Origin: a phage
Direction: 5' to 3' (one strand)
Sequence record: PZ452608.1
Length of the DNA stretch: 64,000 nt
In this document: in pieces, positions 1 through 64,000 of the stretch
How the letters are laid out: each line of letters opens with the position of its first letter
Position numbering within the stretch: position 1 is the first letter of the stretch
The notes under the pieces: generated by a model
Database searches by the model: none
The model's input: only the letters and a program-made list of their open reading frames with translations
What the model was told of the DNA's origin: nothing
Position numbers and translations under genes: made by a program

Positions 1-139
1 GGAAACCAGTTCGCATATCAAAACGAAACTTAGGTGGAGCAAATGCAGAGATAACATCTCCAGTTCGTGTAGTACGCAGTTCACCAACTGATAAAACGTG
101 GTTCAGTATATTTTTATAACTTGAATCTGCTTGTGACAT
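1..139 (-). CDS. thymidylate synthase, N-terminal fragment (gene runs off window start)
   Basis: Reverse-complement ATG at 139; translated N-terminus MSQADSSYKNILNHVLSVGELRTTRTGDVISAFAPPKFRFDMRTGF fits the ThyA N-terminal pattern (RTG..G....FG...RFDL); absent from ORF track because truncated. Confidence 0.55.
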   Translation of the reverse strand, partial: MSQADSSYKNILNHVLSVGELRTTRTGDVISAFAPPKFRFDMRTGF

Positions 140-140
140 A

Positions 141-686
141 TCAAAAGTGTCCTTTTACTTGTGGAACATAAATCTCAAAGGTTGCTTTACCATCATCTGA
201 TGGTCTTGACTGCACCTTTGCAAACACACGGCTATCATACAGTTTATCGAAGAAGTTTTCAAAAGGTAAATACACAGTGGCCTCTTCAGTAACTTTATGG
301 AAAACTGTATGGAAAACTACACCAGCATACGGCAAAGCATCGACAAGAACACCTGCACCACCAATTACAAAGACATCTTCATCAATAGAGCTATCAAGAT
401 ACTTCAAAAATGCTCCAAAGGATTCTTTACTAGCCTTAGCATACATTACATCATCTTTGTCAAAGTCTATACCCAAATATGGAACAGAGTTCGTTAAGAC
501 GAGGTTTGTACGTTCTGGTAAAGGCTTACTACCCAGAGTCTTAAAAGTCTCATTACCCATGACTACTAAGTTGTTTTTAGTGAGTCTCTTAAACTCTTGC
601 ATATCCTGTTTATGTCGAGGCCACGGCATACCAGTTGGAGTACCGAACTCCCCATGTTCACCACTTGCAAAGATTAATTTAATCAT
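141..686 (-). CDS. dihydrofolate reductase
   Basis: 181-aa ORF with DHFR-like motifs (MIKLIFA..FG.PTGMPW, LVVMGNETF, VIGGAGV); stop abuts thyA start. Confidence 0.75.
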   Translation of the reverse strand: MIKLIFASGEHGEFGTPTGMPWPRHKQDMQEFKRLTKNNLVVMGNETFKTLGSKPLPERTNLVLTNSVPYLGIDFDKDDVMYAKASKESFGAFLKYLDSSIDEDVFVIGGAGVLVDALPYAGVVFHTVFHKVTEEATVYLPFENFFDKLYDSRVFAKVQSRPSDDGKATFEIYVPQVKGHF

Positions 687-943
687 TTTGTAAATCCTTT
701 CTTAATGAACCAGTTGATAACATTCTTCACAGCTTTATTGCTATGGTAGATTAAGTGTGGTGTAGGTTGGTATGAACCATAAGCCCAGAAAGCAATGATT
801 TCATTACACTCTGTACACCTTGTACTCTCTTCAGCGATATGACCGTTGACTATTTCACTTACCTCGCCTTGCAAGTCTGTACACCCACAATGTGGACATC
901 GGATAGGTGTTCCATCAGACTCATAGCAGTGTTCAATTTTCAT
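683..943 (-). CDS. small zinc-ribbon protein
   Basis: 86-aa ORF with CPHCGC and CTEC cysteine pairs; 4-nt overlap with DHFR start. Confidence 0.4.
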   Translation of the reverse strand: MKIEHCYESDGTPIRCPHCGCTDLQGEVSEIVNGHIAEESTRCTECNEIIAFWAYGSYQPTPHLIYHSNKAVKNVINWFIKKGFTK

Positions 944-1459
944 CTATTTAACCTCAAAAACTGGTTCAAGAACCAATATAAAGTCTACACAGTCATCTTC
1001 TTCATCCAGAATACCATCAAAGTTCTTAGGAACGAAGTCGAAGAGGCTCATCACAAAACAGTCAGAAGTAACCTTTATAGTTCCTCCCATGTTCTCTACA
1101 GTTAACACTGTACGACTTTCTTTTACCTCCCTCAGAAGATTACCCACAAAGTCATCTAAGAAGTACTTCATCAATGACTTAAAACCTTTAGGATAATCTG
1201 TACCAGAGTATGTTTCAATCTGAGGTACAAGCTTAACATTTATACTAGTCTTTGTTAAGAATGTGTTAGAGAACATACTATCAGGTAGCTTACAAACAGT
1301 CTTTCCAGTACCTTCATGTTCAATCTCAACAAAACCAGCTTCGTCGCCACATGTAACTATTTTAAAAGATGCTTCATTCTCATACTGTGAAGCCATAAAC
1401 TTTTTAAGCATTTCTTTAAGGAAATCTGCATGAGCATCTTGTAAGTAGACATCAATCAT
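944..1459 (-). CDS. hypothetical protein
   Basis: 171-aa ORF, tightly packed in minus-strand operon. Confidence 0.4.
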   Translation of the reverse strand: MIDVYLQDAHADFLKEMLKKFMASQYENEASFKIVTCGDEAGFVEIEHEGTGKTVCKLPDSMFSNTFLTKTSINVKLVPQIETYSGTDYPKGFKSLMKYFLDDFVGNLLREVKESRTVLTVENMGGTIKVTSDCFVMSLFDFVPKNFDGILDEEDDCVDFILVLEPVFEVK

Positions 1460-1472
1460 AGTTAATCACCTA

Positions 1473-1832
1473 TTATGGGAACAAGCACTTAATGTCATCG
1501 TTTTTGAAAACAAAACTCGTGTAGTTGTGACCATCAACATCCAGCCAAACAGCCTGAACATCTACACCATCAAGATTGTGGTAAAGTTCTTTGATGAAGT
1601 GGTCTTTCACAATCTGGCTGCTAGTTGTTTCCAGCTTAATATTTGAGATTGCTGAACCTACAGCCATATAACCCATGACACGTTTCTTCTCAGTATGCTT
1701 AATCTTACCATCTTTGTAAGCCATAATGAGATTGGAAAGAATTTTTACACCGTAGTACTTTTCAAGGTGAGTAGGTGCACCATAAAAGCCTAATGCGAAG
1801 TTTTCAGAGTGGATAATGTTTTCACGTTTCAT
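1473..1832 (-). CDS. hypothetical protein
   Basis: 119-aa ORF in operon context. Confidence 0.4.
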   Translation of the reverse strand: MKRENIIHSENFALGFYGAPTHLEKYYGVKILSNLIMAYKDGKIKHTEKKRVMGYMAVGSAISNIKLETTSSQIVKDHFIKELYHNLDGVDVQAVWLDVDGHNYTSFVFKNDDIKCLFP

Positions 1833-1833
1833 A

Positions 1834-2133
1834 TTAATCTGCCAACCTTAAATTGAAATTAACACCAAATTTTTCACACACTTCCAACATATACTCAAGA
1901 GAGACATTCCCAGTGAGGTGGATTATGTTGGATACACGAGCTTGAGAGATACCACAAATTTTAGCGACTTGCTCTTGAGAAAGACCTCTGGATTTAATCT
2001 CTCTCTTAAAACGATGTGCAACGAAGTCTCTCATTTCGTCTACATCCATTGGACAAATATAACTCTCCATTTCAGCCTCTCTATCAGCCTCCCAATCATC
2101 TTGTGGGGCATAAGGGTCAAAAACCTCATTCAT
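1834..2133 (-). CDS. helix-turn-helix (XRE-like) DNA-binding protein
   Basis: HTH-like segment GLSQEQVAKICGISQARVSNII; start moved to internal ATG (MNEVF) preceded by GGAAGAAG RBS. Confidence 0.45.
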   Translation of the reverse strand: MNEVFDPYAPQDDWEADREAEMESYICPMDVDEMRDFVAHRFKREIKSRGLSQEQVAKICGISQARVSNIIHLTGNVSLEYMLEVCEKFGVNFNLRLAD

Positions 2134-2338
2134 CTTTCTTCTTCCGTTTACGTGAAGTATCAATTAATGAGTCTATGTTTGTAGCTCTGACCTTTTCACG
2201 TTCATCATTAAGATAATCATCAAGAGCCTTTTCAATCTGTGAATCATCTTGACAGATGACTGTAAAGACTGTAAAGCCGTCTGTATCATCAATTATCTTA
2301 CCATAACCGCTTCTGGGGTGTAACTTTTTAAGAGCCAT
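2126..2338 (-). CDS. hypothetical protein
   Basis: 70-aa ORF, lysine-rich C-terminus. Confidence 0.3.
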   Translation of the reverse strand: MALKKLHPRSGYGKIIDDTDGFTVFTVICQDDSQIEKALDDYLNDEREKVRATNIDSLIDTSRKRKKKDE

Positions 2339-2339
2339 A

Positions 2340-2723
2340 TCAGATACCTGTGCAGCTTCTGTTTTCTAAGAAATACTCAACACCGTACATAGCTTTTTGC
2401 ATCAAATCTTCTTTAAACTGGATACGATGGTTGAGCATAGCCTGTACATCAATATCATCATGGTGCTTCTCTTTAATATTTGCAGATTGCAGGAAATACT
2501 CTGCAAGAACACGATATTGATAGTCAGTCACCTTATCAGTCATCTCTGTCAAAGACTCTTCAGAGATTGGTTTCAGTAGCTCACCATTAGCCAGAACAAC
2601 ACCTTTTACAATCTGGCAAGTATCTTCTGGAACACCTGATAAGTCCACATTGGGAAGTTCTGTTGCATTGACTGGTAAATTTATTGCCATAACCATTGCA
2701 GCAGTTAATAAAATCTTTTTCAT
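2340..2723 (-). CDS. secreted/periplasmic protein
   Basis: N-terminal signal-peptide-like MKKILLTAAMVMAINLPVNA. Confidence 0.45.
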   Translation of the reverse strand: MKKILLTAAMVMAINLPVNATELPNVDLSGVPEDTCQIVKGVVLANGELLKPISEESLTEMTDKVTDYQYRVLAEYFLQSANIKEKHHDDIDVQAMLNHRIQFKEDLMQKAMYGVEYFLENRSCTGI

Positions 2724-2829
2724 AATGACCTCAAAGTTATATTAAATTTTGTATTATATTGAGTATAAAAATAAGCTATAACACCTGACTTGTCAACAGA
2801 TTTTATAGCTTATTTGGCAGATTTTTTAT

Positions 2830-3085
2830 AAGGCTACTGCCATCCTTCCATACCAAACCAAACCTTACAAGACCCAACCACACATCACTGTACTCAACAG
2901 AACTCTACCCTACCTCATTAAAAGACCCTCTTAAAGACCTTTTAAAAAGGTAAGTCTCATTTTAATGTAGCTGAGACTAACTACCCATACCAGACCCTAC
3001 CTTACCAAACCAGACCTCACCCTACCCCACCATACCGTATACTACCTCATTAAAAGACCTTGTTTAAAGACCTTTTAATGAGGAG
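2830..3085. repeat. intergenic repeat copy 1: G-poor pyrimidine/A tract plus about 65-nt conserved core with hairpin
   Basis: Core AAAAGACCCTCT.AAAGACCTTTTAAAAAGGTAAGTCTCATTTTAATGTAGCTGAGACTAACTACCCATAC at 2921-2990 is near-identical to 4309-4384; flanking CCATACC-type tracts almost lack G. Confidence 0.55.
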
Positions 3086-3110
3086 CCTCCGAAGAGGCTA
3101 CCTAGTCAAC

Positions 3111-3551
3111 TTAGAAAGGTTTTCTGCGTTGCTTGTTAATGTTAGCTTTCATAGCAGCTAAATGGTTTTGCTGTTCAATTAGTCGTGAACGTTCTTGGTG
3201 GCTAAGTGCCATAGTATTCACATTCTCAATTGCTTGAGTGGCTTGCTTTAAAGCTCGACCAATCTTACCAGACATTTTGCGTTTTGCAATAGTTGCTTGA
3301 TGCTTAGGTTCAACCACACGATAACCAACACCCATTGAAGCAACCAGATAAATCTTCTCTTCTTTAAGAAGCTTCTCAATAAACTTCTCAAGTCGGTTTA
3401 GACGTGTAAGTGCATAAGCCTTCATTTCATCTTCGTACTTAACAATGTCACCTTGATAAGTTGGCTTCACAATACCTAAGAAGGTGTCCATCTCAGAATG
3501 TGATACAGTGTCACCGTAACTAAACTTTGCTGCTAATGCTTTTGTATTCAT
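3111..3551 (-). CDS. hypothetical protein
   Basis: 146-aa ORF flanked by the repeat copies. Confidence 0.4.
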   Translation of the reverse strand: MNTKALAAKFSYGDTVSHSEMDTFLGIVKPTYQGDIVKYEDEMKAYALTRLNRLEKFIEKLLKEEKIYLVASMGVGYRVVEPKHQATIAKRKMSGKIGRALKQATQAIENVNTMALSHQERSRLIEQQNHLAAMKANINKQRRKPF

Positions 3552-3553
3552 AA

Positions 3554-4159
<606 letters not shown>

Positions 4160-4239
4160 TTAGTTGATTGTTAAGTTGTTTGTAAAGAACCCTCAACAGA
4201 AGACTCTTTAGAAACTTGGTAGATTTTTAACGTGGCTAC

Positions 4240-4480
4240 TACCATCCACCCATACCGTGCCACACCACACCGGACCGTACCATGCCCAACCCTACTACAC
4301 CAGACCTTATTAAAAGACCCTCTCCAAAGACCTTTTAAAAAGGTAAGTCTCATTTTAATGTAGCTGAGACTAACTACCCATACATTACCGCACCATATTA
4401 TACCCTACCCCACCATACTTCACTGCACCGAGCCACGCATTACATCACTTAAAAACCCTTTTCAAAGACTCTTAAGTGAT
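4240..4480. repeat. intergenic repeat copy 2 (same core as 2921-2990)
   Basis: Direct repeat of copy 1 including the AGTCTCA...TGAGACT hairpin; G-poor flanks. Confidence 0.55.
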
Positions 4481-4695
4481 GCTGGTGAGTACCCGTTGGT
4501 TTATGATGCTCAGTATACTCACCAAATTTTCTATGTCAACAACTTTTATAAAAAAGTTCTGATAGCTATATGCGTCACGAAACAAAAGATTGTAAACAAG
4601 ACACCCATTGCAAAAGATGTGTCCAAAAGCTTACTTGCAACGTATGACAATACAAAGACAACCAGTATAAACAAAATGACTGTACTGAACATAGT

Positions 4696-5796
4696 TTACT
4701 CATAATCCCTAATAACGAGACCAACAGGGAACTGTAAAGACCCCTTACGAGTCATCTTCTGGAACTGAACCGTTAAAGGTTTCCCGATAAACTCATCAGG
4801 ATGCTCAGCAAGGTACTGTTTCTTCTCATGAGTAGTCTTCCATGAGACATCTACAAAGACGTTAGGAAGAGTCTCTACAACGAACTTACCATGACCACGT
4901 TTATCAGTCTTTACACCAGTCACTTTAAACTCTTCAGTGTGCATCTTCTTGTGCTTAATCAAGAAGTATGAACGGTGACAACACTCATAGAAGGAGTCTT
5001 CAGAGATTGAACGGTACATTGCACCTTCAAACTTAACTTCAACCCACTTATCATGAGCTTCATCAAATTCTTCCCAAGAGTTTACACGACGAGACTTAAC
5101 AGGGACAACTTTACAGCCATCTCTCAAGTCATTCAATGGTGAAGTCTCAATAATATCCCTACGTTCAGGCCACGTCTTAGTGCTATCACAGATGTCATAC
5201 CAGTAAAACTTAAGAAGATGTCTGTCTGGGTTGTCTTCATTTTTAATCATGGAGACAATATCTTCTAAGTCCCACCCATGAGCATAAACCTCCCCGTCAA
5301 ACTCATCAACGTCTGCATGGAGTCTTAACATAGTCATAATGTCAGGTGTTAGCTCAGTAGGTATTTTATAAACAGTATTCTCACGAGAATAAGCCGTGAA
5401 ACTAACTGAATCATCACCTCTTGAAATTCTACAACGGACACCATCAAGTTTTGGTTGAGCATCAGCAGGGAACTTCAGATACTTTGCATGGCTAACCTTT
5501 GCAGCATCATGAGCAAGCTGTACACCTACCTTCTCAGTATTCTGTGCAGACTCTTTTGTGTAAGCGTAACCTTTACGGTCTACTTGTTTCTTATACTTAG
5601 CAGAAACTTCAAAGAGAGCTTGCTGTTCAGCGTTACGCTCATTCTTTTTACCGATGTTTTTAGGTTCTGCTGTATACTCTTCAAACATCATCTTGCCATT
5701 TTCTTTACCGTAGGTTGTAATAACTTTGTCACCTACAGCAACACATGACCAGATGTTAAAAGAGCCATCTTTATTTTGTTTGTACAGTATTGTCAT
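4696..5796 (-). CDS. ATP-dependent DNA ligase
   Basis: Adenylation motif KLDGVRC (KxDGxR), FDGEV, EGAMYR and LIKHKK motifs; start placed at ATG preceded by GAGGAATAAA. Confidence 0.65.
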   Translation of the reverse strand: MTILYKQNKDGSFNIWSCVAVGDKVITTYGKENGKMMFEEYTAEPKNIGKKNERNAEQQALFEVSAKYKKQVDRKGYAYTKESAQNTEKVGVQLAHDAAKVSHAKYLKFPADAQPKLDGVRCRISRGDDSVSFTAYSRENTVYKIPTELTPDIMTMLRLHADVDEFDGEVYAHGWDLEDIVSMIKNEDNPDRHLLKFYWYDICDSTKTWPERRDIIETSPLNDLRDGCKVVPVKSRRVNSWEEFDEAHDKWVEVKFEGAMYRSISEDSFYECCHRSYFLIKHKKMHTEEFKVTGVKTDKRGHGKFVVETLPNVFVDVSWKTTHEKKQYLAEHPDEFIGKPLTVQFQKMTRKGSLQFPVGLVIRDYE

Positions 5797-5797
5797 T

Positions 5798-5989
5798 TTA
5801 TTCCTCTGAGTGATACCAAGTATTGCAAGCATTACATGCGTAAAGCTCTAAGTCGTTTTTATCTGGTTTATGAAAACAGTTCGCTCCGCAGTGGCAACGA
5901 AACGGCTTTCCACCAACTGTCAGGATGAAGGATTGAACCTTTCCATCAGGAGTTCGTACAGCATTTTTATGCTTATCTTCTTTGTTCAT
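5798..5989 (-). CDS. small zinc-ribbon protein
   Basis: 63 aa with CHCGANC and CNACN cysteine clusters. Confidence 0.35.
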   Translation of the reverse strand: MNKEDKHKNAVRTPDGKVQSFILTVGGKPFRCHCGANCFHKPDKNDLELYACNACNTWYHSEE

Positions 5990-6144
5990 TTATCTCTTGC
6001 CTTTGTCAGATTTCATATATGACATGTTACTACGCCTTTTAATGAAATGCACAACGCATTTTGGTGTATCTTTTGCATCTTTGATGTGCAACCTTTCGAA
6101 ACTGCGCACTGTGAAGGTTGCATCTGTCATTGTTTGCTTAGGTT

Positions 6145-6351
6145 TCATTTTCTCTTACCACCAATCTCTACGTCGATAACTTGAACATCACCAGCAACAT
6201 CAAACTTATGAATGATACTTTCCACAGTGTAAGTCCAACCCTCAATGCGAACCAATTCACCTTCTCGTGGGACGATTGGGTTACGTTGAGCTACGGTTGT
6301 AGTGGAGTGAACAACATCATAACAATAGATATAGTTTACTAGGACTTCCAT
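6145..6351 (-). CDS. hypothetical protein
   Basis: Start trimmed to internal ATG with GAGG RBS to avoid about 90-nt overlap with upstream lipoprotein gene. Confidence 0.3.
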   Translation of the reverse strand: MEVLVNYIYCYDVVHSTTTVAQRNPIVPREGELVRIEGWTYTVESIIHKFDVAGDVQVIDVEIGGKRK

Positions 6352-6361
6352 CGTGAAAACC

Positions 6362-6598
6362 TCACTCAATAACCGTAGTGTGTGATTGACCATTTTTTCC
6401 ATAACTATAAGATGTTGTCGTTTGAGAGTTTGGACATCTGACAACAACAATGTCTCTACTTATGGCATCACCATGCAACTTATAGACTTTGCAATCTTGC
6501 ATCTCTGGTGGGAGGCTATAAGAAGCATTTTTATCTTCATAAGAAGGGTTGCAGCCAGCTAGAAAAATAACACCAAGCACAATTACTGATTTCCACAT
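6362..6598 (-). CDS. putative lipoprotein
   Basis: Signal peptide with lipobox MWKSVIVLGVIFLAGC. Confidence 0.45.
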   Translation of the reverse strand: MWKSVIVLGVIFLAGCNPSYEDKNASYSLPPEMQDCKVYKLHGDAISRDIVVVRCPNSQTTTSYSYGKNGQSHTTVIE

Positions 6599-6755
6599 AA
6601 TACTTCTCCTGTCTGTTGTTCACGATACTCAAGCTCTCTGAAAGTTTTGTAGTAATGAATTTTGTAGTACGCTATCTCATTACTTTTTACGTTTGTTTTT
6701 AGTAGGCTCCAATCAGAGTCTTTACCCATCCTTCCCCAGAGACTATATAACCTAT

Positions 6756-6974
6756 TCATAACAATTCCAAGATATCAATGCGTTCACCCTTAAGAACACC
6801 TGTACGGTCTCTTGCAATCTTACCGTCAACAATAAGGATATGTGCAGACCTTAAAGATTCACTATTAAAACCTTTTACGAACTTACTAGGCATCACCACA
6901 ATAAGCATCTCCTGAATCAACTCTGGAGTATAGCAGTTGTCGTGAAGTTGCTGAATAACGTCTGAAAGTGTCAT
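6756..6974 (-). CDS. hypothetical protein
   Basis: 72-aa ORF. Confidence 0.3.
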   Translation of the reverse strand: MTLSDVIQQLHDNCYTPELIQEMLIVVMPSKFVKGFNSESLRSAHILIVDGKIARDRTGVLKGERIDILELL

Positions 6975-7035
6975 GAGACCTCCTATACAAGATACAGTAT
7001 AAGGTACTCTTCCATGAGCACCTTGTCAATACTAA

Positions 7036-9735
7036 TTAGTGTACTTCAAGCCAGCTTTTACCAACCTTACCAGTACCTGTTACAAGTGTTTCTTTCTTAA
7101 GACCTAAGTTCTTAGAAGCTTGTCCATAATACCAGTCAGTAACTGCTTTCACTTCTGCCGTCATACTTTCTGGACATTCCCAGCTTGTTTCATCGTGATA
7201 TGCGCAGAGTAAACGAGCACCAATAGCTGGTTGACGACCATTTAACTTCATCAAACCTTCGTCAATCATACGACGACAAGCAAGGTTAATTGCCTCATTT
7301 TGAATCTGAGCCTCTGAACCCATCAAAAGGTAGTTCAACAGTTTGTGTGGAGATTTACACCACAACCAAGCTCCAGCAACCTTTACAAAACCCCCTTTAG
7401 AGATTGCAGCAGTCTTACCAAACACCTCTTCAAGTGCCTTTTTAGTCGCTTTGTAGTCAGCTTCCAAGTCATCTAGCAGCTTCTTAATTTTAGGCAAACG
7501 GATAAAGTAAGTCTGTTTAGTCAGTGCACCTTCCTGAGTAGTTGCAGCTTTAATTGTCTTAGCAAACTTCTCATCACCTGCACCGAACAGCAGTGCATAG
7601 ATACCATTCTTAGCTTTCTTACGACCCTTGCTAATCTCATGAAGAAGATTCTCATCCTGAGTAGCTCGACAAGTCAAGATATCCTGCTCATCATTCAAGC
7701 TAAAGTAAATACTGTTCAGTGTGTGTGCATCAGTCCCTGAATAGACAACGTAAAGGTCATTCTCAGAGTCATAGCGAAGGTACTTATCAATCTCTGGGTT
7801 GAGGTACTCATCAAAATGTTTGCAGTAATAGCGTCCATCTTCTTGACGAATAAACTCAATCTCTTCTTTACCTTGCGTTACCGCTTTGGTGAAGTCTTTG
7901 TCACCCATAAAGTTACAAAGGAGAACTAGCTGGGCTGAGTTCATGTCTACAGAGACAACATTAGTACCTTCTTCACAAATCCACACTGCCCTCATTGGCT
8001 CCCCATAGACAGCAGCACCAGACGGTACGTTTACAATACCATATTGTGTCATACGTCCAGTTGAAGTACCAAATACCATTGCACCAGCACTAAGGCGACC
8101 ATCTGGACGAATCTGGTTCAGCCAACCTTTCTCGTCATCCTTTGAGTTCTCAATAGTTCTGCGTCGGTGCATCAAAGTATAGTACTTCGCAATCTTCTGT
8201 CCAAGCTCACCTTCAATCGTATCATAAGATGATTCAGTAAGTTTTGGTGAAGTACGGATTAAGCAAGGCTCAAGCAAATCTGTGTATTTCTTCACAGACC
8301 AGTTATGCTCGATGTACTGTACACCTTCATGTTCAACATAACTCAAACCACACCGCTCAACCATTTCCTGCCACTTAGGATGCTTTGTAATCATCTTTTT
8401 ATTGTCTTTGAAACGACAAACTTTGACAGGGCGACCATCTGAGTCTTTCTTGTAATTCCAGTCATCTGGAATCCAACCAACTGATTTCAAGTAGTCTTTA
8501 ACAACTGCTACCTGAGTCATACGAGAAACTTCAAACTCAATTGGTGTATATGGTGCATCAATCAAACCTGTGTAGCGACTTGACTCAAGTTCAAAGTGGT
8601 TAACAACATGACTGTTATAGTACTTCACAGTTTTGACTGTCTTTACTGGCTTCCAGTCTTTGCATTTCTTACCAATCTTTGCGTTCAACTCATTGCAAAT
8701 TGCACGAGCATCCTTCATTGCTACAAAGCCTTCCTTGTACTCTTCACCAGTTACAGAGTTGGTTGGTGTATAGCAATTTCTCTTTTCAATGTTAAAAATC
8801 TTTGTAGTTGGCTTACCAAATGGCTTGATTTCGTATGTCTGCATCTCACCGTTACGTACCTGCTGACGGTACTTTGTCTTAGGGTACTTGGTAATCCTCT
8901 TCAGACCATCTGCATGACCGAATGTTTCAACATATTCATTCCAAGCTTTTGCAAACTCTTCTCCAGTAACTTTACCTTTGGTCTTAATAGTTGGAGGTAG
9001 ATGCGGTTCAACCTCTGAAGCAAGCTCATTAGTCAACTTGTCAAGCTCCTTTACATGAAACTCCATAAGCTCTTTATCAGCTTTCCAACCATTGATAGCC
9101 TGTTGACTCATCCAGAAAGATGTCTCTTTAGCTCGCATGTAAGTTTCATAAGTGTCTATACCACACTTCTTAAGCTTGAGATATTCATTATCCAGTGCAC
9201 GTTTAGTTTTGGCGTTAATACGGATATCTTCTACAACACGAGTGAAGATTTCTGCATTCCAAACACCCCAATGCTCAATCTCTGGCTTACGAACACCAAC
9301 ACGAGCACCCCATGCAGCCAAGCCATGAGCACCTTTATAACCCTTTGGAGTTGGTCTATCCATCCACTGAACACGAGACTGGATAAGAGAATCCTGAAAG
9401 AAATTACTCCACGGCTTACACTTTGGATTATCAAAGTTCCATAAATCAGGGGCAATGTGATTGAAAACCCACCAGTCATAACCGAGACCATTATGGATGC
9501 AAAGACGTTTTGCCTTTAACGCAAACTCAATACCTTCACGTAAGCCACCCTTAATGTACTTGGTATACTTGTGACCGAGGATAGGCTCGTCTGTAAAGAC
9601 CCATACAGGCGGCTCTTCATCGTCAGATTTATAGTCTGCGAAAGCCATTACGTGAACTTTAGTGAACTCAAGGAGTAAACCATCAGTTTCTGTATCACCA
9701 ACTAAATGTAAGTTTTTAAAATCTACGTTTTCCAT
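7036..9735 (-). CDS. DNA polymerase, family A, with 3'-5' exonuclease domain
   Basis: About 900 aa; Exo I motif DTETDGL, motif-B-like KKAKNGIYALLFGAG, motif-C-like YHDE; start set at ATG (MENVDF) preceded by GAGGGAG. Confidence 0.8.
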   Translation of the reverse strand: MENVDFKNLHLVGDTETDGLLLEFTKVHVMAFADYKSDDEEPPVWVFTDEPILGHKYTKYIKGGLREGIEFALKAKRLCIHNGLGYDWWVFNHIAPDLWNFDNPKCKPWSNFFQDSLIQSRVQWMDRPTPKGYKGAHGLAAWGARVGVRKPEIEHWGVWNAEIFTRVVEDIRINAKTKRALDNEYLKLKKCGIDTYETYMRAKETSFWMSQQAINGWKADKELMEFHVKELDKLTNELASEVEPHLPPTIKTKGKVTGEEFAKAWNEYVETFGHADGLKRITKYPKTKYRQQVRNGEMQTYEIKPFGKPTTKIFNIEKRNCYTPTNSVTGEEYKEGFVAMKDARAICNELNAKIGKKCKDWKPVKTVKTVKYYNSHVVNHFELESSRYTGLIDAPYTPIEFEVSRMTQVAVVKDYLKSVGWIPDDWNYKKDSDGRPVKVCRFKDNKKMITKHPKWQEMVERCGLSYVEHEGVQYIEHNWSVKKYTDLLEPCLIRTSPKLTESSYDTIEGELGQKIAKYYTLMHRRRTIENSKDDEKGWLNQIRPDGRLSAGAMVFGTSTGRMTQYGIVNVPSGAAVYGEPMRAVWICEEGTNVVSVDMNSAQLVLLCNFMGDKDFTKAVTQGKEEIEFIRQEDGRYYCKHFDEYLNPEIDKYLRYDSENDLYVVYSGTDAHTLNSIYFSLNDEQDILTCRATQDENLLHEISKGRKKAKNGIYALLFGAGDEKFAKTIKAATTQEGALTKQTYFIRLPKIKKLLDDLEADYKATKKALEEVFGKTAAISKGGFVKVAGAWLWCKSPHKLLNYLLMGSEAQIQNEAINLACRRMIDEGLMKLNGRQPAIGARLLCAYHDETSWECPESMTAEVKAVTDWYYGQASKNLGLKKETLVTGTGKVGKSWLEVH

Positions 9736-9795
9736 TTTTACTCCCTCTAAAATCATTAACCTCATACATTACTGCAAAAAATTATAAAAAGCAAG

Positions 9796-9830
9796 TTGAC
9801 AATGTACTTGACAAGGTGTTAATCTTTGCG
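9796..9830 (+). promoter_or_regulatory. tandem TTGACA promoter module at divergent junction
   Basis: GTTGACAATGTACTTGACAAGGTGT; near-identical module at 55802-55840. Confidence 0.45.
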
Positions 9831-9992
9831 AAGTGGGTTTTTACTTAAAAGGTTACTTAACAGTTTAACTATACAGATACTTTAAAACTCTTAAAAGATT
9901 ATTTAATAGCTTTTAAAAAGCTTTAAAGTATAACGTATAGAATACGTTAAGATAAAAGATTAAAACTTAATAGTTACTTAAAAGAGGCTTAC

Positions 9993-10415
9993 ATGCAGAA
10001 AATGTTTGTTCACCCAGACATAGCTGACTTTGTTAGAGCTTTGCAGAAGTTGGAAGAACTTGACATTGCTGCTCAACGGGAATATGCTCACCATCACAGG
10101 AGAATGGTTGATATACAACATGAAATAGAGTTATCAGAAGACTATGAAGATGACTTAAAATGCTCTGTGTTCGAGCATATGAAAGACGTTGCTATAGCTA
10201 GACGTAAAGCTAAAGATACAGTTGCTTTACTAGATTCTCTTAAAAAGAGGTTGCAAAGTGGTACAGACCTGTGTAATCTAGCATCACTGATTAACGATGT
10301 TGAAACTTCTTGGGACAGGCATTACTATCCACGTTCTGAAAAGACACTTGACTTTTCTTCATCTGAAAACTTAAAATGCTCTAGAAAGAAACTTAACCAA
10401 CTGAGAGAGAAATAA
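9993..10415 (+). CDS. hypothetical protein
   Basis: 140-aa ORF, first gene of plus-strand block. Confidence 0.45.
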   Translation: MQKMFVHPDIADFVRALQKLEELDIAAQREYAHHHRRMVDIQHEIELSEDYEDDLKCSVFEHMKDVAIARRKAKDTVALLDSLKKRLQSGTDLCNLASLINDVETSWDRHYYPRSEKTLDFSSSENLKCSRKKLNQLREK

Positions 10416-10416
10416 T

Positions 10417-11217
10417 ATGAATACTACTGTAGACCAAATGCTTAAAGAAAAAGGTATTGATGAAGCATTTTTAATCAATGCTGTAGAAAGCATGGCTATG
10501 ATTCTTCGTGGAAATAACTATACAGAACAGTTTATGCCAAAAAGCTATAACTTGCCTGAAGATAAAACTGATAACGGTGCTTTTGCAGAGCAGGTTAATA
10601 TGATGTTGTCAGATACTACACTTGCCCTTGCATCTATTGCAGTCGGTGTTGATGCGCTTGCAGAGTTCATTTTTTATGAAATGCAAAAGAATGACTATAT
10701 CAGGATGTCAGATGAAGAAAAGGAACTATTGCTGACTAAGGATACTGATTTCCTTATTGACACACTAATCTCATCAACAAGTGCTGTTATGGCAGTTCTT
10801 GAGAAGCGCATGGAAGAGAAGTTGTCACGGTATGAAAAACTTGATTGGGGCGTAGAAGAGTTAAGCCCACGAATCAAAGAAATTATCCAGCAAACTAAAG
10901 AGTCTTTGGAAGAAGCTGTTGAAAATGACTCTGTAGCTGATATAGAACCTCTTCAGGTGAAAGTTGCACTGATGATTCCAGCTATCTCTACGATGATGAA
11001 TATCGTTGCACTAATCCAACTTTCACAGATGATGGGTGTAAGTATTGAGTTCATTGAAGAGATGACTGGTGGCGTTAGTATGCAAGCAATCAATGATGTT
11101 TTGGTGAACATCGGTGCTTCAATCATTGAAGAGAAACTACGCATTAACTTCGGTGATGATTTTGTGAAGCAAATCTCAGCTATGGCTGAAAAAGAGTCTG
11201 CTGAGCAACTGCACTAA
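10417..11217 (+). CDS. hypothetical protein
   Basis: 266-aa ORF. Confidence 0.45.
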   Translation: MNTTVDQMLKEKGIDEAFLINAVESMAMILRGNNYTEQFMPKSYNLPEDKTDNGAFAEQVNMMLSDTTLALASIAVGVDALAEFIFYEMQKNDYIRMSDEEKELLLTKDTDFLIDTLISSTSAVMAVLEKRMEEKLSRYEKLDWGVEELSPRIKEIIQQTKESLEEAVENDSVADIEPLQVKVALMIPAISTMMNIVALIQLSQMMGVSIEFIEEMTGGVSMQAINDVLVNIGASIIEEKLRINFGDDFVKQISAMAEKESAEQLH

Positions 11218-11235
11218 GTCTTTATAAATCTTACA

Positions 11236-11259
11236 AGCCTCCTTAGTTGGGGGCTTTTT
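11236..11259 (+). terminator. intrinsic terminator
   Basis: AGCCTCC-TTAGTT-GGGGGCT hairpin followed by TTTTT. Confidence 0.5.
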
Positions 11260-11278
11260 AGTAATTAAAGGAGATAAA

Positions 11279-12022
11279 ATGAGTAATATTATCGCATTTA
11301 CTGGAAAGGCACGTTCTGGAAAAGACACCTCATGTTCTATTGTGAAGAACATCTTAGAGGATGAGTACGGCTACAATGTTGCTGTAATGGCCTTTGCAGA
11401 CAACCTTAAACTGTCTGCATCAAAGATATTTGACCTGACTTGGAATGACCTGTATGGTGAAACTAAAGAGACTCCACAAGTATTTGACTTATCATATCCT
11501 GAACTGATGTTTAAAGTTACGGAAGCTATGGAGTTCACCTTCAGAGATGAACGTTACCATATGGACTTCAAGCTTATGTCAGAGTTAACCGGACGATTAA
11601 TCATGGAGCTTAAGAAGGTTGCTAAACCTACCCTATTAACACGTCTGGGATTTAGTAAAAAGTATAAATTCTCATCAAGACAAATTCAACAGATTTGGGG
11701 TACTGAAGTTGTCCGTAAAGTAATGGGCGACAAGTTCTGGTCTAAAGACCTTGAAAAAAGAATGGTTAGATTCCATGAAATGTGCTCACTTAGAAATCAA
11801 TATGGTTTTGTCTTAATCAGTGATTTAAGATTTGACTCTGAAGCTGAATGGCTGAGTAGATTTGCACACCAAACTATTGAAGTAAAAAGAGACAATGTGG
11901 ACAAGGTTTCATCACATGTTTCAGAAAATGGGATTTCTACAAAATATGAGCGTGACATTATTCATAATAATGGTACTCTTGCAGACCTTGAGAACAAGCT
12001 AAGAGCCATCATTAAAGTTTAA
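11279..12022 (+). CDS. deoxynucleoside monophosphate kinase-like protein
   Basis: N-terminal P-loop FTGKARSGKDT resembling T4 gp1 dNMP kinase (SGVKRSGKDT); AGGAG RBS. Confidence 0.55.
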   Translation: MSNIIAFTGKARSGKDTSCSIVKNILEDEYGYNVAVMAFADNLKLSASKIFDLTWNDLYGETKETPQVFDLSYPELMFKVTEAMEFTFRDERYHMDFKLMSELTGRLIMELKKVAKPTLLTRLGFSKKYKFSSRQIQQIWGTEVVRKVMGDKFWSKDLEKRMVRFHEMCSLRNQYGFVLISDLRFDSEAEWLSRFAHQTIEVKRDNVDKVSSHVSENGISTKYERDIIHNNGTLADLENKLRAIIKV

Positions 12023-12030
12023 AAGAGATA

Positions 12031-12231
12031 ATGAAGATGAGAGTAAAAGACAATTTTAAAGTTATTGACCACCGTTTAGTGGAACTCTCATCTCTTTCCA
12101 ATGAGGTAATGATTGAACGTCTTAAGAGAGTTGAATCACGAAGGAAAGAGATTGCAGATGAAATTCATGAACTGGACAAGATTGAAAATGGATTGAAGGC
12201 AGAACTACAACGAAGAGGTGCTAATGTCTAA
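12031..12231 (+). CDS. hypothetical protein
   Basis: 66-aa coiled-coil-like ORF. Confidence 0.35.
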   Translation: MKMRVKDNFKVIDHRLVELSSLSNEVMIERLKRVESRRKEIADEIHELDKIENGLKAELQRRGANV

Positions 12232-14209
12232 AGGTCGTAAATTGAAAGAGGCTGGTCAGTTTGTTGGTCATTGTGCATGTCCACGTTGTGGTTCATCAGA
12301 TGCTGGTTCAATCTACCACCATGACGATGATTCTTATTCGATGACTTGCTTTAGCTGTAACAAAGGTTTCCCAGAGTGGGATTTTGATAAAGGACAAATC
12401 GTGAGCACTTATTCTACTGGTTCAGATAATAAAAACCGTACTTTCCGTGGAATGGATTTAGACGATGTAAAAGAAAACCTAGAAGCAATGGACTTGAAAG
12501 ATAGGAAGATTCCTGCAAAAGTCCTTGAACGCTTAGGTATCAAGGTTGACATTGACAGTGACGGTGAAATTGATGCGCACTTCTATCCAACTTACAAACG
12601 TAATGAAGATGGTAAGCTAGAACATGTTGGCTACCGTGTTCGTCACCGTTACCCAGAAGACCATCCAAAAGAGCACCTACGTGGTAAGCTAAAAGACTTT
12701 TCTGGTGGTGTTGGAGACATTAAAGGTGAACTGGCAATGTTCGGCTCATGGATTGCTCCAGAAGGTGGTAACCGTCTATTCATCTGGGAAGGTGAGATGG
12801 AATGTGCGACAGCAATCTACATGACTTCTTTGGCGATTAAAGATAAGTCTCGTCGTAAGAATTACTGTCACGTATCTGTTCCGTCAGGTGCAAACATTAA
12901 GTCTATCAAAGATAACTATCAGTACATTACATCATTTGATGAAATTTACTTGTGCTTTGATAACGATGAAGCAGGTGCTAAAGCTACCAAAGAGGCTGCT
13001 GGTATCCTACCTATTGAGAAGGTTCGTTTATTCCAGTATCCAGAGGGTGTAAAAGACCTTAACGAATGGTGGACAAAGTTCTATAAAGAGAAAGACACAG
13101 TTCTTGAAGGGTTTAAGCAGCGTATCTACAATGCACCCCGTTACTGCCCTGCTGGAATCAAGAACTTCGCAGATGGTTTTGAGGCAATGAAGAATCGTGG
13201 TCAGATTCCATTGATTCCTTTCCCAGAATCTTTCGGAGATTTGAACAGGCTGACTTATGGTGGTTACGGTTTAGGCGAGATTACAACTCTGGCAGCACCA
13301 TCTTCAGTAGGTAAATCAGCATACACTCGTGAAATGATTTACACTGCTTGGAAAGATACTGATTACAATATTGGTGTAATTCCGGTTGAAGATACCTATG
13401 AAGAGTTGATGGAGATGCTCTGTGCAATCCACCTGAGCAAGCAGATTTCTGAGATTCCTTATGACGAACGTGATTGGGATGAATTGAAGGAAGCACACGC
13501 AGAACTATCTAAAGGTCGTCGTATCCACATCGTAGACCATCAAGGGGCAATTGACCAAGATAACTTGCTGGAGTTTGTTGACTATCTTGTTAACAGCCTT
13601 GATTGTAAGATTATTATTCTTGACCCTATTACGTTGGCTCTGTCACGTTCAGATACGGATGAAGAGGAAGTTTTATCTGAGCTATTGCGTCGTTGCAAAC
13701 GCTACCAGTATGCACAAGTGAACGTCTGTCACGTTCGTAAGAGTGCAGGTGGTCAGAAGGCTAACTCTGAAGGTGGGGATATCTCTGAAGAGGATATTAA
13801 AGGCTCTGGTGCGTATTTCCAGATTTCTATGAACAACATTCTGTTAATGCGTAACAAGGTTGACCCAGACCCTGTTAAGAAAAACTTGACAAAAATCAAA
13901 CTAACTAAATGTCGTCGTCATGGTAAGTCAACGGGTATTGCTGGTCATACTTGGTACAATCCAGATACAGGACGCCTCATCAAAGCATCTGGTTGCGGAG
14001 TTGACATTGATGGTGCAGCAGAAAATATTCGCCAACAGTTTGGTATTGGTGAAGCTGAAGACCATTACGATGACTCTTTGCCACATTATGAGGATGAAGT
14101 GTTTGACCGTGAGACTGGTGAAGTCTATACTGAAGAGCAGCGTCAAAGCTCAACGATTCCACCTGTATTAAGTGAGGATGCAGATGACTGCCCATTCGAA
14201 ACTGAGTGA
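12224..14209 (+). CDS. DNA primase/helicase (zinc-ribbon plus DnaB-like helicase)
   Basis: N-terminal Cys4 zinc ribbon (CPRCGSS...CFSCNKG), Walker A APSSVGKSAY; start at ATG with GAGG RBS rather than track GTG. Confidence 0.7.
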   Translation: MSKGRKLKEAGQFVGHCACPRCGSSDAGSIYHHDDDSYSMTCFSCNKGFPEWDFDKGQIVSTYSTGSDNKNRTFRGMDLDDVKENLEAMDLKDRKIPAKVLERLGIKVDIDSDGEIDAHFYPTYKRNEDGKLEHVGYRVRHRYPEDHPKEHLRGKLKDFSGGVGDIKGELAMFGSWIAPEGGNRLFIWEGEMECATAIYMTSLAIKDKSRRKNYCHVSVPSGANIKSIKDNYQYITSFDEIYLCFDNDEAGAKATKEAAGILPIEKVRLFQYPEGVKDLNEWWTKFYKEKDTVLEGFKQRIYNAPRYCPAGIKNFADGFEAMKNRGQIPLIPFPESFGDLNRLTYGGYGLGEITTLAAPSSVGKSAYTREMIYTAWKDTDYNIGVIPVEDTYEELMEMLCAIHLSKQISEIPYDERDWDELKEAHAELSKGRRIHIVDHQGAIDQDNLLEFVDYLVNSLDCKIIILDPITLALSRSDTDEEEVLSELLRRCKRYQYAQVNVCHVRKSAGGQKANSEGGDISEEDIKGSGAYFQISMNNILLMRNKVDPDPVKKNLTKIKLTKCRRHGKSTGIAGHTWYNPDTGRLIKASGCGVDIDGAAENIRQQFGIGEAEDHYDDSLPHYEDEVFDRETGEVYTEEQRQSSTIPPVLSEDADDCPFETE

Positions 14210-14461
14210 TAGTTATAAAAGAGAGGGGTTCACACCCTTCTTTGAAGAAAAAAGTTTAAATAAATTTCAGGAAGAGTGTTTGACAAAGATTGATAGGTTC
14301 TATAGAATGCTCTACATGAAATGTGATGGAGGTGTTGAGGTAGAAGAAAAGTTCCATCACAGCATAATCACAGTCACTATTACTATACCTGAACATAATA
14401 TTGGTTGGCTGTTTGTAATAAAAGAAAATGTGTTTGAATATCAAGTATATCGGAGAATATC

Positions 14462-14611
14462 ATGAAACACTCTAAAGCATTTGAAAAAGTTTTTGGGGAT
14501 TCCTTAAAAGCCACTGCTGGAAAACCAGCAAAATACTATGAAGAAAAACGTGTAAGAACTGGAAAAACTGCACGTAAAGCAGCTTCTAAAGATAAGCACA
14601 ACTTCCAGTAA
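14462..14611 (+). CDS. small basic protein (49 aa)
   Basis: Not in ORF track (<60 aa); GGAGA RBS; ATG overlaps stop of the 14172-14465 frame (ATGA). Confidence 0.25.
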   Translation: MKHSKAFEKVFGDSLKATAGKPAKYYEEKRVRTGKTARKAASKDKHNFQ

Positions 14612-14683
14612 TTAGTATTTGACAAGAGAGTATCAACAAACTAGAATTGGTACTCTTCATAAATTGAGATAGAGGTTTAAATA

Positions 14684-15541
14684 ATGTCTAAAGTTGTTAA
14701 AATGAAAGCTCCGGTAGAGAAGTACAACGGTACTGAACGTCAAACTCTGCGTTACCTGCTGAAAGATGTCTGGTTTTATTACCTGAACACTTCACCACGT
14801 CCGGGAAAAGGTAAGTCTATTGATAAGAAATTCCCAGGCAAAGACTGTAACTACAGCGTATCAATTCTGGCAGAAGACGGTAACAAACTGTTTAAAGAGT
14901 TTACTAAGTCTAAGAAAAATCCAGAAGGCTGGGATAAAGTCACTACTGAAGCAGTTGATGCAGATGACTTCGAAGAGAAGTTTGGTTGTAAACCACCTTT
15001 TGAAGCAGACACTTACTACATCTTGAAAGTAAGTCGTGCAGCAGCTTATAAAGATGGTGCTGTATGGACAGCTAAACAGTCATTCCCTGTAATGCTGATT
15101 GAAGAAGTAAATGGTAAGCGTGTAGCTGTTAAGCAGCCGATGAAGAAAATCAAAGCTCAAGCATCTGATAAACATGAAGATGACAAGAACTATGATGTAA
15201 TTCATCCAGATATTGCAGTTGGTAACGGTTCTTTTGGTAGTGTGATTCTTTCTACTCACTTCTACACTTTTGAGAACAATGTTCTGACAAAACCTATTCA
15301 GGAACAGTTTATCATTGATACTCTTGTACCTTACACTGGTGGTAACGGTGCTAACGGTGAACCTGAACTGGATGAAGATGAATTGGCTATGCTTGGTCTT
15401 GATGGTGTTGAAGATAACGGTGAAATCACTGAAGAAGACGCAACAGACCACAAACCTTCGAACGATTCTGATGATGGCGATGATGAAGACTTGCCGGACC
15501 CAGATGACGAAGAAGATGAAGACTTCGATACAGAAGACTAA
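14684..15541 (+). CDS. single-stranded DNA-binding protein (putative)
   Basis: Highly acidic C-terminal tail (DDGDDEDLPDPDDEEDEDFDTED) typical of phage SSBs; sits in replication cluster. Confidence 0.45.
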   Translation: MSKVVKMKAPVEKYNGTERQTLRYLLKDVWFYYLNTSPRPGKGKSIDKKFPGKDCNYSVSILAEDGNKLFKEFTKSKKNPEGWDKVTTEAVDADDFEEKFGCKPPFEADTYYILKVSRAAAYKDGAVWTAKQSFPVMLIEEVNGKRVAVKQPMKKIKAQASDKHEDDKNYDVIHPDIAVGNGSFGSVILSTHFYTFENNVLTKPIQEQFIIDTLVPYTGGNGANGEPELDEDELAMLGLDGVEDNGEITEEDATDHKPSNDSDDGDDEDLPDPDDEEDEDFDTED

Positions 15542-15560
15542 TCTCTAAAAGTTACTTTAA

Positions 15561-15587
15561 AGCCCTGTACTTAGTATGGGGCTTTTT
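15561..15587 (+). terminator. intrinsic terminator
   Basis: AGCCC...GGGGCT hairpin followed by TTTTT. Confidence 0.5.
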
Positions 15588-15603
15588 CATATGGAGAGTC
15601 ATA

Positions 15604-16650
15604 ATGGAGAAGTACACATTAACAAAGCTTCCCGATTCAGTTACACATGTCTTTATTGACTCTGACAGCATTGCCTATAAAGGTGCTTGTGTAGTTGAGA
15701 AAGCAAAGTATAAATACGTTAATAAACTCACAGCAGAAGAATCTGAACCATTTGATAATGCGAAAGATGCTGCAAGATGGTTAGCAGACCAGAGAATCCT
15801 TGTGGAAGAGCTTGGCCTGACATTTGAGGAAGATGAATGGGAAAGACAAACTTGGAAAGAAGCTAAGAGTGAAAAAGAAGCTATCATGGCTACTCAACAG
15901 GTGCTTCAGGAATGGCTTAAGATTGTTGGTAAAGAAAGAACTTGGGTAGGTTATTTAACAGAGAAGGGTGTGCATAAACATAAAGACATTAAAGGTCTTG
16001 AGCACCAATATCAAGGTAATCGTAAAGATGCTGTCACACCAACACACTTAGTCGCTTGTCGTGAATACCTTTTATCCAGACCAGAGTTCAAGCTCTTAAA
16101 GGGGGGCTTCGAAGCCGATTCCATCGTAATTGCTAAAGCTGAAAAGATGGGTAAGAAGGCTGCTCTTATGAGTATTGACAAAGACCTTCGACAAGCTGAA
16201 GGGACTTATTGTATTGATATGACTTATGAAAAGTCACCACTAATTTTTATTGCTGATAATAATGTTGGTGATATCTGGGATTGCCCTATCAAATCAAAAC
16301 CAAAAGCTGCAAAAACAGTTGGTGTAGGTTTTAAATTTTTGTGTTATCAGGCTGTTGCTGGAGATAATGCAGACAACTACTTCGGCCTTAAAGGTGCTGG
16401 TAAAGTAGCTGTGATGAATGCTTTAGATGGTAAAGAGACCTATAAAGAGTGTCTTGATGCTATCTATGAACTCTATGCTAAAAAAGAGTCTTACACCTAT
16501 GTGTCATGGGATGGACAGACTGTTACCAAAACACCATTAGAGTTAATGGAACAGCATTTCTTCCTAGCTTATCAAGAGCGAAATAAATCAGATATTTTTT
16601 CATTTGAAAAGTATGGTTGGACTCCAAATGTTGACTCAGCAGATACTTAA
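15604..16650 (+). CDS. 5'-3' exonuclease / flap endonuclease (FEN-like)
   Basis: H3TH-like motif AVAGDNADNYFGLKGAGKVA (compare GDxxDNIPGVxGIGxK); acidic N-terminal FIDSDS. Confidence 0.5.
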   Translation: MEKYTLTKLPDSVTHVFIDSDSIAYKGACVVEKAKYKYVNKLTAEESEPFDNAKDAARWLADQRILVEELGLTFEEDEWERQTWKEAKSEKEAIMATQQVLQEWLKIVGKERTWVGYLTEKGVHKHKDIKGLEHQYQGNRKDAVTPTHLVACREYLLSRPEFKLLKGGFEADSIVIAKAEKMGKKAALMSIDKDLRQAEGTYCIDMTYEKSPLIFIADNNVGDIWDCPIKSKPKAAKTVGVGFKFLCYQAVAGDNADNYFGLKGAGKVAVMNALDGKETYKECLDAIYELYAKKESYTYVSWDGQTVTKTPLELMEQHFFLAYQERNKSDIFSFEKYGWTPNVDSADT

Positions 16651-17128
16651 AGAATATCTACACTATGACCCCGAAACAGGGGTCTTTACGTGGATAAAGA
16701 AAGCAGCTAACAGAACAGTTATAGGTTCCATTGCGGGTACACCACATAAGCGGGGCTATATTAGGATAAAAATTAAAAGAAAATCCTATATGGCTCATGA
16801 TTTAGCAATCCTGTACACAGATGGTTTCCTGCCTAACAGGGTAGACCACCGCAACGGTATTACTAATGATAATCGGAGATTAAATCTAAGGGTTTGCACA
16901 CAAGCTGAAAACTCTTGGAACAGAAGAACGCACTCCAACAACACATCTGGAGTTAAGGGTGTATCTTTCTATAAGGCTAACCAAAAATGGAAGGCCAGAA
17001 TTATGACACACGGGGTATCTCATTTTCTGGGGTATTTTGACAGTATTGAAGATGCCAAAGATGCAGTCACAAAGAAAAGAGAAGAACTACATAAAGAGTT
17101 TTCAAATCACGGAGAAGCTTATGAATGA
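16613..17128 (+). CDS. HNH homing endonuclease (HNH plus AP2-like domain)
   Basis: YDPETGVFTW start, VDHRNGITNDNRRLNLRVCTQAEN HNH motif, GVKGVSFY...WKARI AP2-like; start ambiguous (track uses TTG at 16604). Confidence 0.6.
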   Translation: MVGLQMLTQQILKEYLHYDPETGVFTWIKKAANRTVIGSIAGTPHKRGYIRIKIKRKSYMAHDLAILYTDGFLPNRVDHRNGITNDNRRLNLRVCTQAENSWNRRTHSNNTSGVKGVSFYKANQKWKARIMTHGVSHFLGYFDSIEDAKDAVTKKREELHKEFSNHGEAYE

Positions 17129-17622
17129 AGATTAAAGGATTTGGCAATTGTCCCACCTACGGCCATTGGGTATCTTTGTGTGGGGAAGTTGACCCCACTA
17201 AACATTTTGGTTTTGTCTATTTAGTACACTGTAAGAAAACCGGACAATATTATATCGGAAAGAAACAGCTTAATAGTGTGACTAAAAGAAAAGTTGCTGG
17301 CAAGACTCGGAAGAAGGTAGTCACTAAGGAGAGTGATTGGATGACTTATGAAACTTCTTCTGAGTATATTAAAAAAGATATTGAGAGCTTTGGAAAAGAA
17401 TTTTTTGACTTTTACATTATTCAGACCTACTACACAAAAGGTGGCCTAGTCTATGGTGAAGCAAACCTTCAACATAAATTCGATGTAATGACAAAAAGGA
17501 TTGACTCTAAGCTCAGACTCTTCTACAATGCCAATATTGCAGCAATTAAGTTTATTACTAAAGAAACTTATGAAGATGCTGAAAAAAGAATCCATAAGGT
17601 AATGAAAGCAAACTGTGCTTGA
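17125..17622 (+). CDS. GIY-YIG-like endonuclease domain protein
   Basis: FGFVYLVHCKKTGQYYIGKK resembles GIY-(10-11)-YIG motif; GGAGAAG RBS. Confidence 0.4.
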   Translation: MKIKGFGNCPTYGHWVSLCGEVDPTKHFGFVYLVHCKKTGQYYIGKKQLNSVTKRKVAGKTRKKVVTKESDWMTYETSSEYIKKDIESFGKEFFDFYIIQTYYTKGGLVYGEANLQHKFDVMTKRIDSKLRLFYNANIAAIKFITKETYEDAEKRIHKVMKANCA

Positions 17623-17643
17623 TAACTATTGAGAGAGAATAAA

Positions 17644-17892
17644 ATGTTTAATAAAAGCAAAGCTGTGAGTCATGTAGCAAAAGTTGACAGTAAGATTGAA
17701 GAACTTGAGCGCATTCTTGCAAATGCTAGAGAGTCGATAATTAAAGAGGTTGAAGCTGTTGAATCTCAAATGCAGCACCTAATGCTTAAACGCCAAGAGC
17801 TACGTGAACATCTGGAATATATTGAAACACGAGAGCTAAAGGTTAACAGATATTTTAAGGAGTCCGAATGTTTAACTCAAGAGAATCAGTAA
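17644..17892 (+). CDS. hypothetical protein
   Basis: Coiled-coil-like ORF; ATG start with GAGAGAGA RBS (track start is TTG). Confidence 0.35.
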   Translation: MFNKSKAVSHVAKVDSKIEELERILANARESIIKEVEAVESQMQHLMLKRQELREHLEYIETRELKVNRYFKESECLTQENQ

Positions 17893-18623
17893 AAAACTGG
17901 AATCTTCGTTGCGGAAAAACTCAAAAACAACCATACAGTAATGAGTATTGGGAGTCTTTGAAATCTCAATCTCTGTGTATGCTTGAAGAAGCAAAAGAGC
18001 TTGTAAAAGCAATTGAAGAGAAAGACCCCATTGAGACACTGGATGCTCAGGCAGATTTGCAATATGTTCTTGACGGTTTGATTTACCTGTCACAACATGA
18101 CCATAACGGTGCTATGAAAGCTGTTTGCCACAATAATGACCTGAAGTACACAGACGACTATGAAGAAGCTTTAAAGCGTCTTGCAGATATTGAGAAGCGT
18201 ACTGGTCAAGAGTGTATCATCAGAATGTCAGTAGTTGATGGTAAAGAGTGGTATGCGATTGTTCGTGCAGCCGATGGGAAGATTATGAAGCAATCAAATC
18301 TCCCTAAAGTTCAGCTTGGTGAATACATTGTAGAACTTGAAAGCCAAGAACTTTTTGTGGTAGTATCTGACACATGCGTTATCTGCAAAGGTATTGTATG
18401 TAGCTTAAAGGATTTGGGTGTAGATGGTTTTGTAGAAGTTAATCCAATTACCTCTAAAGCAGATAAAGATTTCTGTAAAGAGAATGGACTATGGATTGCA
18501 GATATTGTCTACTATGATGGTGAGCAGTTCCATGTAACCTCATACCCGAAACTGAATTATGATGCTAATAACCTGAAGTGCTGGTTAAAAGGGGTTGGTT
18601 ATAATGGATTCACAGAACATTAA
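17868..18623 (+). CDS. hypothetical protein
   Basis: 251-aa ORF, AAGGAG RBS. Confidence 0.4.
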   Translation: MFNSRESVKNWNLRCGKTQKQPYSNEYWESLKSQSLCMLEEAKELVKAIEEKDPIETLDAQADLQYVLDGLIYLSQHDHNGAMKAVCHNNDLKYTDDYEEALKRLADIEKRTGQECIIRMSVVDGKEWYAIVRAADGKIMKQSNLPKVQLGEYIVELESQELFVVVSDTCVICKGIVCSLKDLGVDGFVEVNPITSKADKDFCKENGLWIADIVYYDGEQFHVTSYPKLNYDANNLKCWLKGVGYNGFTEH

Positions 18624-18927
18624 TAAAGAAGGTGTGGCTCAGAAGAGCCACTTCTCAAACTACAATATCTCTATGACGGTGTTTATGAATGACCCGTTAC
18701 TTGAGAAGTATGGTGAGACTCCAGATACACTTCTGGATAATGAACAAGTTTTAAAAGCAGTCCTGTACAAATACGGGATTGATATTGAGAAAGAGTATTC
18801 TTTTGAAATCTGTCAACACAGGAATACTTTTGGTAAAGTTGTAATGGCTCCACTCTTCATGGGTGTAGAAAGAACTGACTATGGTTGGTTATATCTAAAA
18901 AGAAACTTGGAGAAATACCGTGTCTAA
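18604..18927 (+). CDS. hypothetical protein
   Basis: ATG start with AAGGGG RBS (track start is TTG). Confidence 0.35.
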   Translation: MDSQNINKEGVAQKSHFSNYNISMTVFMNDPLLEKYGETPDTLLDNEQVLKAVLYKYGIDIEKEYSFEICQHRNTFGKVVMAPLFMGVERTDYGWLYLKRNLEKYRV

Positions 18928-19252
18928 AGCAAAAAAGTTATCTTATGATGACATTATCTCAGGTGCTAAATTAGGTGTTGATAGTATCGGACAAGATGTT
19001 AAGCACGGAGACACAGTTATGTACTGTGATGACCGAAGAGGCAGAAGTGCAATCTTGTTTGGAAGAGTTGTTTGCAAGACGCGAGGCAATTACGTTGTTG
19101 AAGACATGAATGTGGATGTCACAAAACAGCTTGAAATAATTATGAATAGTAATATATCATGGTTCGTCAATTGTATGCACACTTCGTCAGTCACAAAGGT
19201 AAGTGATAAGTTTTACGATATGTGGCAGAATGAGCAAATTTTCAAGATTTAA
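18920..19252 (+). CDS. hypothetical protein
   Basis: 110-aa ORF, apparent GTG start with GGAG RBS. Confidence 0.35.
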   Translation: MSKAKKLSYDDIISGAKLGVDSIGQDVKHGDTVMYCDDRRGRSAILFGRVVCKTRGNYVVEDMNVDVTKQLEIIMNSNISWFVNCMHTSSVTKVSDKFYDMWQNEQIFKI

Positions 19253-19298
19253 ACTAGGGAGCCTCTTCGGAGGCTCTTCTCATCTGTAGGATTCAAAA

Positions 19299-21533
19299 AT
19301 GATTAAGACAATTAAAAAATCAAACGGTACAGTGGTAAGTTTTGACCCAGAAAGACTGAATAAGTGGGCATCATGGGCAGATAAGCGTGGAATCATCTGG
19401 TCAGAAGTCACTATGGAAGCCATGAAACGTGTCTATGAAGGTTGCACCACAAAAGAGATGCACCAAGCCATGATTGATGTTTGTGTTGATAAACAAACTC
19501 AAGAGTACTCAGACATGGCTGGACGGCTACTTCTGGGGATTATCTACAAAGAAGCCTTTGGAGGCTTTACTAAGGTTCCTACGCTGGTTACCTTCGTTAA
19601 AAATATGGAGAGAGCAGGACTTTGGGAGAAGATGGACTATTCTCAGGAAGAGCTTGAATATCTGCAAGGGTACATTGTGCACTCAAAAGATATCTCTTAC
19701 GGCTATGCAGTGTTGAAACAGTTCAGAGATAAATATGGTATCCGTGATATTAAAACGGGAAGACTTTTTGAATCACCACAATTTATGTTTATGGGTATGG
19801 CTATGAAAGCCTTTGAGAAGCAACCAAAGCACCGTAGACTGCAAGATGTGATTAAACTGTACACTTACCTATCTGACCTGAAGATTAATGCTCCTACGCC
19901 TTATCTGAATGGTTTACGTGCTACTAAGTCAGGTTATGCGTCATGCTGTTTGATTAAGGCAAATGATACTGCTGAGTCACTTGGTATTGCTGCAAAGGTT
20001 GCTTATGACATGACTACAAAGCAAGCTGGTATTGGTATGCTGATGGAGACTCGCACTATTGGTGATGGTATCCGTCAAAATACTATTGAGCACATGGGTA
20101 AGCTACCTTATTACAAGCTTGTACGTTCATCTGTAGAGGCAAACAAACAGAAGAGTCGTGGTGGTTCAGCTAATAACTTCTACACTGCTCTAGACCCGCA
20201 GATTGAAGATTTACTGCGTTTGAAGCACCCTACAACGGTTCCTTCTAAACGTATTAATGAGATGGACTACTCATTCGGTACAAACGATTATTTCTGGCAG
20301 TGTGTTCAGTATGATACAGATTGGTTGCTATTCTCTTACAAAGATGCACCAAAACTCTATGACATGTTCTACACAGCATCTGCTGATGAGTTTGCTATGG
20401 CAGTTGGTCATGCAGTACATTCAGGTGTTAAACACAGACGAGTCAAGGCTCGTGAAATTGCTAAGCTGTTTATTCAACAGCGTTATGCTACAGGTCGTGT
20501 GTATCCATTCTTCACTAACAATGCAAACACACATACACCATTTAAAGAACCATTGAAGATGTCAAATCTTTGTATGGAAATTGTATTGCCAGTGTATGGT
20601 TTTGAGAAAGAGACAGACCTTTACAGAGACGATGCTGTGAAAGAGGATGGTGAGGTAGCTCTTTGCTTCCTAGCTAGTTTGGTTGCAGGGAGAATTTCAG
20701 AAGATGAATACGCTGACGTTGCTTATTATGCTCTTGCAATGGTTGACTCCGTTATTGACCTTATGGATTATCCGTATCCGTCGATGCGTAACCATGTTCA
20801 GAAGCGTCGTTCTGTTGGGATTGGCCTTACAAATGTGGCTCATTACCTTGCGAAGAACTACGTGAACTATTCTTCAAGAGCAGGTAAGACGAAGCTTCAT
20901 GAGCTTGCTGAAATGCACTCTTACTACTTACACGAAGCTTCTTTGAGACTTGCTAAAGAACGTGGTGTACCTGAGTATATGAAGTTCACTAAGTATCCTG
21001 AAGGGTGGGTTCCTCCAAAGACAGCTAACAAGAAGATTGATGAAAAGCATGATGCGAAACTACGATATGATTGGGATGACTTAGCACAACGTATCAAAGA
21101 GAATGGTGGAATCCGAAACTCTGTATTAGAAGCTTACATGCCTAATGAGAGTTCTTCACTAGCAACTAATACGACAAATGGCTTGTACCCAATTCGTGAC
21201 TTTATTTTAACTAAAAAGTCTGCAACTGGTAACGTACTGTTTATTGTTCCAGATTATGAAGAGTTGAAGTATGTCTATGAAATTGCTTGGGATATTGACA
21301 CCTTTGATATGATTGATTGTTATGCAATTGCTCAAAAGTTCACTGGTCAAGCTATCTCTTCAGACTTCTATGTTGACTATGCAAAGTCTAAGAAGGTATC
21401 ATTGGCTCAAGCTCTGAAGTACATGATTTATGCCAACTCGGTAGGTATGAAAACCATGTACTACCTTAACAGTCGCATTGGTGTAGGTAAATCTGCACTG
21501 CAAGATGCTTATTGCGAGGGCTGCGGTGTTTAG
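19299..21533 (+). CDS. nrdA: ribonucleotide reductase class I large subunit
   Basis: 744-aa ORF assigned by size and operon context with nrdB and glutaredoxin-like gene; no active-site motif was checked. Confidence 0.75.
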   Translation: MIKTIKKSNGTVVSFDPERLNKWASWADKRGIIWSEVTMEAMKRVYEGCTTKEMHQAMIDVCVDKQTQEYSDMAGRLLLGIIYKEAFGGFTKVPTLVTFVKNMERAGLWEKMDYSQEELEYLQGYIVHSKDISYGYAVLKQFRDKYGIRDIKTGRLFESPQFMFMGMAMKAFEKQPKHRRLQDVIKLYTYLSDLKINAPTPYLNGLRATKSGYASCCLIKANDTAESLGIAAKVAYDMTTKQAGIGMLMETRTIGDGIRQNTIEHMGKLPYYKLVRSSVEANKQKSRGGSANNFYTALDPQIEDLLRLKHPTTVPSKRINEMDYSFGTNDYFWQCVQYDTDWLLFSYKDAPKLYDMFYTASADEFAMAVGHAVHSGVKHRRVKAREIAKLFIQQRYATGRVYPFFTNNANTHTPFKEPLKMSNLCMEIVLPVYGFEKETDLYRDDAVKEDGEVALCFLASLVAGRISEDEYADVAYYALAMVDSVIDLMDYPYPSMRNHVQKRRSVGIGLTNVAHYLAKNYVNYSSRAGKTKLHELAEMHSYYLHEASLRLAKERGVPEYMKFTKYPEGWVPPKTANKKIDEKHDAKLRYDWDDLAQRIKENGGIRNSVLEAYMPNESSSLATNTTNGLYPIRDFILTKKSATGNVLFIVPDYEELKYVYEIAWDIDTFDMIDCYAIAQKFTGQAISSDFYVDYAKSKKVSLAQALKYMIYANSVGMKTMYYLNSRIGVGKSALQDAYCEGCGV

Positions 21534-21588
21534 TTTTAACAACTATGAGGGTCGTAAAAGACCCTCTAAAAATAACTTTGGAGAGAGT

Positions 21589-21846
21589 ATGAAGGACTTA
21601 ATAGCAAATCATGAGTGGCCAATTTATCTGCTCTACAAACCTCGGAAAACGTTGTACTATGTAAGTAGCACAGATATGATGATAAAACAAAATGATGACT
21701 CATGGGTTGATGGTGTGTCATACATCTCTACAGCAGATGGTAAAATCTATGCAAGACCATATGAAATGTTCAATGAAGAAAATTGGGAAGTTCTAGACCG
21801 AAAACAAGCCTTAGAAATGATAAAGAAAGGAGAAATCACACTATGA
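21589..21846 (+). CDS. hypothetical protein
   Basis: ATG with GGAGAGAG RBS after a hairpin (GAGGGTC..GACCCTC) downstream of nrdA. Confidence 0.35.
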   Translation: MKDLIANHEWPIYLLYKPRKTLYYVSSTDMMIKQNDDSWVDGVSYISTADGKIYARPYEMFNEENWEVLDRKQALEMIKKGEITL

Positions 21847-22916
21847 TTAACCAACACCCAATCTTTTTAGGTGGTGAGAGAAAGACATTTGACTCACTTA
21901 ATAAGCACTACCCAAAAATCTTTGAGCTATATAAACAACAAAAAGCGCAAGACTGGTCAGAAGATGAGTTTCCTTTTGAACAATCACGTCTTGATTTTGA
22001 GAGTGTGCCAGCATCAATGTCAGGTGTAATGCTTGAGATTCTTAAGTGGCAGTGGGAAGCAGATACCCAAGTTGCTAAGAGCTTGGCATTCGCCTTTGCA
22101 CCATTCATCTCTGATGACATCTATGCAACTGCAATTATGAAGCAGTCTGAGATTGAAAACCTACATGCTCTTACTTACTCAGAGATTGTAAGGCAATGTA
22201 TTAAAAACCCTGAAACAATCTTAGATGAGATTAACCAGAATGTTGCTGTACAAGACCGATTAAAAACTGTGAATCGTGTTCTTGAAGAATTACTGGATGA
22301 AGGTATAAACTATCGCCTGAGTTATGTCCGTGATTCACTTCTTGACAAAGACCCTTTACACTTCCATAAAGTGATTCTGAAAGGGCTGTTTGCAGTGACT
22401 GCACTTGAAGGTATATCTTTTATGGCATCCTTTGCATGTACTTTTGCACTTGATGCTCAAGATAAATTTCAGGGTATTGCTCAAGCTGTCCAGAAAATTA
22501 TGCTTGACGAAATCCTTCACACTAAAATTGATATTGAAGTTTTAAAAGAAACTTTAAGAGATGATGAGTGGCAGAAAGCTTTTCAACAAATTCTTCCAGA
22601 GATTAAAGTAATCTTAGATGAAGTAGTTGAAAGTGAAGAGAAATGGTCGTATTATATCTTCTCTGAAGGACGTGCTGTAGTTGGGTTAAATACAAAACTT
22701 CTTCATGAGTGGGTTTACTATAATGCTGCCCCACTGTATGATATGTTTGGTATTCCCAGAGATTTTGTAGCTCCTAAAGAACCACCTTTGAAGTATATGA
22801 TTAAGAAGATGGAAATTGATAAAGAGCAGAATGCTAATCAGGAGCAACAGAACGGTGCGTACCTGTTGAATACTGTTGTAGATGATTTGAATAGTGGATT
22901 TTTAGAGGTTCCTTAA
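21843..22916 (+). CDS. nrdB: ribonucleotide reductase class I small subunit
   Basis: Assigned by size and position after nrdA; start at ATG (MINQHPIF) with AAAGGAG RBS; no di-iron motif was checked. Confidence 0.7.
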   Translation: MINQHPIFLGGERKTFDSLNKHYPKIFELYKQQKAQDWSEDEFPFEQSRLDFESVPASMSGVMLEILKWQWEADTQVAKSLAFAFAPFISDDIYATAIMKQSEIENLHALTYSEIVRQCIKNPETILDEINQNVAVQDRLKTVNRVLEELLDEGINYRLSYVRDSLLDKDPLHFHKVILKGLFAVTALEGISFMASFACTFALDAQDKFQGIAQAVQKIMLDEILHTKIDIEVLKETLRDDEWQKAFQQILPEIKVILDEVVESEEKWSYYIFSEGRAVVGLNTKLLHEWVYYNAAPLYDMFGIPRDFVAPKEPPLKYMIKKMEIDKEQNANQEQQNGAYLLNTVVDDLNSGFLEVP

Positions 22917-23158
22917 TGACTTATGTGATTTACTCCAAAACTGGATGCCCTCAGTGTGAGACTGCAAAGAATTTTGCAAAAACTCGTGGTATTGACCATG
23001 TTGTGAGAATGTTAGGGCAGGATTATGAACTGTCAGACCTGATGGATATTGCACAGATGCCAGTTCGTCAGATGCCATTCATCATGAAAACTGATGGACA
23101 AAACCTAAAGCCTGTTGGGACGCTACAGAATTTTATGGCAGAGGTGAATAATGCTTAA
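22916..23158 (+). CDS. glutaredoxin-like protein (NrdH-type)
   Basis: 80 aa with CPQC redox motif, directly after nrdB. Confidence 0.6.
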   Translation: MTYVIYSKTGCPQCETAKNFAKTRGIDHVVRMLGQDYELSDLMDIAQMPVRQMPFIMKTDGQNLKPVGTLQNFMAEVNNA

Positions 23159-23357
23159 ACGCATTTGGGAAGGTTTGGTTGTTGATGCACCAGCTATTGT
23201 GATTGGTATGCTGATTGTTAACCTATTTACTGATTTTGAACAAGGTTCATTGTTTGGGGCCATGTTACTATGGGTTATCTTTGAAATATTAGAGATACAG
23301 TTAGGCATCACTGAAAAACTTAGAAAACTCGTTTCTAAGTTTTCTAAAAAGATTTAA
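23151..23357 (+). CDS. small hydrophobic protein
   Basis: 68-aa hydrophobic ORF. Confidence 0.25.
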   Translation: MLKRIWEGLVVDAPAIVIGMLIVNLFTDFEQGSLFGAMLLWVIFEILEIQLGITEKLRKLVSKFSKKI

Positions 23358-23363
23358 AATGAA

Positions 23364-23386
23364 AGGGTCTCTTCGGAGACCTTTTT
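23364..23386 (+). terminator. intrinsic terminator (UUCG tetraloop)
   Basis: GGGTCTC-TTCG-GAGACC followed by TTTTT. Confidence 0.55.
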
Positions 23387-23405
23387 AGCATGTAAAGGGG
23401 CAATA

Positions 23406-25550
23406 ATGAACAAAGTACAGATTATTAAAAAGAACGGCTCACTTGAAGAACCCGATATCAAAAAAGTTTTAGCAGCAGTAGCTAAGTCAGCTAACAGGGT
23501 TGGATATAAAGAACTTCCACCAGATGTTACCCAAGCTCTTGAGTCAGCATTTATGAGGATTTTGGTAAAGTCCACTAAGCAGAATAATTTGCTTATCTCG
23601 GTAAATGATATTCACAGTATTGTTGAAGGTGCTTTGGCAGAGGTCAATCACGAGATTTATGAGTCTTACTCAACATACAGAAATTACCGTAAAGAGGTTG
23701 CTCAAAATTGGGACGAACTCTACCAGAAGACTAAAGATACACTCTTCTTAGGTGACCGTGAAAATGCTAACTTTGACAGCAGTTTAATTTCTACGAAAGG
23801 TTCAATTATCCGTGGTTACCTGACTAAAGAAATCTTTAAACAGTATCATCTAACACCAGAGGAACTTGAAGCCATTGAGAAAGGCTTTATCTATATCCAC
23901 GATTTGAGAGACCTGATTTTTGGTGGTATTAACTGTTGCCTGTTTGACATTGGTAAAGTACTAAAAGGTGGCTTTGAAATGTCCGGCATTGAGTACTGTG
24001 AACCTAAATCTGTACTGTCAGCGTTGCAGGTTATTGGTGACGTAGTACTTTCAGCAACTGCACAGCAATTTGGTGGTTTTACTTTAGCAGAGATTGATAA
24101 GGTACTTGTACCGTATGCTAAGAAGTCTCTACGCTATCATGCTGAGAAAGCATCATCTTATGGTATTCCTAAAGAGCATTACCACAATTATGTAATGGAG
24201 CAGTTACAAATTGAACTGACTCAAGGTTTTCAGTCACTTGAGATGAAACTAAATACCGTACCTTGTAGCCGTGGTGATTTTGCATTCACAACTTTAACAT
24301 TTGGTTTACTTGACTCAGATATGTCTAATGAGGATAATCGACTACAATACATGATTGCAAGTACTCTCCTAGATGTTCGTATGAATGGACAAGGCAAGAG
24401 TAAAAAACCTGTTGTATTCCCTAAACTGGTCTATATTTATGACCAGAAGAGACATGATGAGAATATCTGTCAAGGTCACCTGTACAGTAAAGCTATTGAG
24501 TGTTGCTCTAAAGCAATGTACCCAGATTTCTTAAGTGTGTCTGGTCATGGTGCTGTAGCAGAGGCTTTTGAGCGTTCTGGTAAGGTAATTTCACCGATGG
24601 GTTGCAGAGCCTTCTTATCTCCATATTTTAATGAGGATGGGGAAGAGTTTTACGTTGGTCGTGCTAACATTGGTGCTGTATCTTTGAACTTGCCAATGAT
24701 TTACCAGTACTCTAAAGAGAATGGTTTAGATTTCTGGAAAGAGCTTGATAAGTACCTAGAGATGATTCGCAACTTCCACAAGAAACGCTACGAAATGATT
24801 GCTAATATGCCAGCAAGTTCTAACCCTCTTGCGTTCACACAAGGTGGTCTGTACAAAGGAACTAAGAAACCTACTGACAAGGTTGGTTGGGATATTGTGA
24901 AGTCCTTCACAGCTTCTTTTGGTGTTACTGCGCTTGATGAGTTGTCTGTTCTTGCTGAAGGTAAACGACTTCATGAAGTTGGAAGCTATAGTTTTACATA
25001 TGATGTTCTGGCATACATTAACATGAAAACCGAAGAGTTTAAAAATGAAGATGGCTTCTTATATGCCGTCTATGGTACTCCAGCAGAATCACTATGTGGG
25101 ACTCAGCTAAAACAGTTCAGAGATATGTTTGGGGTTATCAAAGGTGTTTCCGATAAGGAATACTTTACAAACAGTTTCCATATGAATGTTGCAGCAGACA
25201 TCTCACCATTTGAGAAGCAGGACTTAGAAGAGCCATTCTTCCATATCTGTAGAGGCGGTAGAATCCAGTATGTAAGAGTAGCTAACCCAGAAAACTTATC
25301 AGCACTTAAGAGCTGTATTACAAGAGGGATGTTGAAAGGTTTCTATCAGGGACTTAACTTTGACTTAGCAATCTGTGAACATTGTGGTAACAGGCCAAAG
25401 GCTGATGTTGAAGAATGTGAAGTTTGTCACTCACATGATATCTCTGTGATTAACAGGGTGTGTGGGTATCTTGGATGGACTAAGATTAAAGGTGAATCCC
25501 GAATGAACGATGCAAAAATCGCTGAGATTCGTGACAGAGTTTCTATGTAA
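23406..25550 (+). CDS. nrdD: anaerobic ribonucleoside-triphosphate reductase
   Basis: 714 aa; C-terminal cysteine cluster and glycyl-radical-like RVCGYLG motif. Confidence 0.8.
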   Translation: MNKVQIIKKNGSLEEPDIKKVLAAVAKSANRVGYKELPPDVTQALESAFMRILVKSTKQNNLLISVNDIHSIVEGALAEVNHEIYESYSTYRNYRKEVAQNWDELYQKTKDTLFLGDRENANFDSSLISTKGSIIRGYLTKEIFKQYHLTPEELEAIEKGFIYIHDLRDLIFGGINCCLFDIGKVLKGGFEMSGIEYCEPKSVLSALQVIGDVVLSATAQQFGGFTLAEIDKVLVPYAKKSLRYHAEKASSYGIPKEHYHNYVMEQLQIELTQGFQSLEMKLNTVPCSRGDFAFTTLTFGLLDSDMSNEDNRLQYMIASTLLDVRMNGQGKSKKPVVFPKLVYIYDQKRHDENICQGHLYSKAIECCSKAMYPDFLSVSGHGAVAEAFERSGKVISPMGCRAFLSPYFNEDGEEFYVGRANIGAVSLNLPMIYQYSKENGLDFWKELDKYLEMIRNFHKKRYEMIANMPASSNPLAFTQGGLYKGTKKPTDKVGWDIVKSFTASFGVTALDELSVLAEGKRLHEVGSYSFTYDVLAYINMKTEEFKNEDGFLYAVYGTPAESLCGTQLKQFRDMFGVIKGVSDKEYFTNSFHMNVAADISPFEKQDLEEPFFHICRGGRIQYVRVANPENLSALKSCITRGMLKGFYQGLNFDLAICEHCGNRPKADVEECEVCHSHDISVINRVCGYLGWTKIKGESRMNDAKIAEIRDRVSM

Positions 25551-25704
25551 AACTTGACATGGTGGTGTGAGTCTTGATAGGCTTACATCACCTTTTTTAT
25601 TGGATGTTAGATATGGCAGAGAGTATTATTGGGTTGTTCATAGGTTCTGTCTTACTAGGGTTCTTTTTAGAACTCTCTTATTGTGAATTAAGAGGCAAGT
25701 TAAA

Positions 25705-25905
25705 ATGTTTAAAATATCAAAAGCGTTGATATACATTCTCCACATTCTAATCTTCTTCTTTGGGGTTAGTGTTATGGTATGGGGTTTTTCAGACCCACAA
25801 TGGAGTTTCGCATATCAGGGTCAGATGGATTTATGGTCATGCTTCAAACCATTTTTAGGGTTAGTCATAGCATTCAGTGCATTGCCAACTAAGGTGAAAT
25901 TATGA
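25705..25905 (+). CDS. small membrane protein
   Basis: Two hydrophobic segments. Confidence 0.3.
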   Translation: MFKISKALIYILHILIFFFGVSVMVWGFSDPQWSFAYQGQMDLWSCFKPFLGLVIAFSALPTKVKL

Positions 25906-26297
25906 TTAAGTTGAACAAAAAACAGTTAGAGTGGATTAAAGATTATGCCTCAGAGTGTGGCTCTTGCGAAAAGAATCACGTAAGATATTCAACATTCCAT
26001 ACGACCTTCACATTGTACATCAGCGACAACGTTCTAAGTGATTCCGTAGAAGATGGCGTAGCGTTACCTAATGAATTGCTTGACAAATTAGCTGTAGTCT
26101 CTGGAACTTGGTCTGAAGAAGACGGTCATGAATTATCTAACGATGTTGTCTTCTACACTCTTGAAAACATTATGAATCCAGAGTACATTATACTAATGAC
26201 TTGTGCACAAGATTGTGTGCCATTACAAAACTTCATTAAAGAACACTGCGAAGAATTTATTACTAAACAGGTTCCTTGTCAGGTGGTGTTTGAATGA
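25902..26297 (+). CDS. hypothetical protein
   Basis: 131-aa ORF. Confidence 0.4.
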   Translation: MIKLNKKQLEWIKDYASECGSCEKNHVRYSTFHTTFTLYISDNVLSDSVEDGVALPNELLDKLAVVSGTWSEEDGHELSNDVVFYTLENIMNPEYIILMTCAQDCVPLQNFIKEHCEEFITKQVPCQVVFE

Positions 26298-26593
26298 GTA
26301 AAACAATTCGAAGAAAAGGTTTAAAGAACGTTCATGGACTCTATGAGTGGAGAAATGAGGTACGTAACAGAGAAAATGCTTCAGATGTCTACTTCCATTC
26401 TGATATGATGTCCAGAAAAGGTGGCTCTTACGACTTCACAAGCCAGCCTTGTAGAGAGATTAAGAAGGCCACTAAACGTCTTACAAGAACACAAATAAGG
26501 CAGCTTTCTAAGACATCCTTCTTAGATGAAGATTTTGATATTGATAGCAAGTCTCCAAAGAAAGCCGCTAAGAACACTTATATGTATTGGTGA
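26294..26593 (+). CDS. hypothetical protein
   Basis: 99-aa ORF. Confidence 0.4.
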   Translation: MSKTIRRKGLKNVHGLYEWRNEVRNRENASDVYFHSDMMSRKGGSYDFTSQPCREIKKATKRLTRTQIRQLSKTSFLDEDFDIDSKSPKKAAKNTYMYW

Positions 26594-26602
26594 GGTAACT
26601 AG

Positions 26603-27088
26603 ATGAATTACATGGAGATTCGACCATTTGACACAGCTAATGGTGAAGGGGTTCGTGTAAGCCTCTTCGTAGCTGGTTGTAAGCATCACTGTGAAGGTTG
26701 CTTTAATAAGGAATCTTGGAAGTTTAATGCTGGTAAAGAGTTCACTTATGCAAACCTTTATGGCATCATTAAGTTAATGGATGATAATGCCATCAGTGGG
26801 CTGTCAATACTTGGTGGAGAACCTCTAGATGATAGAAATATTCAAGAGGTTACCAACATATGCAAACGTATTAAAACCGTTTACCCAGAAAAATCTATCT
26901 GGCTCTGGACAGGTTTTCAGTTACATGAAAAAATTCACCTTGATGTGATGAAATATGTTGACGTGGTGATTGATGGTAAGTATGATTCATCTAAACCAAC
27001 AGTTAAACCGTATCGTGGTTCAGATAACCAAAACCTCTGGAGAAAAGAGTACGGATGGCAAGGTGATTGTCAGTGGAGAGCAGAGTAA
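26603..27088 (+). CDS. nrdG: anaerobic RNR activating protein (radical SAM)
   Basis: CKHHCEGC (CxxxCxxC) radical-SAM cluster motif; near nrdD. Confidence 0.7.
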   Translation: MNYMEIRPFDTANGEGVRVSLFVAGCKHHCEGCFNKESWKFNAGKEFTYANLYGIIKLMDDNAISGLSILGGEPLDDRNIQEVTNICKRIKTVYPEKSIWLWTGFQLHEKIHLDVMKYVDVVIDGKYDSSKPTVKPYRGSDNQNLWRKEYGWQGDCQWRAE

Positions 27089-27212
27089 ATCTCGTTATAA
27101 AGTAGGTTATCGGTAAAAGCCACTTTACAATGTTCTACAGAACAAACTTAACCGTTGGTATCACTGAAGAAGAACTTAAAACATTTTGTGAAAAGATTGA
27201 GAGAGATATGAA

Positions 27213-27470
27213 ATGGGACTCTGGAATAGTTTTAAATCAAAAGTGAAAGCAGCACTAGCTTCATTAGGTATGCTCACTGGTGTTGATGTGACTCATCTTA
27301 TGCAGAACTTCAAGATGGATGAGAAACTGGCTAATGAGATTATGAAAAGCATCTATGTAGGCCGTGGCAAAGGTGGTAAGAAGCAAGCCCATCGTCCGAC
27401 TGGTGCAGCAGCAATTAAACGCGCAGCTAAGAAAGCTCGTAACCGTAAACGTAATAAGAAGGCTAAATAA
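27213..27470 (+). CDS. small basic protein
   Basis: Lys/Arg-rich C-terminus. Confidence 0.35.
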   Translation: MGLWNSFKSKVKAALASLGMLTGVDVTHLMQNFKMDEKLANEIMKSIYVGRGKGGKKQAHRPTGAAAIKRAAKKARNRKRNKKAK

Positions 27471-27472
27471 TC

Positions 27473-27793
27473 ATGAGCAAAGTTTATAACACTCGTAAAT
27501 TACAGATTTTCTTACTGTGCCAGTTTATGGCTAGAGAACATAACTCCTACTATTGTGGTACAGGATTCATTAGTGATAATGATGGCTCATATCTCCCATT
27601 CAAAGAGGCTGTAAAACTCTTCAATGAAGAGAAAAGCTCTGAGAAAGGTATTGAAAAGGTTAAATTAACCTATAGTAAGAAAGATAAGAAGATTATCTGC
27701 CTAGATAACTTTGTGAAAGTTACCAAAGAAACTAAAGAGTTAATGGAAGAAAGTGAAATTCCATTCACAAGAATCTTGAAAGTAGCTCAGTAA
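27473..27793 (+). CDS. hypothetical protein
   Basis: 106-aa ORF. Confidence 0.35.
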   Translation: MSKVYNTRKLQIFLLCQFMAREHNSYYCGTGFISDNDGSYLPFKEAVKLFNEEKSSEKGIEKVKLTYSKKDKKIICLDNFVKVTKETKELMEESEIPFTRILKVAQ

Positions 27794-27844
27794 ACAGATA
27801 CTATAAGGGGACTGTAAAGGTTCCCTTTTTATTTTGGAGGTAAA

Positions 27845-28360
27845 ATGTATCTGTCAAACCTGAAACGTTCGGTTGCAATGTCAGTTCTAAGACTCAGCTT
27901 TGATGAGCGTCAAGAGTTTATAGACTCCCACAAATATGACCCTTCAAATTCTAATCACATGGTTCTTTGGAATCGTGGTAACTTACGTGAAAGAGCACTT
28001 GTCCGTTATTACCCACACTACACAATAGATAACCTGTATGAATGGTGTGTTGTGAAGAACACCATTGCAACACTGAACAATCTTTGCAGGTATACGGGTA
28101 AGCAAATATTTACATTAGGTCATCACAAACCTGTTACAAAAGGTGGTGAACATCACTGTGCAAACTGGTTTATCCAAACTAAAGCTGATAACCAGAAGCA
28201 AGGAGATAGCCTCCTAAGTATCCCTAAGATGACCTATGAAGAGCAAGAGAAATATATCAAAAATAATATGCCAGATGTGCTTGACAACAACTATACAGAT
28301 TTGGCAATATCTCTCCTGTTGAAGTTCGAGACAGTTTATAGGGCAACTTATAATGACTAA
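27845..28360 (+). CDS. hypothetical protein, possible HNH-like nuclease
   Basis: GHHKPVTKGGEHHCANW...N..K segment is HNH-like; weak. Confidence 0.3.
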   Translation: MYLSNLKRSVAMSVLRLSFDERQEFIDSHKYDPSNSNHMVLWNRGNLRERALVRYYPHYTIDNLYEWCVVKNTIATLNNLCRYTGKQIFTLGHHKPVTKGGEHHCANWFIQTKADNQKQGDSLLSIPKMTYEEQEKYIKNNMPDVLDNNYTDLAISLLLKFETVYRATYND

Positions 28361-28631
28361 AGAAAAGTGGGAGATTTTACCATTAGTCAGTGAAGGAGGT
28401 AATGGTTGTGAAATGTACATGATACGTGGTCATGTTCCAGAGCCAATTGCACTTGAGATGGTAAACAACTTTACAGATGGTTCTTACAAAGACTTAGGCG
28501 AACCAACTGTCAAGCAACAATGGGTTAAACCTGTACCAGACAGCACAGGTAACTGTAGTGTACTTTATCACGTTGTAGACCCTGCAAAATGCAAATCTGC
28601 AATGGCAGTAACAAACGTAACTTTTGATTGA
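28353..28631 (+). CDS. hypothetical protein
   Basis: 92-aa ORF. Confidence 0.35.
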   Translation: MTKEKWEILPLVSEGGNGCEMYMIRGHVPEPIALEMVNNFTDGSYKDLGEPTVKQQWVKPVPDSTGNCSVLYHVVDPAKCKSAMAVTNVTFD

Positions 28632-28642
28632 GAGAGAAAACT

Positions 28643-29524
28643 ATGAAAACATCTATCCGTGTTACAGTTCATTCACCAACTAAAGGGACTCATGAAGAAG
28701 AGTTTAACATCGTCCAATTCCCTTCTGGTGAGATTGGTGGACACTTTTCGCCAGAGTTTGTTGATTTTACTGCTTATGCAGCATCATCCATCAACAATGT
28801 GATTATGATTGTAAAAGGTTATGACAAGGACACATTGTTTGCTGTGGCACTTGCTAAAGAAGCAATTGATGATTTAATTCCTCATGATTATGCTTTAAAG
28901 ACTGTCATCTTTTACTACTTACCAAATGCACGATATGACCGTCACATGTTTAAAGGTGACGCAGCAGCTTTAAAGGTTTTTGCTAAACAGATTAATGCAA
29001 TGGGATTTGGCGCAGTCTGTGCAGTTGACCCTCACAGCTATGTACCAGATAACCTGTTTAACTGCTTCCAGAGTATTCCTCAAAAGGAGATTGCAGTCCA
29101 CTATGCAAATGACCCACTGGTTGATTACTTAGTAGCCCCAGATGCAGGTGCTGCTAAGAAGGTTGCAGAGACCGCTAAAGAGGTGGATAAACCATATATC
29201 ACAATGTCTAAGGTGCGTAACCTTAAGACTGGTGAAATTACTGGTATGCGAATCCTTGATGATGTTGATTTGACAGATAAAACCGTCATGATTCTGGATG
29301 ATATCTGTGATGGTGGTCGAACCTTCATAGAAGCAGCTAAGCATCTCCGTGAAGCAGGTGCAAAACGTGTGGAACTCTATGTAACACATGGTATCTTCTC
29401 TAAAGATGTTGAAAACCTTCTTGACAATGGTATTGACCATATCTACACTACAAACTCTTTAGGGGAAGCTAAAGACCGTGGCTTAACACATTATGGTCAA
29501 GTTACTGTAGCAAACCTTGATTGA
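28643..29524 (+). CDS. ribose-phosphate pyrophosphokinase family protein (Prs-like; possible ADP-ribose pyrophosphokinase)
   Basis: PRTase motif VMILDDICDGGRTF, C-terminal VTHGIFS...TTNS and N-terminal NARYDRH resembling Prs; ATG start with GAGAGAGA RBS. Confidence 0.65.
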   Translation: MKTSIRVTVHSPTKGTHEEEFNIVQFPSGEIGGHFSPEFVDFTAYAASSINNVIMIVKGYDKDTLFAVALAKEAIDDLIPHDYALKTVIFYYLPNARYDRHMFKGDAAALKVFAKQINAMGFGAVCAVDPHSYVPDNLFNCFQSIPQKEIAVHYANDPLVDYLVAPDAGAAKKVAETAKEVDKPYITMSKVRNLKTGEITGMRILDDVDLTDKTVMILDDICDGGRTFIEAAKHLREAGAKRVELYVTHGIFSKDVENLLDNGIDHIYTTNSLGEAKDRGLTHYGQVTVANLD

Positions 29525-29533
29525 AACTTTATA

Positions 29534-29554
29534 GGGGCTTAAAAGCCCCATTTT
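29534..29554 (+). terminator. intrinsic terminator
   Basis: GGGGCTTAAAAGCCCC then ATTTT. Confidence 0.5.
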
Positions 29555-29569
29555 GAGAGAGATTAAAAG

Positions 29570-31351
29570 ATGACTAAATCACTTTATGCAGTACCAGCAG
29601 GTTTAAATGCAGATGCTTACAAATCTGGTCATGTTTACCAGTATCCTAGTGCAACAGAATACTTGATGTTCAACCTGACACCACGTAGTGATAAATGGTT
29701 TAACAGCCCTTTAGCAATTGACGGTGTAGTGGCTTTTGGTATTCAACGTTTTGTTAAAGATTACTTGATAGACCACTGGAACGCCACTTTCTTTGAACGT
29801 GATAAAAAAGAAGCCATTGATGAAATCTTAGAAGTCATGAATGGTGTTCTGGGTAAAGATGCTATCGGTCGAGAGCATTGGGAAGCACTTCACGACTTAG
29901 GTTATCTACCAGTTGAAGTATACGCTGTAGAAGAAGGTACAGTTGTCCCTATGCGTGTCCCAATGATTGTCTTCCAGAACACTGTTTCAGGTTTCCATTG
30001 GGTAGCGGGATATCTGGAAGATGCTTTCTCTGCTGAGATTTGGAAGGCTTGTACCATTGCAACTATTGCATTGCATTATAAACGCATCTGTAAGAAGTGG
30101 GCTGACCTTACTTGCGACAATGACTTACATTTACCTTATCAGTGCCATGACTTTGCTATGCGTGGTATGTCCGGCTTTACTGATGACGCATTTAACGCTG
30201 TAGGCCACTTAACCAGCTTTAAAGGGACTGATAGCTTCCCTGCTGTATATACAGCTAAACGCATCTACGGACAGTCTTACCCAGTCTCTGATATTGGTGG
30301 TTCTGTACCAGCCACTGAACACTCTGTAATGTGTGCAAACATTGCTTGGGAAGGTGGTAATGAGTTGGTTGAAGAAGAAAGACGCTTTAAAGGTGAGTTG
30401 CAAACCTTCCGTCGCTTCTTAACAGAAACTTATCCAACTGGTATTGCAAGTATTGTTTCAGATACTTATAACTTCTGGAGAACTGTGTCAGAAATCTTAC
30501 CAGCACTCCGTAAAGAAATTATGGAACGTGACGGTAAACTGGTGATTCGTCCTGATTCTGGAGACCCTGTACATATTGTCACAGGTTATAAAGCAATCCA
30601 CTTAGAATGTGCTAAGAAGGCTTATTACGAGCACCTAAGCAAGCTGGAAGCCAGTGACACAATGCTGAATGCTGTTCTGAACATGAAGCTTGAAAATATC
30701 AGCTATGGTATTGCTGGATGGCTACTGTCAGAAGGCTACGAAATGGTTGTTGACAGAGAAGACTTTGAAGTTGCTGACACAGTGATGTTGAAAAATGCTT
30801 ATATGGTTGGTTCTGCAAACGTTGTAACACGTCCTGTAGCTGAGATTGATGGAGCTATTAAGACTCTGTATAACATCTTTGGAGGAACTATTAACTCTAA
30901 AGGTTTTAAGGTACTGGATGAGCACATTGGACTTATCTATGGCGACTCTATCACGTTGGAACGTGCAAACGAAATCCTGAAGCGTCTGTATGAAATGGGG
31001 TTTGCAAGCTCTAACGTGGTGTTTGGTGTAGGCTCTTACACTTACCAGTACATGACTCGTGACACCTTTGCATTTGCTGTCAAAGCAACTCTTGCAAGCA
31101 TTGGTGGCAAAGAGATTATGCTTGCAAAAGACCCTAAAACAGATAGTGGTGTTAAGAAATCTGCCTTTGGTGGTGTAGCACCTATGTGGGATGGTGAGAA
31201 TTTGAAAGCTGTAGATGGCTATGGATTCCAGAGCTTTGCAGATGCACTTGAACATCCAGCTTGTGCTTTACGTTTAGTCTTTAGCGACTCTGAGCAGTAC
31301 GGTTACACAACTCTTGGTGATATTCGAAATAATATTGACAAGCAGCTTTAA
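29570..31351 (+). CDS. nicotinamide phosphoribosyltransferase family protein (NadV/NAMPT-like)
   Basis: ADAYKSGHVYQYP, HDFAMRGMSG (DFGxRG), FKGTDSF motifs of the NAMPT family; 593 aa. Confidence 0.7.
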   Translation: MTKSLYAVPAGLNADAYKSGHVYQYPSATEYLMFNLTPRSDKWFNSPLAIDGVVAFGIQRFVKDYLIDHWNATFFERDKKEAIDEILEVMNGVLGKDAIGREHWEALHDLGYLPVEVYAVEEGTVVPMRVPMIVFQNTVSGFHWVAGYLEDAFSAEIWKACTIATIALHYKRICKKWADLTCDNDLHLPYQCHDFAMRGMSGFTDDAFNAVGHLTSFKGTDSFPAVYTAKRIYGQSYPVSDIGGSVPATEHSVMCANIAWEGGNELVEEERRFKGELQTFRRFLTETYPTGIASIVSDTYNFWRTVSEILPALRKEIMERDGKLVIRPDSGDPVHIVTGYKAIHLECAKKAYYEHLSKLEASDTMLNAVLNMKLENISYGIAGWLLSEGYEMVVDREDFEVADTVMLKNAYMVGSANVVTRPVAEIDGAIKTLYNIFGGTINSKGFKVLDEHIGLIYGDSITLERANEILKRLYEMGFASSNVVFGVGSYTYQYMTRDTFAFAVKATLASIGGKEIMLAKDPKTDSGVKKSAFGGVAPMWDGENLKAVDGYGFQSFADALEHPACALRLVFSDSEQYGYTTLGDIRNNIDKQL

Positions 31352-31365
31352 AAGTATATGATAAG

Positions 31366-31387
31366 AGGCTCCTACGGGAGCCTTTTT
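31366..31387 (+). terminator. intrinsic terminator
   Basis: GGCTCC-TACG-GGAGCC then TTTTT. Confidence 0.55.
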
Positions 31388-31404
31388 AATTTCTGGAGAA
31401 GATT

Positions 31405-31740
31405 ATGAAAATCAAAGAGATGAACATCAACATTGTCTTAGAAGAACGTTGGGAGAATATTAAGAAACCTGAAGATGGTAAAAAGTTCCTTAACAAAATT
31501 TTAGTAGCAGCTAAAGAAGAACTGAATGGCAAGATTGCAGCAGCAGTCACAATAAAAGTTTGTGTAAAAGGTCTTCCAGACAACCACCAATTTGCGCTTG
31601 ACGAGTTTAAAAAAAGCTTCTACAATCCAAACAAACAGATGCTTGAAAGTAACTTTGCAGTATCTACAAGTATCGTCCATGACAGAAGCTTTATCCTTTA
31701 CAAAAATATGAGAGGTGAGTCATGCAAGCATATTGGATAG
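31405..31740 (+). CDS. hypothetical protein
   Basis: 111-aa ORF. Confidence 0.4.
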   Translation: MKIKEMNINIVLEERWENIKKPEDGKKFLNKILVAAKEELNGKIAAAVTIKVCVKGLPDNHQFALDEFKKSFYNPNKQMLESNFAVSTSIVHDRSFILYKNMRGESCKHIG

Positions 31741-31898
31741 AAATTTTACTGTCACTTGGTAGCGTAGCAGTATTTGTTTACCTTCTTTGCAAGTACTATG
31801 CAGAGTACAAGAAGTGTGATTACTGCAATGGGGAAGGGTATACAAGAGCAGGTTGTTGCCCTATGTGTGGTGGTTCTGGTAAAATGTTTAATAAGTAA
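31722..31898 (+). CDS. small membrane-anchored zinc-finger protein (57 aa)
   Basis: Not in ORF track; N-terminal hydrophobic segment then CDYCNGEG...CPMCGGSG (two CxxCxGxG repeats); AGAGGTGAG RBS. Confidence 0.3.
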   Translation: MQAYWIEILLSLGSVAVFVYLLCKYYAEYKKCDYCNGEGYTRAGCCPMCGGSGKMFNK

Positions 31899-31926
31899 TT
31901 TAACAGTAAACTAAGAGGAAAGTATT

Positions 31927-34293
31927 ATGCGCATGGTAAATGACCACGCAGAAGTGATTAAGAGTTCAACTTCTTTAGAGACGTCTCAAGCACAGATTAC
32001 AATGACACCTGAGATGTTCAGCCTTTTGAGTTCTGGTGTATATACCTTTAAAGAAAGGGCAGTGATTCGTGAACTGTCATGTAACGCAGTAGATGCTCAG
32101 AAAGAAGCTGGAAAAGAGAACATTCCGTTCCATGTGCATTTACCTACTCGTTTTGAGCCTTACTTTGAAGTTCGTGATTTTGGAACTGGATTGACTCATG
32201 ATAAAGTTATGAGTTTGTACCTAAACTACGGGGCTTCTACGAAGAATGACTCTAATGACTACATTGGTGCAATGGGTATCGGCTCAAAATCCCCATTTGC
32301 AATTGCTCAGTCATTCACAGTATCTAGCTATGTTGATGGTGTTGTTAATAAGTACTCTGTTTATCTTGAGAATGGTATCCCTCAAGTAACTAAGCTGACC
32401 ACTAACCCAACAAAAGAACCTAATGGTTTAGCTGTACGTGTGGCAGTTGCTGACCACCGTATCTCAAAGTTCTTTGAAGAAGCTGGAAATGTGTACTCAT
32501 ACTTCACTGTAAAACCAGAAAGTAATATTGAGTACGACGATGTATTAGCAGATATGAACGTCATTGCCCGTGAAGAAGGTGTTTATGATGCCATGATTCA
32601 TAAGCAAAGCTGGCGTTCTAGTGGTAACAGGACAGAGTTTAATGTGGTGATGGGTAATATTGCCTATCCAGTGAACATGGAAGCATTACTTGGTGATGAT
32701 TTCTTCAAAGTCTTGCCAGAGTTTTTCCGTAGGAGCGTAGACCTTGTAAACATCTACATGCCTATTGGTTCAGTTGCTATAGCAGCTTCTCGTGAAGCAT
32801 TGCAGATGAATGATACGACAAAAAATGTTATCATCGAGGCTACCAAAAAGATAACTGAAGCAATTACAAAGGATGTTATCAAGAAAGTTAATAGCCAACC
32901 TACACTCATGGATGCTGCACAGGCTTATGCAGAGCTACGTTTGAACTCACGAGAGATGTTTAATGCTGTGTGTCCAAAGCTAGAGTGGGGAGGCATTAAG
33001 CTTGATTCTCTGGAAGAAGAATTGTTAAACATTCGTCGTGGAATTATCTACGCAGAAGACGGCTCAGTCATTTATGAACGTGACGGTAAAGGCAATATTA
33101 AGGTTGATAGGAACGGGAACAATATCCCTAAAGTAGATTATCTTTATGACCCAGTTGCTTATGTCAAGTTCAACTCTTTAGAGAGTAAGATTCGTGCAAC
33201 AGCACTTTCCTACACTCAAGAGGCAAGCATGTTCAATATCTTTGGTGCAATGCGTAAAAGCCAAATTGAACAGTTTTTGTTCGTGATTAATGACCGTCGC
33301 AATAAAAACGGTACTGAGAAGACTGTAGGACGCAATCAAATTTTGCGTGGTGCATGTCGAGACTACGCCAGTGAGTCAAATCTGTTTCACAGATACAATG
33401 GTATTGTCTTTGTATTCTCGACTGAAAAAGAGTTAGATGATTTAATCAATCTACACAAACTTGATAAAAGCTTGTTAAAGATTGTGAAGATGTCTGATAA
33501 GGAACACCACTATCAGCGTAAAGAAGCTGTAAGGGGTGTTGTAAAACTCTGGAAAGCTGTTCCAGCAGAAACTAAAGCTTCATACAAAGAGGTGTCAGAA
33601 GACTTAGACACAATTGAAGAGCCTCAGCTTTATATTAAGGCAGTAGGTGACACAGTTGATGGTAGATGTTTTTGCTCATCTCCAGAGGATGTAGCTAAGT
33701 CAGTTGCTAATGTTACAGGCAAGACAGTCTATGTTTTCCGAAAAGCAAATTGGAAAAAGATACCAGAAGACTGGATTGAAGTAGATGAGAAGCTCTTGAA
33801 CGACAGCTTAACTGATGTTCATTGGATTAACCATAACAGGTATATGACACGCATCTACATGGATGGTGTCCTCGACCTTACAAGCAGTTGGATTATTGCC
33901 AGAAACTTTACGTTCAATAACAGGAAGATTTCTCGCGGGTATTGTTATTCAAGGGATACTATTAAGACAATCTTCTTAGAAGGGAATGAAGATGCTGTTG
34001 AGGCAATGTTCGGTAAGATTCAGTATGTGGCTGCACCGTTTGCATACACTTACACTATCAGTGTTCTTCAGGATTTGAAGTCATGCCTTGATAATGACAC
34101 AAAACTGTACAAAAAGATTAAAAAAGCAGGTGACCGCATGGTTATCAAGCTGACAAACTATCTTTCAAAAAGAAAACAAGAAAACTTCTTGCTTTCACAC
34201 TTAGATTGGAATAAAGTATCACCTATCGAAGTGAGTAAGTTTTTAGGCTTTAATGTGAAATGTGTTCCAGAAGGTACAACAATTTACGATTAA
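31927..34293 (+). CDS. GHKL-ATPase domain protein, rIIA-like
   Basis: Bergerat-fold motifs: N-box ELSCNAVDA, G1 DFGTGL, G2 GIGSKS; 788 aa followed by a 369-aa partner. Confidence 0.45.
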   Translation: MRMVNDHAEVIKSSTSLETSQAQITMTPEMFSLLSSGVYTFKERAVIRELSCNAVDAQKEAGKENIPFHVHLPTRFEPYFEVRDFGTGLTHDKVMSLYLNYGASTKNDSNDYIGAMGIGSKSPFAIAQSFTVSSYVDGVVNKYSVYLENGIPQVTKLTTNPTKEPNGLAVRVAVADHRISKFFEEAGNVYSYFTVKPESNIEYDDVLADMNVIAREEGVYDAMIHKQSWRSSGNRTEFNVVMGNIAYPVNMEALLGDDFFKVLPEFFRRSVDLVNIYMPIGSVAIAASREALQMNDTTKNVIIEATKKITEAITKDVIKKVNSQPTLMDAAQAYAELRLNSREMFNAVCPKLEWGGIKLDSLEEELLNIRRGIIYAEDGSVIYERDGKGNIKVDRNGNNIPKVDYLYDPVAYVKFNSLESKIRATALSYTQEASMFNIFGAMRKSQIEQFLFVINDRRNKNGTEKTVGRNQILRGACRDYASESNLFHRYNGIVFVFSTEKELDDLINLHKLDKSLLKIVKMSDKEHHYQRKEAVRGVVKLWKAVPAETKASYKEVSEDLDTIEEPQLYIKAVGDTVDGRCFCSSPEDVAKSVANVTGKTVYVFRKANWKKIPEDWIEVDEKLLNDSLTDVHWINHNRYMTRIYMDGVLDLTSSWIIARNFTFNNRKISRGYCYSRDTIKTIFLEGNEDAVEAMFGKIQYVAAPFAYTYTISVLQDLKSCLDNDTKLYKKIKKAGDRMVIKLTNYLSKRKQENFLLSHLDWNKVSPIEVSKFLGFNVKCVPEGTTIYD

Positions 34294-34372
34294 AGTGTTT
34301 GACAAGGGGCTTTGAAGCCCCTTAGAATAGCCTCACAAATTGATTGATTAACTAACAAGAGAGAGTAATAAG

Positions 34373-35482
34373 ATGACTACTAAAACTAAAGCACAGATTG
34401 ACGCAGAAATTTACAAACTGGTTAAAGAAGGTAAGCTGACTAAAACAGCTATTGCACAGAAGTTCAATACTTCAACCCGTTCAGTTGGTCGTGCTGTAGA
34501 GCGTCATGAAGCAACCTTAAAAGGCAAGAAGAAGGCAACTTCTACACCAGCTACGAAGACTTTGAAACAAGTTGCTAAGACTTTTAAAAAGAAAGCTGGC
34601 AAACCAGTTGAAAAGGTCGTTAAAGACACTGTACAGAAAGCTCCAGTAAATAAACTGCACGAAGCTATGCAGAAAGATGACAAGATTGAGTACATGATTA
34701 CTGGTGATTCTGTAATTATGACTTATGGTTCAGAATCTGAAATTGTTGAGTCTACTCATCCGAACTATCAAGAGATTGTAGTTCATGTTGTGAAAGGTGA
34801 GTTCAAGAAAGCATTTGAACTGATGAACATTCGTAAGTCTATCGAAAACTTCACTCAGGGTGCTATCACAATCAAAGGCGACAAGCTATTCTACGGTGCT
34901 GTTGAGATGCGTTCTACTCTGGTTGACCGTATTCTTCACATGATGAAAACTGGCGATAAAGGTTTTGAACGACTTGTAATGTTCTTCGAAAAACTGATGG
35001 AAAACCCATCTAAAGATTCTGTAGAACAACTTTGGGGATTTGTATCTCACCTTGATGTTGAAATTGATGAAGAAGGCTACATCATTGGTTGGAAGAAAGT
35101 CTCTACTCGTGAAGGCAAGCTGGTTGACTCTCACACCTACAAAGTGCCTAATGATTTGGGTAACATTGTAGAAATGCCACGTTGGATGGTTGATAATAAC
35201 CGTAACGTAACTTGCTCTCAAGGTCTTCATGTTGGTGCTTGGGATTATGTTCGTTGCTTCTCAGGTGATACAATCCTGAAGGTTCGCGTACATCCACGAG
35301 ATGTTGTATCTGTTCCAACTGATTACAATGATATGAAGATGCGTTCCTCTCGTTATGAAGTTGCAGCAATCGTTGATAATCAACGTAAAGTGCTGGAAGC
35401 ATGGGACGGTAAGACTGAAGCTTTGCATGTCATCGTTGGCACTGCTGGTGAACTCATCTCTCAACGTAAACGTGAAATCTAA
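34373..35482 (+). CDS. hypothetical protein (possible rIIB-like partner)
   Basis: 369-aa ORF immediately downstream of rIIA-like gene; assignment by position only. Confidence 0.3.
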   Translation: MTTKTKAQIDAEIYKLVKEGKLTKTAIAQKFNTSTRSVGRAVERHEATLKGKKKATSTPATKTLKQVAKTFKKKAGKPVEKVVKDTVQKAPVNKLHEAMQKDDKIEYMITGDSVIMTYGSESEIVESTHPNYQEIVVHVVKGEFKKAFELMNIRKSIENFTQGAITIKGDKLFYGAVEMRSTLVDRILHMMKTGDKGFERLVMFFEKLMENPSKDSVEQLWGFVSHLDVEIDEEGYIIGWKKVSTREGKLVDSHTYKVPNDLGNIVEMPRWMVDNNRNVTCSQGLHVGAWDYVRCFSGDTILKVRVHPRDVVSVPTDYNDMKMRSSRYEVAAIVDNQRKVLEAWDGKTEALHVIVGTAGELISQRKREI

Positions 35483-35498
35483 TAAGTAATTTCTTAAA

Positions 35499-35522
35499 AG
35501 GCTGCTTCGGCGGCCTTTTTTA
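35499..35522 (+). terminator. intrinsic terminator (UUCG tetraloop)
   Basis: GGCTGC-TTCG-GCGGCC then TTTTTT. Confidence 0.55.
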
Positions 35523-35582
35523 TTTGTATTTTGTGCAGAGTGCTGTATAATTGATGTCACGATAAACTAAACAGGAGAACCA

Positions 35583-36131
35583 ATGAAGAAATTGATTCTA
35601 GGTTTGTGCTTAATGTTTACAGCACACTTATCTTATGCAGTTGACTGCCCAGAACTATCAATTAGCCAAAAAGTGAACATGTTAAAAGCTTACCAGTATG
35701 GTGAGAATAACATGGGTAAAGGTTGGGGTATCACTCTAGCAGCTATAGCCTTACAAGAGTCAGAGTTAGGTCTGAAGGTAGAAAATAAAAAGACCCATGA
35801 CTATGGTATCTTCCAGAATCACTTGAAGACTGTTGTAAAGCGTAACAAAATTAGTCCTAATGTTGCTAAAAAGAAACTCTTAAAAGATTTTGACTATGCC
35901 GCAAAAGAAACACATAAAGAGCTTGAGTTTTGGACGAAGGTGCATGGTCACCCAAAGTCAAAGAAGACTTTACAAAAAGTTTTAGCATCATATAATGCTG
36001 GGTATTCGTACAGAATCCCTAAAGCTAAGAAATATTCTCAAGATGTCTATAACAACATGAAAGTTATTGCTCAATGTGAATTTGCAACAAACATTTCTAA
36101 GGTAAACCATGAAAAAATTAAAAAAGTCTGA
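35583..36131 (+). CDS. secreted lytic transglycosylase-like protein
   Basis: Signal peptide MKKLILGLCLMFTAHLSYA; ALQESELG...YGIFQ resembles SLT-domain catalytic region. Confidence 0.4.
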   Translation: MKKLILGLCLMFTAHLSYAVDCPELSISQKVNMLKAYQYGENNMGKGWGITLAAIALQESELGLKVENKKTHDYGIFQNHLKTVVKRNKISPNVAKKKLLKDFDYAAKETHKELEFWTKVHGHPKSKKTLQKVLASYNAGYSYRIPKAKKYSQDVYNNMKVIAQCEFATNISKVNHEKIKKV

Positions 36132-36804
36132 TGAAGTCCTGTGCCACGCTTATGACTTACATCCTCATGAGTTAGGTCTTGATTCCTGTGTATGGACTCC
36201 AGAACAGTGTAGGGATTTTGAAGACACTGCAAGAGAAGTTGTATGTTCACTGGAAGAGTTCCACACATCAGAACCAATTGTGAACGTTGTGGACAAAGAG
36301 ACTGGACAAACTATAGGTGTAAGGCGCGATAGTTTAGTCATAGTCAATAAAGACCTTGTAGAAAAAGGTAACCTCATCTTAGCAGATATTGATGGTGTTC
36401 TTACAAATTTTAATCACGAAGATTGCTCAACGGAATTGACTGATGGGTCATTCTCACAGTACACTAATCTTCTTGATTCTGTAAGAGCAAAGCCAACATA
36501 TGTTTTCAACATTATTGATGCAATTGCAAATCATGCAGCAGTTGGACTCTTGACAGCAAGAGGTGAATCTCAGAGAATACCTACTGAGATGTTTTTAAGG
36601 CACAATATAGAGCATGATTACTTGCTTTTTATGCGTGGTTTTGGAACTAACTCTATAAGTGCAGAAAGTTTGAAAGTGAGGATGATTCAGTCTTGCATTC
36701 TTCCTTACTTTAATATAGTATGCTTTATAGAAGATACAGAGAATAATGTTCAGAAGGTAAACAGAATCCTTCCACACATTAAAACTATGTTAGTTAAACA
36801 TTGA
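36109..36804 (+). CDS. HAD-family phosphatase-like protein (possible 5'-nucleotidase)
   Basis: HAD motif I ADIDGVLT. Confidence 0.4.
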   Translation: MKKLKKSDEVLCHAYDLHPHELGLDSCVWTPEQCRDFEDTAREVVCSLEEFHTSEPIVNVVDKETGQTIGVRRDSLVIVNKDLVEKGNLILADIDGVLTNFNHEDCSTELTDGSFSQYTNLLDSVRAKPTYVFNIIDAIANHAAVGLLTARGESQRIPTEMFLRHNIEHDYLLFMRGFGTNSISAESLKVRMIQSCILPYFNIVCFIEDTENNVQKVNRILPHIKTMLVKH

Positions 36805-36815
36805 GAGAAGAACTT

Positions 36816-37280
36816 ATGAACAATATCATTACGGTAGCACTGGACGATACGGCAAACAAATCTGAAGTAGTTCGTAAAATGATTCAAGGTAACTTTGAAG
36901 GTAAAATTTTCCGTGCTGTTAATGTAAAAGCTGATGGTAGCATTCGCGAATATCGTGCATTGTTGAACGTTAAGAAGCACGTAAAAGGTGTTGGTTCAAC
37001 GACTGCACACAAAGAAAACCTGATGACTATCTATGATATGGGTAAGGCTTCAGAGTTAGGTGCTGAGGGTATCGTTAAAGAAGGTGCTCCGTATCGCTCT
37101 TTCAATCTGGAAACTACTCTTATGCTTTCCTTTACAAGTGGTTCCAAAACAATCACTTATCTCTTTACTGATGCTGCAACGGTATCTGCTATTAAGGATA
37201 GCACTGTCAAAGCTGGCGTAGTTGCTGCTGCAAAAGCTTCTTCGATGGCTGCGAATATCCTTGCTAAAGTCCTCGGTTAA
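36816..37280 (+). CDS. hypothetical protein
   Basis: ATG start (track start is TTG); followed by terminator. Confidence 0.4.
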   Translation: MNNIITVALDDTANKSEVVRKMIQGNFEGKIFRAVNVKADGSIREYRALLNVKKHVKGVGSTTAHKENLMTIYDMGKASELGAEGIVKEGAPYRSFNLETTLMLSFTSGSKTITYLFTDAATVSAIKDSTVKAGVVAAAKASSMAANILAKVLG

Positions 37281-37292
37281 GGTTAAGATACA

Positions 37293-37313
37293 GGCTCCTT
37301 CGGGAGCCTTTTT
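37293..37313 (+). terminator. intrinsic terminator (UUCG tetraloop)
   Basis: GGCTCC-TTCG-GGAGCC then TTTTT. Confidence 0.55.
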
Positions 37314-37332
37314 CATTTCAGGAGATTGTTAA

Positions 37333-37680
37333 ATGACATTTAAAGAGTTCTGTCAAGCTACTTTCATAGTTGTTTTCTTAGTTGGGGCAGGTGTCTGGGG
37401 AGGATACTCTTACAGAGACTACCAAGTTGCTGAAACTGAGCTAAACAATGAGAAGCTGATAAGTGTTGCTAAAGATGCTTATCAGGAAGGATTAGCTACA
37501 CTGAGCACCAATTACAAAAATGATTTGAAAGATGTGCTTGCTAAGAATAAGCACACAAAAGAGGTACTAACGTATGAAAAAACTAAGCCAGAGTTTTATA
37601 ATGTTTGTGTTACTGATAATTATGTCAGGGTGTTCAACGAACAAAGTGAACAGTACATTCAAAAACTCCCAAGTAAGTGA
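37333..37680 (+). CDS. membrane-anchored protein, candidate i-spanin
   Basis: N-terminal TM (FIVVFLVGAGVWGG) plus helical periplasmic-type region; overlapped out of frame by a lipoprotein gene. Confidence 0.35.
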   Translation: MTFKEFCQATFIVVFLVGAGVWGGYSYRDYQVAETELNNEKLISVAKDAYQEGLATLSTNYKNDLKDVLAKNKHTKEVLTYEKTKPEFYNVCVTDNYVRVFNEQSEQYIQKLPSK

Positions 37681-37843
37681 GGGTGACAAGTACACTCAAG
37701 AAGAATCACGGTATATCATCAAAGGTAACACAGGCAGTGATGTAGCAGCAGCACTTGAGTTCTACCGTGACGGCTTTTACCAGTGTACAATTAAAGCTAA
37801 TAACCTTATTGACATGATTTTATTAGGGAATAAGCAGCAATGA
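37574..37843 (+). CDS. lipoprotein, candidate o-spanin
   Basis: Signal peptide with lipobox LLIIMSGC; starts inside the 3' end of 37333-37680 in another frame. Confidence 0.35.
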   Translation: MKKLSQSFIMFVLLIIMSGCSTNKVNSTFKNSQVSEGDKYTQEESRYIIKGNTGSDVAAALEFYRDGFYQCTIKANNLIDMILLGNKQQ

Positions 37844-38109
37844 CAGAGAATCAAGACACTTTCTATGTAGAAGGTTACTTACTGTTGCCACGACCAAAAG
37901 AAACTTATATGCGAATTGATTTCTTACCAACCATTATGGATAATGTGATGTGTCATATCTTTATGCAAGGTGTCACAGCACAGCTTAAGCATGTTGGTAA
38001 AGATTGCAAAATAAAGGTTGACACTCATCCAGAAATCAAAGAGAATCACTACACATGGTTCTTACCAGATTCTAAAGAAATCTTAGCAGTTCTTAAAACG
38101 AGGAAGTAA
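37840..38109 (+). CDS. hypothetical protein
   Basis: 89-aa ORF. Confidence 0.35.
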   Translation: MTENQDTFYVEGYLLLPRPKETYMRIDFLPTIMDNVMCHIFMQGVTAQLKHVGKDCKIKVDTHPEIKENHYTWFLPDSKEILAVLKTRK

Positions 38110-38111
38110 CT

Positions 38112-38435
38112 ATGCAGATTAATGGAAGAGACTTTGTAGCCGTTTACTACGAGAAAGATAAAGAAGTTGGCGTAGCGCAAGTATCTTATGGCAATGGTGG
38201 GTGGCTATATGGAACAATCGCAGTAGTTGGAACGAGAAGTGATACAAAAACTTTTAAAGATTGTGTTGACCTTCTTGAAGAATCCATTCAGAATCATTGG
38301 TGTCTGATATGGATGACTGACAACGAAGTGATAGAACGCTTCAAAAAGGTTGATATCAACATTGATAGTATTGAGCATGTTGATTTATATGAGCTAACTG
38401 AGAAGGTAAATTATGAAAGCTCTAGAGGTAATTGA
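38112..38435 (+). CDS. hypothetical protein
   Basis: 107-aa ORF. Confidence 0.35.
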   Translation: MQINGRDFVAVYYEKDKEVGVAQVSYGNGGWLYGTIAVVGTRSDTKTFKDCVDLLEESIQNHWCLIWMTDNEVIERFKKVDINIDSIEHVDLYELTEKVNYESSRGN

Positions 38436-38640
38436 TAAAGATACTGGAGAAGTCGTATCTGCATGTGTTTTCATGAGCGATGACACAGTAATACCGTTTT
38501 ACAATCTTGATGGTTTTAGTTTTACAGGGATAACTCCAGAAGAATACTTTGAAGACCTTACCTTTGCCAGAATTTCTATAGATACATTCTATAAATGCTT
38601 CTATGATGAAGGTAAAGAATTACGAGAAACTGAACTATAA
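38413..38640 (+). CDS. hypothetical protein
   Basis: 75-aa ORF. Confidence 0.3.
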   Translation: MKALEVIDKDTGEVVSACVFMSDDTVIPFYNLDGFSFTGITPEEYFEDLTFARISIDTFYKCFYDEGKELRETEL

Positions 38641-38652
38641 GGTGTATGTTAT

Positions 38653-38853
38653 ATGGCTGACTTCTGCAAAGACTGTTCTATAGAAATGTTTGGACGTGAT
38701 ACAGGTGACTTAAAAGGTCTTATCACTGAAGATGACTTTAAAGCTGGCTATGCAATGCCAGTAATCTGTGAAGGTTGTGGATGTATCTGGGTAGACCATG
38801 AGGGGCAACGTGTAAAACCTTCAGAAGATAAAGAATCTTGGGAGAGATGTTAA
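38653..38853 (+). CDS. small zinc-ribbon protein
   Basis: CKDC...CEGCGC cysteine pairs. Confidence 0.3.
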   Translation: MADFCKDCSIEMFGRDTGDLKGLITEDDFKAGYAMPVICEGCGCIWVDHEGQRVKPSEDKESWERC

Positions 38854-39639
38854 ATGGGTATTGTAAAAATAATCAATGGTGATATCTTTGCCGCATTTGA
38901 TAAAGGTAAGTTTGACATCATCGGTCACGGTTGCAACTGTATGAATTTAATGGGTGCAGGTATCGCTGACAAGATTTCTAAACTTTACCCAAAAGCATAT
39001 GAGACCGATACAGAAGTTTATCTATATGCAGGTGGTATAGGACACAAACCCTGTGAAAATTTACTGGGTAATTTCTCTGTAGCACGTTTAAAACAAGGTC
39101 GTATAGCTAACCTTTACACTCAGCTTAAGACTGGTAAAGATGCCCGATACAGTGCTTTAGAGTCATCTTTGAAACAGCTTAACAGATACTGTGAAGTTAA
39201 TCAGTTGAGGAAAGTTGGTTTACCTATGATTGGTGCAGGTATCGGTGGGTTGGACCCTCAAGCCGTCACAGTTATCATCAATCAGGTGATGAAGAGTGTA
39301 GATGTTTATCTATATGTCTATGAAGGAGAGATGTACCACAAGTTACGCTCAGGTTGGAATAACTACTGTGAACCAGAATACTTTGCAGGTGTAGTAACGT
39401 TCAAAGATGATACAGTTACCCTCTTCAGACGAAGAAAAGGTAAGATACATCAAAGTAACCCTCCGGTTGAGAAGATGTCTCTAAGTAACGCTCTAGTTAC
39501 CCACCTGTCGAAGAGCAATCACAGGATAGCCGTAACATTTGGCAGTGATGCAGATACATATATTTATGCAAGAACTGATGAGGATATCGAGACGGTCTTC
39601 TCTTCACCGGAAGTTACCTTCTTAGACGCAAAGAACTAA
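38854..39639 (+). CDS. macro-domain protein (ADP-ribose binding/processing) with C-terminal extension
   Basis: IINGDIFAAFDKGKFDIIGHGCNCMNLMGAGIA and VGLPMIGAGIGGLDP resemble macro-domain motifs. Confidence 0.5.
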   Translation: MGIVKIINGDIFAAFDKGKFDIIGHGCNCMNLMGAGIADKISKLYPKAYETDTEVYLYAGGIGHKPCENLLGNFSVARLKQGRIANLYTQLKTGKDARYSALESSLKQLNRYCEVNQLRKVGLPMIGAGIGGLDPQAVTVIINQVMKSVDVYLYVYEGEMYHKLRSGWNNYCEPEYFAGVVTFKDDTVTLFRRRKGKIHQSNPPVEKMSLSNALVTHLSKSNHRIAVTFGSDADTYIYARTDEDIETVFSSPEVTFLDAKN

Positions 39640-39670
39640 GAAACTCTGTATAATATTCACAATAGACTAA

Positions 39671-39715
39671 GCCTTCCTTATCTGGTAAATTTTTCAGGTA
39701 AGGAGGGCTTTTTCA
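39671..39715 (+). terminator. intrinsic terminator (long imperfect stem)
   Basis: GCCTTCCTTA...TAAGGAGGGC then TTTTT. Confidence 0.4.
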
Positions 39716-39900
39716 TTTCAGGATTGTGCAGGTAGAGTTCTGTAGAGAAATCTGTAGAGAGAATTTTGAACTCCAAAGAGAAAATTCATTTTCAAACTGT
39801 GCAGGTAATCTCCAAAGAGCTTTTTCATTTTCAAAAAGTGCACCCCGCTCAGGTCGGGCAAGAAAAATCATTTTAGAATTGTGCAGGTAGGTTTTTATGG
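39716..39900. repeat. repeat-rich non-coding region
   Basis: TGTGCAGGTA x3 at about 80-bp spacing, TCTGTAGAGA x2, CTCCAAAGAG x2, CCCTCTCCCC x2. Confidence 0.5.
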
Positions 39901-40065
39901 AGAGCCATACCAACCCCTCTCCCCCTATTACCCCCTCTCTCCCCAAAAGTCAAGAGAAAAATTTGTAGCGGATTGAAAAATAATTCTTGATTTGTGTTCT
40001 GTTTTGTGGTAGTCGTGTGCGCACGTTTCATTACAGTTTTTCCAAAAATATTTTTAAAATTTTTC

Positions 40066-40157
40066 TTGACTCTTTGAACGGGGTTATCTAGTATTTGCAT
40101 CAACGGGGAGGGAATGACCTTCCCCACTAAATAAAGTCCTAAACTGGAGATTCAAAA
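40066..40157 (+). promoter_or_regulatory. type A leader module: sigma70-like promoter, 5' stem-loop, conserved leader and SD
   Basis: TTGACT-17-TAGTAT, then CAACGGGGAGGGAATGACCTTCCCC hairpin, then ACTAAATAAAGTCCTAAACTGGAGATTCAAAAATG; repeated before ORFs at 41718, 42582, 43809, 44706, 45304, 45636. Confidence 0.5.
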
Positions 40158-40538
40158 ATGGCATACCGTGCACCTAAATTCATCAACAAAGACAACTTTC
40201 GCAACGCACTGGAGAAGTCACTTGATGAGAATTTTAAAGGTAACGTTATTGTTGTTCACTCGTTCAATTTCAAGTATGATATTAACGGGAATAAAATCAA
40301 CCATTACACGGCGACAATGCTAGATGGTACTCTTTCAAGTGAAAAAGCCATTTTACATGCACTTGCTGGACGTGGTAAAAACCTGATAAGATGCGATAAG
40401 AGACGTTATCAGGGTGGCGCATATGGTTACGATGATGCTGTTTATCATCTTGAAAATATGGGCTATCAAGTAGAAAAAGCTGGAGTGTCTCAAATAATCG
40501 GTAGTGATGGTTATGTAACAATCTTCAAAATTAACTGA
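40158..40538 (+). CDS. hypothetical protein (array gene 1)
   Basis: 126 aa; type A leader with GGAG SD. Confidence 0.5.
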   Translation: MAYRAPKFINKDNFRNALEKSLDENFKGNVIVVHSFNFKYDINGNKINHYTATMLDGTLSSEKAILHALAGRGKNLIRCDKRRYQGGAYGYDDAVYHLENMGYQVEKAGVSQIIGSDGYVTIFKIN

Positions 40539-40626
40539 TAAAGTACTTTACAAGGGGCTTATAGTTCGATAAAGTAAGCCCCAGATAAAGAGCTTTACCA
40601 CTAAATCCTAAATTGGAGATTCAAAA
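40539..40626 (+). promoter_or_regulatory. type B leader module: GC hairpin plus conserved leader and SD
   Basis: TAAAGTACTTTACA-AGGGGCTTA..TAAGCCCC-AGATAAAGAGCTTTACCACTAAATCCTAAATTGGAGATTCAAAAATG; repeated before ORFs at 41006, 42076, 42873, 44143. Confidence 0.45.
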
Positions 40627-40917
40627 ATGGCTACTATCAAAAACGTTGTAATTCCTGTAAAAACTCGTGATGACGCTCGCATCATGGCGAAAAAGTTAGG
40701 CGGGAAAGTGGTTGACAACGGAAAACAATCTGCTGTAAGATGGGGTGTGAAGGCTGATAAACAGTTGAAGTTAAAAAATTCACCAATAAATCTTTTTACA
40801 TGTGTAAACACTATCGGAAAGACAAATGTATACACGAAAAAGGCATATATTAGACGCGTAGCCTTAACATCTCCAATTCGTACAATGAGAGGTTATGCAA
40901 AGCTGAAAATTAGCTGA
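40627..40917 (+). CDS. hypothetical protein (array gene 2)
   Basis: 96 aa basic protein; type B leader. Confidence 0.5.
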   Translation: MATIKNVVIPVKTRDDARIMAKKLGGKVVDNGKQSAVRWGVKADKQLKLKNSPINLFTCVNTIGKTNVYTKKAYIRRVALTSPIRTMRGYAKLKIS

Positions 40918-41005
40918 TAAAGTACTTTACAAGGGGCTTAAAAGTTGGTATCTTAAGCCCCAGATAAAGAGCTTTACCACTCAATCCTAAACTGGAGATT
41001 CAAAA

Positions 41006-41302
41006 ATGAAATTATCAAATAAAGTTCGTGAAAATCTAAGCAAATTACTCAACAAAATTGATTTCATTGAAACATCAAGAAATAGCCATGATGTTATGGA
41101 ATGGTTACACGGCAAAATAAAAGGTCGTCGTGTAGTGATTTGCTTATGGAATAGTTGCAGGGAGTATAAAAAACCTGTATTGCAAGTTAATATCTATGAT
41201 GATACTCTTAAAAGTCCTGTCAAATCTAAAAGTGATTTATTAGAATCTTATGAGATAACTGTAAGTGGCAAAGTATCACGTAAAGAGGAAGCACCATGTT
41301 AA
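41006..41302 (+). CDS. hypothetical protein (array gene 3)
   Basis: 98 aa; type B leader. Confidence 0.5.
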   Translation: MKLSNKVRENLSKLLNKIDFIETSRNSHDVMEWLHGKIKGRRVVICLWNSCREYKKPVLQVNIYDDTLKSPVKSKSDLLESYEITVSGKVSRKEEAPC

Positions 41303-41628
41303 TGACTGGTATCACTGCAATCATTGCCATTTTCGCGCTCTATAAGGCATATAAAGCCTATAATCTAGCAAATAAGGCAATCACACAACAGGTTAGCAAT
41401 AGCCTTGTAATGAGCTTTCTAGAGCGGTTGAGCGATGAACAATTAAAGCGGTTAGAAATGAGCTTCAGATTCAGGGCGAGAACTTATCAAATCAGCGACA
41501 TTTTCAAAGATGATTTTCAATTAGTCGATGATTATAATTCTCTGATAAATGCTTTAAATATTAGTGACTTAAAAGACTATCATACTGTAATTGTTCAAGA
41601 GTTGAGCAAACGAAAACAAAACTGTTGA
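41296..41628 (+). CDS. hypothetical protein (array gene 4)
   Basis: 110 aa; overlaps upstream gene, no leader module. Confidence 0.35.
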   Translation: MLMTGITAIIAIFALYKAYKAYNLANKAITQQVSNSLVMSFLERLSDEQLKRLEMSFRFRARTYQISDIFKDDFQLVDDYNSLINALNISDLKDYHTVIVQELSKRKQNC

Positions 41629-41717
41629 CACTGATTTTTAGATAGATTAAATTACACATCAACGGGGAGGCAATAAACACCCCACTAAATAAAGCCCTTA
41701 AACTAGGAGATTCTAAA

Positions 41718-41990
41718 ATGTATACTACTAACAACGGTCGCACTTTAAATGTCACTCTACGTCACTATGTAGACGGTGTGATGCACTTTGAGGATTTACA
41801 GGCTGAGCAACATATCTTAGATTGGCAAGTCGCAGGACTCCAAAAAACTGCTACCGGATACGGCAAAAAGATTCCAACTAGCTGGAAAGTATACTATGAA
41901 GGACGTTTGCGCAGAATTTATCAGGATGTATGTAGCAATAGCACATCAAGTTACATCATAGTAAAAGGTAAAAAACTGCATTTAGTATAA
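41718..41990 (+). CDS. hypothetical protein (array gene 5)
   Basis: 90 aa; type A leader (TTGACA-17-TAAATT). Confidence 0.5.
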   Translation: MYTTNNGRTLNVTLRHYVDGVMHFEDLQAEQHILDWQVAGLQKTATGYGKKIPTSWKVYYEGRLRRIYQDVCSNSTSSYIIVKGKKLHLV

Positions 41991-42075
41991 AGTACTTTAC
42001 AGGGGGCTTATTAGTCTGTACAGTAAGCCCCAGATAAAGAGCTTTACCACTCAATCCTAAATTGGAGATTCTAAA

Positions 42076-42480
42076 ATGGCTATTAATAATCGTGAGTTGT
42101 CAATCTTAAAAGCACGTTTAACCGTTAATCGAATCAATGTTATTACATCATCAGCACCGGATGAAACATTGCACAACATTATCGGAAAGATTCAAAGCGT
42201 TATCTTAGACGTTGAAAACGTAAAAAACTCATTGGCTGACGTTGCAGCAGGTATCACGCTAGACGGTGCACAATATGAAATGGTCGACATGTTAGGCAAA
42301 TCTAAGGTAATGAATAAAGAGTTAGACTTGAAAATGTTTAGATTTGCCGTGAAAGTGTGGCTATCTGTTGAGTATGATGCTAATTTTGCAATCGCTGATT
42401 TCTTTGCCACTTGGTTACAACGTAATTTGGCAAATCATGACTTTCGTGACATCTGCGACGCAATTTATGCAGAACTCTAA
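42076..42480 (+). CDS. hypothetical protein (array gene 6)
   Basis: 134 aa; type B leader. Confidence 0.5.
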   Translation: MAINNRELSILKARLTVNRINVITSSAPDETLHNIIGKIQSVILDVENVKNSLADVAAGITLDGAQYEMVDMLGKSKVMNKELDLKMFRFAVKVWLSVEYDANFAIADFFATWLQRNLANHDFRDICDAIYAEL

Positions 42481-42581
42481 AAATTTTATTGACACTGATT
42501 TTTAGATAGATTAAATTACACATCAACGGGGAGGGAATGACCTTCCCCACTAAGTAAAGTCCTTAAACTAGGAGATTCAAA

Positions 42582-42779
42582 ATGGCTATTATCAACGGTT
42601 TAACCATTGAAACCACGCACATCAAAGACATTAAAGTTGGTGATGTAGTTCTTTCCCACGGCGTAGAAAAAACAGTCACTGCAAAGGATATCAAAGATGA
42701 TTCTTTCATGGGTAGAACTCTCTTCGGTGATTCTTATTGCTTAGGTTATCTTGCAGTTTTAAAAGTTGTCAAAAATTAA
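42582..42779 (+). CDS. hypothetical protein (array gene 7)
   Basis: 65 aa; type A leader. Confidence 0.45.
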   Translation: MAIINGLTIETTHIKDIKVGDVVLSHGVEKTVTAKDIKDDSFMGRTLFGDSYCLGYLAVLKVVKN

Positions 42780-42872
42780 CTGATAAAGTACTTTACAAGG
42801 GGCTTATAGTTCGATAAAGTAAGCCCCAGATAAAGAGCTTTACCACTAAATCCTTAAACTAGGAGATTCAAA

Positions 42873-43415
42873 ATGAAATGCTTTCACGGTACTACTCAAG
42901 AAAACTTTATCAACCTGATTAATAACGGTGATAAACCATCAGGTGTATGGAATTGTTCGGATATGGACGGCAATTTTTACGTGTACCCAGAAAATAAACT
43001 CTATGGTGATGATGAGGAAGAGATAGCATCGGAAGGTATCCAGCAAGCTCTAGGAAATGCCACTATCACGGCAGCTTTTCAGATGAAAACTCAAAATATT
43101 GTTATCTTAGAACTTGACATTCCAGAGGATGAGCTAAATGATGATTATTCTTGTGATAACATGTCAAATATAGCAAGCTTTACAGAGTACTTTGATGTAA
43201 ATTGGATTAAAAAGGTCTATACAACAGAGTTCAACGCTATGTATTCACCTTTTTGTCTCCCTTCACTGGATAACCCAAATTTAAATTATCTTGATGAAAC
43301 ATTGGAGCTACTTGCTAAAAGTATCCAACAATCCGACAGTATTCAGGTTTTTTGTGACATCATGGATACACTGACAGAAAACATTGTAGAGAGTGATTTA
43401 AAGGTCTTTTTCTAA
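42873..43415 (+). CDS. hypothetical protein (array gene 8)
   Basis: 180 aa acidic protein; type B leader. Confidence 0.5.
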   Translation: MKCFHGTTQENFINLINNGDKPSGVWNCSDMDGNFYVYPENKLYGDDEEEIASEGIQQALGNATITAAFQMKTQNIVILELDIPEDELNDDYSCDNMSNIASFTEYFDVNWIKKVYTTEFNAMYSPFCLPSLDNPNLNYLDETLELLAKSIQQSDSIQVFCDIMDTLTENIVESDLKVFF

Positions 43416-43481
43416 AAACCTATACATTCACCTTATAAACACTGATTAACCCCTTACAGGGGCTTTTAGAGGGCTTAAATC

Positions 43482-43715
43482 ATGCTTACAACCATTTATC
43501 TCATCCTTTCCATTTGTAACGGCCATTCATGTGACTTTAAAGGGCTTGAAGAGTTTACAGGAAGTAAAGAAAATGCTATTCAAGTTTGCCAGATAGCAAG
43601 ACAAGACTACCCCGCCAGTGATGATATACAATGTTACTTTAAGACAGAAGATGACGAAGGAATCTATTTCGACAGTGTCGATGGTCAATATGAAATTATC
43701 ATTGAAAAAGACTAG
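43482..43715 (+). CDS. hypothetical protein with N-terminal hydrophobic segment (array gene 9)
   Basis: 77 aa; preceded by a different hairpin (CCCCTTACAGGGG). Confidence 0.4.
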   Translation: MLTTIYLILSICNGHSCDFKGLEEFTGSKENAIQVCQIARQDYPASDDIQCYFKTEDDEGIYFDSVDGQYEIIIEKD

Positions 43716-43808
43716 ACAAGCCTGATAAAAGTCTGTAAATTATCAATCAACGGGGAGGGAATGACCTTCCCCACTAAGTAAAGTCCTTAAACTAGGAGAT
43801 TCCAAAAA

Positions 43809-44057
43809 ATGTATACTAAAACTCAACTAAAAAACATGGTTAGCAATGGCTTAATGGATGAAGTCTATAAAGAGTGTAGACGCTACGGGGAAATTAAGGA
43901 TAAGACTAGTTATGAGTATACCCACACAATAGACTTTAAAACCAATGAGAAGAGGACTGACCTTGTTACTGTAGTAGTGATTGAGTATAAACGAATTATT
44001 TGGACCTTTGAGCTAGTAAAAGGTGAGTGCACAGAGATAGAATATAAAGACGCTTAA
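43809..44057 (+). CDS. hypothetical protein (array gene 10)
   Basis: 82 aa; type A leader. Confidence 0.5.
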   Translation: MYTKTQLKNMVSNGLMDEVYKECRRYGEIKDKTSYEYTHTIDFKTNEKRTDLVTVVVIEYKRIIWTFELVKGECTEIEYKDA

Positions 44058-44142
44058 AGTACTTTACATGGGGCTTATTAGTCTGTATAGTAAGCCCCAG
44101 ATAAAGAGCTTTACCACTCAATCCTAAACTGGAGATTCTAAA

Positions 44143-44484
44143 ATGGCTTATGTAACCGTAATTACCGATAAAGCTGGCTCATCTTGGTCAACTCAAGTAA
44201 GTGATAAGATGTCACCTATGCAGTGCCTAAAATACTTTGAACAGTGGAACAAAGGCGAGGGTGTAAGCCCCTTTCAAGTGATGCAAATCATCCATACAGA
44301 TAACGAAGGGAATAAAACGACCTTGAACAGTGAATACTACGCAAGCCGTTTTGAAACGAGAAGTAAAACAATGAAGCTTTTACGTGAATCCGGTTATGCA
44401 CATATTGCCGCTTTAATCTGGGATGACCTGCTAAAAAGTCAGCGTATCAGCTATGTAAAGCCTGAAAAAATCTTCATAAGTTAA
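44143..44484 (+). CDS. hypothetical protein (array gene 11)
   Basis: 113 aa; type B leader. Confidence 0.5.
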   Translation: MAYVTVITDKAGSSWSTQVSDKMSPMQCLKYFEQWNKGEGVSPFQVMQIIHTDNEGNKTTLNSEYYASRFETRSKTMKLLRESGYAHIAALIWDDLLKSQRISYVKPEKIFIS

Positions 44485-44705
44485 TCAATAACTTACAAAA
44501 AACTTTTAAAAAAGTGTTGACAATACCCATTGACATTGGTAACTTTGTTCGAGGGGGTTATCTAAAAGGGATTCACTTAATAGATTCTTTATAGATAAAC
44601 TTAAAAAATTGCTTGCAAAGGCAAATCAAAACAAGTATAGTACTAATCAACGGGGAGGGAATGACCTTCCCCACTAAGTAAAGTCCTTAAACTAGGAGAT
44701 TCAAA

Positions 44706-45236
44706 ATGAACAAGTTTCAAGCTATCAACTACATTCGCTCATCTAACGTTATGACTAAACCCGTTAAAGATACCTTCGAATTTCGTTGCAACGGTGTACA
44801 CTTTGCAACTATCACTAAATCAGAAAACGGGGCTTATTATATACATCGTCGTAATGTTTCTACTGTTGTAGTATCTCACTTTATGCAAGCTGTAGCAGAA
44901 CTGTTACCGCTATTCTTAGGTATTTACTTAGATGAGTGTAAAAACGTTCGCAACCACGTTAAAGACCTTTTAAATGGTTATAAAATGGCTTATGAACGTT
45001 CTATCAAGAATCTTAACAAGTTCTATAAAGCCCCTGAAAACACCGTATCAATAGCTTATGATGTAAGTGGTGAAATGGTCAACCTCTCCAATGTAGAACA
45101 AATTGGCCTTTATGATTTACGTCCTAGCGGTTATTCTAAGACTCTCGGTGAAGGCTTATCCTTCAATATCAAGAACTTAGAAAAAACTTTAAAAGATATT
45201 GAAAAAGATATTGACGAGACAATCAAAAGTCTGTAA
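44706..45236 (+). CDS. hypothetical protein (array gene 12)
   Basis: 176 aa; type A leader with TTGCAA-17-TATAGT. Confidence 0.5.
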   Translation: MNKFQAINYIRSSNVMTKPVKDTFEFRCNGVHFATITKSENGAYYIHRRNVSTVVVSHFMQAVAELLPLFLGIYLDECKNVRNHVKDLLNGYKMAYERSIKNLNKFYKAPENTVSIAYDVSGEMVNLSNVEQIGLYDLRPSGYSKTLGEGLSFNIKNLEKTLKDIEKDIDETIKSL

Positions 45237-45303
45237 ATTGTCAATCAACGGGGAGGGATTAACCTTCCCACTAAGTAAAGTCCTTAAACTAGGAGATTCA
45301 AAA

Positions 45304-45567
45304 ATGGAACACGTAGAATTAACCACACTATTGCAGATTGCAACTGACAAAGAAGACGTAGCGTTGTTTCACCGTATCGAAAGTGATTTGTTCAATGGTG
45401 AAATCATTAAAGAATCTTACGAAGTTGTCGGATTCAAAGATGGTAAAGCATTTGGCTTTTTTGACCTCGACAAAAGCAAAGCGGTTACAATGTACGATGT
45501 TCTATCTTGTGAAATTCTGACAAAATACAACGAAAAAAGGCTTGCAACCTACGCCAATATGCAGTAA
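45304..45567 (+). CDS. hypothetical protein (array gene 13)
   Basis: Start at ATG (MEHVELT) right after type A leader rather than the upstream in-frame ATG of the track ORF. Confidence 0.45.
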   Translation: MEHVELTTLLQIATDKEDVALFHRIESDLFNGEIIKESYEVVGFKDGKAFGFFDLDKSKAVTMYDVLSCEILTKYNEKRLATYANMQ

Positions 45568-45635
45568 ATTACTAAACAACGGGGAGGGAATGACCTTCCC
45601 CACTAAATAAAGTCCTAAACTGGAGATTCTAAATT

Positions 45636-45884
45636 ATGTCAACTATCCGCGTAACTGTTAATGCTTATGGCTGCCACCAACTTGATGCAAAATTCGATAT
45701 CGGTGGAACAGATAACACCTTTGACCTTATCAAAATGCTGATTCAGCAGGTGATACCAGATTATAACCCTACTGATGACTTCTGGAAAGATGCCGTAAAA
45801 GAAGCCATAAACGAGGAATCTCACTACCATTATTGGGGTGACTTGATTGTCTCTCTGTACTACAGCAAACAAGGTTACAACTAA
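45636..45884 (+). CDS. hypothetical protein (array gene 14)
   Basis: 82 aa; type A leader. Confidence 0.5.
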   Translation: MSTIRVTVNAYGCHQLDAKFDIGGTDNTFDLIKMLIQQVIPDYNPTDDFWKDAVKEAINEESHYHYWGDLIVSLYYSKQGYN

Positions 45885-45891
45885 TCGACGC

Positions 45892-45948
45892 AGCGGGGCT
45901 AAATAGCCCCAGATACCTGAAAAGCTCCTTCTCATAGGGGCTTTTTTA
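45892..45948 (+). terminator. tandem terminator hairpins ending plus-strand block
   Basis: GGGGCTAAATAGCCCC then AGCTCC..GGGGCTTTTTT. Confidence 0.45.
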
Positions 45949-45959
45949 CGTCTATAAAG

Positions 45960-47450
45960 AGACTCTATACAATCCCTTTCCTTTCCTTCCTAGAATCTAT
46001 CCCGTACCTTAAAAGCAATAACTCTATAGCTTACTCTATAGCCCCTTATCAAATCAACTTAAATATAAGCCCATAACCCGAAAGGGAAGGGCAACCATTT
46101 AAACGCTCTATAAAGCCCTATAACAGCCTTATCAACCTAACTTAAGCAATCATATTAACCCACTCTAAAAAGCCCTTTATAGAGCTTTCTAGAGCCTTAA
46201 AAGAATCTTATAAGGGTACAAGCTTATAAGCTGGCTAGTATCTTGTGAATATCTAAACAACCCCTTGATAGTCACTAAAAAGTATGTTATAGGGGCTATA
46301 GAGTTACTTCAAAGTTACGTAAAAAGAGCTATAAAGTTACGTAAATGCTAGCCCCCTTAACATTTTCTTAACAATTTCTTAACAATCCCTACATAGTTAT
46401 GCTTGTTAGAGACTTGTTAGCCCCTTGTTAAATCTCTGTTAAGACCATGTAAAAGCCTTGTAAAAGTCTTTGGCATAGCCTTAAAAGCTTCTGTAAAGCC
46501 CTATAAAGAGCTATCCATACAGTTGAGGGGTAGATACTAGTAAGAGGCTTAAAAGAACTTATAAGGGGCTATAGAGAGCTTTTAAGAGGTATGTTTAAGG
46601 AATCACTAAGAGGGAAAGGGAAACGATAAGAAAAGAGATAGTGACCATGTTAATAGCTTGTTAAAAAGATTAAACACTTGTTAGGAACTTGTTAATTATC
46701 TTAATTGGTATTGTTACCAATCCCTACAAAATAACTCTTTAAAATTAACTTGTTAGCTCTTGTTAGTCATCTGTTAAGATTCTGTAAAGCCTATTCAGCA
46801 CTTGTTAAGAATCTATTAAGCTCTTGTTAGTTCTGTTAAGAAACTGTTAAGACCTTTGAAGAGTTGTTAAGAAGATGTGAGAGTTGTTAAGGAATTGTTA
46901 AGGATATTTTAAAATTCTGCAAAGGGGGTGTTACAGGGCTGTTAAGGGCTACCAAGCAGATATACATCCTAATCAGATATTTTTCAGTTCCTTCAAAGAC
47001 CCTAAAAAAATGACTTGATAGTCCTATTTTATAAAAATTTTAAGATTCTGAATAATTACCCAGACAGTCTTTTAAAAATACAGGTAGAAACAGGCTTATA
47101 AGATACCTTGTTAGTACCGTGTTAGACCTTGTGAGATAAGGTCTGTAAAGGTATTCCTGTTAAGTTTGTTAAAACAGTCTATATAGAGGCTTAGTAGTGT
47201 CTAGTGAACACCTATAGAGAGTGTCATAGCTTACATAGAGATTAAGAGGTGTATAGAGGCTTCTAAGAGGGTGTAGAGGGATGGTTAAGGCGATTGTATA
47301 GGTTGTTAAGAAGGCTTGTTAGAAGAGTGTTTAGAGGGCTATTTAGAAGGGTTATACAGAGGGGCTATTAAGACCACTAGATAGTTACTAAGACACTATA
47401 TAGTACTATATAACTATATATATATAGAGAGTAAGATTAAGAAGGTTGTT
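45960..47450. repeat. ORF-free repeat-dense region (iteron-like arrays)
   Basis: No ORF of 60 aa or more on either strand; dozens of YTGTTAAG/CTGTTAAG/TTGTTAG units at roughly 10-12 bp spacing (46380-46450, 46640-46900), CTATARAG-type units (45960-46330, 47160-47300), AT-rich ACTATATAGTACTATATAACTATATATATATAGAGAG near 47390-47440. Confidence 0.55.
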
Positions 47451-47523
47451 AAGAAGGATAGATATTTTATTCACATATGATGGTGACCCAGAGGTTGGGA
47501 CAACCGATAAAATTTTATAAAAA

Positions 47524-47550
47524 TTAAAAAGCCCCCGATTAAGGAGGCTC
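47524..47550 (-). terminator. intrinsic terminator for minus-strand block
   Basis: On minus strand GAGCCTCC..GGGGGCT hairpin then TTTTT. Confidence 0.45.
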
Positions 47551-47560
47551 TTAAGATATT

Positions 47561-48109
47561 TTAAATCAGTGTTTCCAGAACTGTTTTTAGTGATGACTTG
47601 GTTGTCTGATAAAAATGAGTAAAGCCATTGTTGTTATCAAATACCTGCATCATGATATCATCCCCCTTGATTGGGTACACTCGGATATCATAGTGAAAAC
47701 CATTAAAGACACAAGAGCCATTACAGAATGCACTAAAGTCATCCACTGAGATATACTCTTCATGTCCTGTGATTTTTATACAAACACCTTTACTCGGTCT
47801 CTTAGGGTTGATATCTTCCATCACAGACATACTCTGTCCACCAAGAGACACCATAGTGACCACTTTACGGTTCTTCTGTCTAAAGTACATCTTAACTTTC
47901 TGCAAAGTGTCTTCATAGAACGGATAAGACCTTTCTACAAAGATTCCTTCAAGTGGCTCTTTACCATTTTCAACTTCTCGGTTATGCCGTACTGCAAAGA
48001 TAATTTGTTCGAACCAGTCAAGATTTTCTTCGGAGAGTGCTTCCCGAACATCCTTCCAGTCAAGGACTAGATAGTTACCTTCAACATCTTTTAAGTTATC
48101 TTTTTCCAT
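47561..48109 (-). CDS. hypothetical protein
   Basis: Track ORF 47561-48184; start trimmed to internal ATG to avoid 62-nt overlap (uncertain). Confidence 0.35.
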   Translation of the reverse strand: MEKDNLKDVEGNYLVLDWKDVREALSEENLDWFEQIIFAVRHNREVENGKEPLEGIFVERSYPFYEDTLQKVKMYFRQKNRKVVTMVSLGGQSMSVMEDINPKRPSKGVCIKITGHEEYISVDDFSAFCNGSCVFNGFHYDIRVYPIKGDDIMMQVFDNNNGFTHFYQTTKSSLKTVLETLI

Positions 48110-48122
48110 ATCTATCACACCA

Positions 48123-48587
48123 TTATCGTAAAACTTGATATTCTGGTACTGCGAATTTATTACTATTGTTCTTGATGAGGTCATCCTCTGAAACTAAAAA
48201 TGTAATACCACATAAGTGTCTGTAACGACTATCATACTCGAATATCTTAAACAGATATTTACCATCATGATAAACCTGTTGCACTTCACCTTCTGCAACA
48301 ATCTCGCCTGTAATAAAATTTTTTAGTTTATACACATTACCGACCTTAGGTACTGTTTTCATCTCAGGCTCTTTTAGTGCTACACCTATTTTTACATCAC
48401 CGAGTAAATGAGAACTCTCAAAAGCTACGTGTTTCATATAGGCTTCTGAGCATTCCCAAATAAAACAATGTACAAGAACCTTAGCAGCATGTCTTGAGCA
48501 GTTCAACTTATCACAAATTTCTGTGTACATCTCATCTTTAGTAGAATTGTCAAGCATTGCTCTTTGCACTACTTCTTTAATTTTCAT
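48123..48587 (-). CDS. hypothetical protein
   Basis: 154-aa ORF. Confidence 0.4.
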   Translation of the reverse strand: MKIKEVVQRAMLDNSTKDEMYTEICDKLNCSRHAAKVLVHCFIWECSEAYMKHVAFESSHLLGDVKIGVALKEPEMKTVPKVGNVYKLKNFITGEIVAEGEVQQVYHDGKYLFKIFEYDSRYRHLCGITFLVSEDDLIKNNSNKFAVPEYQVLR

Positions 48588-48999
48588 AAGCTCTCCGAAT
48601 AACCCTATTAAGCATCTCTAAAGTCAGCTTTCCAGATTCTAAATGCGGCATAACAAGCTTTAAAGCTTTTTCAACATCATGCACAATATCAATTATACCT
48701 TCTTCATAGGCTTCTACGAGGATATCTTTTACACCGATATAGCCTTCATTGATAATGATTTGCATATCAAAATCTTCTGATTGCTTGTTTAACTTACCTC
48801 TCCAATACCCATCAGCATTAAAAGATATCACTTCACACTCTTTAAAATCCATATCATCTGCATGGAATGGAGTAATTATTGTGCATTGGATTGGGTACTC
48901 TACACCAGTGGTGTCAACATCAAAGACCTTCACAGAAGTAAGTGGTTTCTTTGTTTTAGAGCAGTAAACTGTCAATCTTTTACCAATAAGCTCTTTCAT
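48577..48999 (-). CDS. hypothetical protein
   Basis: 140-aa ORF. Confidence 0.4.
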   Translation of the reverse strand: MKELIGKRLTVYCSKTKKPLTSVKVFDVDTTGVEYPIQCTIITPFHADDMDFKECEVISFNADGYWRGKLNKQSEDFDMQIIINEGYIGVKDILVEAYEEGIIDIVHDVEKALKLVMPHLESGKLTLEMLNRVIRRAYEN

Positions 49000-49051
49000 T
49001 TCGCTACCTTCTAAGTTCTACAAAGGGGCTATCAAGTAACCCCTCAAGCTA

Positions 49052-49276
49052 CTACTCAGACTTTTCAGTCTTCTTATCGGATTTCTTACTAGTCTTCTTC
49101 TCAGCTTTCTGTTCAGGTTCCTTCTCAGAAGTTACCTTGATAACCATGTCAAGAAGCTCTGATAGGTCACTCTTCAGAAGCGTTACAGGCTGCTCATTAT
49201 AGAAGTTTTTGTCAAGATAGACTTTGAACTCTTCAATAGAAGGAAATCCAAAAATTGGTACAGGCGTCTTAATCAT
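49052..49276 (-). CDS. hypothetical protein
   Basis: 74 aa with Lys/Glu-rich C-terminus. Confidence 0.35.
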   Translation of the reverse strand: MIKTPVPIFGFPSIEEFKVYLDKNFYNEQPVTLLKSDLSELLDMVIKVTSEKEPEQKAEKKTSKKSDKKTEKSE

Positions 49277-49352
49277 TACTTAGTCTCTCCATAGGCATCT
49301 TTTAAGATTGCCTTGTTAATCATTTCAGCGATTGCAAAACGAACACATACAG

Positions 49353-49856
49353 CTATAATTGTAGGTTGCATTCTTTACTTACCTCTTCAAGTTTAACCTC
49401 AGAGTCCTTAAGTCGTTTCTTATGAACTCTGAATCTTATTAGTGAGATGATAATACCAGCTAAAGGAACAGTATACAAGTACCAGATATCATGTAGCTTT
49501 GCAGTAATCTGTGCAATGGTCAAATCTTGAGCTATGGAACTGATTGCTGATACTGCCAGTAACATTGCTAAGAAGAAAGCCAGTATCATAACAATATTCA
49601 GACAACCTCTGGCATGGTATTCATGCTTAATGCACTTATTCTTTTCGTCAACAACCCTGTTGTAGTCGTTTGTAAAGTCTCTGTAGAAAGCTTTCAAGTA
49701 TTCTTTATTGTAGCCTTCAAAGCAACCTGTACCGTACCAATAATCACCACCAAAATGTGCTATGATACCGGTATCTCCATTTGGTTTGGTTACTCTTAGA
49801 GAGACATGATGACCAGTCTTCTGGTAATCTATCTTATATCTTTCTTCGTAAATCAT
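49353..49856 (-). CDS. membrane protein
   Basis: Hydrophobic stretches (LNIVMILAFFLAMLLAV, LAGIIISLI); start trimmed to internal ATG. Confidence 0.4.
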   Translation of the reverse strand: MIYEERYKIDYQKTGHHVSLRVTKPNGDTGIIAHFGGDYWYGTGCFEGYNKEYLKAFYRDFTNDYNRVVDEKNKCIKHEYHARGCLNIVMILAFFLAMLLAVSAISSIAQDLTIAQITAKLHDIWYLYTVPLAGIIISLIRFRVHKKRLKDSEVKLEEVSKECNLQL

Positions 49857-50071
49857 TTTCCAACCCCTCTCAATCTCTTGTTCCATTCAAGGTCAACAAA
49901 TCTTTGTAGTGCTTTGCCTCTAGGTGTTACACCTTTTAAATCTGCATCGTAACAATGGTAAAAGTCACCTTCAGCGTGTTTACCATAGCATTTTCTGATA
50001 TTCTGGCTTCTGCGATACTGTTCTAACAAGGACAGTTTGTAGTAATCTTCAACTGTAGTTAGTTTTTTCAT
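49853..50071 (-). CDS. hypothetical protein
   Basis: 72-aa ORF. Confidence 0.35.
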   Translation of the reverse strand: MKKLTTVEDYYKLSLLEQYRRSQNIRKCYGKHAEGDFYHCYDADLKGVTPRGKALQRFVDLEWNKRLRGVGK

Positions 50072-50613
50072 TCTTTCACCATAGCATTTCTGAACTGGCG
50101 TTGTGTTTCTCTTGTAATTTCGTTTGGAGTAAACCCTGCTTTTAGCATATCTCTGAAAAGAACTTCTAAGTGGTCCCTCTCAATGATGTAAATGGCATTC
50201 TGAATAGCTGTTTTACGCTCCTTCAGGTCGCTGCTAATCTCTTCGCACTTGCTTGTAAGTTCTGTGTCAACTTTCTTATAGACTGGCATAACATGTGCAT
50301 AACAACCTTTATTGGTCTCCATGAAGAATTTAAAAGATTCCTCAGAGTCCTTTAGAGCAATCCCTATAAAGTCCTTGTAAGCACCTGTGAAAGATAAGGA
50401 ATCAATCTCAGCAGTTGAGTATACAGTCCCTGCACACAGTCTTGCAGAAGTACTGAATGTGTGGTTTGGTGTTGTGTCAAAGTCTAAGTTCTTCAGTGGT
50501 CGGAAATAAACTATACCATTGTGTGAGATGTGTGTTACAACAGCCTCAACGCTCTTTGAAGGATTCTGTTTAACATACAAAATAATTTTATCGTGTTCTT
50601 TCACTTTAGCCAT
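50068..50613 (-). CDS. hypothetical protein
   Basis: 181-aa ORF. Confidence 0.4.
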   Translation of the reverse strand: MAKVKEHDKIILYVKQNPSKSVEAVVTHISHNGIVYFRPLKNLDFDTTPNHTFSTSARLCAGTVYSTAEIDSLSFTGAYKDFIGIALKDSEESFKFFMETNKGCYAHVMPVYKKVDTELTSKCEEISSDLKERKTAIQNAIYIIERDHLEVLFRDMLKAGFTPNEITRETQRQFRNAMVKE

Positions 50614-50685
50614 ATCTATTCTCCAAAAACTAAAAAGGGAACTACCTCTCGATAGCTCCCATCATAATCAATATTGTATACTCGG

Positions 50686-51267
50686 TCAAGAGTATTTTTT
50701 AGGCAGTAATGCACTGCGCTTGTTGCTCTCTTCACTCAGCAGTGCAATAAATTCATCACCTTTACCCTTCCACGGACTAAATGTAGGGATATGTTCTCTG
50801 ATAGCATCAATCACTGTTTTCAGGGCGTTATTTTTTAACCACCAATCAGACACTGCTGAGGCTACAATATAATAAGCACCATCATCTGTGAAGATTGGCT
50901 CAGAGATACATGGTGAAATCATAGTGGTGATGATAGAGCCGTTATTCATGTAATATGTTCTTTTTTCAACCTTATCAAGAAGTTTATGAAGGTCTGCAAA
51001 GAGACTCACAACCTCTTTATGGTCAATATCTTTTTCAAGATTTGCTCTATATTTCAGCAGTGCAGCATCAACCTCTTTATCATTGAATTTGAAGTATTGG
51101 ACTTCTTCATTCACACATACACTGATATTGTTGGTGTTTATCGTCAATTTGCACAGTTTGACTGGAGAATTGATGTTGGTCTGAAAAAGTGCTACACAGC
51201 CTTCTACATTTCCGAAATGTTTTACTAATGTAACTTCTGGTTGGATATGCTCATGTTCTTCTGACAT
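50686..51267 (-). CDS. hypothetical protein
   Basis: 193-aa ORF. Confidence 0.4.
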   Translation of the reverse strand: MSEEHEHIQPEVTLVKHFGNVEGCVALFQTNINSPVKLCKLTINTNNISVCVNEEVQYFKFNDKEVDAALLKYRANLEKDIDHKEVVSLFADLHKLLDKVEKRTYYMNNGSIITTMISPCISEPIFTDDGAYYIVASAVSDWWLKNNALKTVIDAIREHIPTFSPWKGKGDEFIALLSEESNKRSALLPKKYS

Positions 51268-51611
51268 TACAGTTTCCTCATTAAATACTTTTTAAGTTGT
51301 GTGTTAGGTTTCTCAAAAACTTCTATAGAAGATATCTTAACAGATTCACCACGCATACCAGTATGTTTGAATATGTAGTACTCTAACATCCCTATGTACT
51401 TTGCTGGTAAGTCATGCTTGACATATACCGTCACAGAATCTTCAAATTCAACGACCTTTGTACCATCTTTGTAGTTGAACTCTTTAGGATGGTTGTAGTT
51501 GTCAATGTCATACATTAAAAAGAGTCTTTTACGTTGTAAGTCAAGCTTATTTGTTAAAGACTCTTTAATATCTGAGAAGTTTTTGTACACTGTGACATGG
51601 AGCTTACTCAT
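51267..51611 (-). CDS. hypothetical protein
   Basis: 114-aa ORF. Confidence 0.4.
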   Translation of the reverse strand: MSKLHVTVYKNFSDIKESLTNKLDLQRKRLFLMYDIDNYNHPKEFNYKDGTKVVEFEDSVTVYVKHDLPAKYIGMLEYYIFKHTGMRGESVKISSIEVFEKPNTQLKKYLMRKL

Positions 51612-51897
51612 CGTTAAACTCTCTGACGAAGAAATAGTTGACTTTGTTATTACCTACCATAAGGTCAAAGCAGGTATTTTCAAAAGGTTTGTTGTAGGCA
51701 TCGTATGAAATATATGGGTCAGCTACTTGCTTAGTGCTTAACTTCTTACTTGATGGATTTAAGAGGCCACCATACAGCTTCTTGATAGCCTCTTCTACAA
51801 CAGACCAGATAATTTCGTCAGTAATTTCTTCGTACAGGTCAAGTTCACGCTCTAGTGAGAAGTCACAAATAGGGAAAACAACCTGTACTTTACTCAT
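51604..51897 (-). CDS. hypothetical protein
   Basis: 97-aa ORF. Confidence 0.4.
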   Translation of the reverse strand: MSKVQVVFPICDFSLERELDLYEEITDEIIWSVVEEAIKKLYGGLLNPSSKKLSTKQVADPYISYDAYNKPFENTCFDLMVGNNKVNYFFVREFNDE

Positions 51898-52286
51898 TAA
51901 CGAATAACCTGTGAGACTTGAATTGCTTCAGTTACTGACAAGTCACCTACTTTCTCTTCTTTGATAAAAGTGAAGGTGAGTTCAACAGGTTCTTGCTCTT
52001 CTTGCTCAACTGGAATGCCATTAAGCTCATCGCGGATTGATTGGGTTGTCCAATCCTCCCCACCATCTGGATAATGGATGGCGTAAAGAGGGAACTCCAT
52101 ATCATACCAGCCAAATACAGGGCAACCATCTGCATCATCTCGCATTCTGCGAAGGGTGCTACCTGAGCCTGTAAAGCGAAGACTAATATTTCCATTACAC
52201 TCAAAAATCACTGCGTCAGCAAGTCCAGCATCTTCTCGACCATCATGGCCAAAGGTGTCAACTTTTACTTGAATCTCTTTATTCAT
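51897..52286 (-). CDS. hypothetical protein
   Basis: 129-aa ORF. Confidence 0.4.
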   Translation of the reverse strand: MNKEIQVKVDTFGHDGREDAGLADAVIFECNGNISLRFTGSGSTLRRMRDDADGCPVFGWYDMEFPLYAIHYPDGGEDWTTQSIRDELNGIPVEQEEQEPVELTFTFIKEEKVGDLSVTEAIQVSQVIR

Positions 52287-52677
52287 AAAAACCTCTCTCT
52301 GCTTGTTCTATTTTTGCTCTTAAAGTTTCGCAATGCTGTAGATGGTAGTTAGCTTCTTGTTCATGTGTTGCTAACTGCCTTTCCAGAACAGATTTATAGT
52401 AACCTGCAAGTTGCTCTTTTGTCAATGGGTGCTCTGAAATAATATCAAGTCCACTTTCACCGAGAGGGTTGAATTGTCCATGTTCGTTGACATTGTAAGT
52501 CTCAAACTTGAACAGGCCATTGTTCACAGACTCAATAGGTGACAGTTCAACAAGCTCTACAGTAAACCGTGTATATACCTTGTCACCTCTTGAAACCACA
52601 TTGTTCCCGACAATGCGTACAAGCGAGCCATTACGAGTGTACTTAAAAGTCCCAAAGTCACTAGCCCAAAGTTTCAT
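52279..52677 (-). CDS. hypothetical protein
   Basis: 132-aa ORF. Confidence 0.4.
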   Translation of the reverse strand: MKLWASDFGTFKYTRNGSLVRIVGNNVVSRGDKVYTRFTVELVELSPIESVNNGLFKFETYNVNEHGQFNPLGESGLDIISEHPLTKEQLAGYYKSVLERQLATHEQEANYHLQHCETLRAKIEQAERGFYE

Positions 52678-52692
52678 AGTTTTCTCCTTAGA

Positions 52693-52718
52693 AAATAAAA
52701 AAGGCTCCCGAAGGAGCC
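52693..52718 (-). terminator. intrinsic terminator (UUCG tetraloop) after endolysin gene
   Basis: Minus strand GGCTCC-TTCG-GGAGCC then TTTTTT. Confidence 0.55.
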
Positions 52719-52728
52719 TATGAAGATA

Positions 52729-53193
52729 TTACTTTGGGTATACACTGTCAAGATAAATGTCAGCTTCCATTCTACGTCTGTTTTTCAGTCCGTTTGAAGT
52801 GACCTTCTTACCTTTGACTGTAACCTTGTTCCACCACTGCATAGCTTCTGCACAACCCACCTTATTACCAGCATTGTGGCGCTTGATAAATGTGGAATCC
52901 TGCATAGCTGTGATACCAATGTTGTATGTTTCACTTACAAGTGCGTCAAACTCATTCTGAGAAGTTGGAACATTGACGGCTTTGTTCACTGCTGCAACAA
53001 ACTTTTCAACATCTGCGAGAAGATACTGTTCAGCTTGTTCAGCGGTAATCTTCATACCCATCTTAACAGGTTTTCCGTCAATACGGATTGTCCCATACCC
53101 GATTGTTGGGATTCCGGCAGAATCTTCGTAAGCCTCTAACTCCAGACCTTCGAAGAACTTAATAGCATCTAAACCTTTTCTTGAGAGTTGCAT
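52729..53193 (-). CDS. endolysin, phage lysozyme (GH24-like)
   Basis: FEGLELEAYEDSAGIPTIGYGT catalytic-region pattern of T4/lambda-type lysozymes. Confidence 0.75.
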   Translation of the reverse strand: MQLSRKGLDAIKFFEGLELEAYEDSAGIPTIGYGTIRIDGKPVKMGMKITAEQAEQYLLADVEKFVAAVNKAVNVPTSQNEFDALVSETYNIGITAMQDSTFIKRHNAGNKVGCAEAMQWWNKVTVKGKKVTSNGLKNRRRMEADIYLDSVYPK

Positions 53194-54326
53194 TACGCCT
53201 CCCCTGCTGGGTTAACTGTAACTGTTGCTGCATTAGATGTTACAGAGCCACCTGCACCAGTAACTACACAGGTGTAGCTTCCTGCATCAGCAGCGGTCGC
53301 ACCTTCTTTGGTGTAAGTTGCAGTAGTTGCATCGAGGATGTCTTCCTCACCTTTCTTCCACTGGTAACCTGTCGCACCTGTTGCCACAACATTCAGCGTT
53401 AAGGTCTCACCTTCATTGATTTCTTGATTGGTTGGCTGTTGAGTAATTACTGGAAGTGCGTTCACAGTTACTACAGCAGCATTAGATGTCACTGCACCAC
53501 CCGCACCTGTTACAACGCAAGTATATGAGCCTGCATCTGCTGGCAGAGCACCAGACTTGCTATAGGTAGCATTTGTAGCTGAAGGAATGTCAGAGCCATC
53601 TTTCTTCCACTGGTAACCTGTCGCACCTGTTGCAGTCACTTCCAAGTTAATGCTTCCACCCTCATTGACAGTCTGACCAGAAGGCTGCTGTGTAATCACA
53701 GGCAGTGCATTAACAGCAACTGTTGCCGCATCTGAGGTAACACTTGTTCCAGCCTCTCCAGATACAACACAAGTGTATGAGCCAGCATCAGAAGGTACTA
53801 CAGACTGTTTTGTATAAGTTGCAGAGGTGGCACTAGGAATATCCTCTCCATCCTTTTTCCATTGATATCCAGTGGCATTCGTTGCAATAACACTTAGGGT
53901 AAGCGTACCACCTTCATTTACTGTTTGATTGGTTGGTTGCTGAGTGATTGCTGGTGGCTTGATAGCATCCTTCAACTTAGCATTCAACATTGAGAATGGT
54001 TTAACTCTTGCCAGCCATTCACAATAAATTGTGTCAACGTCTTTACCATTGATAATTGCATATTGTAAGTCCATGAAGAAGTCAGAAGTTCTCATTTGAG
54101 CACCAATGCTGTAAAGCAACTCATCACTAAATGGAACTTTGTAGTCTGGTTTGTAGTCAAACTCATCGACTTCTGCAATATCAGCTTCAGGCCAATACGA
54201 ACTGTAGGTAAGCGGTAAAATAGCCTCTTGATATGTTCTAAAATCATATCTCTTACCAGCCTTTACGTTTGCAATGAAGCCCTTCACAAACTCTTTGAAG
54301 TCTGGGTAAGTCTTTGCTTTAATCAT
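53193..54326 (-). CDS. Ig-like domain repeat protein
   Basis: Three tandem repeats of about 85 aa (ITQQP.NQTVNEGG.L.L.V.AT.ATGYQWKK.G.DI...ATY.K...AGSYTCVV.G); N-terminal 125 aa paralogous to the upstream gene product. Confidence 0.55.
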   Translation of the reverse strand: MIKAKTYPDFKEFVKGFIANVKAGKRYDFRTYQEAILPLTYSSYWPEADIAEVDEFDYKPDYKVPFSDELLYSIGAQMRTSDFFMDLQYAIINGKDVDTIYCEWLARVKPFSMLNAKLKDAIKPPAITQQPTNQTVNEGGTLTLSVIATNATGYQWKKDGEDIPSATSATYTKQSVVPSDAGSYTCVVSGEAGTSVTSDAATVAVNALPVITQQPSGQTVNEGGSINLEVTATGATGYQWKKDGSDIPSATNATYSKSGALPADAGSYTCVVTGAGGAVTSNAAVVTVNALPVITQQPTNQEINEGETLTLNVVATGATGYQWKKGEEDILDATTATYTKEGATAADAGSYTCVVTGAGGSVTSNAATVTVNPAGEA

Positions 54327-54694
54327 TTCTTTTCAGCCTCTAAATGTGCGTTTAGTCTAAAATAACCTTTGTGATTCGGAGATACATCACCAACGACAAT
54401 ACCTTTAACCTTATAGCCTTTACCAATTACATACTGGATATCCATAAGGAATCTTCCAAGACCAACAATATGGAACATTGGGTATAATAGATTCTCAGAG
54501 TCTGGAATATTGATTTCAGGTTTGTAGGTACGCTGTTCGCTTGTTGGTGTAATATCTTCTTCAGGCCATTTACTGAGTCTCCATGTCAAAGGTGTTGGGA
54601 TAACATCATTAAGGTTGTACCTTTCACCATTTTGCACGGAATTGATATAGGATTGTAGGAAGCAATAAAAGTCTTTTGCACTCTTAGCTTTCAT
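54323..54694 (-). CDS. hypothetical protein, paralog of N-terminal domain of Ig-like protein
   Basis: Shares M.KAK..F..F....V..G.RY....PLT....WPE.DI...YKP....P.S..LLY..FMD.QY.I..G pattern with 53193-54326 N-terminus. Confidence 0.45.
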   Translation of the reverse strand: MKAKSAKDFYCFLQSYINSVQNGERYNLNDVIPTPLTWRLSKWPEEDITPTSEQRTYKPEINIPDSENLLYPMFHIVGLGRFLMDIQYVIGKGYKVKGIVVGDVSPNHKGYFRLNAHLEAEKK

Positions 54695-54741
54695 TAAATA
54701 TCCTTATAAATAGTTAAAGGGGCATAAGCCCCTATTCACAC

Positions 54742-55332
54742 TTAAGCTTTGGTCTTAAGTAGGTTCTTAAGTTTTTTAAGATTCATACTCTCATCAAACT
54801 TAAAACCAAATCCATTGACATAATCAATGAACTCGGATTTCTTACTGAGTGACAATGCGTAACTCATATCAAAGTTCTTACTTGTTTCTGCGTCTGGACT
54901 AGAGTTCACATCAAATGAAATTTCCGTAGGCTCTTGCTTACTTTTTCTCATATTATCAACCAACAAACATGTATAGTTTGCTGGATAGAAATTTACACTA
55001 CCATCAACGTAGCTGTACTTATTATTATGGATAAGGTTGGAAAATACCTTAAGGAATGTTTCTGAGTCGTGGCAAACAAGTTTGAATTGGCTGCTCTCTC
55101 CAAGCGCAACTAATGAATACGGACTTTCACTATCAAAGTCATAATTTGGATTCGATGCCGTTACTGTTACACGCATCAAGTTATTAGCAATAGTCTTCTG
55201 TTTAAAAGAATTTTGAACATAGTGAAGACCTCTATCACACTGATTGACTAGCTCTTTAAGTAGGTCATTTGCATATGGTGAATTAATTGATACAGAGCCA
55301 TCACTATTGTAATTAAAACTTACTGTTAACAT
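54742..55332 (-). CDS. hypothetical protein
   Basis: 196-aa ORF. Confidence 0.4.
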   Translation of the reverse strand: MLTVSFNYNSDGSVSINSPYANDLLKELVNQCDRGLHYVQNSFKQKTIANNLMRVTVTASNPNYDFDSESPYSLVALGESSQFKLVCHDSETFLKVFSNLIHNNKYSYVDGSVNFYPANYTCLLVDNMRKSKQEPTEISFDVNSSPDAETSKNFDMSYALSLSKKSEFIDYVNGFGFKFDESMNLKKLKNLLKTKA

Positions 55333-55559
55333 TTTTCAGTTCTCCTGCGATTTATAATTTTGCTGCAATAGAGAAACGAAGTAAACTCACTGGAAGAAAC
55401 CATTAAGTGTTGTTCACTAGATTGAGCCATTGCCCTGAAATACATTCCAGTCAAAGCATCATAGTGACTATTCTTTCCAATTGAGGTTATATAGCCATGA
55501 CTCTTTGCAGTTTGATATAAATCTATAATATCTGCGATTTCTAATTGGGAACTACACAT
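55326..55559 (-). CDS. hypothetical protein
   Basis: 77-aa ORF. Confidence 0.3.
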   Translation of the reverse strand: MCSSQLEIADIIDLYQTAKSHGYITSIGKNSHYDALTGMYFRAMAQSSEQHLMVSSSEFTSFLYCSKIINRRRTEKC

Positions 55560-55723
55560 AGATAATCCTCTTGTCTTCTGTAATTTTGAAAGAACAGGTA
55601 CAGACCAATTTCAGAGGATGAATAGTAGATTAACTCTACCCTTTTTGATTCCTTACAGTGATTGGTATTCTTACCTTTCTTCGGTTTATTTGATTTTCTC
55701 ATTAAGTCTCCTTTGTAGAACAA
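55541..55723 (-). CDS. hypothetical small basic protein
   Basis: 60-aa ORF, first of minus block; weak. Confidence 0.25.
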   Translation of the reverse strand: MFYKGDLMRKSNKPKKGKNTNHCKESKRVELIYYSSSEIGLYLFFQNYRRQEDYLCVVPN

Positions 55724-55801
55724 GGCAGACCTACAGCTTTAACTAAGATGGTACAGTAATCCATACAACAAGTCAAGAACTATTGCAAGTTAAAAAAGTT
55801 G

Positions 55802-55840
55802 TTGACAAAGTACTTGACAAGGTGTAGGCTTATAAATACT
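55802..55840 (+). promoter_or_regulatory. tandem TTGACA promoter module (paralog of 9796-9830)
   Basis: GTTGACAAAGTACTTGACAAGGTGTAGGCTTATAAAT. Confidence 0.45.
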
Positions 55841-55951
55841 TAGAAGATAACTTAAAAGGTTCCTCTAAAAAGGCTATTTAAACAGATATCTTTCTGGATA
55901 TCTATCTTTTATCTTAAAAGCCTTTTAAGAGGTCTTATAAGAGGCATACCA

Positions 55952-56323
55952 ATGAAAAACAGAACAAACAAAGGCCAGTTTAAAAAAGGCCAATCTGGAA
56001 ACCCATCTGGAAGACCAAAAGGCTCTCGCAACAAAAGCTCACTTGTAAAAGCTCAACTGACCATTGATAATTCTGCTGAGTTTGCTGCAAAGTTGTTTGA
56101 AGCGATTGTTACAAGGGATGCTGCTAAGCTTGCAGAGTTCGGGTTAAACACAGACGATGTAACCATCAAGAGCATGATTGAAGTCGGTAAAACTATCATG
56201 ACCCACTCAGCAGGTGAGATGAAAGCAATTGCAGCAGACACTAAGAAGACTCCTGATAACGGCGGTCAGTCTCAGACAGATAACAAACCAACGTTCTCTG
56301 CTGTTGCAACCCTTAAAAAATAA
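55952..56323 (+). CDS. hypothetical protein with GNPSGRPKG motif
   Basis: 123 aa; N-terminal KGQSGNPSGRPKGSRN. Confidence 0.4.
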   Translation: MKNRTNKGQFKKGQSGNPSGRPKGSRNKSSLVKAQLTIDNSAEFAAKLFEAIVTRDAAKLAEFGLNTDDVTIKSMIEVGKTIMTHSAGEMKAIAADTKKTPDNGGQSQTDNKPTFSAVATLKK

Positions 56324-56404
56324 TTTTAAAAGATGTTGACAGACTCTATAAAGTTGCTCTAAAGTCTGTCACATCAAACAACAAATGAGAGAAGAGAGTA
56401 AAAT

Positions 56405-57820
56405 ATGAGCGAATTATTTAAACATGCGCACCTTCATGCAGGTCGAACTGAAAATGGTGCTGTAAACCATACTTCATCAATGTCTGCTCTTGTAGACTTT
56501 TACAAAGCTGCTGGTTCAAGCCGTAGCAATGTAGAAATCTTACCAGACCTGTTCTACAAAGCTTTGCGTGAGGATGTTGATGTTGCAGTTCGTATTTTAC
56601 TGCATATGCGAGATGTACGAGAAGGTATGGGTGAGCGTAAAGCCTTCAGAACTGTTTTACTTCAAGCGATTGAAGACAAAGTTTTAGAGTCTACGCAGGT
56701 TCTTCGCATTATGGATAAGATTGCAGAACTTGGTCGTTTTGATGACTTCAAAATCTTCGTAGGTACTCGTTTCGAGACAGATGCCTTCAAACACTTAGAA
56801 GCAGCATTACTAGACCCTGCAACAGCAGGTTTGGCGGCTAAGTGGTTACCACGAGTCAAACCACGTCATAAGCAGTTTGTAAAACGTTTCTGCAAGTTTG
56901 CCAACTTGAGTGAGAAAGAGTACCGCACACTGTTGTCTGCACTATCTGATACAGTTGAGCAAAAAATCTCTGCTAATGAGTTTGGTAAGATTGACTACAG
57001 TAAGATTCCTTCACTTGCTGCTGCACGTTACCAAAAACTGTTTAACCGTAAAGATGGAGAGCGTTACAAAGCTTACATCGAGTCCTTATCAAAAGGTGAG
57101 ACTAAGATTAACGCTGGTGCTGTTTACCCATACGATGTGATTAAATCTGTCAAGTATGGTAATGCAGATGTTGCTAATGAGCAGTGGAAAGCACTACCAA
57201 ACTGGATGGCAGAAGGTGAAAACATCTTGTGTATGTCTGATGTATCAAGTTCAATGTCTTGGGTGAATTTTGGCTCCATTACTGCTCTGGATATTGGTGT
57301 ATCACTTGCCTTGTATGTAGCAGAACGCAATACAGGTTGCTTTAAGAATGAGTTGATGGTTTATTCGACAAACCCTCACTTCATCGAACTGAGTGGTGAT
57401 TTACGAAACCGTCATCGTCAGGTGATGCGACACGTTGAATATGGCTCAACTAACTTACAAGCAGCTTTTGACCGCATTCTTGAAACAGGTAAAAGAAACA
57501 ACTTGACTCAGAAAGATATGCCAAGTAAGCTTATCATCTTCTCCGATATGGAGTTTAATCAGGTTGATGGAGCTAACGGTCGTACAAACTTTGAAGCAAT
57601 TCAGAGTAAGTACAAAAAAGCTGGATATGAGATGCCACAACTGGTATTCTGGTACTTAGCAAACCGTAATGGTACTTGCGAAGTATCTGTTAAGGATAAC
57701 GGTGTAGCAATGGTATCAGGGTTCTCTCCAGCCACTTTAAAAGCTCTGCTTGGTGGTGAGAAGTTTGACCCAATCAGTGTAATGCTCAAAGCAGTAATGA
57801 TTGACCGTTATATCTGGTAA
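56405..57820 (+). CDS. vWA (MIDAS) domain protein with N-terminal helical domain; possible Ro60/TROVE-like
   Basis: 471 aa; MIDAS-like DxSxS (CMSDVSSSMSW) and downstream IIFSDMEFN; long helical N-terminal region; TROVE assignment is inference only. Confidence 0.4.
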   Translation: MSELFKHAHLHAGRTENGAVNHTSSMSALVDFYKAAGSSRSNVEILPDLFYKALREDVDVAVRILLHMRDVREGMGERKAFRTVLLQAIEDKVLESTQVLRIMDKIAELGRFDDFKIFVGTRFETDAFKHLEAALLDPATAGLAAKWLPRVKPRHKQFVKRFCKFANLSEKEYRTLLSALSDTVEQKISANEFGKIDYSKIPSLAAARYQKLFNRKDGERYKAYIESLSKGETKINAGAVYPYDVIKSVKYGNADVANEQWKALPNWMAEGENILCMSDVSSSMSWVNFGSITALDIGVSLALYVAERNTGCFKNELMVYSTNPHFIELSGDLRNRHRQVMRHVEYGSTNLQAAFDRILETGKRNNLTQKDMPSKLIIFSDMEFNQVDGANGRTNFEAIQSKYKKAGYEMPQLVFWYLANRNGTCEVSVKDNGVAMVSGFSPATLKALLGGEKFDPISVMLKAVMIDRYIW

Positions 57821-57838
57821 AAAGTTTTAAAAAGGGTA

Positions 57839-57867
57839 TTGACAATGTGTTTAATACCCTTTAATAT
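57839..57867 (+). promoter_or_regulatory. sigma70-like promoter upstream of tRNA array
   Basis: TTGACA-17-TAATAT, overlapping AAGGGTA/TACCCTT inverted repeat. Confidence 0.5.
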
Positions 57868-57985
57868 GTTCTACATAGAAACGAAATGAGAGCTTTTCTA
57901 AGATGCTGAAAAATATTTTAAAAAAGTTCTTGACAACCACTAAAAAATAATGTTAAAGTGGTTACATAGAGTTTGAAAAGTTTAT

Positions 57986-58062
57986 CTCTGTTTAGCTCAG
58001 CTTGGTAGAGCGTTCCGTTTGGGGCGGTAAGGCCGGAGGTTCAAGTCCTCCAACAGAGACCA
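57986..58062 (+). tRNA. tRNA-Pro (anticodon TGG)
   Basis: Manual fold: 7-bp acceptor CTCTGTT/AACAGAG, GCTC/GAGC D-stem, loop TTTGGGG, T-arm GGAGG-TTCAAGT-CCTCC, CCA encoded. Confidence 0.75.
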
Positions 58063-58069
58063 AATTAAT

Positions 58070-58147
58070 GTTCCAGTAGACAAAATGGTAAAGTCACCAC
58101 TCTTTCAAAGTGGATATCTGAGGGTTCAAATCCCTTCTGGAACGCCA
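58070..58147 (+). tRNA. tRNA-Glu (anticodon TTC)
   Basis: Acceptor GTTCCAG/CTGGAAC, anticodon stem CCACT/AGTGG, loop CTTTCAA, CCA encoded. Confidence 0.7.
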
Positions 58148-58238
58148 GTTTTGACAGAAGACCAATTACAGCAAACTTAATCTACTCATCTGAAAGTTAA
58201 TCGGACAAAGAAGATATTTGGTCTGGTCATTAAGAATT

Positions 58239-58314
58239 GCGGGTATAGAGAAAGGGCGTCTCACATGTCTCATTAGCATGGTATCGGCAGGTTCGACTCC
58301 TGCACCCGCCTCCA
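58239..58314 (+). tRNA. tRNA with anticodon CAT (Met or Ile-lysidine type), atypical
   Basis: Acceptor GCGGGTA with one mismatch, D-stem GAGA/TCTC, anticodon stem CATGT/GCATG, loop CTCATTA (T at position 37), T-arm GCAGG-TTCGACT-CCTGC. Confidence 0.5.
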
Positions 58315-58398
58315 AATTTACAGAAGACCGTTTACAGCAATATTTATTAAATTTTTAGCGGAAAAAATTGAAAGATACGGTCTGGTAATACTAAACAT

Positions 58399-58475
58399 GG
58401 TTAGGAAGCACATAAGGTATGTGCGGTCGCCTGTTAAGCGAATGGCACAGGGTTCGAATCCCTGACTAACCGCCA
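58399..58475 (+). tRNA. tRNA-Asn (anticodon GTT)
   Basis: Acceptor GGTTAGG/ACTAACC (one mismatch), D-stem GCAC/GTGC, loop CTGTTAA, T-arm CAGGG-TTCGAAT-CCCTG. Confidence 0.65.
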
Positions 58476-58484
58476 AATTTAAAT

Positions 58485-58572
58485 GTGTCGTTATCCCGTA
58501 GATGGTAGCGGTGGGGACTGTAAATCCCTTGTCATTGAGACTCGGTAGGTTCGACTCCTACACGGCACACCA
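58485..58572 (+). tRNA. tRNA-Tyr (anticodon GTA), long variable arm
   Basis: 88 nt; acceptor GTGTCGT/ACGGCAC, loop CTGTAAA, T-arm GTAGG-TTCGACT-CCTAC. Confidence 0.7.
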
Positions 58573-58577
58573 ATAAA

Positions 58578-58655
58578 GGTTATGTAGTTTAATCTGGTTA
58601 AAATACTCCCCTGTCACGGGAGATGATGAGGGTTCGAATCCCTTCGTAACCGCCA
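58578..58655 (+). tRNA. tRNA-Asp (anticodon GTC)
   Basis: Acceptor GGTTATG/CGTAACC, anticodon stem CTCCC/GGGAG, loop CTGTCAC. Confidence 0.75.
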
Positions 58656-58838
58656 ATTTTGATAGGGCTATTTAGCCCCTCCCTTAAAGGGTTCTTACGA
58701 GTATTCTTTAAAGGAGCAGAAGACCAAATTCAGCAAGTTACTTAAAATTTCAAGCCAATTTAATTTTGAAAAATTTAAAACTTGGTCTGGCTCAACAAAT
58801 TTACAGAAGACCGTTTACAGCAAAACTTAAACAATCTA

Positions 58839-58912
58839 TTTCTCCGGTAAAGAAAAGGCGAAGGTTCGATTCCTTCACTCGGCAGATGTCGAGTTGGTGT
58901 AATGGTAGCACT
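58839..58912 (+). other. circularly permuted or rearranged tRNA-like gene (Thr-type anticodon GGT)
   Basis: 58839-58884 encodes anticodon arm (TTTCT-CCGGTAA-AGAAA), T-arm (GAAGG-TTCGATT-CCTTC), acceptor 3' strand ACTCGGC and discriminator; after a 3-nt linker, 58888-58912 encodes complementary acceptor 5' strand GTCGAGT plus D-arm (GTGT-AATGGTA-GCAC). Confidence 0.4.
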
Positions 58913-58943
58913 TAAGATGATAAACAACGGTCTGGTAATTACC

Positions 58944-59073
58944 TTTGTAGATAAGTTATTAAGCTTACTTGTGAGTATGCGACCACAAAGGGTGAATGGG
59001 TAAATTCTAGATTTAAACCCAAAAAGGCACATCGCTACAGACCTTAAGCAAGTCTGGGTAGCTTATCTACAAA
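58944..59073 (+). other. structured element: 12-bp perfect inverted repeat enclosing about 106 nt
   Basis: TTTGTAGATAAG (58944-58955) and CTTATCTACAAA (59062-59073); internal hairpin GGGTAAAT..ATTTAAACCC. Confidence 0.4.
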
Positions 59074-59084
59074 GATAATTTAAT

Positions 59085-59160
59085 GGAAGTGTAGCAGAAT
59101 GGTGATGCGGCAGACTTTTAATCTGACAGGCGATGGGTTCGAATCCCTCCACTTCTACCA
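59085..59160 (+). tRNA. tRNA-Lys (anticodon TTT)
   Basis: Acceptor GGAAGTG/CACTTCT (G-U at 1:72), loop CTTTTAA, T-loop TTCGAAT with weak T-stem, CCA encoded. Confidence 0.65.
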
Positions 59161-59164
59161 ATAT

Positions 59165-59241
59165 GGTTCAGTCGCAGATAAGGTAATGCAAGGGTCTCAT
59201 AAGCCCTATGAATGTGGGTTCGATTCCCATCTGAACCTCCA
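59165..59241 (+). tRNA. tRNA-Met (anticodon CAT)
   Basis: Acceptor GGTTCAG/CTGAACC, anticodon stem AGGGT/GCCCT, loop CTCATAA, T-arm TGGGTTCGATTCCCA. Confidence 0.7.
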
Positions 59242-59242
59242 A

Positions 59243-59318
59243 GCTGGTATAGTTAAGAAGGTTATAACACTCCCCTGATAAGGGAACATCGGTGGTTCGA
59301 TTCCACCTACCAGTACCA
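59243..59318 (+). tRNA. tRNA-Ile (anticodon GAT)
   Basis: Acceptor GCTGGTA/TACCAGT, D-stem GTTA/TAAC, loop CTGATAA, T-arm GGTGG-TTCGATT-CCACC. Confidence 0.75.
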
Positions 59319-59333
59319 ATTTCAATAAAGTTG

Positions 59334-59362
59334 TTGACATTGAGATGTGACTACTTTATAGT
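59334..59362 (+). promoter_or_regulatory. sigma70-like promoter inside tRNA array
   Basis: TTGACA-17-TATAGT. Confidence 0.5.
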
Positions 59363-59566
59363 AACCTTAGTTTTCGTTGCGTAGCGTCTATTTTGCAAAT
59401 TTAAAATAAATGCAAACGACAATGTTTTTCTGGCAGTAGCTTGATAGGCTAAACACCAGTGAGGTCTTCCAATCCCTCATCAAAGAATTTGGCGTACTAG
59501 CCCACGGTATGATTAATAAGGTGGGCATCTTTAAGGGCTTTCTAAGAGAGTCTTTAAAGATAATTA

Positions 59567-59648
59567 CGGGGCGTATCTCAGCGGTCTTCTAAACCGCCGT
59601 TAACCGAGTAAGTGGAGTATGCGGGTTCGAGTCCTGCCGCCTCGACCA
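59567..59648 (+). tRNA. atypical tRNA-like gene (possible anticodon TCT, Arg-type); no canonical D-arm
   Basis: Acceptor CGGGGCG/CGCCTCG, T-arm GCGGG-TTCGAGT-CCTGC, CCA; perfect stem-loop GCGGT-CTTCTAA-ACCGC only 7 nt after acceptor, plus 23-nt extra segment. Confidence 0.4.
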
Positions 59649-59797
59649 ATTTAGTTAGCAGATTACTTAGACGACCTAAACGGGTCTTCCTGTAGGGAGG
59701 TGGTCTGTATCTCATGTTTTCCAGAACATGTAAATAATCTGAGAAGGGGCTTTACAGTGTTGAGATAATACGGTAAGCTTTGAATTATAGTTTTAAT

Positions 59798-59868
59798 AGG
59801 GGTGAGCTATGGCAGCAATAGAGTCTCCAAAATTCTTGATTAGAGTTCGAATCTCTACACCCCTGCCA
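59798..59868 (+). tRNA. short tRNA, probable tRNA-Trp (anticodon CCA), reduced D-arm
   Basis: 71 nt; acceptor AGGGGTG/CACCCCT, anticodon arm AGAGT-CTCCAAA-ATTCT, T-arm TAGAG-TTCGAAT-CTCTA. Confidence 0.45.
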
Positions 59869-59882
59869 GAACAGGTGCTTGT

Positions 59883-60287
59883 ATGAAACTTTGTAGAAAA
59901 TGTTCTCAAGAAAAGCCTTTAAGCTGCTTTCATAAAAGAGGTAATGGCTATCAGTCTGCTTGTAAAGATTGTAAAGCTAAGTACTCAGCAAAGAGATACA
60001 AAGAAGACCCTACTTATAAAGCAAAAAGAAAAGTTAGGGCAAAATATGACAAAAAGAGGAACAGAGAGTTCCTTAGTAGATATAAAAAGTTTTGCAAATG
60101 CAGAATATGTGGCGAATCTGAGCCAGTAGCTTTGGATTTTCATCACTTAGACCCTAAAGAGAAAGATTTTGCTCCAAGCAATCTTAAAACTTACTCTAGA
60201 GGCACTATTAAGCGTGAAGTCCGTAAGTGTGTTGTGCTTTGTTCAAACTGTCATAGGAAAGTTCATGCAGGACTGTTAAGTATTTAA
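59883..60287 (+). CDS. HNH homing endonuclease
   Basis: 134 aa with CRKC, CKDC, CRIC cysteine pairs, HH motif (LDFHHLDP) and CSNCHRKVH; embedded in tRNA array. Confidence 0.6.
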   Translation: MKLCRKCSQEKPLSCFHKRGNGYQSACKDCKAKYSAKRYKEDPTYKAKRKVRAKYDKKRNREFLSRYKKFCKCRICGESEPVALDFHHLDPKEKDFAPSNLKTYSRGTIKREVRKCVVLCSNCHRKVHAGLLSI

Positions 60288-60300
60288 CAGTCTTATTAGG

Positions 60301-60388
60301 GGTAGGTAGCGGCTAATGGCAGCCAAACAGTCTTGAAAACTGTTGCCACTGTAGAGATACGGTGAGGGTTCGACTCCTTTACTTACCG
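60301..60388 (+). tRNA. tRNA-Ser (anticodon TGA), long variable arm; CCA not encoded
   Basis: Acceptor GGTAGGT/ACTTACC, anticodon arm ACAGT-CTTGAAA-ACTGT, 20-nt variable arm. Confidence 0.7.
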
Positions 60389-60544
60389 CCTAATAAGATT
60401 TACTCCGTCCATGCTTGTTCGCATTGTCGGTTTATCCCTCGTGTATTGTCGTACACTGTCAAAGCACCTAGTAGGTGTCACGGAGAAGAGATAATATCAA
60501 GCTCTCCAAAGGTTCTAGTCACCGGATTAAACAAGACTATGCAA

Positions 60545-60565
60545 AGACCTATTTAGGTCTTTTTA
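60545..60565 (+). terminator. intrinsic terminator inside tRNA array
   Basis: AGACC-TATTT-AGGTCT then TTTTT. Confidence 0.5.
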
Positions 60566-60644
60566 GAGGGCTTCTAAGGTTATTAGTCGCTTGTTGTGGA
60601 ACCTTGTTGCTCAGGTTCTTAGAAGTTCTCTAAAAAGATTTAAT

Positions 60645-60721
60645 GCACCTATAGCCCAACTGGTAGAGGCAGCAGACTTAGAATCTGCTCAGTGTGAGTT
60701 CGAATCTCTCTAGGTGTACCA
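60645..60721 (+). tRNA. tRNA with Leu-type anticodon TAG but short (type I) variable loop
   Basis: Acceptor GCACCTA/TAGGTGT, anticodon arm GCAGA-CTTAGAA-TCTGC, 5-nt variable loop, T-arm GTGAG-TTCGAAT-CTCTC. Confidence 0.55.
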
Positions 60722-60728
60722 AATTAAT

Positions 60729-60804
60729 GCAGGTGTAGCAAAATGGTTATGCGGCTGACTCTTAATCAGTAAGACGATGGGTTCAATTCCCTCCACCTGT
60801 ACCA
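60729..60804 (+). tRNA. tRNA-Lys (anticodon CTT)
   Basis: Acceptor GCAGGTG/CACCTGT, anticodon arm GCTGA-CTCTTAA-TCAGT, T-loop TTCAATT. Confidence 0.6.
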
Positions 60805-60810
60805 AACAAT

Positions 60811-60886
60811 GGGGTCATAGTTTATATGGTTAAAATTCGAGTTTTGCAAACTTGGGAACTGAGTTCAATTCTCAGTGACTCCACCA
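60811..60886 (+). tRNA. tRNA-Ala (anticodon TGC)
   Basis: Acceptor GGGGTCA/TGACTCC, anticodon arm CGAGT-TTTGCAA-ACTTG, T-arm CTGAG-TTCAATT-CTCAG. Confidence 0.7.
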
Positions 60887-60892
60887 ATTAGT

Positions 60893-60967
60893 GCATCCAT
60901 AGTTTAAACGGGAAAATTACAGTCTTCCAAACTGAGGTTGAGGGTTCGATTCCCTCTGGATGCTCCA
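60893..60967 (+). tRNA. tRNA-Gly (anticodon TCC)
   Basis: Acceptor GCATCCA/TGGATGC, loop CTTCCAA, T-arm GAGGG-TTCGATT-CCCTC. Confidence 0.7.
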
Positions 60968-60974
60968 AATTAAT

Positions 60975-61050
60975 GCTCCTATCGTATAATTGGTTATTAC
61001 GGTTGCCTTGTAAGCAACTTATCAGGGTTCGAGTCCTTGTGGGAGCACCA
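60975..61050 (+). tRNA. tRNA-Thr (anticodon TGT)
   Basis: Acceptor GCTCCTA/TGGGAGC, anticodon arm GTTGC-CTTGTAA-GCAAC, T-arm CAGGG-TTCGAGT-CCTTG. Confidence 0.75.
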
Positions 61051-61146
61051 ATTCGGAGGTCAAGTGAAAGACCGCTTTGAGTCAACTGAAGACCGTAACA
61101 AATTCCACGAAGTTGAGTTAGCGGCACAACTTCAGACCTCTTTCAT

Positions 61147-61221
61147 ACTCGCTTAGTTTATATGGTAAAACATCACCCTTACAAGATGAAGAAAAAGGTT
61201 CAAGTCCTTTAGTGAGTACCA
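61147..61221 (+). tRNA. tRNA-Val (anticodon TAC)
   Basis: Acceptor ACTCGCT/AGTGAGT, loop CTTACAA, T-arm AAAGG-TTCAAGT-CCTTT. Confidence 0.65.
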
Positions 61222-61222
61222 T

Positions 61223-61300
61223 GTTCCAGTATCCCAATTGGCAGAGGATGCAAGCTCAAACCTTGTATTAGTGACGGTTCGAATCCGTCTTGGAACACCA
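61223..61300 (+). tRNA. tRNA with Leu-type anticodon CAA but short (type I) variable loop
   Basis: Acceptor GTTCCAG/TTGGAAC, anticodon arm (AT)GCAAG-CTCAAAC-CTTGT(AT), T-arm GACGG-TTCGAAT-CCGTC. Confidence 0.55.
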
Positions 61301-61305
61301 ATTTT

Positions 61306-61381
61306 GCAGGATTAGTTCAAATGGAAAGAGCAACAGTCTACGAAGCTGTTAATAGGGGTTCGAATCCCTTATCCTGCGCCA
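61306..61381 (+). tRNA. tRNA-Arg (anticodon ACG)
   Basis: Acceptor GCAGGAT/ATCCTGC, anticodon arm ACAGT-CTACGAA-GCTGT, T-arm AGGGG-TTCGAAT-CCCTT. Confidence 0.7.
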
Positions 61382-61398
61382 GATAAAAAGGTGATACT

Positions 61399-61641
61399 AT
61401 GCAAACATTAACAGTAGTTGAACATGAAAACTGTGAGAGTATTGAGTTTGTCAGGGTCATTGGTGTTGAACACCACATTTTCTTAAAAGTGGGATACTTA
61501 TGTGACCCCACTAGAGTAGAAAGATTTATACGTGATTGTTTTGGTGGTAGACATCTGAAGAGTGTTATTTTTGAGACAGTTTTACCAGAAGGTTTAGAAA
61601 CGAATAATAACATTTACCTCCTTACGAGGATTAGACAATGA
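61399..61641 (+). CDS. hypothetical protein
   Basis: 80-aa ORF inside tRNA array, AAAGGTGA RBS. Confidence 0.4.
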   Translation: MQTLTVVEHENCESIEFVRVIGVEHHIFLKVGYLCDPTRVERFIRDCFGGRHLKSVIFETVLPEGLETNNNIYLLTRIRQ

Positions 61642-62195
61642 GATACTTAAAGTATGCTTCATGGATTTTCTTAGCTTTGTTAGAGCCATTTGCAGCAATC
61701 TTAGCAGTTATCTTAGCACCTTTTGTAGTTCCATTCTACAGTGAGAAGAAAGGACACTTGCCTTTCGGGTTCAGATGGATGGAGACTTATGACAACCCAA
61801 TTGATGGTGATGCAGGTCATATCAAACGATGGGCTAAGATTAGAAAGATTGGTAAGCTTGGTGTCTACATGCAGAGAGTTGGATGGCTCTGGAGAAACAA
61901 AGCTTATAACTTCTCTTACCATGTATTAGGAAGAGATGTAAAAGATGTTACTAAGTGGAAAGGTAATATCAACGTAAGTTCTAACCCTGAAGATAATCAG
62001 ACTGGTTATCTCCTAATGTGGAACAGTAATGCTTGGGGGTTATTCGCTTTTGTGCCGTCAATCAAAATCTTTGGTAAACAATTTTACTGGAGAATTTATA
62101 TTGGGTGGAAACTTAAAAGCGTTGTCCCAGAAGAAAGAGCATTTTCAAGGGAAAGAGTTATGTTGGCATTCTTTATTCATCCACTAAGAAAGTAA
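61638..62195 (+). CDS. membrane protein
   Basis: N-terminal TM (WIFLALLEPFAAILAVILAPFVVPF); 185 aa. Confidence 0.4.
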   Translation: MRYLKYASWIFLALLEPFAAILAVILAPFVVPFYSEKKGHLPFGFRWMETYDNPIDGDAGHIKRWAKIRKIGKLGVYMQRVGWLWRNKAYNFSYHVLGRDVKDVTKWKGNINVSSNPEDNQTGYLLMWNSNAWGLFAFVPSIKIFGKQFYWRIYIGWKLKSVVPEERAFSRERVMLAFFIHPLRK

Positions 62196-62203
62196 AGATT
62201 TAA

Positions 62204-62279
62204 AGGGGATTAGTTTACAAGGTTAAAACCTCGGTCTTTGAAATCGAAGAAGTTGGTTCAATTCCAACATCCCCCGCCA
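62204..62279 (+). tRNA. tRNA-Gln (anticodon TTG)
   Basis: Acceptor AGGGGAT/ATCCCCC (1:72 mismatch), anticodon arm TCGGT-CTTTGAA-ATCGA, T-arm GTTGG-TTCAATT-CCAAC. Confidence 0.65.
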
Positions 62280-62281
62280 AT

Positions 62282-62360
62282 GCTCCATTACTCCAATTGG
62301 CAGAGAGGCCAGACTTAAAATCTGTGTTATGTATCGGTTCGAATCCGATATGGAGTACCA
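62282..62360 (+). tRNA. tRNA with Leu-type anticodon TAA but short variable loop
   Basis: Acceptor GCTCCAT/ATGGAGT, anticodon arm CCAGA-CTTAAAA-TCTGT, T-arm ATCGG-TTCGAAT-CCGAT; D-arm paralogous to 61223-61300. Confidence 0.55.
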
Positions 62361-62365
62361 AATTT

Positions 62366-62441
62366 AGCGGTATAGCATAACTGGCAATGCAGCAGTCTCT
62401 GAAGCTGTCCTATTAAGGTTCAAATCCTTATGCCGCTGCCA
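62366..62441 (+). tRNA. tRNA-Gln (anticodon CTG)
   Basis: Acceptor AGCGGTA/TGCCGCT, D-stem GCAT/ATGC, loop CTCTGAA, T-arm TAAGG-TTCAAAT-CCTTA. Confidence 0.7.
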
Positions 62442-62472
62442 CTTCTAAGGATTCTTACGAGAGTCCTTAAAT

Positions 62473-62548
62473 GTGGCCTTATCATAAATGGTAATGACCC
62501 ATGCTGTGAACATGGTCTATACGGGTTCAAATCCCGTAGGTCACCCCA
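62473..62548 (+). tRNA. tRNA-His (anticodon GTG)
   Basis: Acceptor GTGGCCT/AGGTCAC, anticodon arm CCATG-CTGTGAA-CATGG, T-arm ACGGG-TTCAAAT-CCCGT. Confidence 0.75.
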
Positions 62549-62553
62549 ATTTA

Positions 62554-62630
62554 TAGTCCAAGTAGCTTATATGGTTAAAGCGCGTGTCTGAAAAACATGA
62601 GAAGAGGGTTCAAATCCCACTGGACTACCA
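62554..62630 (+). tRNA. tRNA-Phe (anticodon GAA)
   Basis: Acceptor TAGTCCA/TGGACTA, anticodon arm CGTGT-CTGAAAA-ACATG, T-loop TTCAAAT; exact 5' boundary uncertain by 1 nt. Confidence 0.65.
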
Positions 62631-62646
62631 ATTTCAAAGGTGCTTA

Positions 62647-63381
62647 ATGAAAGAGATGACAGAACAAGGTAAGGAGATTTTCAATCTCTTAAAAACCGGT
62701 AAAGGGTTTTCTAACCCCCTTATTACTGGTGCAGCAGTTCTCGGTGGAACCGTAGCTGCCTCTACATCACTTGTAAGCTCTATTAGCTCTGTATCAGACC
62801 CTACAGTAAAGGATAAGCTTGTTGCTGCTGGACTTACAACAGTTCTGCTTAACAGCTTTACCACGAGTCTGACAAGCACTACATCAACTACCAAAACACT
62901 AACAGATTACGGTCAAAAGTCCATTGATGAGTTTTCATCACGTATGCAGGTAGCAAAAGGTTACTCAAATGTTATGGGTGCAGCAGGTGAACAAGTTGGC
63001 TGTACACCATTTAGTGGTATTATGGGTGTTGCTACAGAGTATGGTCAAAAAGCTATTGATACGATTAACAGTGCACTAGATAGTGTTAATGGTGTGTTAA
63101 GTGACTTACAAGATGCTATTGACAAAGGTCTTGATACTATTTCTGATTTAGCTGAGCAAGCTGTTAGTAAGATTAATGAAGGTATTTCAAAAATTACAGC
63201 TTATGCAGATGAAGTTGTGCAGATGATTGAAGAAGAAGCTGCTCTTATTGCAGAGTACCTTAAAACGAATATCAATGGGTTCTTAGCAGGTATCTTACCA
63301 GACTGGTTTGATGATGCTTGTAAAACTGGTGTAATTGACACTATTGCAACACCAGAAATGAAGAACGCATTACAGAAATAA
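62647..63381 (+). CDS. hypothetical Ser/Thr-rich protein
   Basis: Track ORF starts inside tRNA-Phe; start moved to first ATG after the tRNA (MKEMTEQGK). Confidence 0.4.
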   Translation: MKEMTEQGKEIFNLLKTGKGFSNPLITGAAVLGGTVAASTSLVSSISSVSDPTVKDKLVAAGLTTVLLNSFTTSLTSTTSTTKTLTDYGQKSIDEFSSRMQVAKGYSNVMGAAGEQVGCTPFSGIMGVATEYGQKAIDTINSALDSVNGVLSDLQDAIDKGLDTISDLAEQAVSKINEGISKITAYADEVVQMIEEEAALIAEYLKTNINGFLAGILPDWFDDACKTGVIDTIATPEMKNALQK

Positions 63382-63383
63382 AT

Positions 63384-63476
63384 GGAAGATTAACCCTAAA
63401 AGGTAAGGGAGCAGTTTGCTAAACTGCCAGTAGCTGAGAAATCGGTGTACCAGTTCAAGTCTGGTATCTTCCTCCA
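63384..63476 (+). tRNA. tRNA-Ser (anticodon GCT), long variable arm
   Basis: 93 nt; acceptor GGAAGAT/ATCTTCC, anticodon arm GCAGT-TTGCTAA-ACTGC. Confidence 0.75.
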
Positions 63477-63480
63477 ATTT

Positions 63481-63556
63481 GAATCCGTGACAGAAACGGC
63501 TATGTGCCTGTCTGCAAAACAGGTTTATAAGGGTTCGAGTCCCTTCGGATTCTCCA
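63481..63556 (+). tRNA. tRNA-Cys (anticodon GCA)
   Basis: Acceptor GAATCCG/CGGATTC, anticodon arm CCTGT-CTGCAAA-ACAGG, T-arm AAGGG-TTCGAGT-CCCTT. Confidence 0.75.
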
Positions 63557-63593
63557 AGTTATTTTACTCTCTCTCAATTAAAATAATAATAAT

Positions 63594-63663
63594 GCCCTGC
63601 TATAAGTATTCTTCCTTTCGCTACCGAAGAGTATTTTTAGACAGGGCTTTTTTACAGAGTTAT
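63594..63663 (+). terminator. compound terminator after tRNA array
   Basis: GCCCTGC...ACAGGGC enclosing inner hairpin, then TTTTTT. Confidence 0.45.
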
Positions 63664-63728
63664 ACTTTATAGGAAGACTTATACAGTATGTCTCTGACGT
63701 ACATTGTGGTTTCTCCTTGACGGTCTCT

Positions 63729-63752
63729 GTGCCGTCTTTTTTAAGGGGAAAC
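63729..63752 (+). terminator. intrinsic terminator
   Basis: GACGG-TCTCTGTG-CCGTC then TTTTTT. Confidence 0.55.
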
Positions 63753-63778
63753 ATGGTTAACTATTTGGAGAAAACATA

Positions 63779-63979
63779 ATGAGCGAGACCGTTTATAAAG
63801 AACTTTATGAAGCTAATAAAAAGCTAGAATTTATGCAGAATACTATCATGGCAATTGCAGACAGATTGTCTGTAGCAACAGGTATTGATATTAAAGAAGC
63901 ATCTATGGATGCACTTCTTGATGCTGTTGATGCAAAGTTCGAAGTTAAGAAAGAAGAGACTGCTACAGACTCTGAATAA
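63779..63979 (+). CDS. hypothetical acidic protein
   Basis: 66 aa, GGAG RBS. Confidence 0.4.
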   Translation: MSETVYKELYEANKKLEFMQNTIMAIADRLSVATGIDIKEASMDALLDAVDAKFEVKKEETATDSE

Positions 63980-64000
63980 TTCTATTTGCGGAGGTGCTTA

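What the first reader, a model, noticed from the sequence alone, without database searches (positions are those of the whole stretch)
57986..63556. Large tRNA array with atypical members
Seen in sequence: about 27 tRNA or tRNA-like genes by manual folding, covering Pro, Glu, Asn, Tyr, Asp, Lys (TTT and CTT), Met/Ile-type CAT (two), Ile, Ser (TGA and GCT), Ala, Gly, Thr, Val, Arg, Gln (TTG and CTG), His, Phe, Cys and probable Trp. Three tRNAs carry Leu-type anticodons (TAG, CAA, TAA) yet have short type-I variable loops, whereas bacterial tRNA-Leu is type II, so identity and charging are unclear. One CAT tRNA has an unpaired first acceptor pair and T at position 37. Several acceptor or T stems carry mismatches. 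The array also hosts an HNH endonuclease gene, two small ORFs, internal promoters and a terminator.
Basis: seen in the sequence. Interest (0 to 1): 0.5.

Follow-up and report, generated by a model that had tools for sequence, protein, structure and literature searches.

The report
Phage tRNA island with Y-like RNAs
This is the already published tRNA gene cluster of a Felix O1-like coliphage. Its three leucine tRNAs really lack the usual long arm, which I found to be common in phages, and the cluster also hides four unannotated Y-RNA-like genes next to a Ro60-like protein.

Summary
Window 57986-63556 holds 26 ARAGORN tRNAs, 25 of which reach Rfam's tRNA threshold, plus one D-arm-less Arg(UCU)-like gene. 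All are on the + strand and together carry anticodons for all 20 amino acids.

The DNA is 100% identical to the annotated tRNA island of phage wV8 / O157 typing phage 8 (Felixounavirus), so the array itself is known.

The three Leu-anticodon tRNAs do have 5-7-nt variable regions. They keep every E. coli LeuRS determinant I could read (A73, U8/A14, A15/U48, the G18G19 D loop) and match leuW/X/Z apart from the arm. The Ser and Tyr tRNAs keep their arms. Arm-less tRNA-Leu is common in unrelated phages (20 of 28 distinct sequences sampled) but absent from T4 and T5. I found no paper describing it.

The CAT tRNA with an open 1:72 pair is the homologue of T5's initiator tRNA.

They lie just downstream of a Ro60-fold protein (56405-57820). 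A covariance model finds this RNA beside homologues of that protein in 59 of 80 viral loci, always on the gene's strand. No Rfam family matches it.

The parts
56405..57820 (+). Ro60-fold protein (wV8 gp47; Pfam DUF2828 + DUF7788; vWA MIDAS motif DVSSSM at residues 279-284)
   Evidence: Pfam and PHROG 850 'RNA-binding protein'. AF2 model with pLDDT 86.9. The top 12 Foldseek PDB hits are all Ro60 proteins, E 4.5e-7 to 1.2e-5, aligned over the full length.
57839..57867 (+). sigma-70-like promoter (TTGACA-17-TAATAT)
   Evidence: consensus match only
57930..57959 (+). sigma-70-like promoter (TTGACA-18-TAAAGT, extended -10 TG), 27 nt before the first tRNA
   Evidence: consensus match only
57986..58062 (+). 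tRNA-Pro(TGG)
   Evidence: 57.7 bits
58070..58147 (+). tRNA-Glu(TTC)
   Evidence: 60.4 bits
58156..58230 (+). Y-RNA-like gene U1 (short form: closing helix AGACCAA/TTGGTCT plus the UUACAGCAA motif)
   Evidence: CM R1 25.7 bits, E 3.5e-4; repeat family D12; fold
58238..58314 (+). initiator-type tRNA(CAT): U1.C72 mismatch, U73, U37; same acceptor stem and near-identical T arm as T5 tRNA-fMet
   Evidence: ARAGORN; 71% identical to T5 tRNA-fMet; the mismatch is kept, with compensatory T-stem changes, in L009
58322..58389 (+). Y-RNA-like gene U2 (short form)
   Evidence: CM R1 32.0 bits, E 1.6e-5; D12
58399..58475 (+). tRNA-Asn(GTT)
   Evidence: 48 bits
58485..58572 (+). tRNA-Tyr(GTA), long variable arm kept (88 nt)
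   Evidence: ARAGORN; called a pseudo-tRNA by tRNAscan in the Felix O1 and wV8 records
58578..58655 (+). tRNA-Asp(GTC)
   Evidence: 65.3 bits
58718..58794 (+). Y-RNA-like gene U3 (short form)
   Evidence: CM R1 26.0 bits, E 3e-4; D12
58805..58939 (+). Y-RNA-like gene U4 (long form). Order: closing helix, UUACAGCAA, then a circularly permuted tRNA-like domain made of anticodon-stem strand, long V hairpin, T arm, 7-bp closed acceptor hairpin, D arm, anticodon-stem strand.
   Evidence: CM R1 91.4 bits, E 4e-18; MFE fold; conserved in L007-L011
59085..59160 (+). tRNA-Lys(TTT)
   Evidence: 54.4 bits
59165..59241 (+). second tRNA(CAT), U73; Met elongator or Ile2 (lysidine) type, not resolved
   Evidence: (55.6 bits)
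59243..59318 (+). tRNA-Ile(GAT)
   Evidence: 62.3 bits
59334..59362 (+). internal sigma-70-like promoter (TTGACA-17-TATAGT, 11 of 12)
   Evidence: consensus match only
59567..59648 (+). tRNA-Arg(UCU)-like gene with 4 nt in place of the D arm, a ~20-nt extra region, A73 and CCA
   Evidence: Rfam tRNA 31.7 bits with the alignment shown. 97.6-100% conserved in L008, L009 and L011, which lack the canonical Arg(tct) found in L007 and L010.
59798..59868 (+). tRNA-Trp(CCA), 71 nt, reduced D arm, G73
   Evidence: ARAGORN; Rfam 33.2 bits; T5 tRNA-Trp is also 71 nt
59883..60287 (+). HNH endonuclease gene. The Trp + HNH segment is present only in wV8-type records.
   Evidence: PHROG 2255, E 1.5e-45; weak Pfam HNH hit; absent from L007-L011
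60301..60390 (+). tRNA-Ser(TGA), long arm; the only gene without an encoded CCA
   Evidence: (31.1 bits)
60645..60721 (+). tRNA-Leu(TAG), variable region 5 nt (type I), A73
   Evidence: (57.3 bits)
60729..60804 (+). tRNA-Lys(CTT)
   Evidence: 56.9 bits
60811..60886 (+). tRNA-Ala(TGC)
   Evidence: 56.9 bits
60893..60967 (+). tRNA-Gly(TCC)
   Evidence: 59.6 bits
60975..61050 (+). tRNA-Thr(TGT)
   Evidence: 59.5 bits
61147..61221 (+). tRNA-Val(TAC)
   Evidence: 60 bits
61223..61300 (+). tRNA-Leu(CAA), variable region 6 nt (type I), A73
   Evidence: (44 bits)
61306..61381 (+). tRNA-Arg(ACG)
   Evidence: 59.5 bits
61399..61641 (+). ORF, 80 aa, PHROG 14202, function unknown
61638..62195 (+). ORF, 185 aa, Pfam DUF7338
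62204..62279 (+). tRNA-Gln(TTG)
   Evidence: 56.6 bits
62282..62360 (+). tRNA-Leu(TAA), variable region 7 nt (type I), A73
   Evidence: (47.5 bits)
62366..62441 (+). tRNA-Gln(CTG)
   Evidence: 57 bits
62473..62548 (+). tRNA-His(GTG)
   Evidence: 53.3 bits
62555..62630 (+). tRNA-Phe(GAA)
   Evidence: 45 bits
62647..63381 (+). ORF, 244 aa, Pfam DUF7217
63384..63476 (+). tRNA-Ser(GCT), long arm (93 nt)
   Evidence: 46.2 bits
63481..63556 (+). tRNA-Cys(GCA)
   Evidence: 56.3 bits
63719..63746 (+). terminator-like hairpin followed by a T run, downstream of the array
   Evidence: consensus match only

Best explanation
The region is the tRNA island of a Felix O1-like virulent coliphage (wV8 / O157 typing phage 8).

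Transcription and processing (inferred). The genes are co-directional and appear to be transcribed from host-type promoters as long precursors. Host tRNA-processing enzymes would cut these precursors. 25 of the 26 genes already encode CCA.

Role of the tRNAs (codon bias shown, function inferred). The island supplies one decoder set for all 20 amino acids, biased to U34 and G34 anticodons that suit the phage's A/T-rich codons. This supplements the host pool and probably buffers the phage when host tRNAs are depleted or cleaved.

The three Leu tRNAs. They are genuine leucine acceptors. They have lost the long variable arm but keep all determinants that E. coli LeuRS uses. The retained determinants are shown here; charging is inferred. 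Arm loss is tolerated for Leu only, because SerRS and TyrRS need the arm. This fits what is seen: phage Ser and Tyr tRNAs keep it.

Other atypical members. The CAT tRNA with an open 1:72 pair is a phage initiator-type tRNA, as in T5.

Y-RNA-like genes. Four Y-RNA-like RNAs lie between the first tRNAs. Their structure and their association with the gene are shown. Processing of the flanking tRNAs would release them, and they most likely bind the Ro60-fold protein encoded just upstream to form a phage Ro/Y-type RNP. Both the release and the binding are inferred. A preprint links the homologous protein in phage Bas63 to countering a host defence system.
For: Identity of the locus. 100% identical over 5.8 kb to KP869106, with 99.98-100% identity to NC_012749 and EU877232; tRNAs are annotated there. 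Published as Felix O1 / wV8 tRNA clusters.

tRNA calls. ARAGORN finds 26; Rfam reaches threshold for 25 plus one tRNA-like gene.

Codon fit. The window is 38.7% GC. TTA, TTG and CTA make up 49% of Leu codons, AGA 28% of Arg codons, and A/T-ending codons dominate. The Felix O1 paper reaches the same conclusion.

Leu identity.
- Segment-by-segment collinearity with E. coli leuW/leuX/leuZ, except a variable region of 5-7 nt against 13-15 nt. A73, U8/A14, A15/U48 and the 3-bp D stem with NAAYYGGYAGA loop are all kept.
- E. coli determinants are A73, A14, A15-U48, G18G19 and A20a; the arm is dispensable (review; Fan 2019 introduction).
- Isotype models score Leu highest for the Sf14 homologues: 67.4, 49.1 and 60.2.
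- No G3:U70 pair and no long arm or G73, so AlaRS and SerRS are unlikely to charge them (sequence).

Selection. 20 type I phage Leu tRNAs all have intact stems of differing sequence and A73.

Natural experiment. In 80 viral loci chosen without regard to tRNAs, 19 of 23 Leu tRNAs are short, about 36 of 37 Ser are long, and 9 of 9 Tyr are long.

Initiator. The first CAT tRNA shares its acceptor stem, and a near-identical T arm, with T5 tRNA-fMet.

Ro/Y.
- gp47 has the Ro60 fold.
- U1-U4 are the four best hits of model R1 in 9 kb scanned on both strands.
- In the 80 loci there are 105 hits that are not tRNAs, all on the gene's strand. 59 of 80 loci have at least one, 45 within 500 nt of the gene.
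- The closing helix is 95.9% paired, and all 7 pairs show compensatory changes.
- Independent case: Enterococcus phage Bop has two such RNAs about 250 nt upstream of a homologue (31% identity, E 1e-74).
- Bas63 gp130 (Felixounavirus) is Ro60-like and counters the ppl system.
Against: - No expression, processing or aminoacylation data exist for these genes.
- Fan et al. 2019 report that E. coli LeuRS did not charge the natural type I tRNALeu(CAA) of Streptomyces coelicolor. Charging of arm-less Leu tRNAs by the host enzyme cannot be taken for granted.
- Bas63 tRNAs were mostly non-essential on four laboratory hosts, so any benefit is conditional.
- Several members have weak stems (both Lys tRNAs, Phe, Asn) or aberrant arms (the Arg-like gene, Trp) and may be poorly functional.
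- Promoter-like sites are no more frequent than in shuffled sequence.
- For the Y-like RNAs, binding to gp47 is inferred from position and architecture only. The YrlA sequence motif GNCGAAN0-1G is not conserved in this family. The alignment used for the pair counts was fitted to the model. 20 of 80 loci gave no hit.
Confidence: 0.8

Rival explanations
1. The arm-less Leu-anticodon genes are decaying pseudogenes or non-translational tRNA-like RNAs such as decoys. They are not working leucine tRNAs.
For: E. coli LeuRS failed to charge a natural type I tRNALeu from Streptomyces. Leu(tag) has a U.U in its T stem and Leu(taa) a C.U at 27:43. tRNAs of the related phage Bas63 are dispensable on laboratory hosts.
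Against: Rfam scores of 44-57 bits and ARAGORN scores of 108-120. Every LeuRS determinant is retained. Homologues in phages of Proteobacteria, Actinobacteria and Firmicutes have differing, fully paired stems and an invariant A73. Their anticodons match codons enriched in the phage.
Confidence: 0.08
2. The type I tRNAs with Leu anticodons are charged with a different amino acid, so the phage recodes CUA/UUR codons.
For: Loss of the class II arm removes one feature that separates Leu from class I tRNAs.
Against: Synthetases that read the anticodon would not accept UAG, CAA or UAA (established identity rules). There is no G3:U70 for AlaRS and no long arm or G73 for SerRS. The Leu isotype model scores best for all three homologues. 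Phage proteins align normally with homologues when translated with table 11.
Confidence: 0.03
3. U1-U4 are not ligands of the Ro-like protein. They are cis-acting spacers of the tRNA operon (processing signals, attenuators, recombination or homing sites) or simply repeats.
For: They lie inside a polycistronic tRNA cluster. U1-U3 are small and AT-rich, with modest CM scores of 26-32 bits. The canonical YrlA motif is not conserved. 20 of 80 Ro-gene loci show no hit. Many hits lie directly after the gene, where a 3' UTR or terminator element would also sit.
Against: The elements occur both upstream and downstream of the gene, often in 2-5 copies, and in wV8 are separated from it by tRNAs. The long form copies the YrlA plan exactly: a 5'/3' stem, an internal loop with a conserved 5' motif, and a permuted tRNA-like domain. 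The helix covaries strongly while the loop motif UnCnGCAA stays invariant. No hits apart from tRNA cross-matches appear in tRNA clusters whose fetched stretch holds no Ro-like gene: T4, T5, Koguma, StarPlatinum and KaOmega.
Confidence: 0.25
4. The array exists only for codon-usage compensation. Its atypical features (short Leu arm, altered anticodon loops, weak stems) are neutral drift allowed by relaxed constraint in a fast-evolving phage.
For: The Felix O1 paper's codon argument and my codon counts. LeuRS does not need the arm, so its loss can be neutral. Phages with type II and type I Leu tRNAs coexist, even within one genome (StarPlatinum, Bop).
Against: The arm is lost in several apparently independent lineages. 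Three type I tRNAs have 5' halves closer to type II phage tRNAs than to any other type I tRNA. This hints at selection, but the sequences are short and the test is weak. A full 20-amino-acid set exceeds what codon bias alone requires. Published work shows that phage tRNAs rescue infection from tRNA-cleaving defences (cited).
Confidence: 0.45

Closest known systems
tRNA clusters of Salmonella phage Felix O1 and Escherichia phage wV8 (Whichard et al. 2010; Villegas et al. 2009)
   Same: The same DNA: 100% identity to KP869106, and 99.98-100% to the wV8 records. Same gene order and same anticodons. Leu TAG/CAA/TAA are listed as ordinary tRNA-Leu.
   Different: Those papers and records do not mention the short variable loops, the initiator nature of the first CAT tRNA, the Arg(UCU)-like gene or the Y-like RNAs. 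RefSeq places doubtful ORFs over several tRNAs and over U4.
tRNA clusters of coliphages T4 and T5
   Same: Co-directional tRNA arrays interrupted by homing endonuclease genes (segB; hegA-E) and small stable RNAs. T5 has an initiator tRNA with the same acceptor stem and near-identical T arm as the window's first CAT tRNA, and a 71-nt tRNA-Trp.
   Different: T4 (87 nt) and T5 (85 nt) tRNA-Leu keep 15- and 13-nt variable regions. R1 found no Y-like RNA in the fetched T4/T5 tRNA regions.
Natural type I tRNA-Leu: Streptomyces coelicolor tRNALeu(CAA) (Fan et al. 2019) and animal mitochondrial tRNALeu
   Same: A leucine anticodon with a 5-nt variable loop, A73 and U8-A14 retained, coexisting with type II Leu tRNAs in one compartment.
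   Different: Here all phage-encoded Leu tRNAs are type I. They are expected to be charged by the host's LeuRS, since no synthetase domain turned up among the few ORFs I scanned. Fan et al. reported that E. coli LeuRS did not charge the Streptomyces type I tRNA.
Bacterial and phage Ro60 (Rsr) with YrlA/YrlB Y RNAs (Chen et al. 2014; Wang et al. 2018; Thermus phage phiLo Ro60-Yrl1/2, 2025)
   Same: A ring-shaped TROVE+vWA protein, with small RNAs encoded within a few kb on the same strand. A stem formed by the 5' and 3' ends plus an internal loop with a conserved 5'-side motif. A long form carrying a circularly permuted tRNA-like domain with a closed acceptor stem, sometimes a long V arm, alongside a short form.
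   Different: The protein belongs to Pfam DUF2828/DUF7788, not TROVE, and is similar to Ro60 only at fold level. The conserved RNA motif is UnCnGCAA instead of GNCGAAN0-1G. The RNAs are embedded in a tRNA array. No Rfam family matches.
Bas63 gp130 (PhageMaP preprint 2024)
   Same: A Felixounavirus protein directly upstream of the tRNA genes, noted as structurally Ro60-like and shown to counter the ppl defence system.
   Different: The authors only guessed that some annotated tRNAs might be Y RNAs. The candidates found here lie in the unannotated spacers. I did not compare gp130 and gp47 sequences directly.

Membership tests
tRNA (Rfam RF00005 / ARAGORN cloverleaf) | Covariance-model score at or above the gathering score (29 bits), or an ARAGORN cloverleaf | tested here: met
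   24 genes at GA in the window scan, plus Trp at 33.2 bits in a local scan. The first CAT tRNA and Tyr are called by ARAGORN only.
tRNA-Leu as substrate of E. coli LeuRS | Discriminator A73 | tested here: met
   All three window genes, and all correctly parsed phage Leu tRNAs sampled, have A73.
tRNA-Leu as substrate of E. coli LeuRS | Core elements: U8-A14, A15-U48, G18G19 and A20a in a 3-bp D stem with an 11-nt D loop | tested here: met
   D arm GCC/CAACTGGTAGA/GGC and its equivalents, against E. coli GCG/AAATTGGTAGA/CGC. The last variable-region base is T in all. Determinant list taken.
Bacterial class II (type II) tRNA-Leu | Long variable arm of more than 10 nt forming a hairpin | tested here: not met
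   Variable regions of 5, 6 and 7 nt, against 13-15 nt in leuW/X/Z.
tRNA-Leu as substrate of E. coli LeuRS | Actual leucylation and use in translation | not testable with these tools
   Needs aminoacylation assays or tRNA-seq. One published negative result for a foreign type I tRNALeu with E. coli LeuRS.
Bacterial initiator tRNA (tRNA-fMet) | Unpaired 1:72, with G2-C71 and C3-G70 in the acceptor stem | tested here: met
   U1.C72, G2-C71, C3-G70. Acceptor TGCGGGT/ACCCGC is identical to T5 tRNA-fMet and close to E. coli metZ CGCGGGG/CCCCGC.
Bacterial initiator tRNA (tRNA-fMet) | Three consecutive G-C pairs at the base of the anticodon stem, and A73 | tested here: not met
   Anticodon stem is CATGT/GCATG and the discriminator is U. 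T5 tRNA-fMet also lacks the three G-C pairs and has U73.
Ro60 / TROVE proteins | HEAT-repeat ring followed by a vWA domain with a MIDAS motif | tested here: met
   Foldseek's top 12 hits are all Ro60, full length, TM up to 0.65. Helical residues ~28-263, then an alpha/beta domain. D279, S281 and S283 are invariant.
Ro60 / TROVE proteins | Sequence-level match to the Pfam TROVE domain or to solved Ro60 chains | tested here: not met
   Pfam gives DUF2828 + DUF7788 only. The profile against PDB sequences gives Ro60 at E 0.5-0.9.
Y RNA / YrlA class | Encoded near a Ro60 orthologue on the same strand | tested here: met
   U1-U4 lie 336-1119 nt downstream of gp47 on the + strand. All 105 non-tRNA hits in the 80 loci are on the gene's strand, and 45 loci have one within 500 nt.
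Y RNA / YrlA class | Stem formed by the 5' and 3' ends, enclosing an internal loop with a conserved 5'-side sequence | tested here: met
   Closing helix 95.9% paired with compensatory changes at all 7 pairs. TnCnGCA is invariant in the 14 seeds and present in 103 of 105 hits.
Y RNA / YrlA class | Circularly permuted tRNA-like domain (T arm, closed acceptor stem, D arm) | tested here: met
   Present in U4 and in 45 long hits. The architecture matches the published description. U1-U3 lack it, as YrlB does.
Y RNA / YrlA class | Conserved GNCGAAN0-1G motif; match to existing models | tested here: not met
   GGCGAAG occurs in U4 but is not conserved (GGAGAAG in L010) and is absent from other members. 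No Rfam hit.
Y RNA / YrlA class | Physical binding to the Ro protein | not testable with these tools
   Needs RIP-seq or EMSA.
Felixounavirus tRNA island | Nucleotide identity and synteny with deposited genomes | tested here: met
   100% over 5801 nt to KP869106 and KP869109, and 99.98-100% to EU877232 and NC_012749. 192 records cover at least 80% of the query.

The most novel reading that the evidence does not exclude
Loss of the long variable arm from tRNA-Leu is a recurrent, selected phage adaptation rather than drift. It would make the phage's own leucine decoders invisible to host factors that recognise class II tRNAs by that arm, such as defence tRNases of the Schlafen type or toxins. 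LeuRS could still charge them. The neighbouring Ro60-like protein with its newly recognised Y-like RNA family would work in the same conflict over tRNA integrity. On this reading, phage tRNA islands are counter-defence cassettes, not just codon-bias patches.
Probability: 0.2. Interest if true: 0.8.

Novelty: new variant of a known kind. Interest (0 to 1): 0.5.

Why it matters
The array itself adds nothing new, because it is a published locus. Two things inside it are worth recording.

First, bacteriophages of very different hosts routinely carry leucine tRNAs without the class II arm, while their Ser and Tyr tRNAs keep it. This is a natural, large-scale confirmation that bacterial LeuRS does not need the arm. 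It offers a ready set of substrates for asking what the arm is for. It also raises a testable idea: phages may shed the arm to escape arm-recognising nucleases.

Second, the spacers of this well-known phage family encode a distinct family of Y-RNA-like RNAs. Some are circularly permuted tRNA mimics. They are found beside DUF2828-type Ro60-fold proteins in most of 80 diverse viral loci. This turns the 2024 guess that some Bas63 tRNAs might be Y RNAs into concrete candidate genes. It also widens the Ro/Y RNP world well beyond proteins annotated as TROVE.

Both points affect annotation. The RefSeq ORFs laid over these RNAs are probably spurious.

Tried and rejected
1. A regex for the YrlA motif GNCGAAN0-1G placed just before a T arm found only true tRNAs. 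The match in U4 is coincidental and the motif is not a family feature.
2. Automatic choice of the closing helix picked wrong outer helices in six loci. I set the boundaries by hand.
3. Sequence and profile searches of gp47 against PDB chains were not significant. Only the fold search settled the Ro60 relationship.
4. I read the weak Rfam hits in the region as artefacts of tRNA sequences, their antisense strands or AT-rich hairpins. These were Plastid-ycf2 on the minus strand of tRNAs, tmRNA_permuted at 59260-59444, tmRNA at 59376-59565, and microRNA families.
5. I folded and compared the T4 rnaC/rnaD and T5 stable RNAs. They show no relation to the Y-like family, and the R1 hit in T4 is a tRNA cross-match.
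6. Lower-ranking R1 hits in the window (62303, 59255, 59808, 61160 and others) overlap tRNAs and were discarded.
7. The minus-strand ORFs annotated in wV8 RefSeq over tRNAs and over U4 (gp48, gp50, 51A, 52) have no independent support here and overlap well-scoring RNA genes.
8. The nearest-neighbour test for independent arm losses was partly spoiled by a duplicated label (L004). Only the L041, L042 and L069 results are usable.
9. Literature searches for phage type I tRNA-Leu found nothing. The library lacks most subscription journals, so this is weak negative evidence. Two Ro/Y reviews could not be read.

Full report
**What is there.** ARAGORN reports 26 tRNA genes between 57986 and 63556, all on the + strand. 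Rfam's tRNA model reaches its gathering score for 24 genes in the whole-window scan. It adds a tRNA-like gene at 59567-59645. The 71-nt Trp(cca) gene also passes in a local scan (33.2 bits). 25 of the 26 genes encode CCA; Ser(tga) is the exception.

**The locus is already published.** The 5.8-kb stretch is 100% identical to E. coli O157 typing phages 8 and 11, with 99.98-100% identity to phage wV8. More than 190 Felix O1-like genomes carry most of it. The tRNAs are annotated in those records, and the clusters are described in the wV8 and Felix O1 genome papers. So the array is real, far beyond chance, and known.

**The Leu tRNAs: structure.** ARAGORN and Infernal agree that the tRNAs with anticodons TAG, CAA and TAA are 74-76 nt before CCA. 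Their variable regions are 5, 6 and 7 nt. I fetched E. coli K-12 leuW, leuX and leuZ and laid them out segment by segment against the phage genes.
- Acceptor stem, 3-bp D stem, 11-nt D loop (host AAATTGGTAGA; phage CAACTGGTAGA or CAATTGGCAGA), anticodon arm, T arm and A73 are collinear.
- Only the variable region differs: 13-15 nt in the host against 5-7 nt in the phage. It ends in GT in both.

**The Leu tRNAs: identity.** The literature gives the E. coli LeuRS determinants as A73, A14, A15-U48, G18G19 and A20a. It states that the long arm and the anticodon are not needed. All of these determinants are present.
- Other synthetases are unlikely. There is no G3:U70, no long arm with G73, and the anticodons would not be read by the anticodon-dependent enzymes.
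- A 2025 paper on the related phage Sf14 tabulates tRNAscan isotype scores. Leu is the top model for all three homologues.
- That paper never mentions the variable loop.

I therefore read them as leucine tRNAs that have lost the arm. The main caveat is Fan et al. 2019, who found that E. coli LeuRS did not charge the natural type I tRNALeu of Streptomyces coelicolor.

**This is a general phage habit.** BLAST of the Leu(tag) gene found near-full-length, ungapped matches annotated tRNA-Leu in unrelated phages. These were phages of Mycobacterium, Streptomyces, Gordonia, Enterococcus, Klebsiella/Cronobacter and Pseudomonas, plus a crAss-like phage.
- Four fetched examples confirm 74-80-nt Leu genes beside 84-97-nt Ser genes.
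- In 80 IMG/VR loci chosen for an unrelated reason (see below), 19 of 23 Leu tRNAs are short. About 36 of 37 Ser and all 9 Tyr are long. Outside the five Felix-like loci the split is 6 short to 4 long.
- Overall, 20 of 28 distinct phage Leu sequences have 5-7-nt variable regions. All correctly parsed ones have A73, and their stems are paired but different in sequence.
- Some short-arm genes have host-like D arms and 5' halves closer to type II phage genes than to other type I genes. This suggests more than one loss, but the test is weak.
- T4 (87 nt) and T5 (85 nt) keep the arm. That may be why the pattern has gone unremarked.

My searches found no paper describing it, but the library is incomplete.

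**Codon fit.** The window is 38.7% GC. TTA, TTG and CTA make up 49% of Leu codons, so these three tRNAs fit the classical codon-compensation role.

**Other atypical members.**
- The CAT tRNA at 58238 (U1.C72, U37, U73) shares its acceptor stem, and a near-identical T arm, with T5's annotated initiator tRNA-fMet. Its acceptor also resembles E. coli metZ. A relative keeps the mismatch as C.C, with compensatory T-stem changes. The open first pair is the initiator hallmark, not damage. Like the T5 gene, it lacks the three G-C pairs of the anticodon stem.
- The second CAT tRNA remains unassigned (Met elongator or Ile2).
- The 59567-59648 gene has an Arg UCU anticodon arm, 4 nt in place of the D arm and a ~20-nt extra region. 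It is conserved in exactly those relatives that lack the canonical tRNA-Arg(tct) found in the same slot elsewhere. AGA is 28% of phage Arg codons. Whether the gene works is open.
- Trp(cca), together with the HNH gene, is present only in wV8-type genomes. It looks like a mobile cassette, as with segB in T4 and the heg genes in T5.

**The unexpected part: a Ro60-fold protein.** The spacers after tRNA-Glu, the first CAT tRNA and tRNA-Asp contain four copies of CAGAAGACCnnTTACAGCAA, each followed 40-110 nt later by nnGGTCTGG. The variable dinucleotides covary (CCAA/TTGG or CCGT/ACGG). The fourth unit encloses, in order, a T arm, a closed 7-bp acceptor-like hairpin and a D arm. That is a circularly permuted tRNA, the design of bacterial YrlA Y RNAs.

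The gene immediately upstream (56405-57820) is Pfam DUF2828/DUF7788.
- A 30-sequence alignment gave an AlphaFold model with pLDDT 86.9.
- Its 12 best PDB matches are all Ro60 proteins, including Thermus phage phiLo Ro60.
- A 2024 preprint had already noted that the corresponding Bas63 protein (Felixounavirus) looks like Ro60. It showed that the protein counters the ppl defence, and it guessed that some annotated tRNAs might be Y RNAs.

**The unexpected part: the RNA family.** I fetched 80 viral loci encoding homologues of this protein.
- A simple search for a T arm followed directly by a hairpin found permuted tRNA-like elements in about 20 loci. All were on the gene's strand, and all carried an invariant TnCnGCA motif that was not part of the search.
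- RNAalifold recovered the closing helix and T arm, with compensatory changes in 15 of 16 pairs.
- A covariance model built from 14 seeds gave 126 hits in the 80 loci, all on the gene's strand.
- After removing tRNA cross-matches, 105 hits remain. 103 carry the motif. They fall in 59 loci, 45 of which have a hit within 500 nt of the gene. About half are short forms without the tRNA-like domain.
- The closing helix is 95.9% paired, with compensatory changes at all seven positions. The alignment is model-fitted, which inflates such counts.
- In the window, the four best hits over 9 kb on both strands are U4 (91.4 bits), U2, U3 and U1.
- Enterococcus phage Bop, fetched only for its tRNA-Leu, has two long forms about 250 nt upstream of a homologue of the protein.
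- No Rfam family matches any of these elements.

**How it most likely works.**
- *Shown:* gene content, structures, conservation, codon bias, the Ro60 fold, and the RNA-gene association.
- *Inferred:* transcription from the TTGACA promoters at 57839/57930 and 59334, and processing of the precursor by host RNase P and 3' trimming, which would also free U1-U4 lying between tRNAs.
- *Inferred:* charging of the Leu tRNAs by host LeuRS, and supplementation and buffering of the tRNA pool.
- *Inferred:* assembly of gp47 with the Y-like RNAs into an RNP acting in RNA surveillance or counter-defence.

**Verdict.** The finding as given is a correct description of a known locus, with an over-cautious reading of the Leu tRNAs. 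Its added value lies in two points. Arm-less tRNA-Leu is a widespread and apparently undescribed phage trait. A distinct Y-like RNA family is partnered with DUF2828-type Ro60-like proteins.

Noticed in passing
window 59567-59648; L008 10224-10305, L009 11102-11183, L011 10693-10774: A tRNA-Arg(UCU)-like gene with no D arm and a ~20-nt extra region. It is conserved at 97.6-100% in the Felix-like genomes that lack the canonical tRNA-Arg(tct). L007 and L010 carry the canonical gene in the same slot, so these look like alternative alleles.
   Followed up: partly
window 59798-60287: A cassette of a 71-nt tRNA-Trp plus an HNH endonuclease gene. It is present only in wV8-type records and absent from five IMG/VR Felix-like loci. 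T5's tRNA-Trp is also 71 nt with a reduced D arm.
   Followed up: partly
L007 10731-10808, L008 10892-10969, L010 10883-10960: Some Felix-like phages carry a quite different type I tRNA-Leu(tag) allele in the slot that holds the window's Leu(tag). This suggests cassette-like replacement of individual tRNA genes.
   Followed up: no
L036 9152-9295, L057 6604-6703, L081 8525-8641: In these Y-like RNAs the loop of the acceptor-like hairpin begins with (A/G)CCA right after the 3' strand. An RNase P-type cut would leave a tRNA-like CCA end, as reported for M. smegmatis YrlA.
   Followed up: no
window 58937-59080: A 22-nt inverted repeat (91% complementary) encloses 100 nt. The enclosed stretch includes a mini hairpin, CAGAC-CTTAAGCAA-GTCTG, that resembles the Y-like motif. 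RefSeq annotates a minus-strand ORF here (gp48).
   Followed up: no
window 60553-60643: A long hairpin with 26-nt arms (85% complementary) lies directly upstream of tRNA-Leu(tag). Its function is unknown; it could be a processing site or a small RNA.
   Followed up: no
window ~58683-58716 and ~62443-62472: Two hairpins share the loop sequence TTCTTACGAG. One lies before U3 and the other between tRNA-Gln(ctg) and tRNA-His.
   Followed up: no
L034 8605-9054; L006 4301-4648; L031 12696-12922: Viral loci with the Ro-like gene and tRNA arrays also carry a tmRNA (Rfam 75 bits in L034; ssrA annotated in phage Bop). One of them carries a group I intron (71.5 bits).
   Followed up: no
L004 4001-4170 (Streptomyces phage StarPlatinum); L006 3825-4068 (Enterococcus phage Bop): A type I and a longer-armed tRNA-Leu sit close together in the same phage: 76 and 82 nt, both tag, in StarPlatinum; 76 nt (tag) and 86 nt (taa) in Bop. 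Both forms can coexist in one genome.
   Followed up: partly
L090 4502-4645 (phage T5 'RNA1'): T5's annotated 'tRNA-like stable RNA' RNA1 begins like the 5' part of a tRNA-Leu (GCCGGAATTGGTAGACGG) and ends with a T arm, with a large insertion in between.
   Followed up: no
window 59085-59160 and 60729-60804: The two Lys tRNAs are 82% identical paralogues. They share a T stem with only three paired positions (ATGGG/CCCTC).
   Followed up: no
window 53193-54326 (-) and 55952-56323 (+): Upstream neighbours are a 377-aa protein with three immunoglobulin-like domains and a DUF5681 protein.
   Followed up: no

What the first reader, a model, noticed from the sequence alone, without database searches (positions are those of the whole stretch)
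58839..58912. Apparent circularly permuted (or rearranged) tRNA gene embedded in a spacer repeat
Seen in sequence: the 3' two-thirds of a tRNA comes first (anticodon arm TTTCT-CCGGTAA-AGAAA with anticodon GGT, 4-nt variable loop, T-arm GAAGG-TTCGATT-CCTTC, acceptor 3' strand ACTCGGC, discriminator A). After a 3-nt linker comes the 5' third (acceptor 5' strand GTCGAGT, complementary to the 3' strand with one G-U, then D-arm GTGT-AATGGTA-GCAC). The unit is inserted inside one copy of the CAGAAGACCGTTTACAGCAA...GGTCTGG spacer element. Permuted tRNA genes are known from a few algae and archaea, not from phages; the alternative is a rearranged pseudogene.
Basis: seen in the sequence. Interest (0 to 1): 0.6.

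Follow-up and report, generated by a model that had tools for sequence, protein, structure and literature searches.

The report
Phage Y-like RNA mimicking tRNA
The "scrambled tRNA" is real, but it is most likely the tRNA-shaped core of a small non-coding RNA that partners with a Ro60-like protein encoded 1 kb upstream; this RNA-protein pair is widespread in phages, is not annotated in the related phage records I opened, and I found no description of it in the papers searched.

Summary
At 58839-58912 the order is anticodon-like hairpin, T arm, 3' acceptor strand, 4-nt loop, 5' acceptor strand, D arm; un-permuted, ARAGORN calls it tRNA-Thr(GGT).

The window is a Felixounavirus (wV8-like). Across three Ounavirinae genera the T and D arms are invariant, the "acceptor" stem covaries and is closed by a loop (AGAT, UACG or GCCAAACA), and the "anticodon" is not conserved. 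That is the V-T-AS-D architecture of bacterial Y RNAs (YrlA).

The ORF at 56405-57820, 984 nt upstream on the same strand, folds as Ro60 (TROVE ring plus vWA). The unit lies inside a terminal stem followed by UUACAGCAA, and three shorter copies of that module sit between neighbouring tRNAs.

The same modules flank homologues of this protein in phages of Mycobacterium, Listeria, Staphylococcus, Campylobacter, Aeromonas and Yersinia. A covariance model built without any Ounavirinae sequence finds the window element at 73 bits (E 3e-13). In 80 protein-anchored loci all 55 hits lie on the gene's strand, with a median distance of 214 nt in the 74 non-Felixounavirus loci.

It is therefore neither an algal-type permuted tRNA gene nor a pseudogene. 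It is a new variant of a known kind. RNA-protein binding and biological function are inferred, not shown.

The parts
56405..57820 (+). Gene for a 471-aa Ro60-like protein (TROVE-like helical ring plus vWA domain with a DxSxS MIDAS motif). It is the proposed protein partner of the RNAs.
   Evidence: ORF listed. Pfam DUF2828 + DUF7788. AlphaFold model pLDDT 88.7. The ten best PDB matches are all Ro60/TROVE: 2i91, 1yvr, 2nvo, phage phiLo 9l5y/9kop, E about 1e-8, TM 0.47-0.67 over the full length. Homologues in mycobacteriophages are annotated 'Ro-like RNA binding protein'.
57839..57959 (+). Two sigma-70-like promoter matches (57839-57867 and 57930-57959) between the Ro60-like gene and the first tRNA. 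They are candidate start points for the tRNA/Y-like RNA array transcript.
   Evidence: Consensus scan, 10 of 12 matches each. This is a pattern match only.
58155..58228 (+). Small stem-CAGCAA RNA module 1, lying between tRNA-Glu and tRNA-Met. Terminal stem AGACCAA 58159-58165 / TTGGTCT 58218-58224; UUACAGCAA follows the 5' strand.
   Evidence: Repeat family. Stem and motif scan. Model R2, built without Ounavirinae sequences, scores it 27.0 bits, E 0.0015.
58321..58387 (+). Small stem-CAGCAA RNA module 2, lying between tRNA-Met and tRNA-Asn. Terminal stem AGACCGT 58325-58331 / ACGGTCT 58377-58383.
   Evidence: R2 32.5 bits, E 7.5e-5. R1 27.2 bits, matched with the tRNA-like core deleted. Weak Rfam Dicty_Class_I_RNA match, 20.5 bits.
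58717..58792 (+). Small stem-CAGCAA RNA module 3. Terminal stem AGACCAA 58721-58727 / TTGGTCT 58782-58788.
   Evidence: R2 27.3 bits, E 0.0013.
58804..58937 (+). The full tRNA-like Y-like RNA (module 4). It consists of the terminal stem, a single-stranded UUACAGCAA, and a tRNA-mimic core.
   Evidence: R1 (no Ounavirinae sequences in the model) scores it 73.3 bits, E 3.1e-13, end to end; the next non-module hits are at or below 26.5 bits. The MFE fold gives the same structure.
58808..58815 (+). 5' strand of the terminal stem (AGACCGTT). It pairs with 58926-58933.
   Evidence: The helix covaries across the family, 99.4% of cells paired, with double changes in all 7 pairs.
58815..58823 (+). UUACAGCAA motif. 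CAGCAA (58818-58823) is invariant in the family. It is the proposed protein-binding site.
   Evidence: CAGCAA is invariant in all 22 sequences of A3 and all 33 of A5. It is predicted unpaired.
58839..58855 (+). Anticodon-arm-like hairpin, the 'V' stem-loop of YrlA nomenclature: TTTCT-CCGGTAA-AGAAA.
   Evidence: The loop is not conserved among orthologues. A comparable hairpin was found in only about a third of family members.
58860..58876 (+). T-arm mimic: GAAGG-TTCGATT-CCTTC.
   Evidence: Invariant across Ounavirinae. GGTTC.A.TCC is invariant across the family and the stem covaries.
58877..58894 (+). Closed acceptor-stem mimic (AS hairpin): ACTCGGC-AGAT-GTCGAGT.
   Evidence: Compensatory changes occur among orthologues, for example T-A / A-T / C-G at one pair. 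All 7 pairs covary across the family. Stem length is 4-10 bp and loops are often GNRA or UNCG.
58897..58911 (+). D-arm mimic (GTGT-AATGGTA-GCAC), preceded by U8-like T and G at 58895-58896.
   Evidence: The D stem and A14, G18-G19 and A21 are invariant across Ounavirinae; one D-loop position varies. U8, G10, A14, a loop G and A21 are invariant or nearly invariant across the family.
58926..58933 (+). 3' strand of the terminal stem (AACGGTCT), followed by GG.

Best explanation
The unit is the tRNA-mimicking core of a roughly 130-nt non-coding RNA (58804-58937) of the Y RNA / YrlA kind. It is not a gene for a decoding tRNA.

Shown:
- The RNA is a covarying structure. A terminal stem joins its two ends. 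It is followed by an unpaired, invariant CAGCAA motif, then a variable hairpin, a T arm, an acceptor-like stem closed by a loop, and a D arm.
- The tRNA elbow and core nucleotides are conserved. The 'anticodon' and the acceptor end are not.
- It belongs to a family of RNAs that lie next to, and on the same strand as, genes for a Ro60-fold protein (Pfam DUF2828+DUF7788) in phages of at least four bacterial phyla.
- Three shorter siblings with the same terminal stem and motif, but no tRNA-like core, lie between neighbouring tRNAs in the window.

Inferred:
- The RNAs are transcribed with the tRNA array and released when the flanking tRNAs are processed.
- The Ro60-like ring (56405-57820) binds the terminal stem plus UUACAGCAA, as Ro60 binds the conserved 5' strand of the Y RNA stem.
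- The L-shaped tRNA mimic projects as an effector module. It would recruit or decoy a factor that recognises the tRNA elbow, such as an exoribonuclease like PNPase, tRNA-processing or repair enzymes, or a tRNA-targeting defence nuclease.
- The closed acceptor end would keep the RNA out of aminoacylation.
- The biological role is probably RNA quality control or counter-defence during infection. The likely orthologous protein of Felixounavirus Bas63 (gp130) was reported to counter the Ppl defence system.
For: 1. Orthologues in Suspvirus and Mooglevirus keep the T and D arms invariant. The AS stem changes by compensatory pairs, and its loop changes from AGAT to UACG to GCCAAACA.

2. In a 22-sequence family alignment, 23 pairs are 97.6% paired, against 63% in shuffles and 36-44% when slid. 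The covariation score is 0.95, against 0.27 in shuffles and 0.11-0.17 when slid. Twenty-one pairs carry double changes.

3. Model R1, built only from non-Ounavirinae sequences, hits 58804-58937 at 73.3 bits, E 3e-13. tRNA dimers score at most 26.5 bits.

4. The upstream ORF has the Ro60 fold: the top 10 PDB matches are all Ro60/TROVE. It ends 984 nt before the RNA, on the same strand.

5. Mycobacteriophage LeBron carries the same three-part arrangement directly after its homologous gene. That arrangement is a small module, a tRNA-like module, then a small module, each with a stem plus CAGCAA. Rfam's YrlA model matches the LeBron element at 39.8 bits, E 2.4e-5. It matches other family members at 28-50 bits, with E values from 0.056 down to 2.6e-8.

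6. In 80 loci chosen only by the protein, all 55 R1 hits are on the gene's strand. Hits occur in 39 of the 74 non-Felixounavirus loci, at a median distance of 214 nt.

7. Model R2, built from small modules of other phages, finds exactly the three spacer copies as the top three hits in the window.

8. Literature. YrlA has V, T, AS and D stem-loops, with T and D nearly invariant and AS conserved only as a structure (PMC4201824). Bas63 gp130 is Ro60-like, sits directly upstream of the tRNAs and counters Ppl; its authors only guessed that some 'tRNAs' might be Y RNAs (PMC11482910). In the P100-like Listeria phage CKA15, highly abundant RNAs map within 2 kb upstream of the Rsr-like gene (PMC12282133).
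Against: - No direct evidence of transcription, of the RNA's ends, or of protein binding exists for this phage.
- Rfam's YrlA model does not match the window element at E<=10, and family members stay below the gathering score of 69.
- The motif GNCGAAN0-1G, proposed to mediate Ro60 binding in YrlA, is absent. CAGCAA takes its place, so binding is by analogy only.
- The protein is a structural homologue of Ro60, not a sequence-detectable one. It has no PDB sequence hit and about 13-16% identity in the structural alignments.
- In wV8 the AS stem is 7 bp with an A after it. [quoted passage not shown]
- Model R1 was seeded from loci found with a CAGCAA...GGTTCGATTCC pattern, so family boundaries are biased towards that pattern.
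Confidence: 0.75

Rival explanations
1. A genuine circularly permuted tRNA-Thr(GGU) gene. The transcript would be circularised, or cut and religated, at the terminal stem and then opened in the acceptor loop to give a decoding tRNA.
For: All four tRNA arms are present, and the un-permuted sequence passes ARAGORN. The closest relatives CHB7 and Sf13 have a canonical CU-GGU-AA loop. wV8 has a 7-bp acceptor stem followed by a discriminator-like A. The array otherwise carries only tRNA-Thr(UGU). Some phages with this protein family encode RtcB or RNA ligases nearby.
Against: - The anticodon loop is not conserved among orthologues, and wV8 itself has C33.
- The acceptor stem is closed by a UACG tetraloop in relatives, and by GNRA or UNCG loops elsewhere. 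Its length is 4-10 bp across the family, which is incompatible with a fixed distance between anticodon and CCA end.
- No CCA is encoded, whereas 25 of the 26 real tRNAs here encode it.
- The terminal stem is a plain 8-bp helix, not a bulge-helix-bulge junction.
- From established knowledge, E. coli and these phages lack a tRNA-splicing endonuclease.
- Three sibling modules have the same stem and motif but no tRNA part.
Confidence: 0.04
2. A decaying remnant: a rearranged tRNA pseudogene, or the T arm of one tRNA followed by the D arm of the next (a tRNA-dimer artefact).
For: The element sits in a dense array of 26 tRNA genes. Chen et al. 2014 warn that tRNA dimers mimic the T-AS-D order. My own descriptor scan did produce such false positives at the tRNA-Gly/tRNA-Thr junction in four related Ounavirinae loci, and similar ones at other tRNA junctions.
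Against: - The two acceptor strands are complementary to each other, and the pairing is kept by double changes in other genera.
- The T and D arms are invariant over genera whose aligned element regions are only 73-90% identical to the window.
- The same unit occurs in 253 phage records, and next to the homologous gene in unrelated phages.
- True tRNA dimers score at most 26.5 bits with R1, against 73.3 for this element.
Confidence: 0.03
3. A functional tRNA-like RNA that works without the Ro60-like protein. It could be a decoy for host anticodon nucleases or other tRNA-targeting defences. It could equally be an RNase P/RNase Z 'punctuation' element that helps process the array. The stem-CAGCAA modules would then serve processing or stability rather than protein binding.
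For: The element is embedded among tRNAs, and the small modules occupy tRNA spacers. One family member encloses an ordinary colinear tRNA inside the stem-CAGCAA frame (L109:4668-4789). Phage tRNA arrays are known, from general knowledge, to counter tRNA-targeting defences.
Against: The modules track the protein gene, not tRNAs. In LeBron and in many protein-anchored loci they abut the gene, at a median of 214 nt and always on the same strand. In LeBron no tRNA gene is annotated in the 11-kb locus. An invariant single-stranded hexamer next to a helix is typical of a protein-binding site.
Confidence: 0.15

Closest known systems
YrlA (Y RNA-like A; Rfam RF02553) of Salmonella Typhimurium, Mycobacterium smegmatis and some phages
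   Same: - The ends are joined in a terminal helix.
- The internal order is V, T, AS, D.
- The T and D loops carry the conserved tRNA nucleotides.
- The AS stem is conserved only as a structure.
- The RNA is encoded within a few kb of a Ro60-fold protein gene, on the same strand.
- Rfam's model matches several members of the phage family at E values from 0.056 down to 2.6e-8.
   Different: - The partner protein is DUF2828+DUF7788, not a sequence-recognisable TROVE/Rsr.
- The motif proposed to bind Ro60, GNCGAAN0-1G, is replaced by UUACAGCAA.
- The window element is not detected by RF02553, and relatives stay below its gathering score.
- The hairpin before the T arm often looks like a full anticodon arm.
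- The RNA comes with two or more minimal siblings sharing the stem and motif, interleaved with real tRNA genes.
Circularly permuted tRNA genes (Cyanidioschyzon merolae and other algae, some archaea)
   Same: The 3' part of the cloverleaf is encoded upstream of the 5' part on one strand, with a short linker between the acceptor strands.
   Different: In those genes the ends form a bulge-helix-bulge cut by the splicing endonuclease. A circular intermediate is opened to give a decoding tRNA with a 7-bp acceptor stem and a conserved anticodon. Here there is no BHB, the acceptor length varies, structural tetraloops close the stem, and the anticodon is not conserved.
Metazoan Y RNAs / Deinococcus Yrn1 with Ro60 (Rsr), and Yrl1/Yrl2 of Thermus phage phiLo
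   Same: A small RNA whose terminal stem carries a conserved protein-binding motif, plus a variable effector module. It is encoded beside the Ro60 gene in bacteria and phages. Several Y RNAs occur per genome.
   Different: Those RNAs use the GGUCCGA/CGAA motif and canonical TROVE proteins. Yrn1 has a different order of tRNA-like arms.
Dictyostelium Class I RNAs (Rfam RF01414)
   Same: This applies to the small modules. They are about 55-65 nt, with a short terminal stem that covaries, starting (A)AG and ending CUG(U). A conserved motif, CCUUACAGCAA in Class I RNAs and UUACAGCAA here, sits directly after the 5' strand of the stem, and the interior is variable and A/U-rich. RF01414 gives sub-threshold matches (15-31 bits) at 17 modules in 11 sequences (the window and 10 phage loci), and nowhere else in those sequences.
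   Different: Class I RNAs are eukaryotic, with their own promoter element. Their known binder is the RRM protein Rnp1A. All scores are below the gathering score of 41.5. I could not establish whether dictyostelids encode a DUF2828 protein.
tmRNA (including two-piece, permuted tmRNA)
   Same: A bacterial or phage RNA with a tRNA-like domain built from non-contiguous parts.
   Different: tmRNA has an open, aminoacylatable acceptor end and a reading frame for the tag. Only chance-level Rfam tmRNA matches occur nearby.

Membership tests
Circularly permuted tRNA gene (algal/archaeal type) | The 3' part of the tRNA is encoded upstream of the 5' part on the same strand | tested here: met
   Sequence reading. 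The un-permuted sequence is called tRNA-Thr(ggt) by ARAGORN.
Circularly permuted tRNA gene (algal/archaeal type) | A bulge-helix-bulge motif at the junction of the transcript ends, for the splicing endonuclease | tested here: not met
   The ends form a continuous 8-bp helix, AGACCGTT/AACGGTCT, followed by unpaired UA-CAGCAA. There is no 3-4-3 BHB.
Circularly permuted tRNA gene (algal/archaeal type) | The product is a decoding tRNA, with a conserved anticodon, a 7-bp acceptor stem and a CCA end (encoded or added) | tested here: not met
   The anticodon loop differs among orthologues and wV8 has C33. AS stems are 4-10 bp and closed by GNRA or UNCG loops. No CCA is encoded, against 25 of 26 real tRNAs.
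Circularly permuted tRNA gene (algal/archaeal type) | A circular RNA intermediate and a mature joined tRNA | not testable with these tools
   Needs circular RT-PCR or tRNA-seq of infected cells.
YrlA / bacterial Y RNA (Rfam RF02553; Chen et al. 2014) | A terminal helix joining the 5' and 3' ends, enclosing V, T, AS and D stem-loops in that order | tested here: met
   MFE and consensus folds. Definition taken from PMC4201824.
YrlA / bacterial Y RNA (Rfam RF02553; Chen et al. 2014) | T and D stem-loops nearly invariant with tRNA-like nucleotides; AS conserved in structure only | tested here: met
   GGTTC.A.TCC is invariant. U8, G10, A14, a loop G and A21 are invariant or nearly so. All 7 AS pairs show double changes.
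YrlA / bacterial Y RNA (Rfam RF02553; Chen et al. 2014) | Encoded within about 4 kb of a Ro60 orthologue, on the same strand | tested here: met
   The Ro60-fold ORF 56405-57820 ends 984 nt upstream on the + strand. The family-wide association is shown. Caveat: the protein is a structural homologue (DUF2828), not a recognised TROVE orthologue.
YrlA / bacterial Y RNA (Rfam RF02553; Chen et al. 2014) | GNCGAAN0-1G motif near the 5' end (proposed Ro60 contact) | tested here: not met
   The 5' region reads AGACCGUUUACAGCAA. The invariant motif is CAGCAA.
YrlA / bacterial Y RNA (Rfam RF02553; Chen et al. 2014) | Score at or above the Rfam gathering threshold (69 bits) | tested here: not met
   There is no RF02553 match to the element at E<=10. 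Relatives score 28-50 bits.
YrlA / bacterial Y RNA (Rfam RF02553; Chen et al. 2014) | Physically bound by the Ro60 protein; carries tRNA-type modifications (psi55, D) | not testable with these tools
   Needs RIP/EMSA and modification mapping.
DUF2828-associated stem-CAGCAA RNAs (family defined here; models R1 and R2) | A covarying terminal stem plus an invariant unpaired CAGCAA 0-3 nt after its 5' strand, with or without a tRNA-like core, next to a DUF2828 gene on the same strand | tested here: met
   R1 73.3 bits for 58804-58937. R2 27-32.5 bits for the three small copies, which are the top three hits in the window. Both models were built without Ounavirinae sequences.
Dictyostelium Class I RNA (Rfam RF01414) | A short terminal stem plus the 11-nt motif CCUUACAGCAA after its 5' strand; AAG start and CUGU end; about 60 nt | tested here: inconclusive
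   The small modules share UUACAGCAA, the stem, (A)AG...CUG(G/U) and the size. RF01414 matches are 14.9-20.5 bits in the window and up to 30.7 bits in relatives, all below the gathering score of 41.5. Homology versus convergence was not resolved.
tRNA pseudogene / tRNA-dimer artefact | No selective constraint: no covariation, not conserved beyond close relatives | tested here: not met
   Strong covariation and conservation across genera and phyla.

The most novel reading that the evidence does not exclude
The stem-UUACAGCAA RNAs, including the three 'spacer repeats' and the frame around the tRNA mimic, may define a ribonucleoprotein family built on the DUF2828 branch of Ro60-like proteins, and that family may reach beyond phages. 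The Class I RNAs of Dictyostelium were reported as unique to dictyostelids and have no known function. They share the terminal stem, the AAG start, the CUG(U) end and 9 of the 11 motif positions. They would then be members or descendants of this family, that is, Y-RNA-like partners of a Ro-like protein. A second, less likely novel reading is that the wV8-type element is cleaved by RNase P in its acceptor loop and CCA-tailed, as M. smegmatis YrlA is. That would give a two-piece, chargeable tRNA-like molecule held on the Ro-like ring.
Probability: 0.25. Interest if true: 0.85.

Novelty: new variant of a known kind. Interest (0 to 1): 0.68.

Why it matters
- It replaces an exotic reading (a permuted tRNA gene in a phage) with a testable one: a tRNA-mimicking Y-like RNA.
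- It identifies concrete RNA candidates for a protein that two recent studies could only speculate about. These are Bas63 gp130, a Ro60-like counter-defence factor against Ppl, and the Rsr-like protein of P100-like Listeria phages, which sits near very abundant unexplained RNAs.
- It defines a conserved candidate binding motif (stem plus UUACAGCAA), different from the Ro60 motif proposed for known Y RNAs. It also provides two covariance models that find these RNAs next to DUF2828 genes in phages of Proteobacteria, Firmicutes, Actinobacteria and Campylobacterota.
- None of the 15 related phage records I opened, six of them Ounavirinae, annotates these RNAs. Some annotate hypothetical ORFs over them.
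- If the link to Dictyostelium Class I RNAs is real, it would give a first mechanistic handle on an abundant eukaryotic RNA class of unknown function.

Tried and rejected
- Rfam scans of the window, at gathering-independent E<=10, both for the 6.6-kb region and for the 391-nt region alone. They gave no YrlA or any other family for the element, only a partial tRNA match.
- PDB sequence search with the protein: nothing. The fold search was needed.
- AFDB50 fold search, intended to look for Dictyostelium or plant homologues: the library was not available.
- The supplements of Chen et al. 2014 (the list of 22 phages with YrlA) are not held. The 2020 Annual Review and Avesson et al. 2011 (Class I RNA-binding proteins) are not held either. 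I therefore could not check whether cluster L mycobacteriophages were already listed, or whether a vWA/DUF2828 protein was among the Class I binders.
- Literature searches for DUF2828, UCP015417 and PF11443 returned only plant and tardigrade papers.
- My strict T-AS-D descriptor scan gave false positives at real tRNA-tRNA junctions, such as Gly-Thr, with loops containing CCA. These were rejected by inspection and by the R1 scores.
- The IMG/VR pattern CAGCAAN{25,55}GGTTCGATTCC was noisy: many hits are ordinary tRNAs. For that reason the association test was redone on protein-anchored loci.
- A CTTAA/TTAAG inner helix predicted in wV8 is not conserved in the relatives and was not used.
Full report
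OBSERVATION
- hairpin TTTCT-CCGGTAA-AGAAA (58839-58855)
- AGGC
- T arm GAAGG-TTCGATT-CCTTC (58860-58876)
- ACTCGGC (58877-58883)
- a four-base loop A-GAT
- GTCGAGT (58888-58894)
- TG
- D arm GTGT-AATGGTA-GCAC (58897-58911)

If the 5' part is placed in front of the 3' part, ARAGORN calls a tRNA-Thr(ggt), whichever short linker is used. On the native sequence ARAGORN calls nothing there, although it finds 26 tRNAs around it. Rfam's tRNA model gives only a partial 22-bit match. Two details weaken the tRNA reading from the start. Position 33 is C rather than U. No CCA is encoded, whereas 25 of the 26 real tRNA genes of the array end in CCA.

CONTEXT
The window is a Felixounavirus; the 441-nt region is 100% identical to Escherichia phage wV8. 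A 156-nt query centred on the element (58790-58945) matches 253 phage records, 246 of them over at least 80% of its length. None of the six Ounavirinae records I opened annotates anything at the unit itself except, in some, a short hypothetical ORF.

The unit lies between tRNA-Asp and tRNA-Lys. It sits inside a terminal stem (AGACCGTT 58808-58815 / AACGGTCT 58926-58933), and UUACAGCAA follows the 5' strand of that stem. The same stem and motif, without the tRNA-like insert, occur at 58159-58224, 58325-58383 and 58721-58788. Two of those copies fill the spacers tRNA-Glu/tRNA-Met and tRNA-Met/tRNA-Asn. The minimum-energy fold of 58796-58945 gives the terminal stem enclosing four hairpins.

ORTHOLOGUES
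I aligned the window with Suspvirus CHB7 and Mooglevirus Sf13, ESh22, HP1 and Moogle.
- The T arm, the D stem and the key D-loop nucleotides are invariant.
- The acceptor-like stem changes by compensatory pairs. One pair is T-A, A-T or C-G; another is G-C or T-A.
- The acceptor loop changes from AGAT to UACG (a UNCG tetraloop on a 6-bp stem) to GCCAAACA.
- The 'anticodon' hairpin is the least conserved part: CCGGTAA, CTGGTAA, CTATAAA, and a different small hairpin in Moogle/HP1.

This is not the pattern of a decoding tRNA, and not that of a decaying pseudogene. It is the pattern described for YrlA Y RNAs. Those have four stem-loops V, T, AS and D inside a terminal helix. T and D are nearly invariant and tRNA-like. 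AS is conserved only as a structure and corresponds to a closed acceptor stem. V is poorly conserved (Chen et al. 2014, PMC4201824).

THE PROTEIN
The ORF 56405-57820 (471 aa, + strand) ends 984 nt upstream of the RNA, just before the tRNA array.
- Pfam sees only DUF2828 and DUF7788.
- A PDB sequence search finds nothing.
- An AlphaFold model from a 43-sequence alignment (pLDDT 88.7, pTM 0.88) matches Ro60/TROVE over its whole length. The ten best PDB matches are Xenopus Ro60, human Ro60 complexes, Deinococcus Rsr and the Ro60 of Thermus phage phiLo, with E about 1e-8 and TM 0.47-0.67. Isolated vWA domains come next.
- Homologues occur in 710 phage records. Those of cluster L mycobacteriophages are annotated 'Ro-like RNA binding protein'.

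OTHER LINEAGES
Mycobacteriophage LeBron's protein is about 31% identical. The 360-nt gap after its gene holds three tandem units, each a terminal stem followed by CAGCAA. The middle unit contains a T arm, a closed 7-bp hairpin and a D arm. Rfam's YrlA model matches that unit end to end at 39.8 bits, E 2.4e-5.

Tandem units of 50-70 nt with a 6-10-bp terminal stem, 0-3 nt, then CAGCAA also lie beside the homologous gene, on its strand, in phages of Campylobacter, Aeromonas (eight copies), Listeria, Staphylococcus and Yersinia.

A pattern scan of IMG/VR recovered many further full elements. Rfam YrlA matches seven of them at 28-50 bits, with E values from 0.056 down to 2.6e-8 and always below the gathering score of 69.

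STRUCTURE AND MEMBERSHIP TESTS
In a 22-sequence alignment of full elements, CAGCAA and GGTTC.A.TCC are invariant, and U8, G10, A14, a D-loop G and A21 are invariant or nearly so. RNAalifold recovers the terminal stem, T arm, AS and D arm, and 21 of 23 pairs show double changes.

| Measure | Observed | Column shuffles | Slid by 1-3 columns |
|---|---|---|---|
| Cells paired | 97.6% | 63% | 36-44% |
| Covariation score | 0.95 | 0.27 | 0.11-0.17 |

Two leave-one-clade-out models were built without any Ounavirinae sequence.
- R1 (full elements) finds 58804-58937 at 73.3 bits, E 3e-13, end to end. The second hit is the small module 58321-58387. tRNA dimers reach at most 26.5 bits.
- R2 (33 small modules of other phages). 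Its stem is 90% paired against 61% when shuffled. It returns the three small spacer copies as the top three hits on both strands of the window (32.5, 27.3 and 27.0 bits). The next hits have E >= 0.1.

ASSOCIATION TEST
In 80 IMG/VR loci chosen only because they encode a relative of the protein, R1 gave 55 hits at E <= 0.01.
- All 55 lie on the gene's strand.
- 39 of the 74 non-Felixounavirus loci have a hit.
- The median distance to the gene is 214 nt, and 36 of 49 hits are within 500 nt.
- 13 loci carry the full tRNA-like form.

The RNAs therefore track the gene, not tRNA arrays as such. LeBron, for example, has no tRNA annotated in the 11-kb locus.

WHY NOT A REAL PERMUTED tRNA
- Across the family the acceptor-like stem is 4-10 bp long and is often closed by GNRA (GTAA, GAAA, GCAA) or UNCG (TTCG, TACG) tetraloops. 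These are hallmarks of a structural hairpin and are incompatible with a fixed acceptor-anticodon geometry.
- An anticodon-arm-like hairpin is present in only about a third of members, and its 'anticodon' varies even between orthologues.
- There is no BHB junction, no encoded CCA, and, from general knowledge, no splicing endonuclease in the host or phage.
- What is conserved is the tRNA elbow and core.

I cannot exclude that the wV8 version is nicked by RNase P, since it has a 7-bp stem followed by an A, and this happens to M. smegmatis YrlA. That feature is not conserved in the relatives.

MECHANISM (INFERRED)
- The array is probably transcribed from promoter-like sites at 57839-57959, and the RNAs are released as the flanking tRNAs are processed.
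- The Ro60-like ring binds the terminal stem plus the single-stranded UUACAGCAA.
- The tRNA mimic serves as the effector module. It would recruit or decoy a factor that recognises the tRNA elbow.
- The small modules would be minimal partners, analogous to YrlB.

Support from the literature is indirect.
- In Felixounavirus Bas63, gp130 is Ro60-like, sits directly upstream of the tRNAs and counters the Ppl defence. Its authors only suggested that some annotated tRNAs might be Y RNAs (PMC11482910). That gp130 is the orthologue of the window ORF is inferred from genus and synteny; I did not check it by sequence.
- In the P100-like Listeria phage CKA15, three very highly transcribed regions lie within 2 kb upstream of the Rsr-like gene (PMC12282133). 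In the related phage List-36 I find three stem-CAGCAA modules directly upstream of that gene.
- Canonical phage Ro60 with CGAA-motif Y-like RNAs is known (PMC12135203).
- RNA-repair genes (RtcB, RNA ligases) lie near the gene in Listeria and Aeromonas phages. This recalls the bacterial rsr-yrlA-rtcBA operon.

NOVELTY
Y RNAs with a tRNA-like domain are known, so this is not a new kind of thing. The following I did not find described in the papers I could search:
- the partner protein family (DUF2828)
- the different conserved motif
- the sibling minimal RNAs interleaved with tRNAs
- the identification of the actual RNA in Felixounavirus

SIDE OBSERVATION
The small modules resemble Dictyostelium Class I RNAs. 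Those have a roughly 6-bp terminal stem, an AAG start, a CUGU end and the motif CCUUACAGCAA after the 5' strand, are about 60 nt long, and are reported as unique to dictyostelids (PMC7919456). Rfam's Class I model gave sub-threshold matches of 15-31 bits at 17 modules in five searches, and nowhere else in those sequences. A/U-rich composition may inflate these scores. I could not test whether dictyostelids have a DUF2828 protein.

LIMITS
- No expression or binding data exist for this phage.
- R1's seed set came from a pattern search that requires CAGCAA and GGTTCGATTCC.
- E-values from the shortened calibration are rough.
- The protein-RNA pairing rests on genomic association and on analogy with Ro60-Y RNA.

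Noticed in passing
window 58155-58228, 58321-58387, 58717-58792; L013 (Aeromonas phage LAh_6) 533-4958; L201:7692-7749; L162:4727-4788: The small stem-UUACAGCAA modules resemble Dictyostelium Class I RNAs: terminal stem, AAG start, CUG(U) end, CCUUACAGCAA motif, about 60 nt. Rfam RF01414 gives sub-threshold hits (15-31 bits) at 17 such modules and nowhere else in the searched loci. Whether this is homology or convergence is unresolved, and the presence of a DUF2828 protein in dictyostelids could not be checked.
   Followed up: partly
window 58937-59080: A roughly 145-nt region between the Y-like RNA and tRNA-Lys is closed by a 22-bp helix (58937-58958 / 59059-59080). The helix is conserved in Suspvirus and Mooglevirus with a few compensatory changes. 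It contains a hairpin whose loop reads UUAAGCAA/UUUAGCAA. No Rfam family matches. It is probably another structured RNA of unknown role.
   Followed up: partly
L109:4668-4789 (IMG/VR contig): One stem-CAGCAA module encloses an ordinary colinear tRNA (Rfam tRNA 67.5 bits at 4696-4768) instead of a permuted mimic. The frame can evidently carry tRNA-like cargo in either topology.
   Followed up: partly
window 59567-59645: A tRNA missed by ARAGORN (Rfam tRNA 31.7 bits, just above the gathering score). A tRNA-Arg(TCT) is annotated at the corresponding place in the array in VpaE1, CHB7, Sf13 and Moogle; I did not align the sequences.
   Followed up: partly
window 59883-60287: A 134-aa ORF with weak HNH-endonuclease matches, below the Pfam cut-offs, sits inside the tRNA array. 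It may be a homing endonuclease.
   Followed up: no
L014 (Listeria phage List-36) 3426-3977 and 7810-11455; L013 (Aeromonas phage LAh_6) 10070-10993: A ROOL RNA (91.5 bits, just under the gathering score) lies about 1 kb upstream of the DUF2828 gene in List-36. RtcB, an RNA ligase and a tRNA amidotransferase lie downstream. LAh_6 has an Rnl2 nearby. This is an RNA-repair neighbourhood like the bacterial rsr-rtcBA operon.
   Followed up: no
window 58766-58915 (+) and 58775-59032 (-): Mechanical ORFs of 49 and 85 aa overlap the RNA. Several related phage records annotate 'hypothetical protein' here. These are most likely mis-annotations over a non-coding RNA.
   Followed up: no
window 55952-56323: A 123-aa DUF5681 protein is encoded immediately upstream of the Ro60-like gene on the same strand, and an ORF of the same length lies just upstream of the homologous gene in Moogle, HP1 and ESh22. 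Its role is unknown.
   Followed up: no
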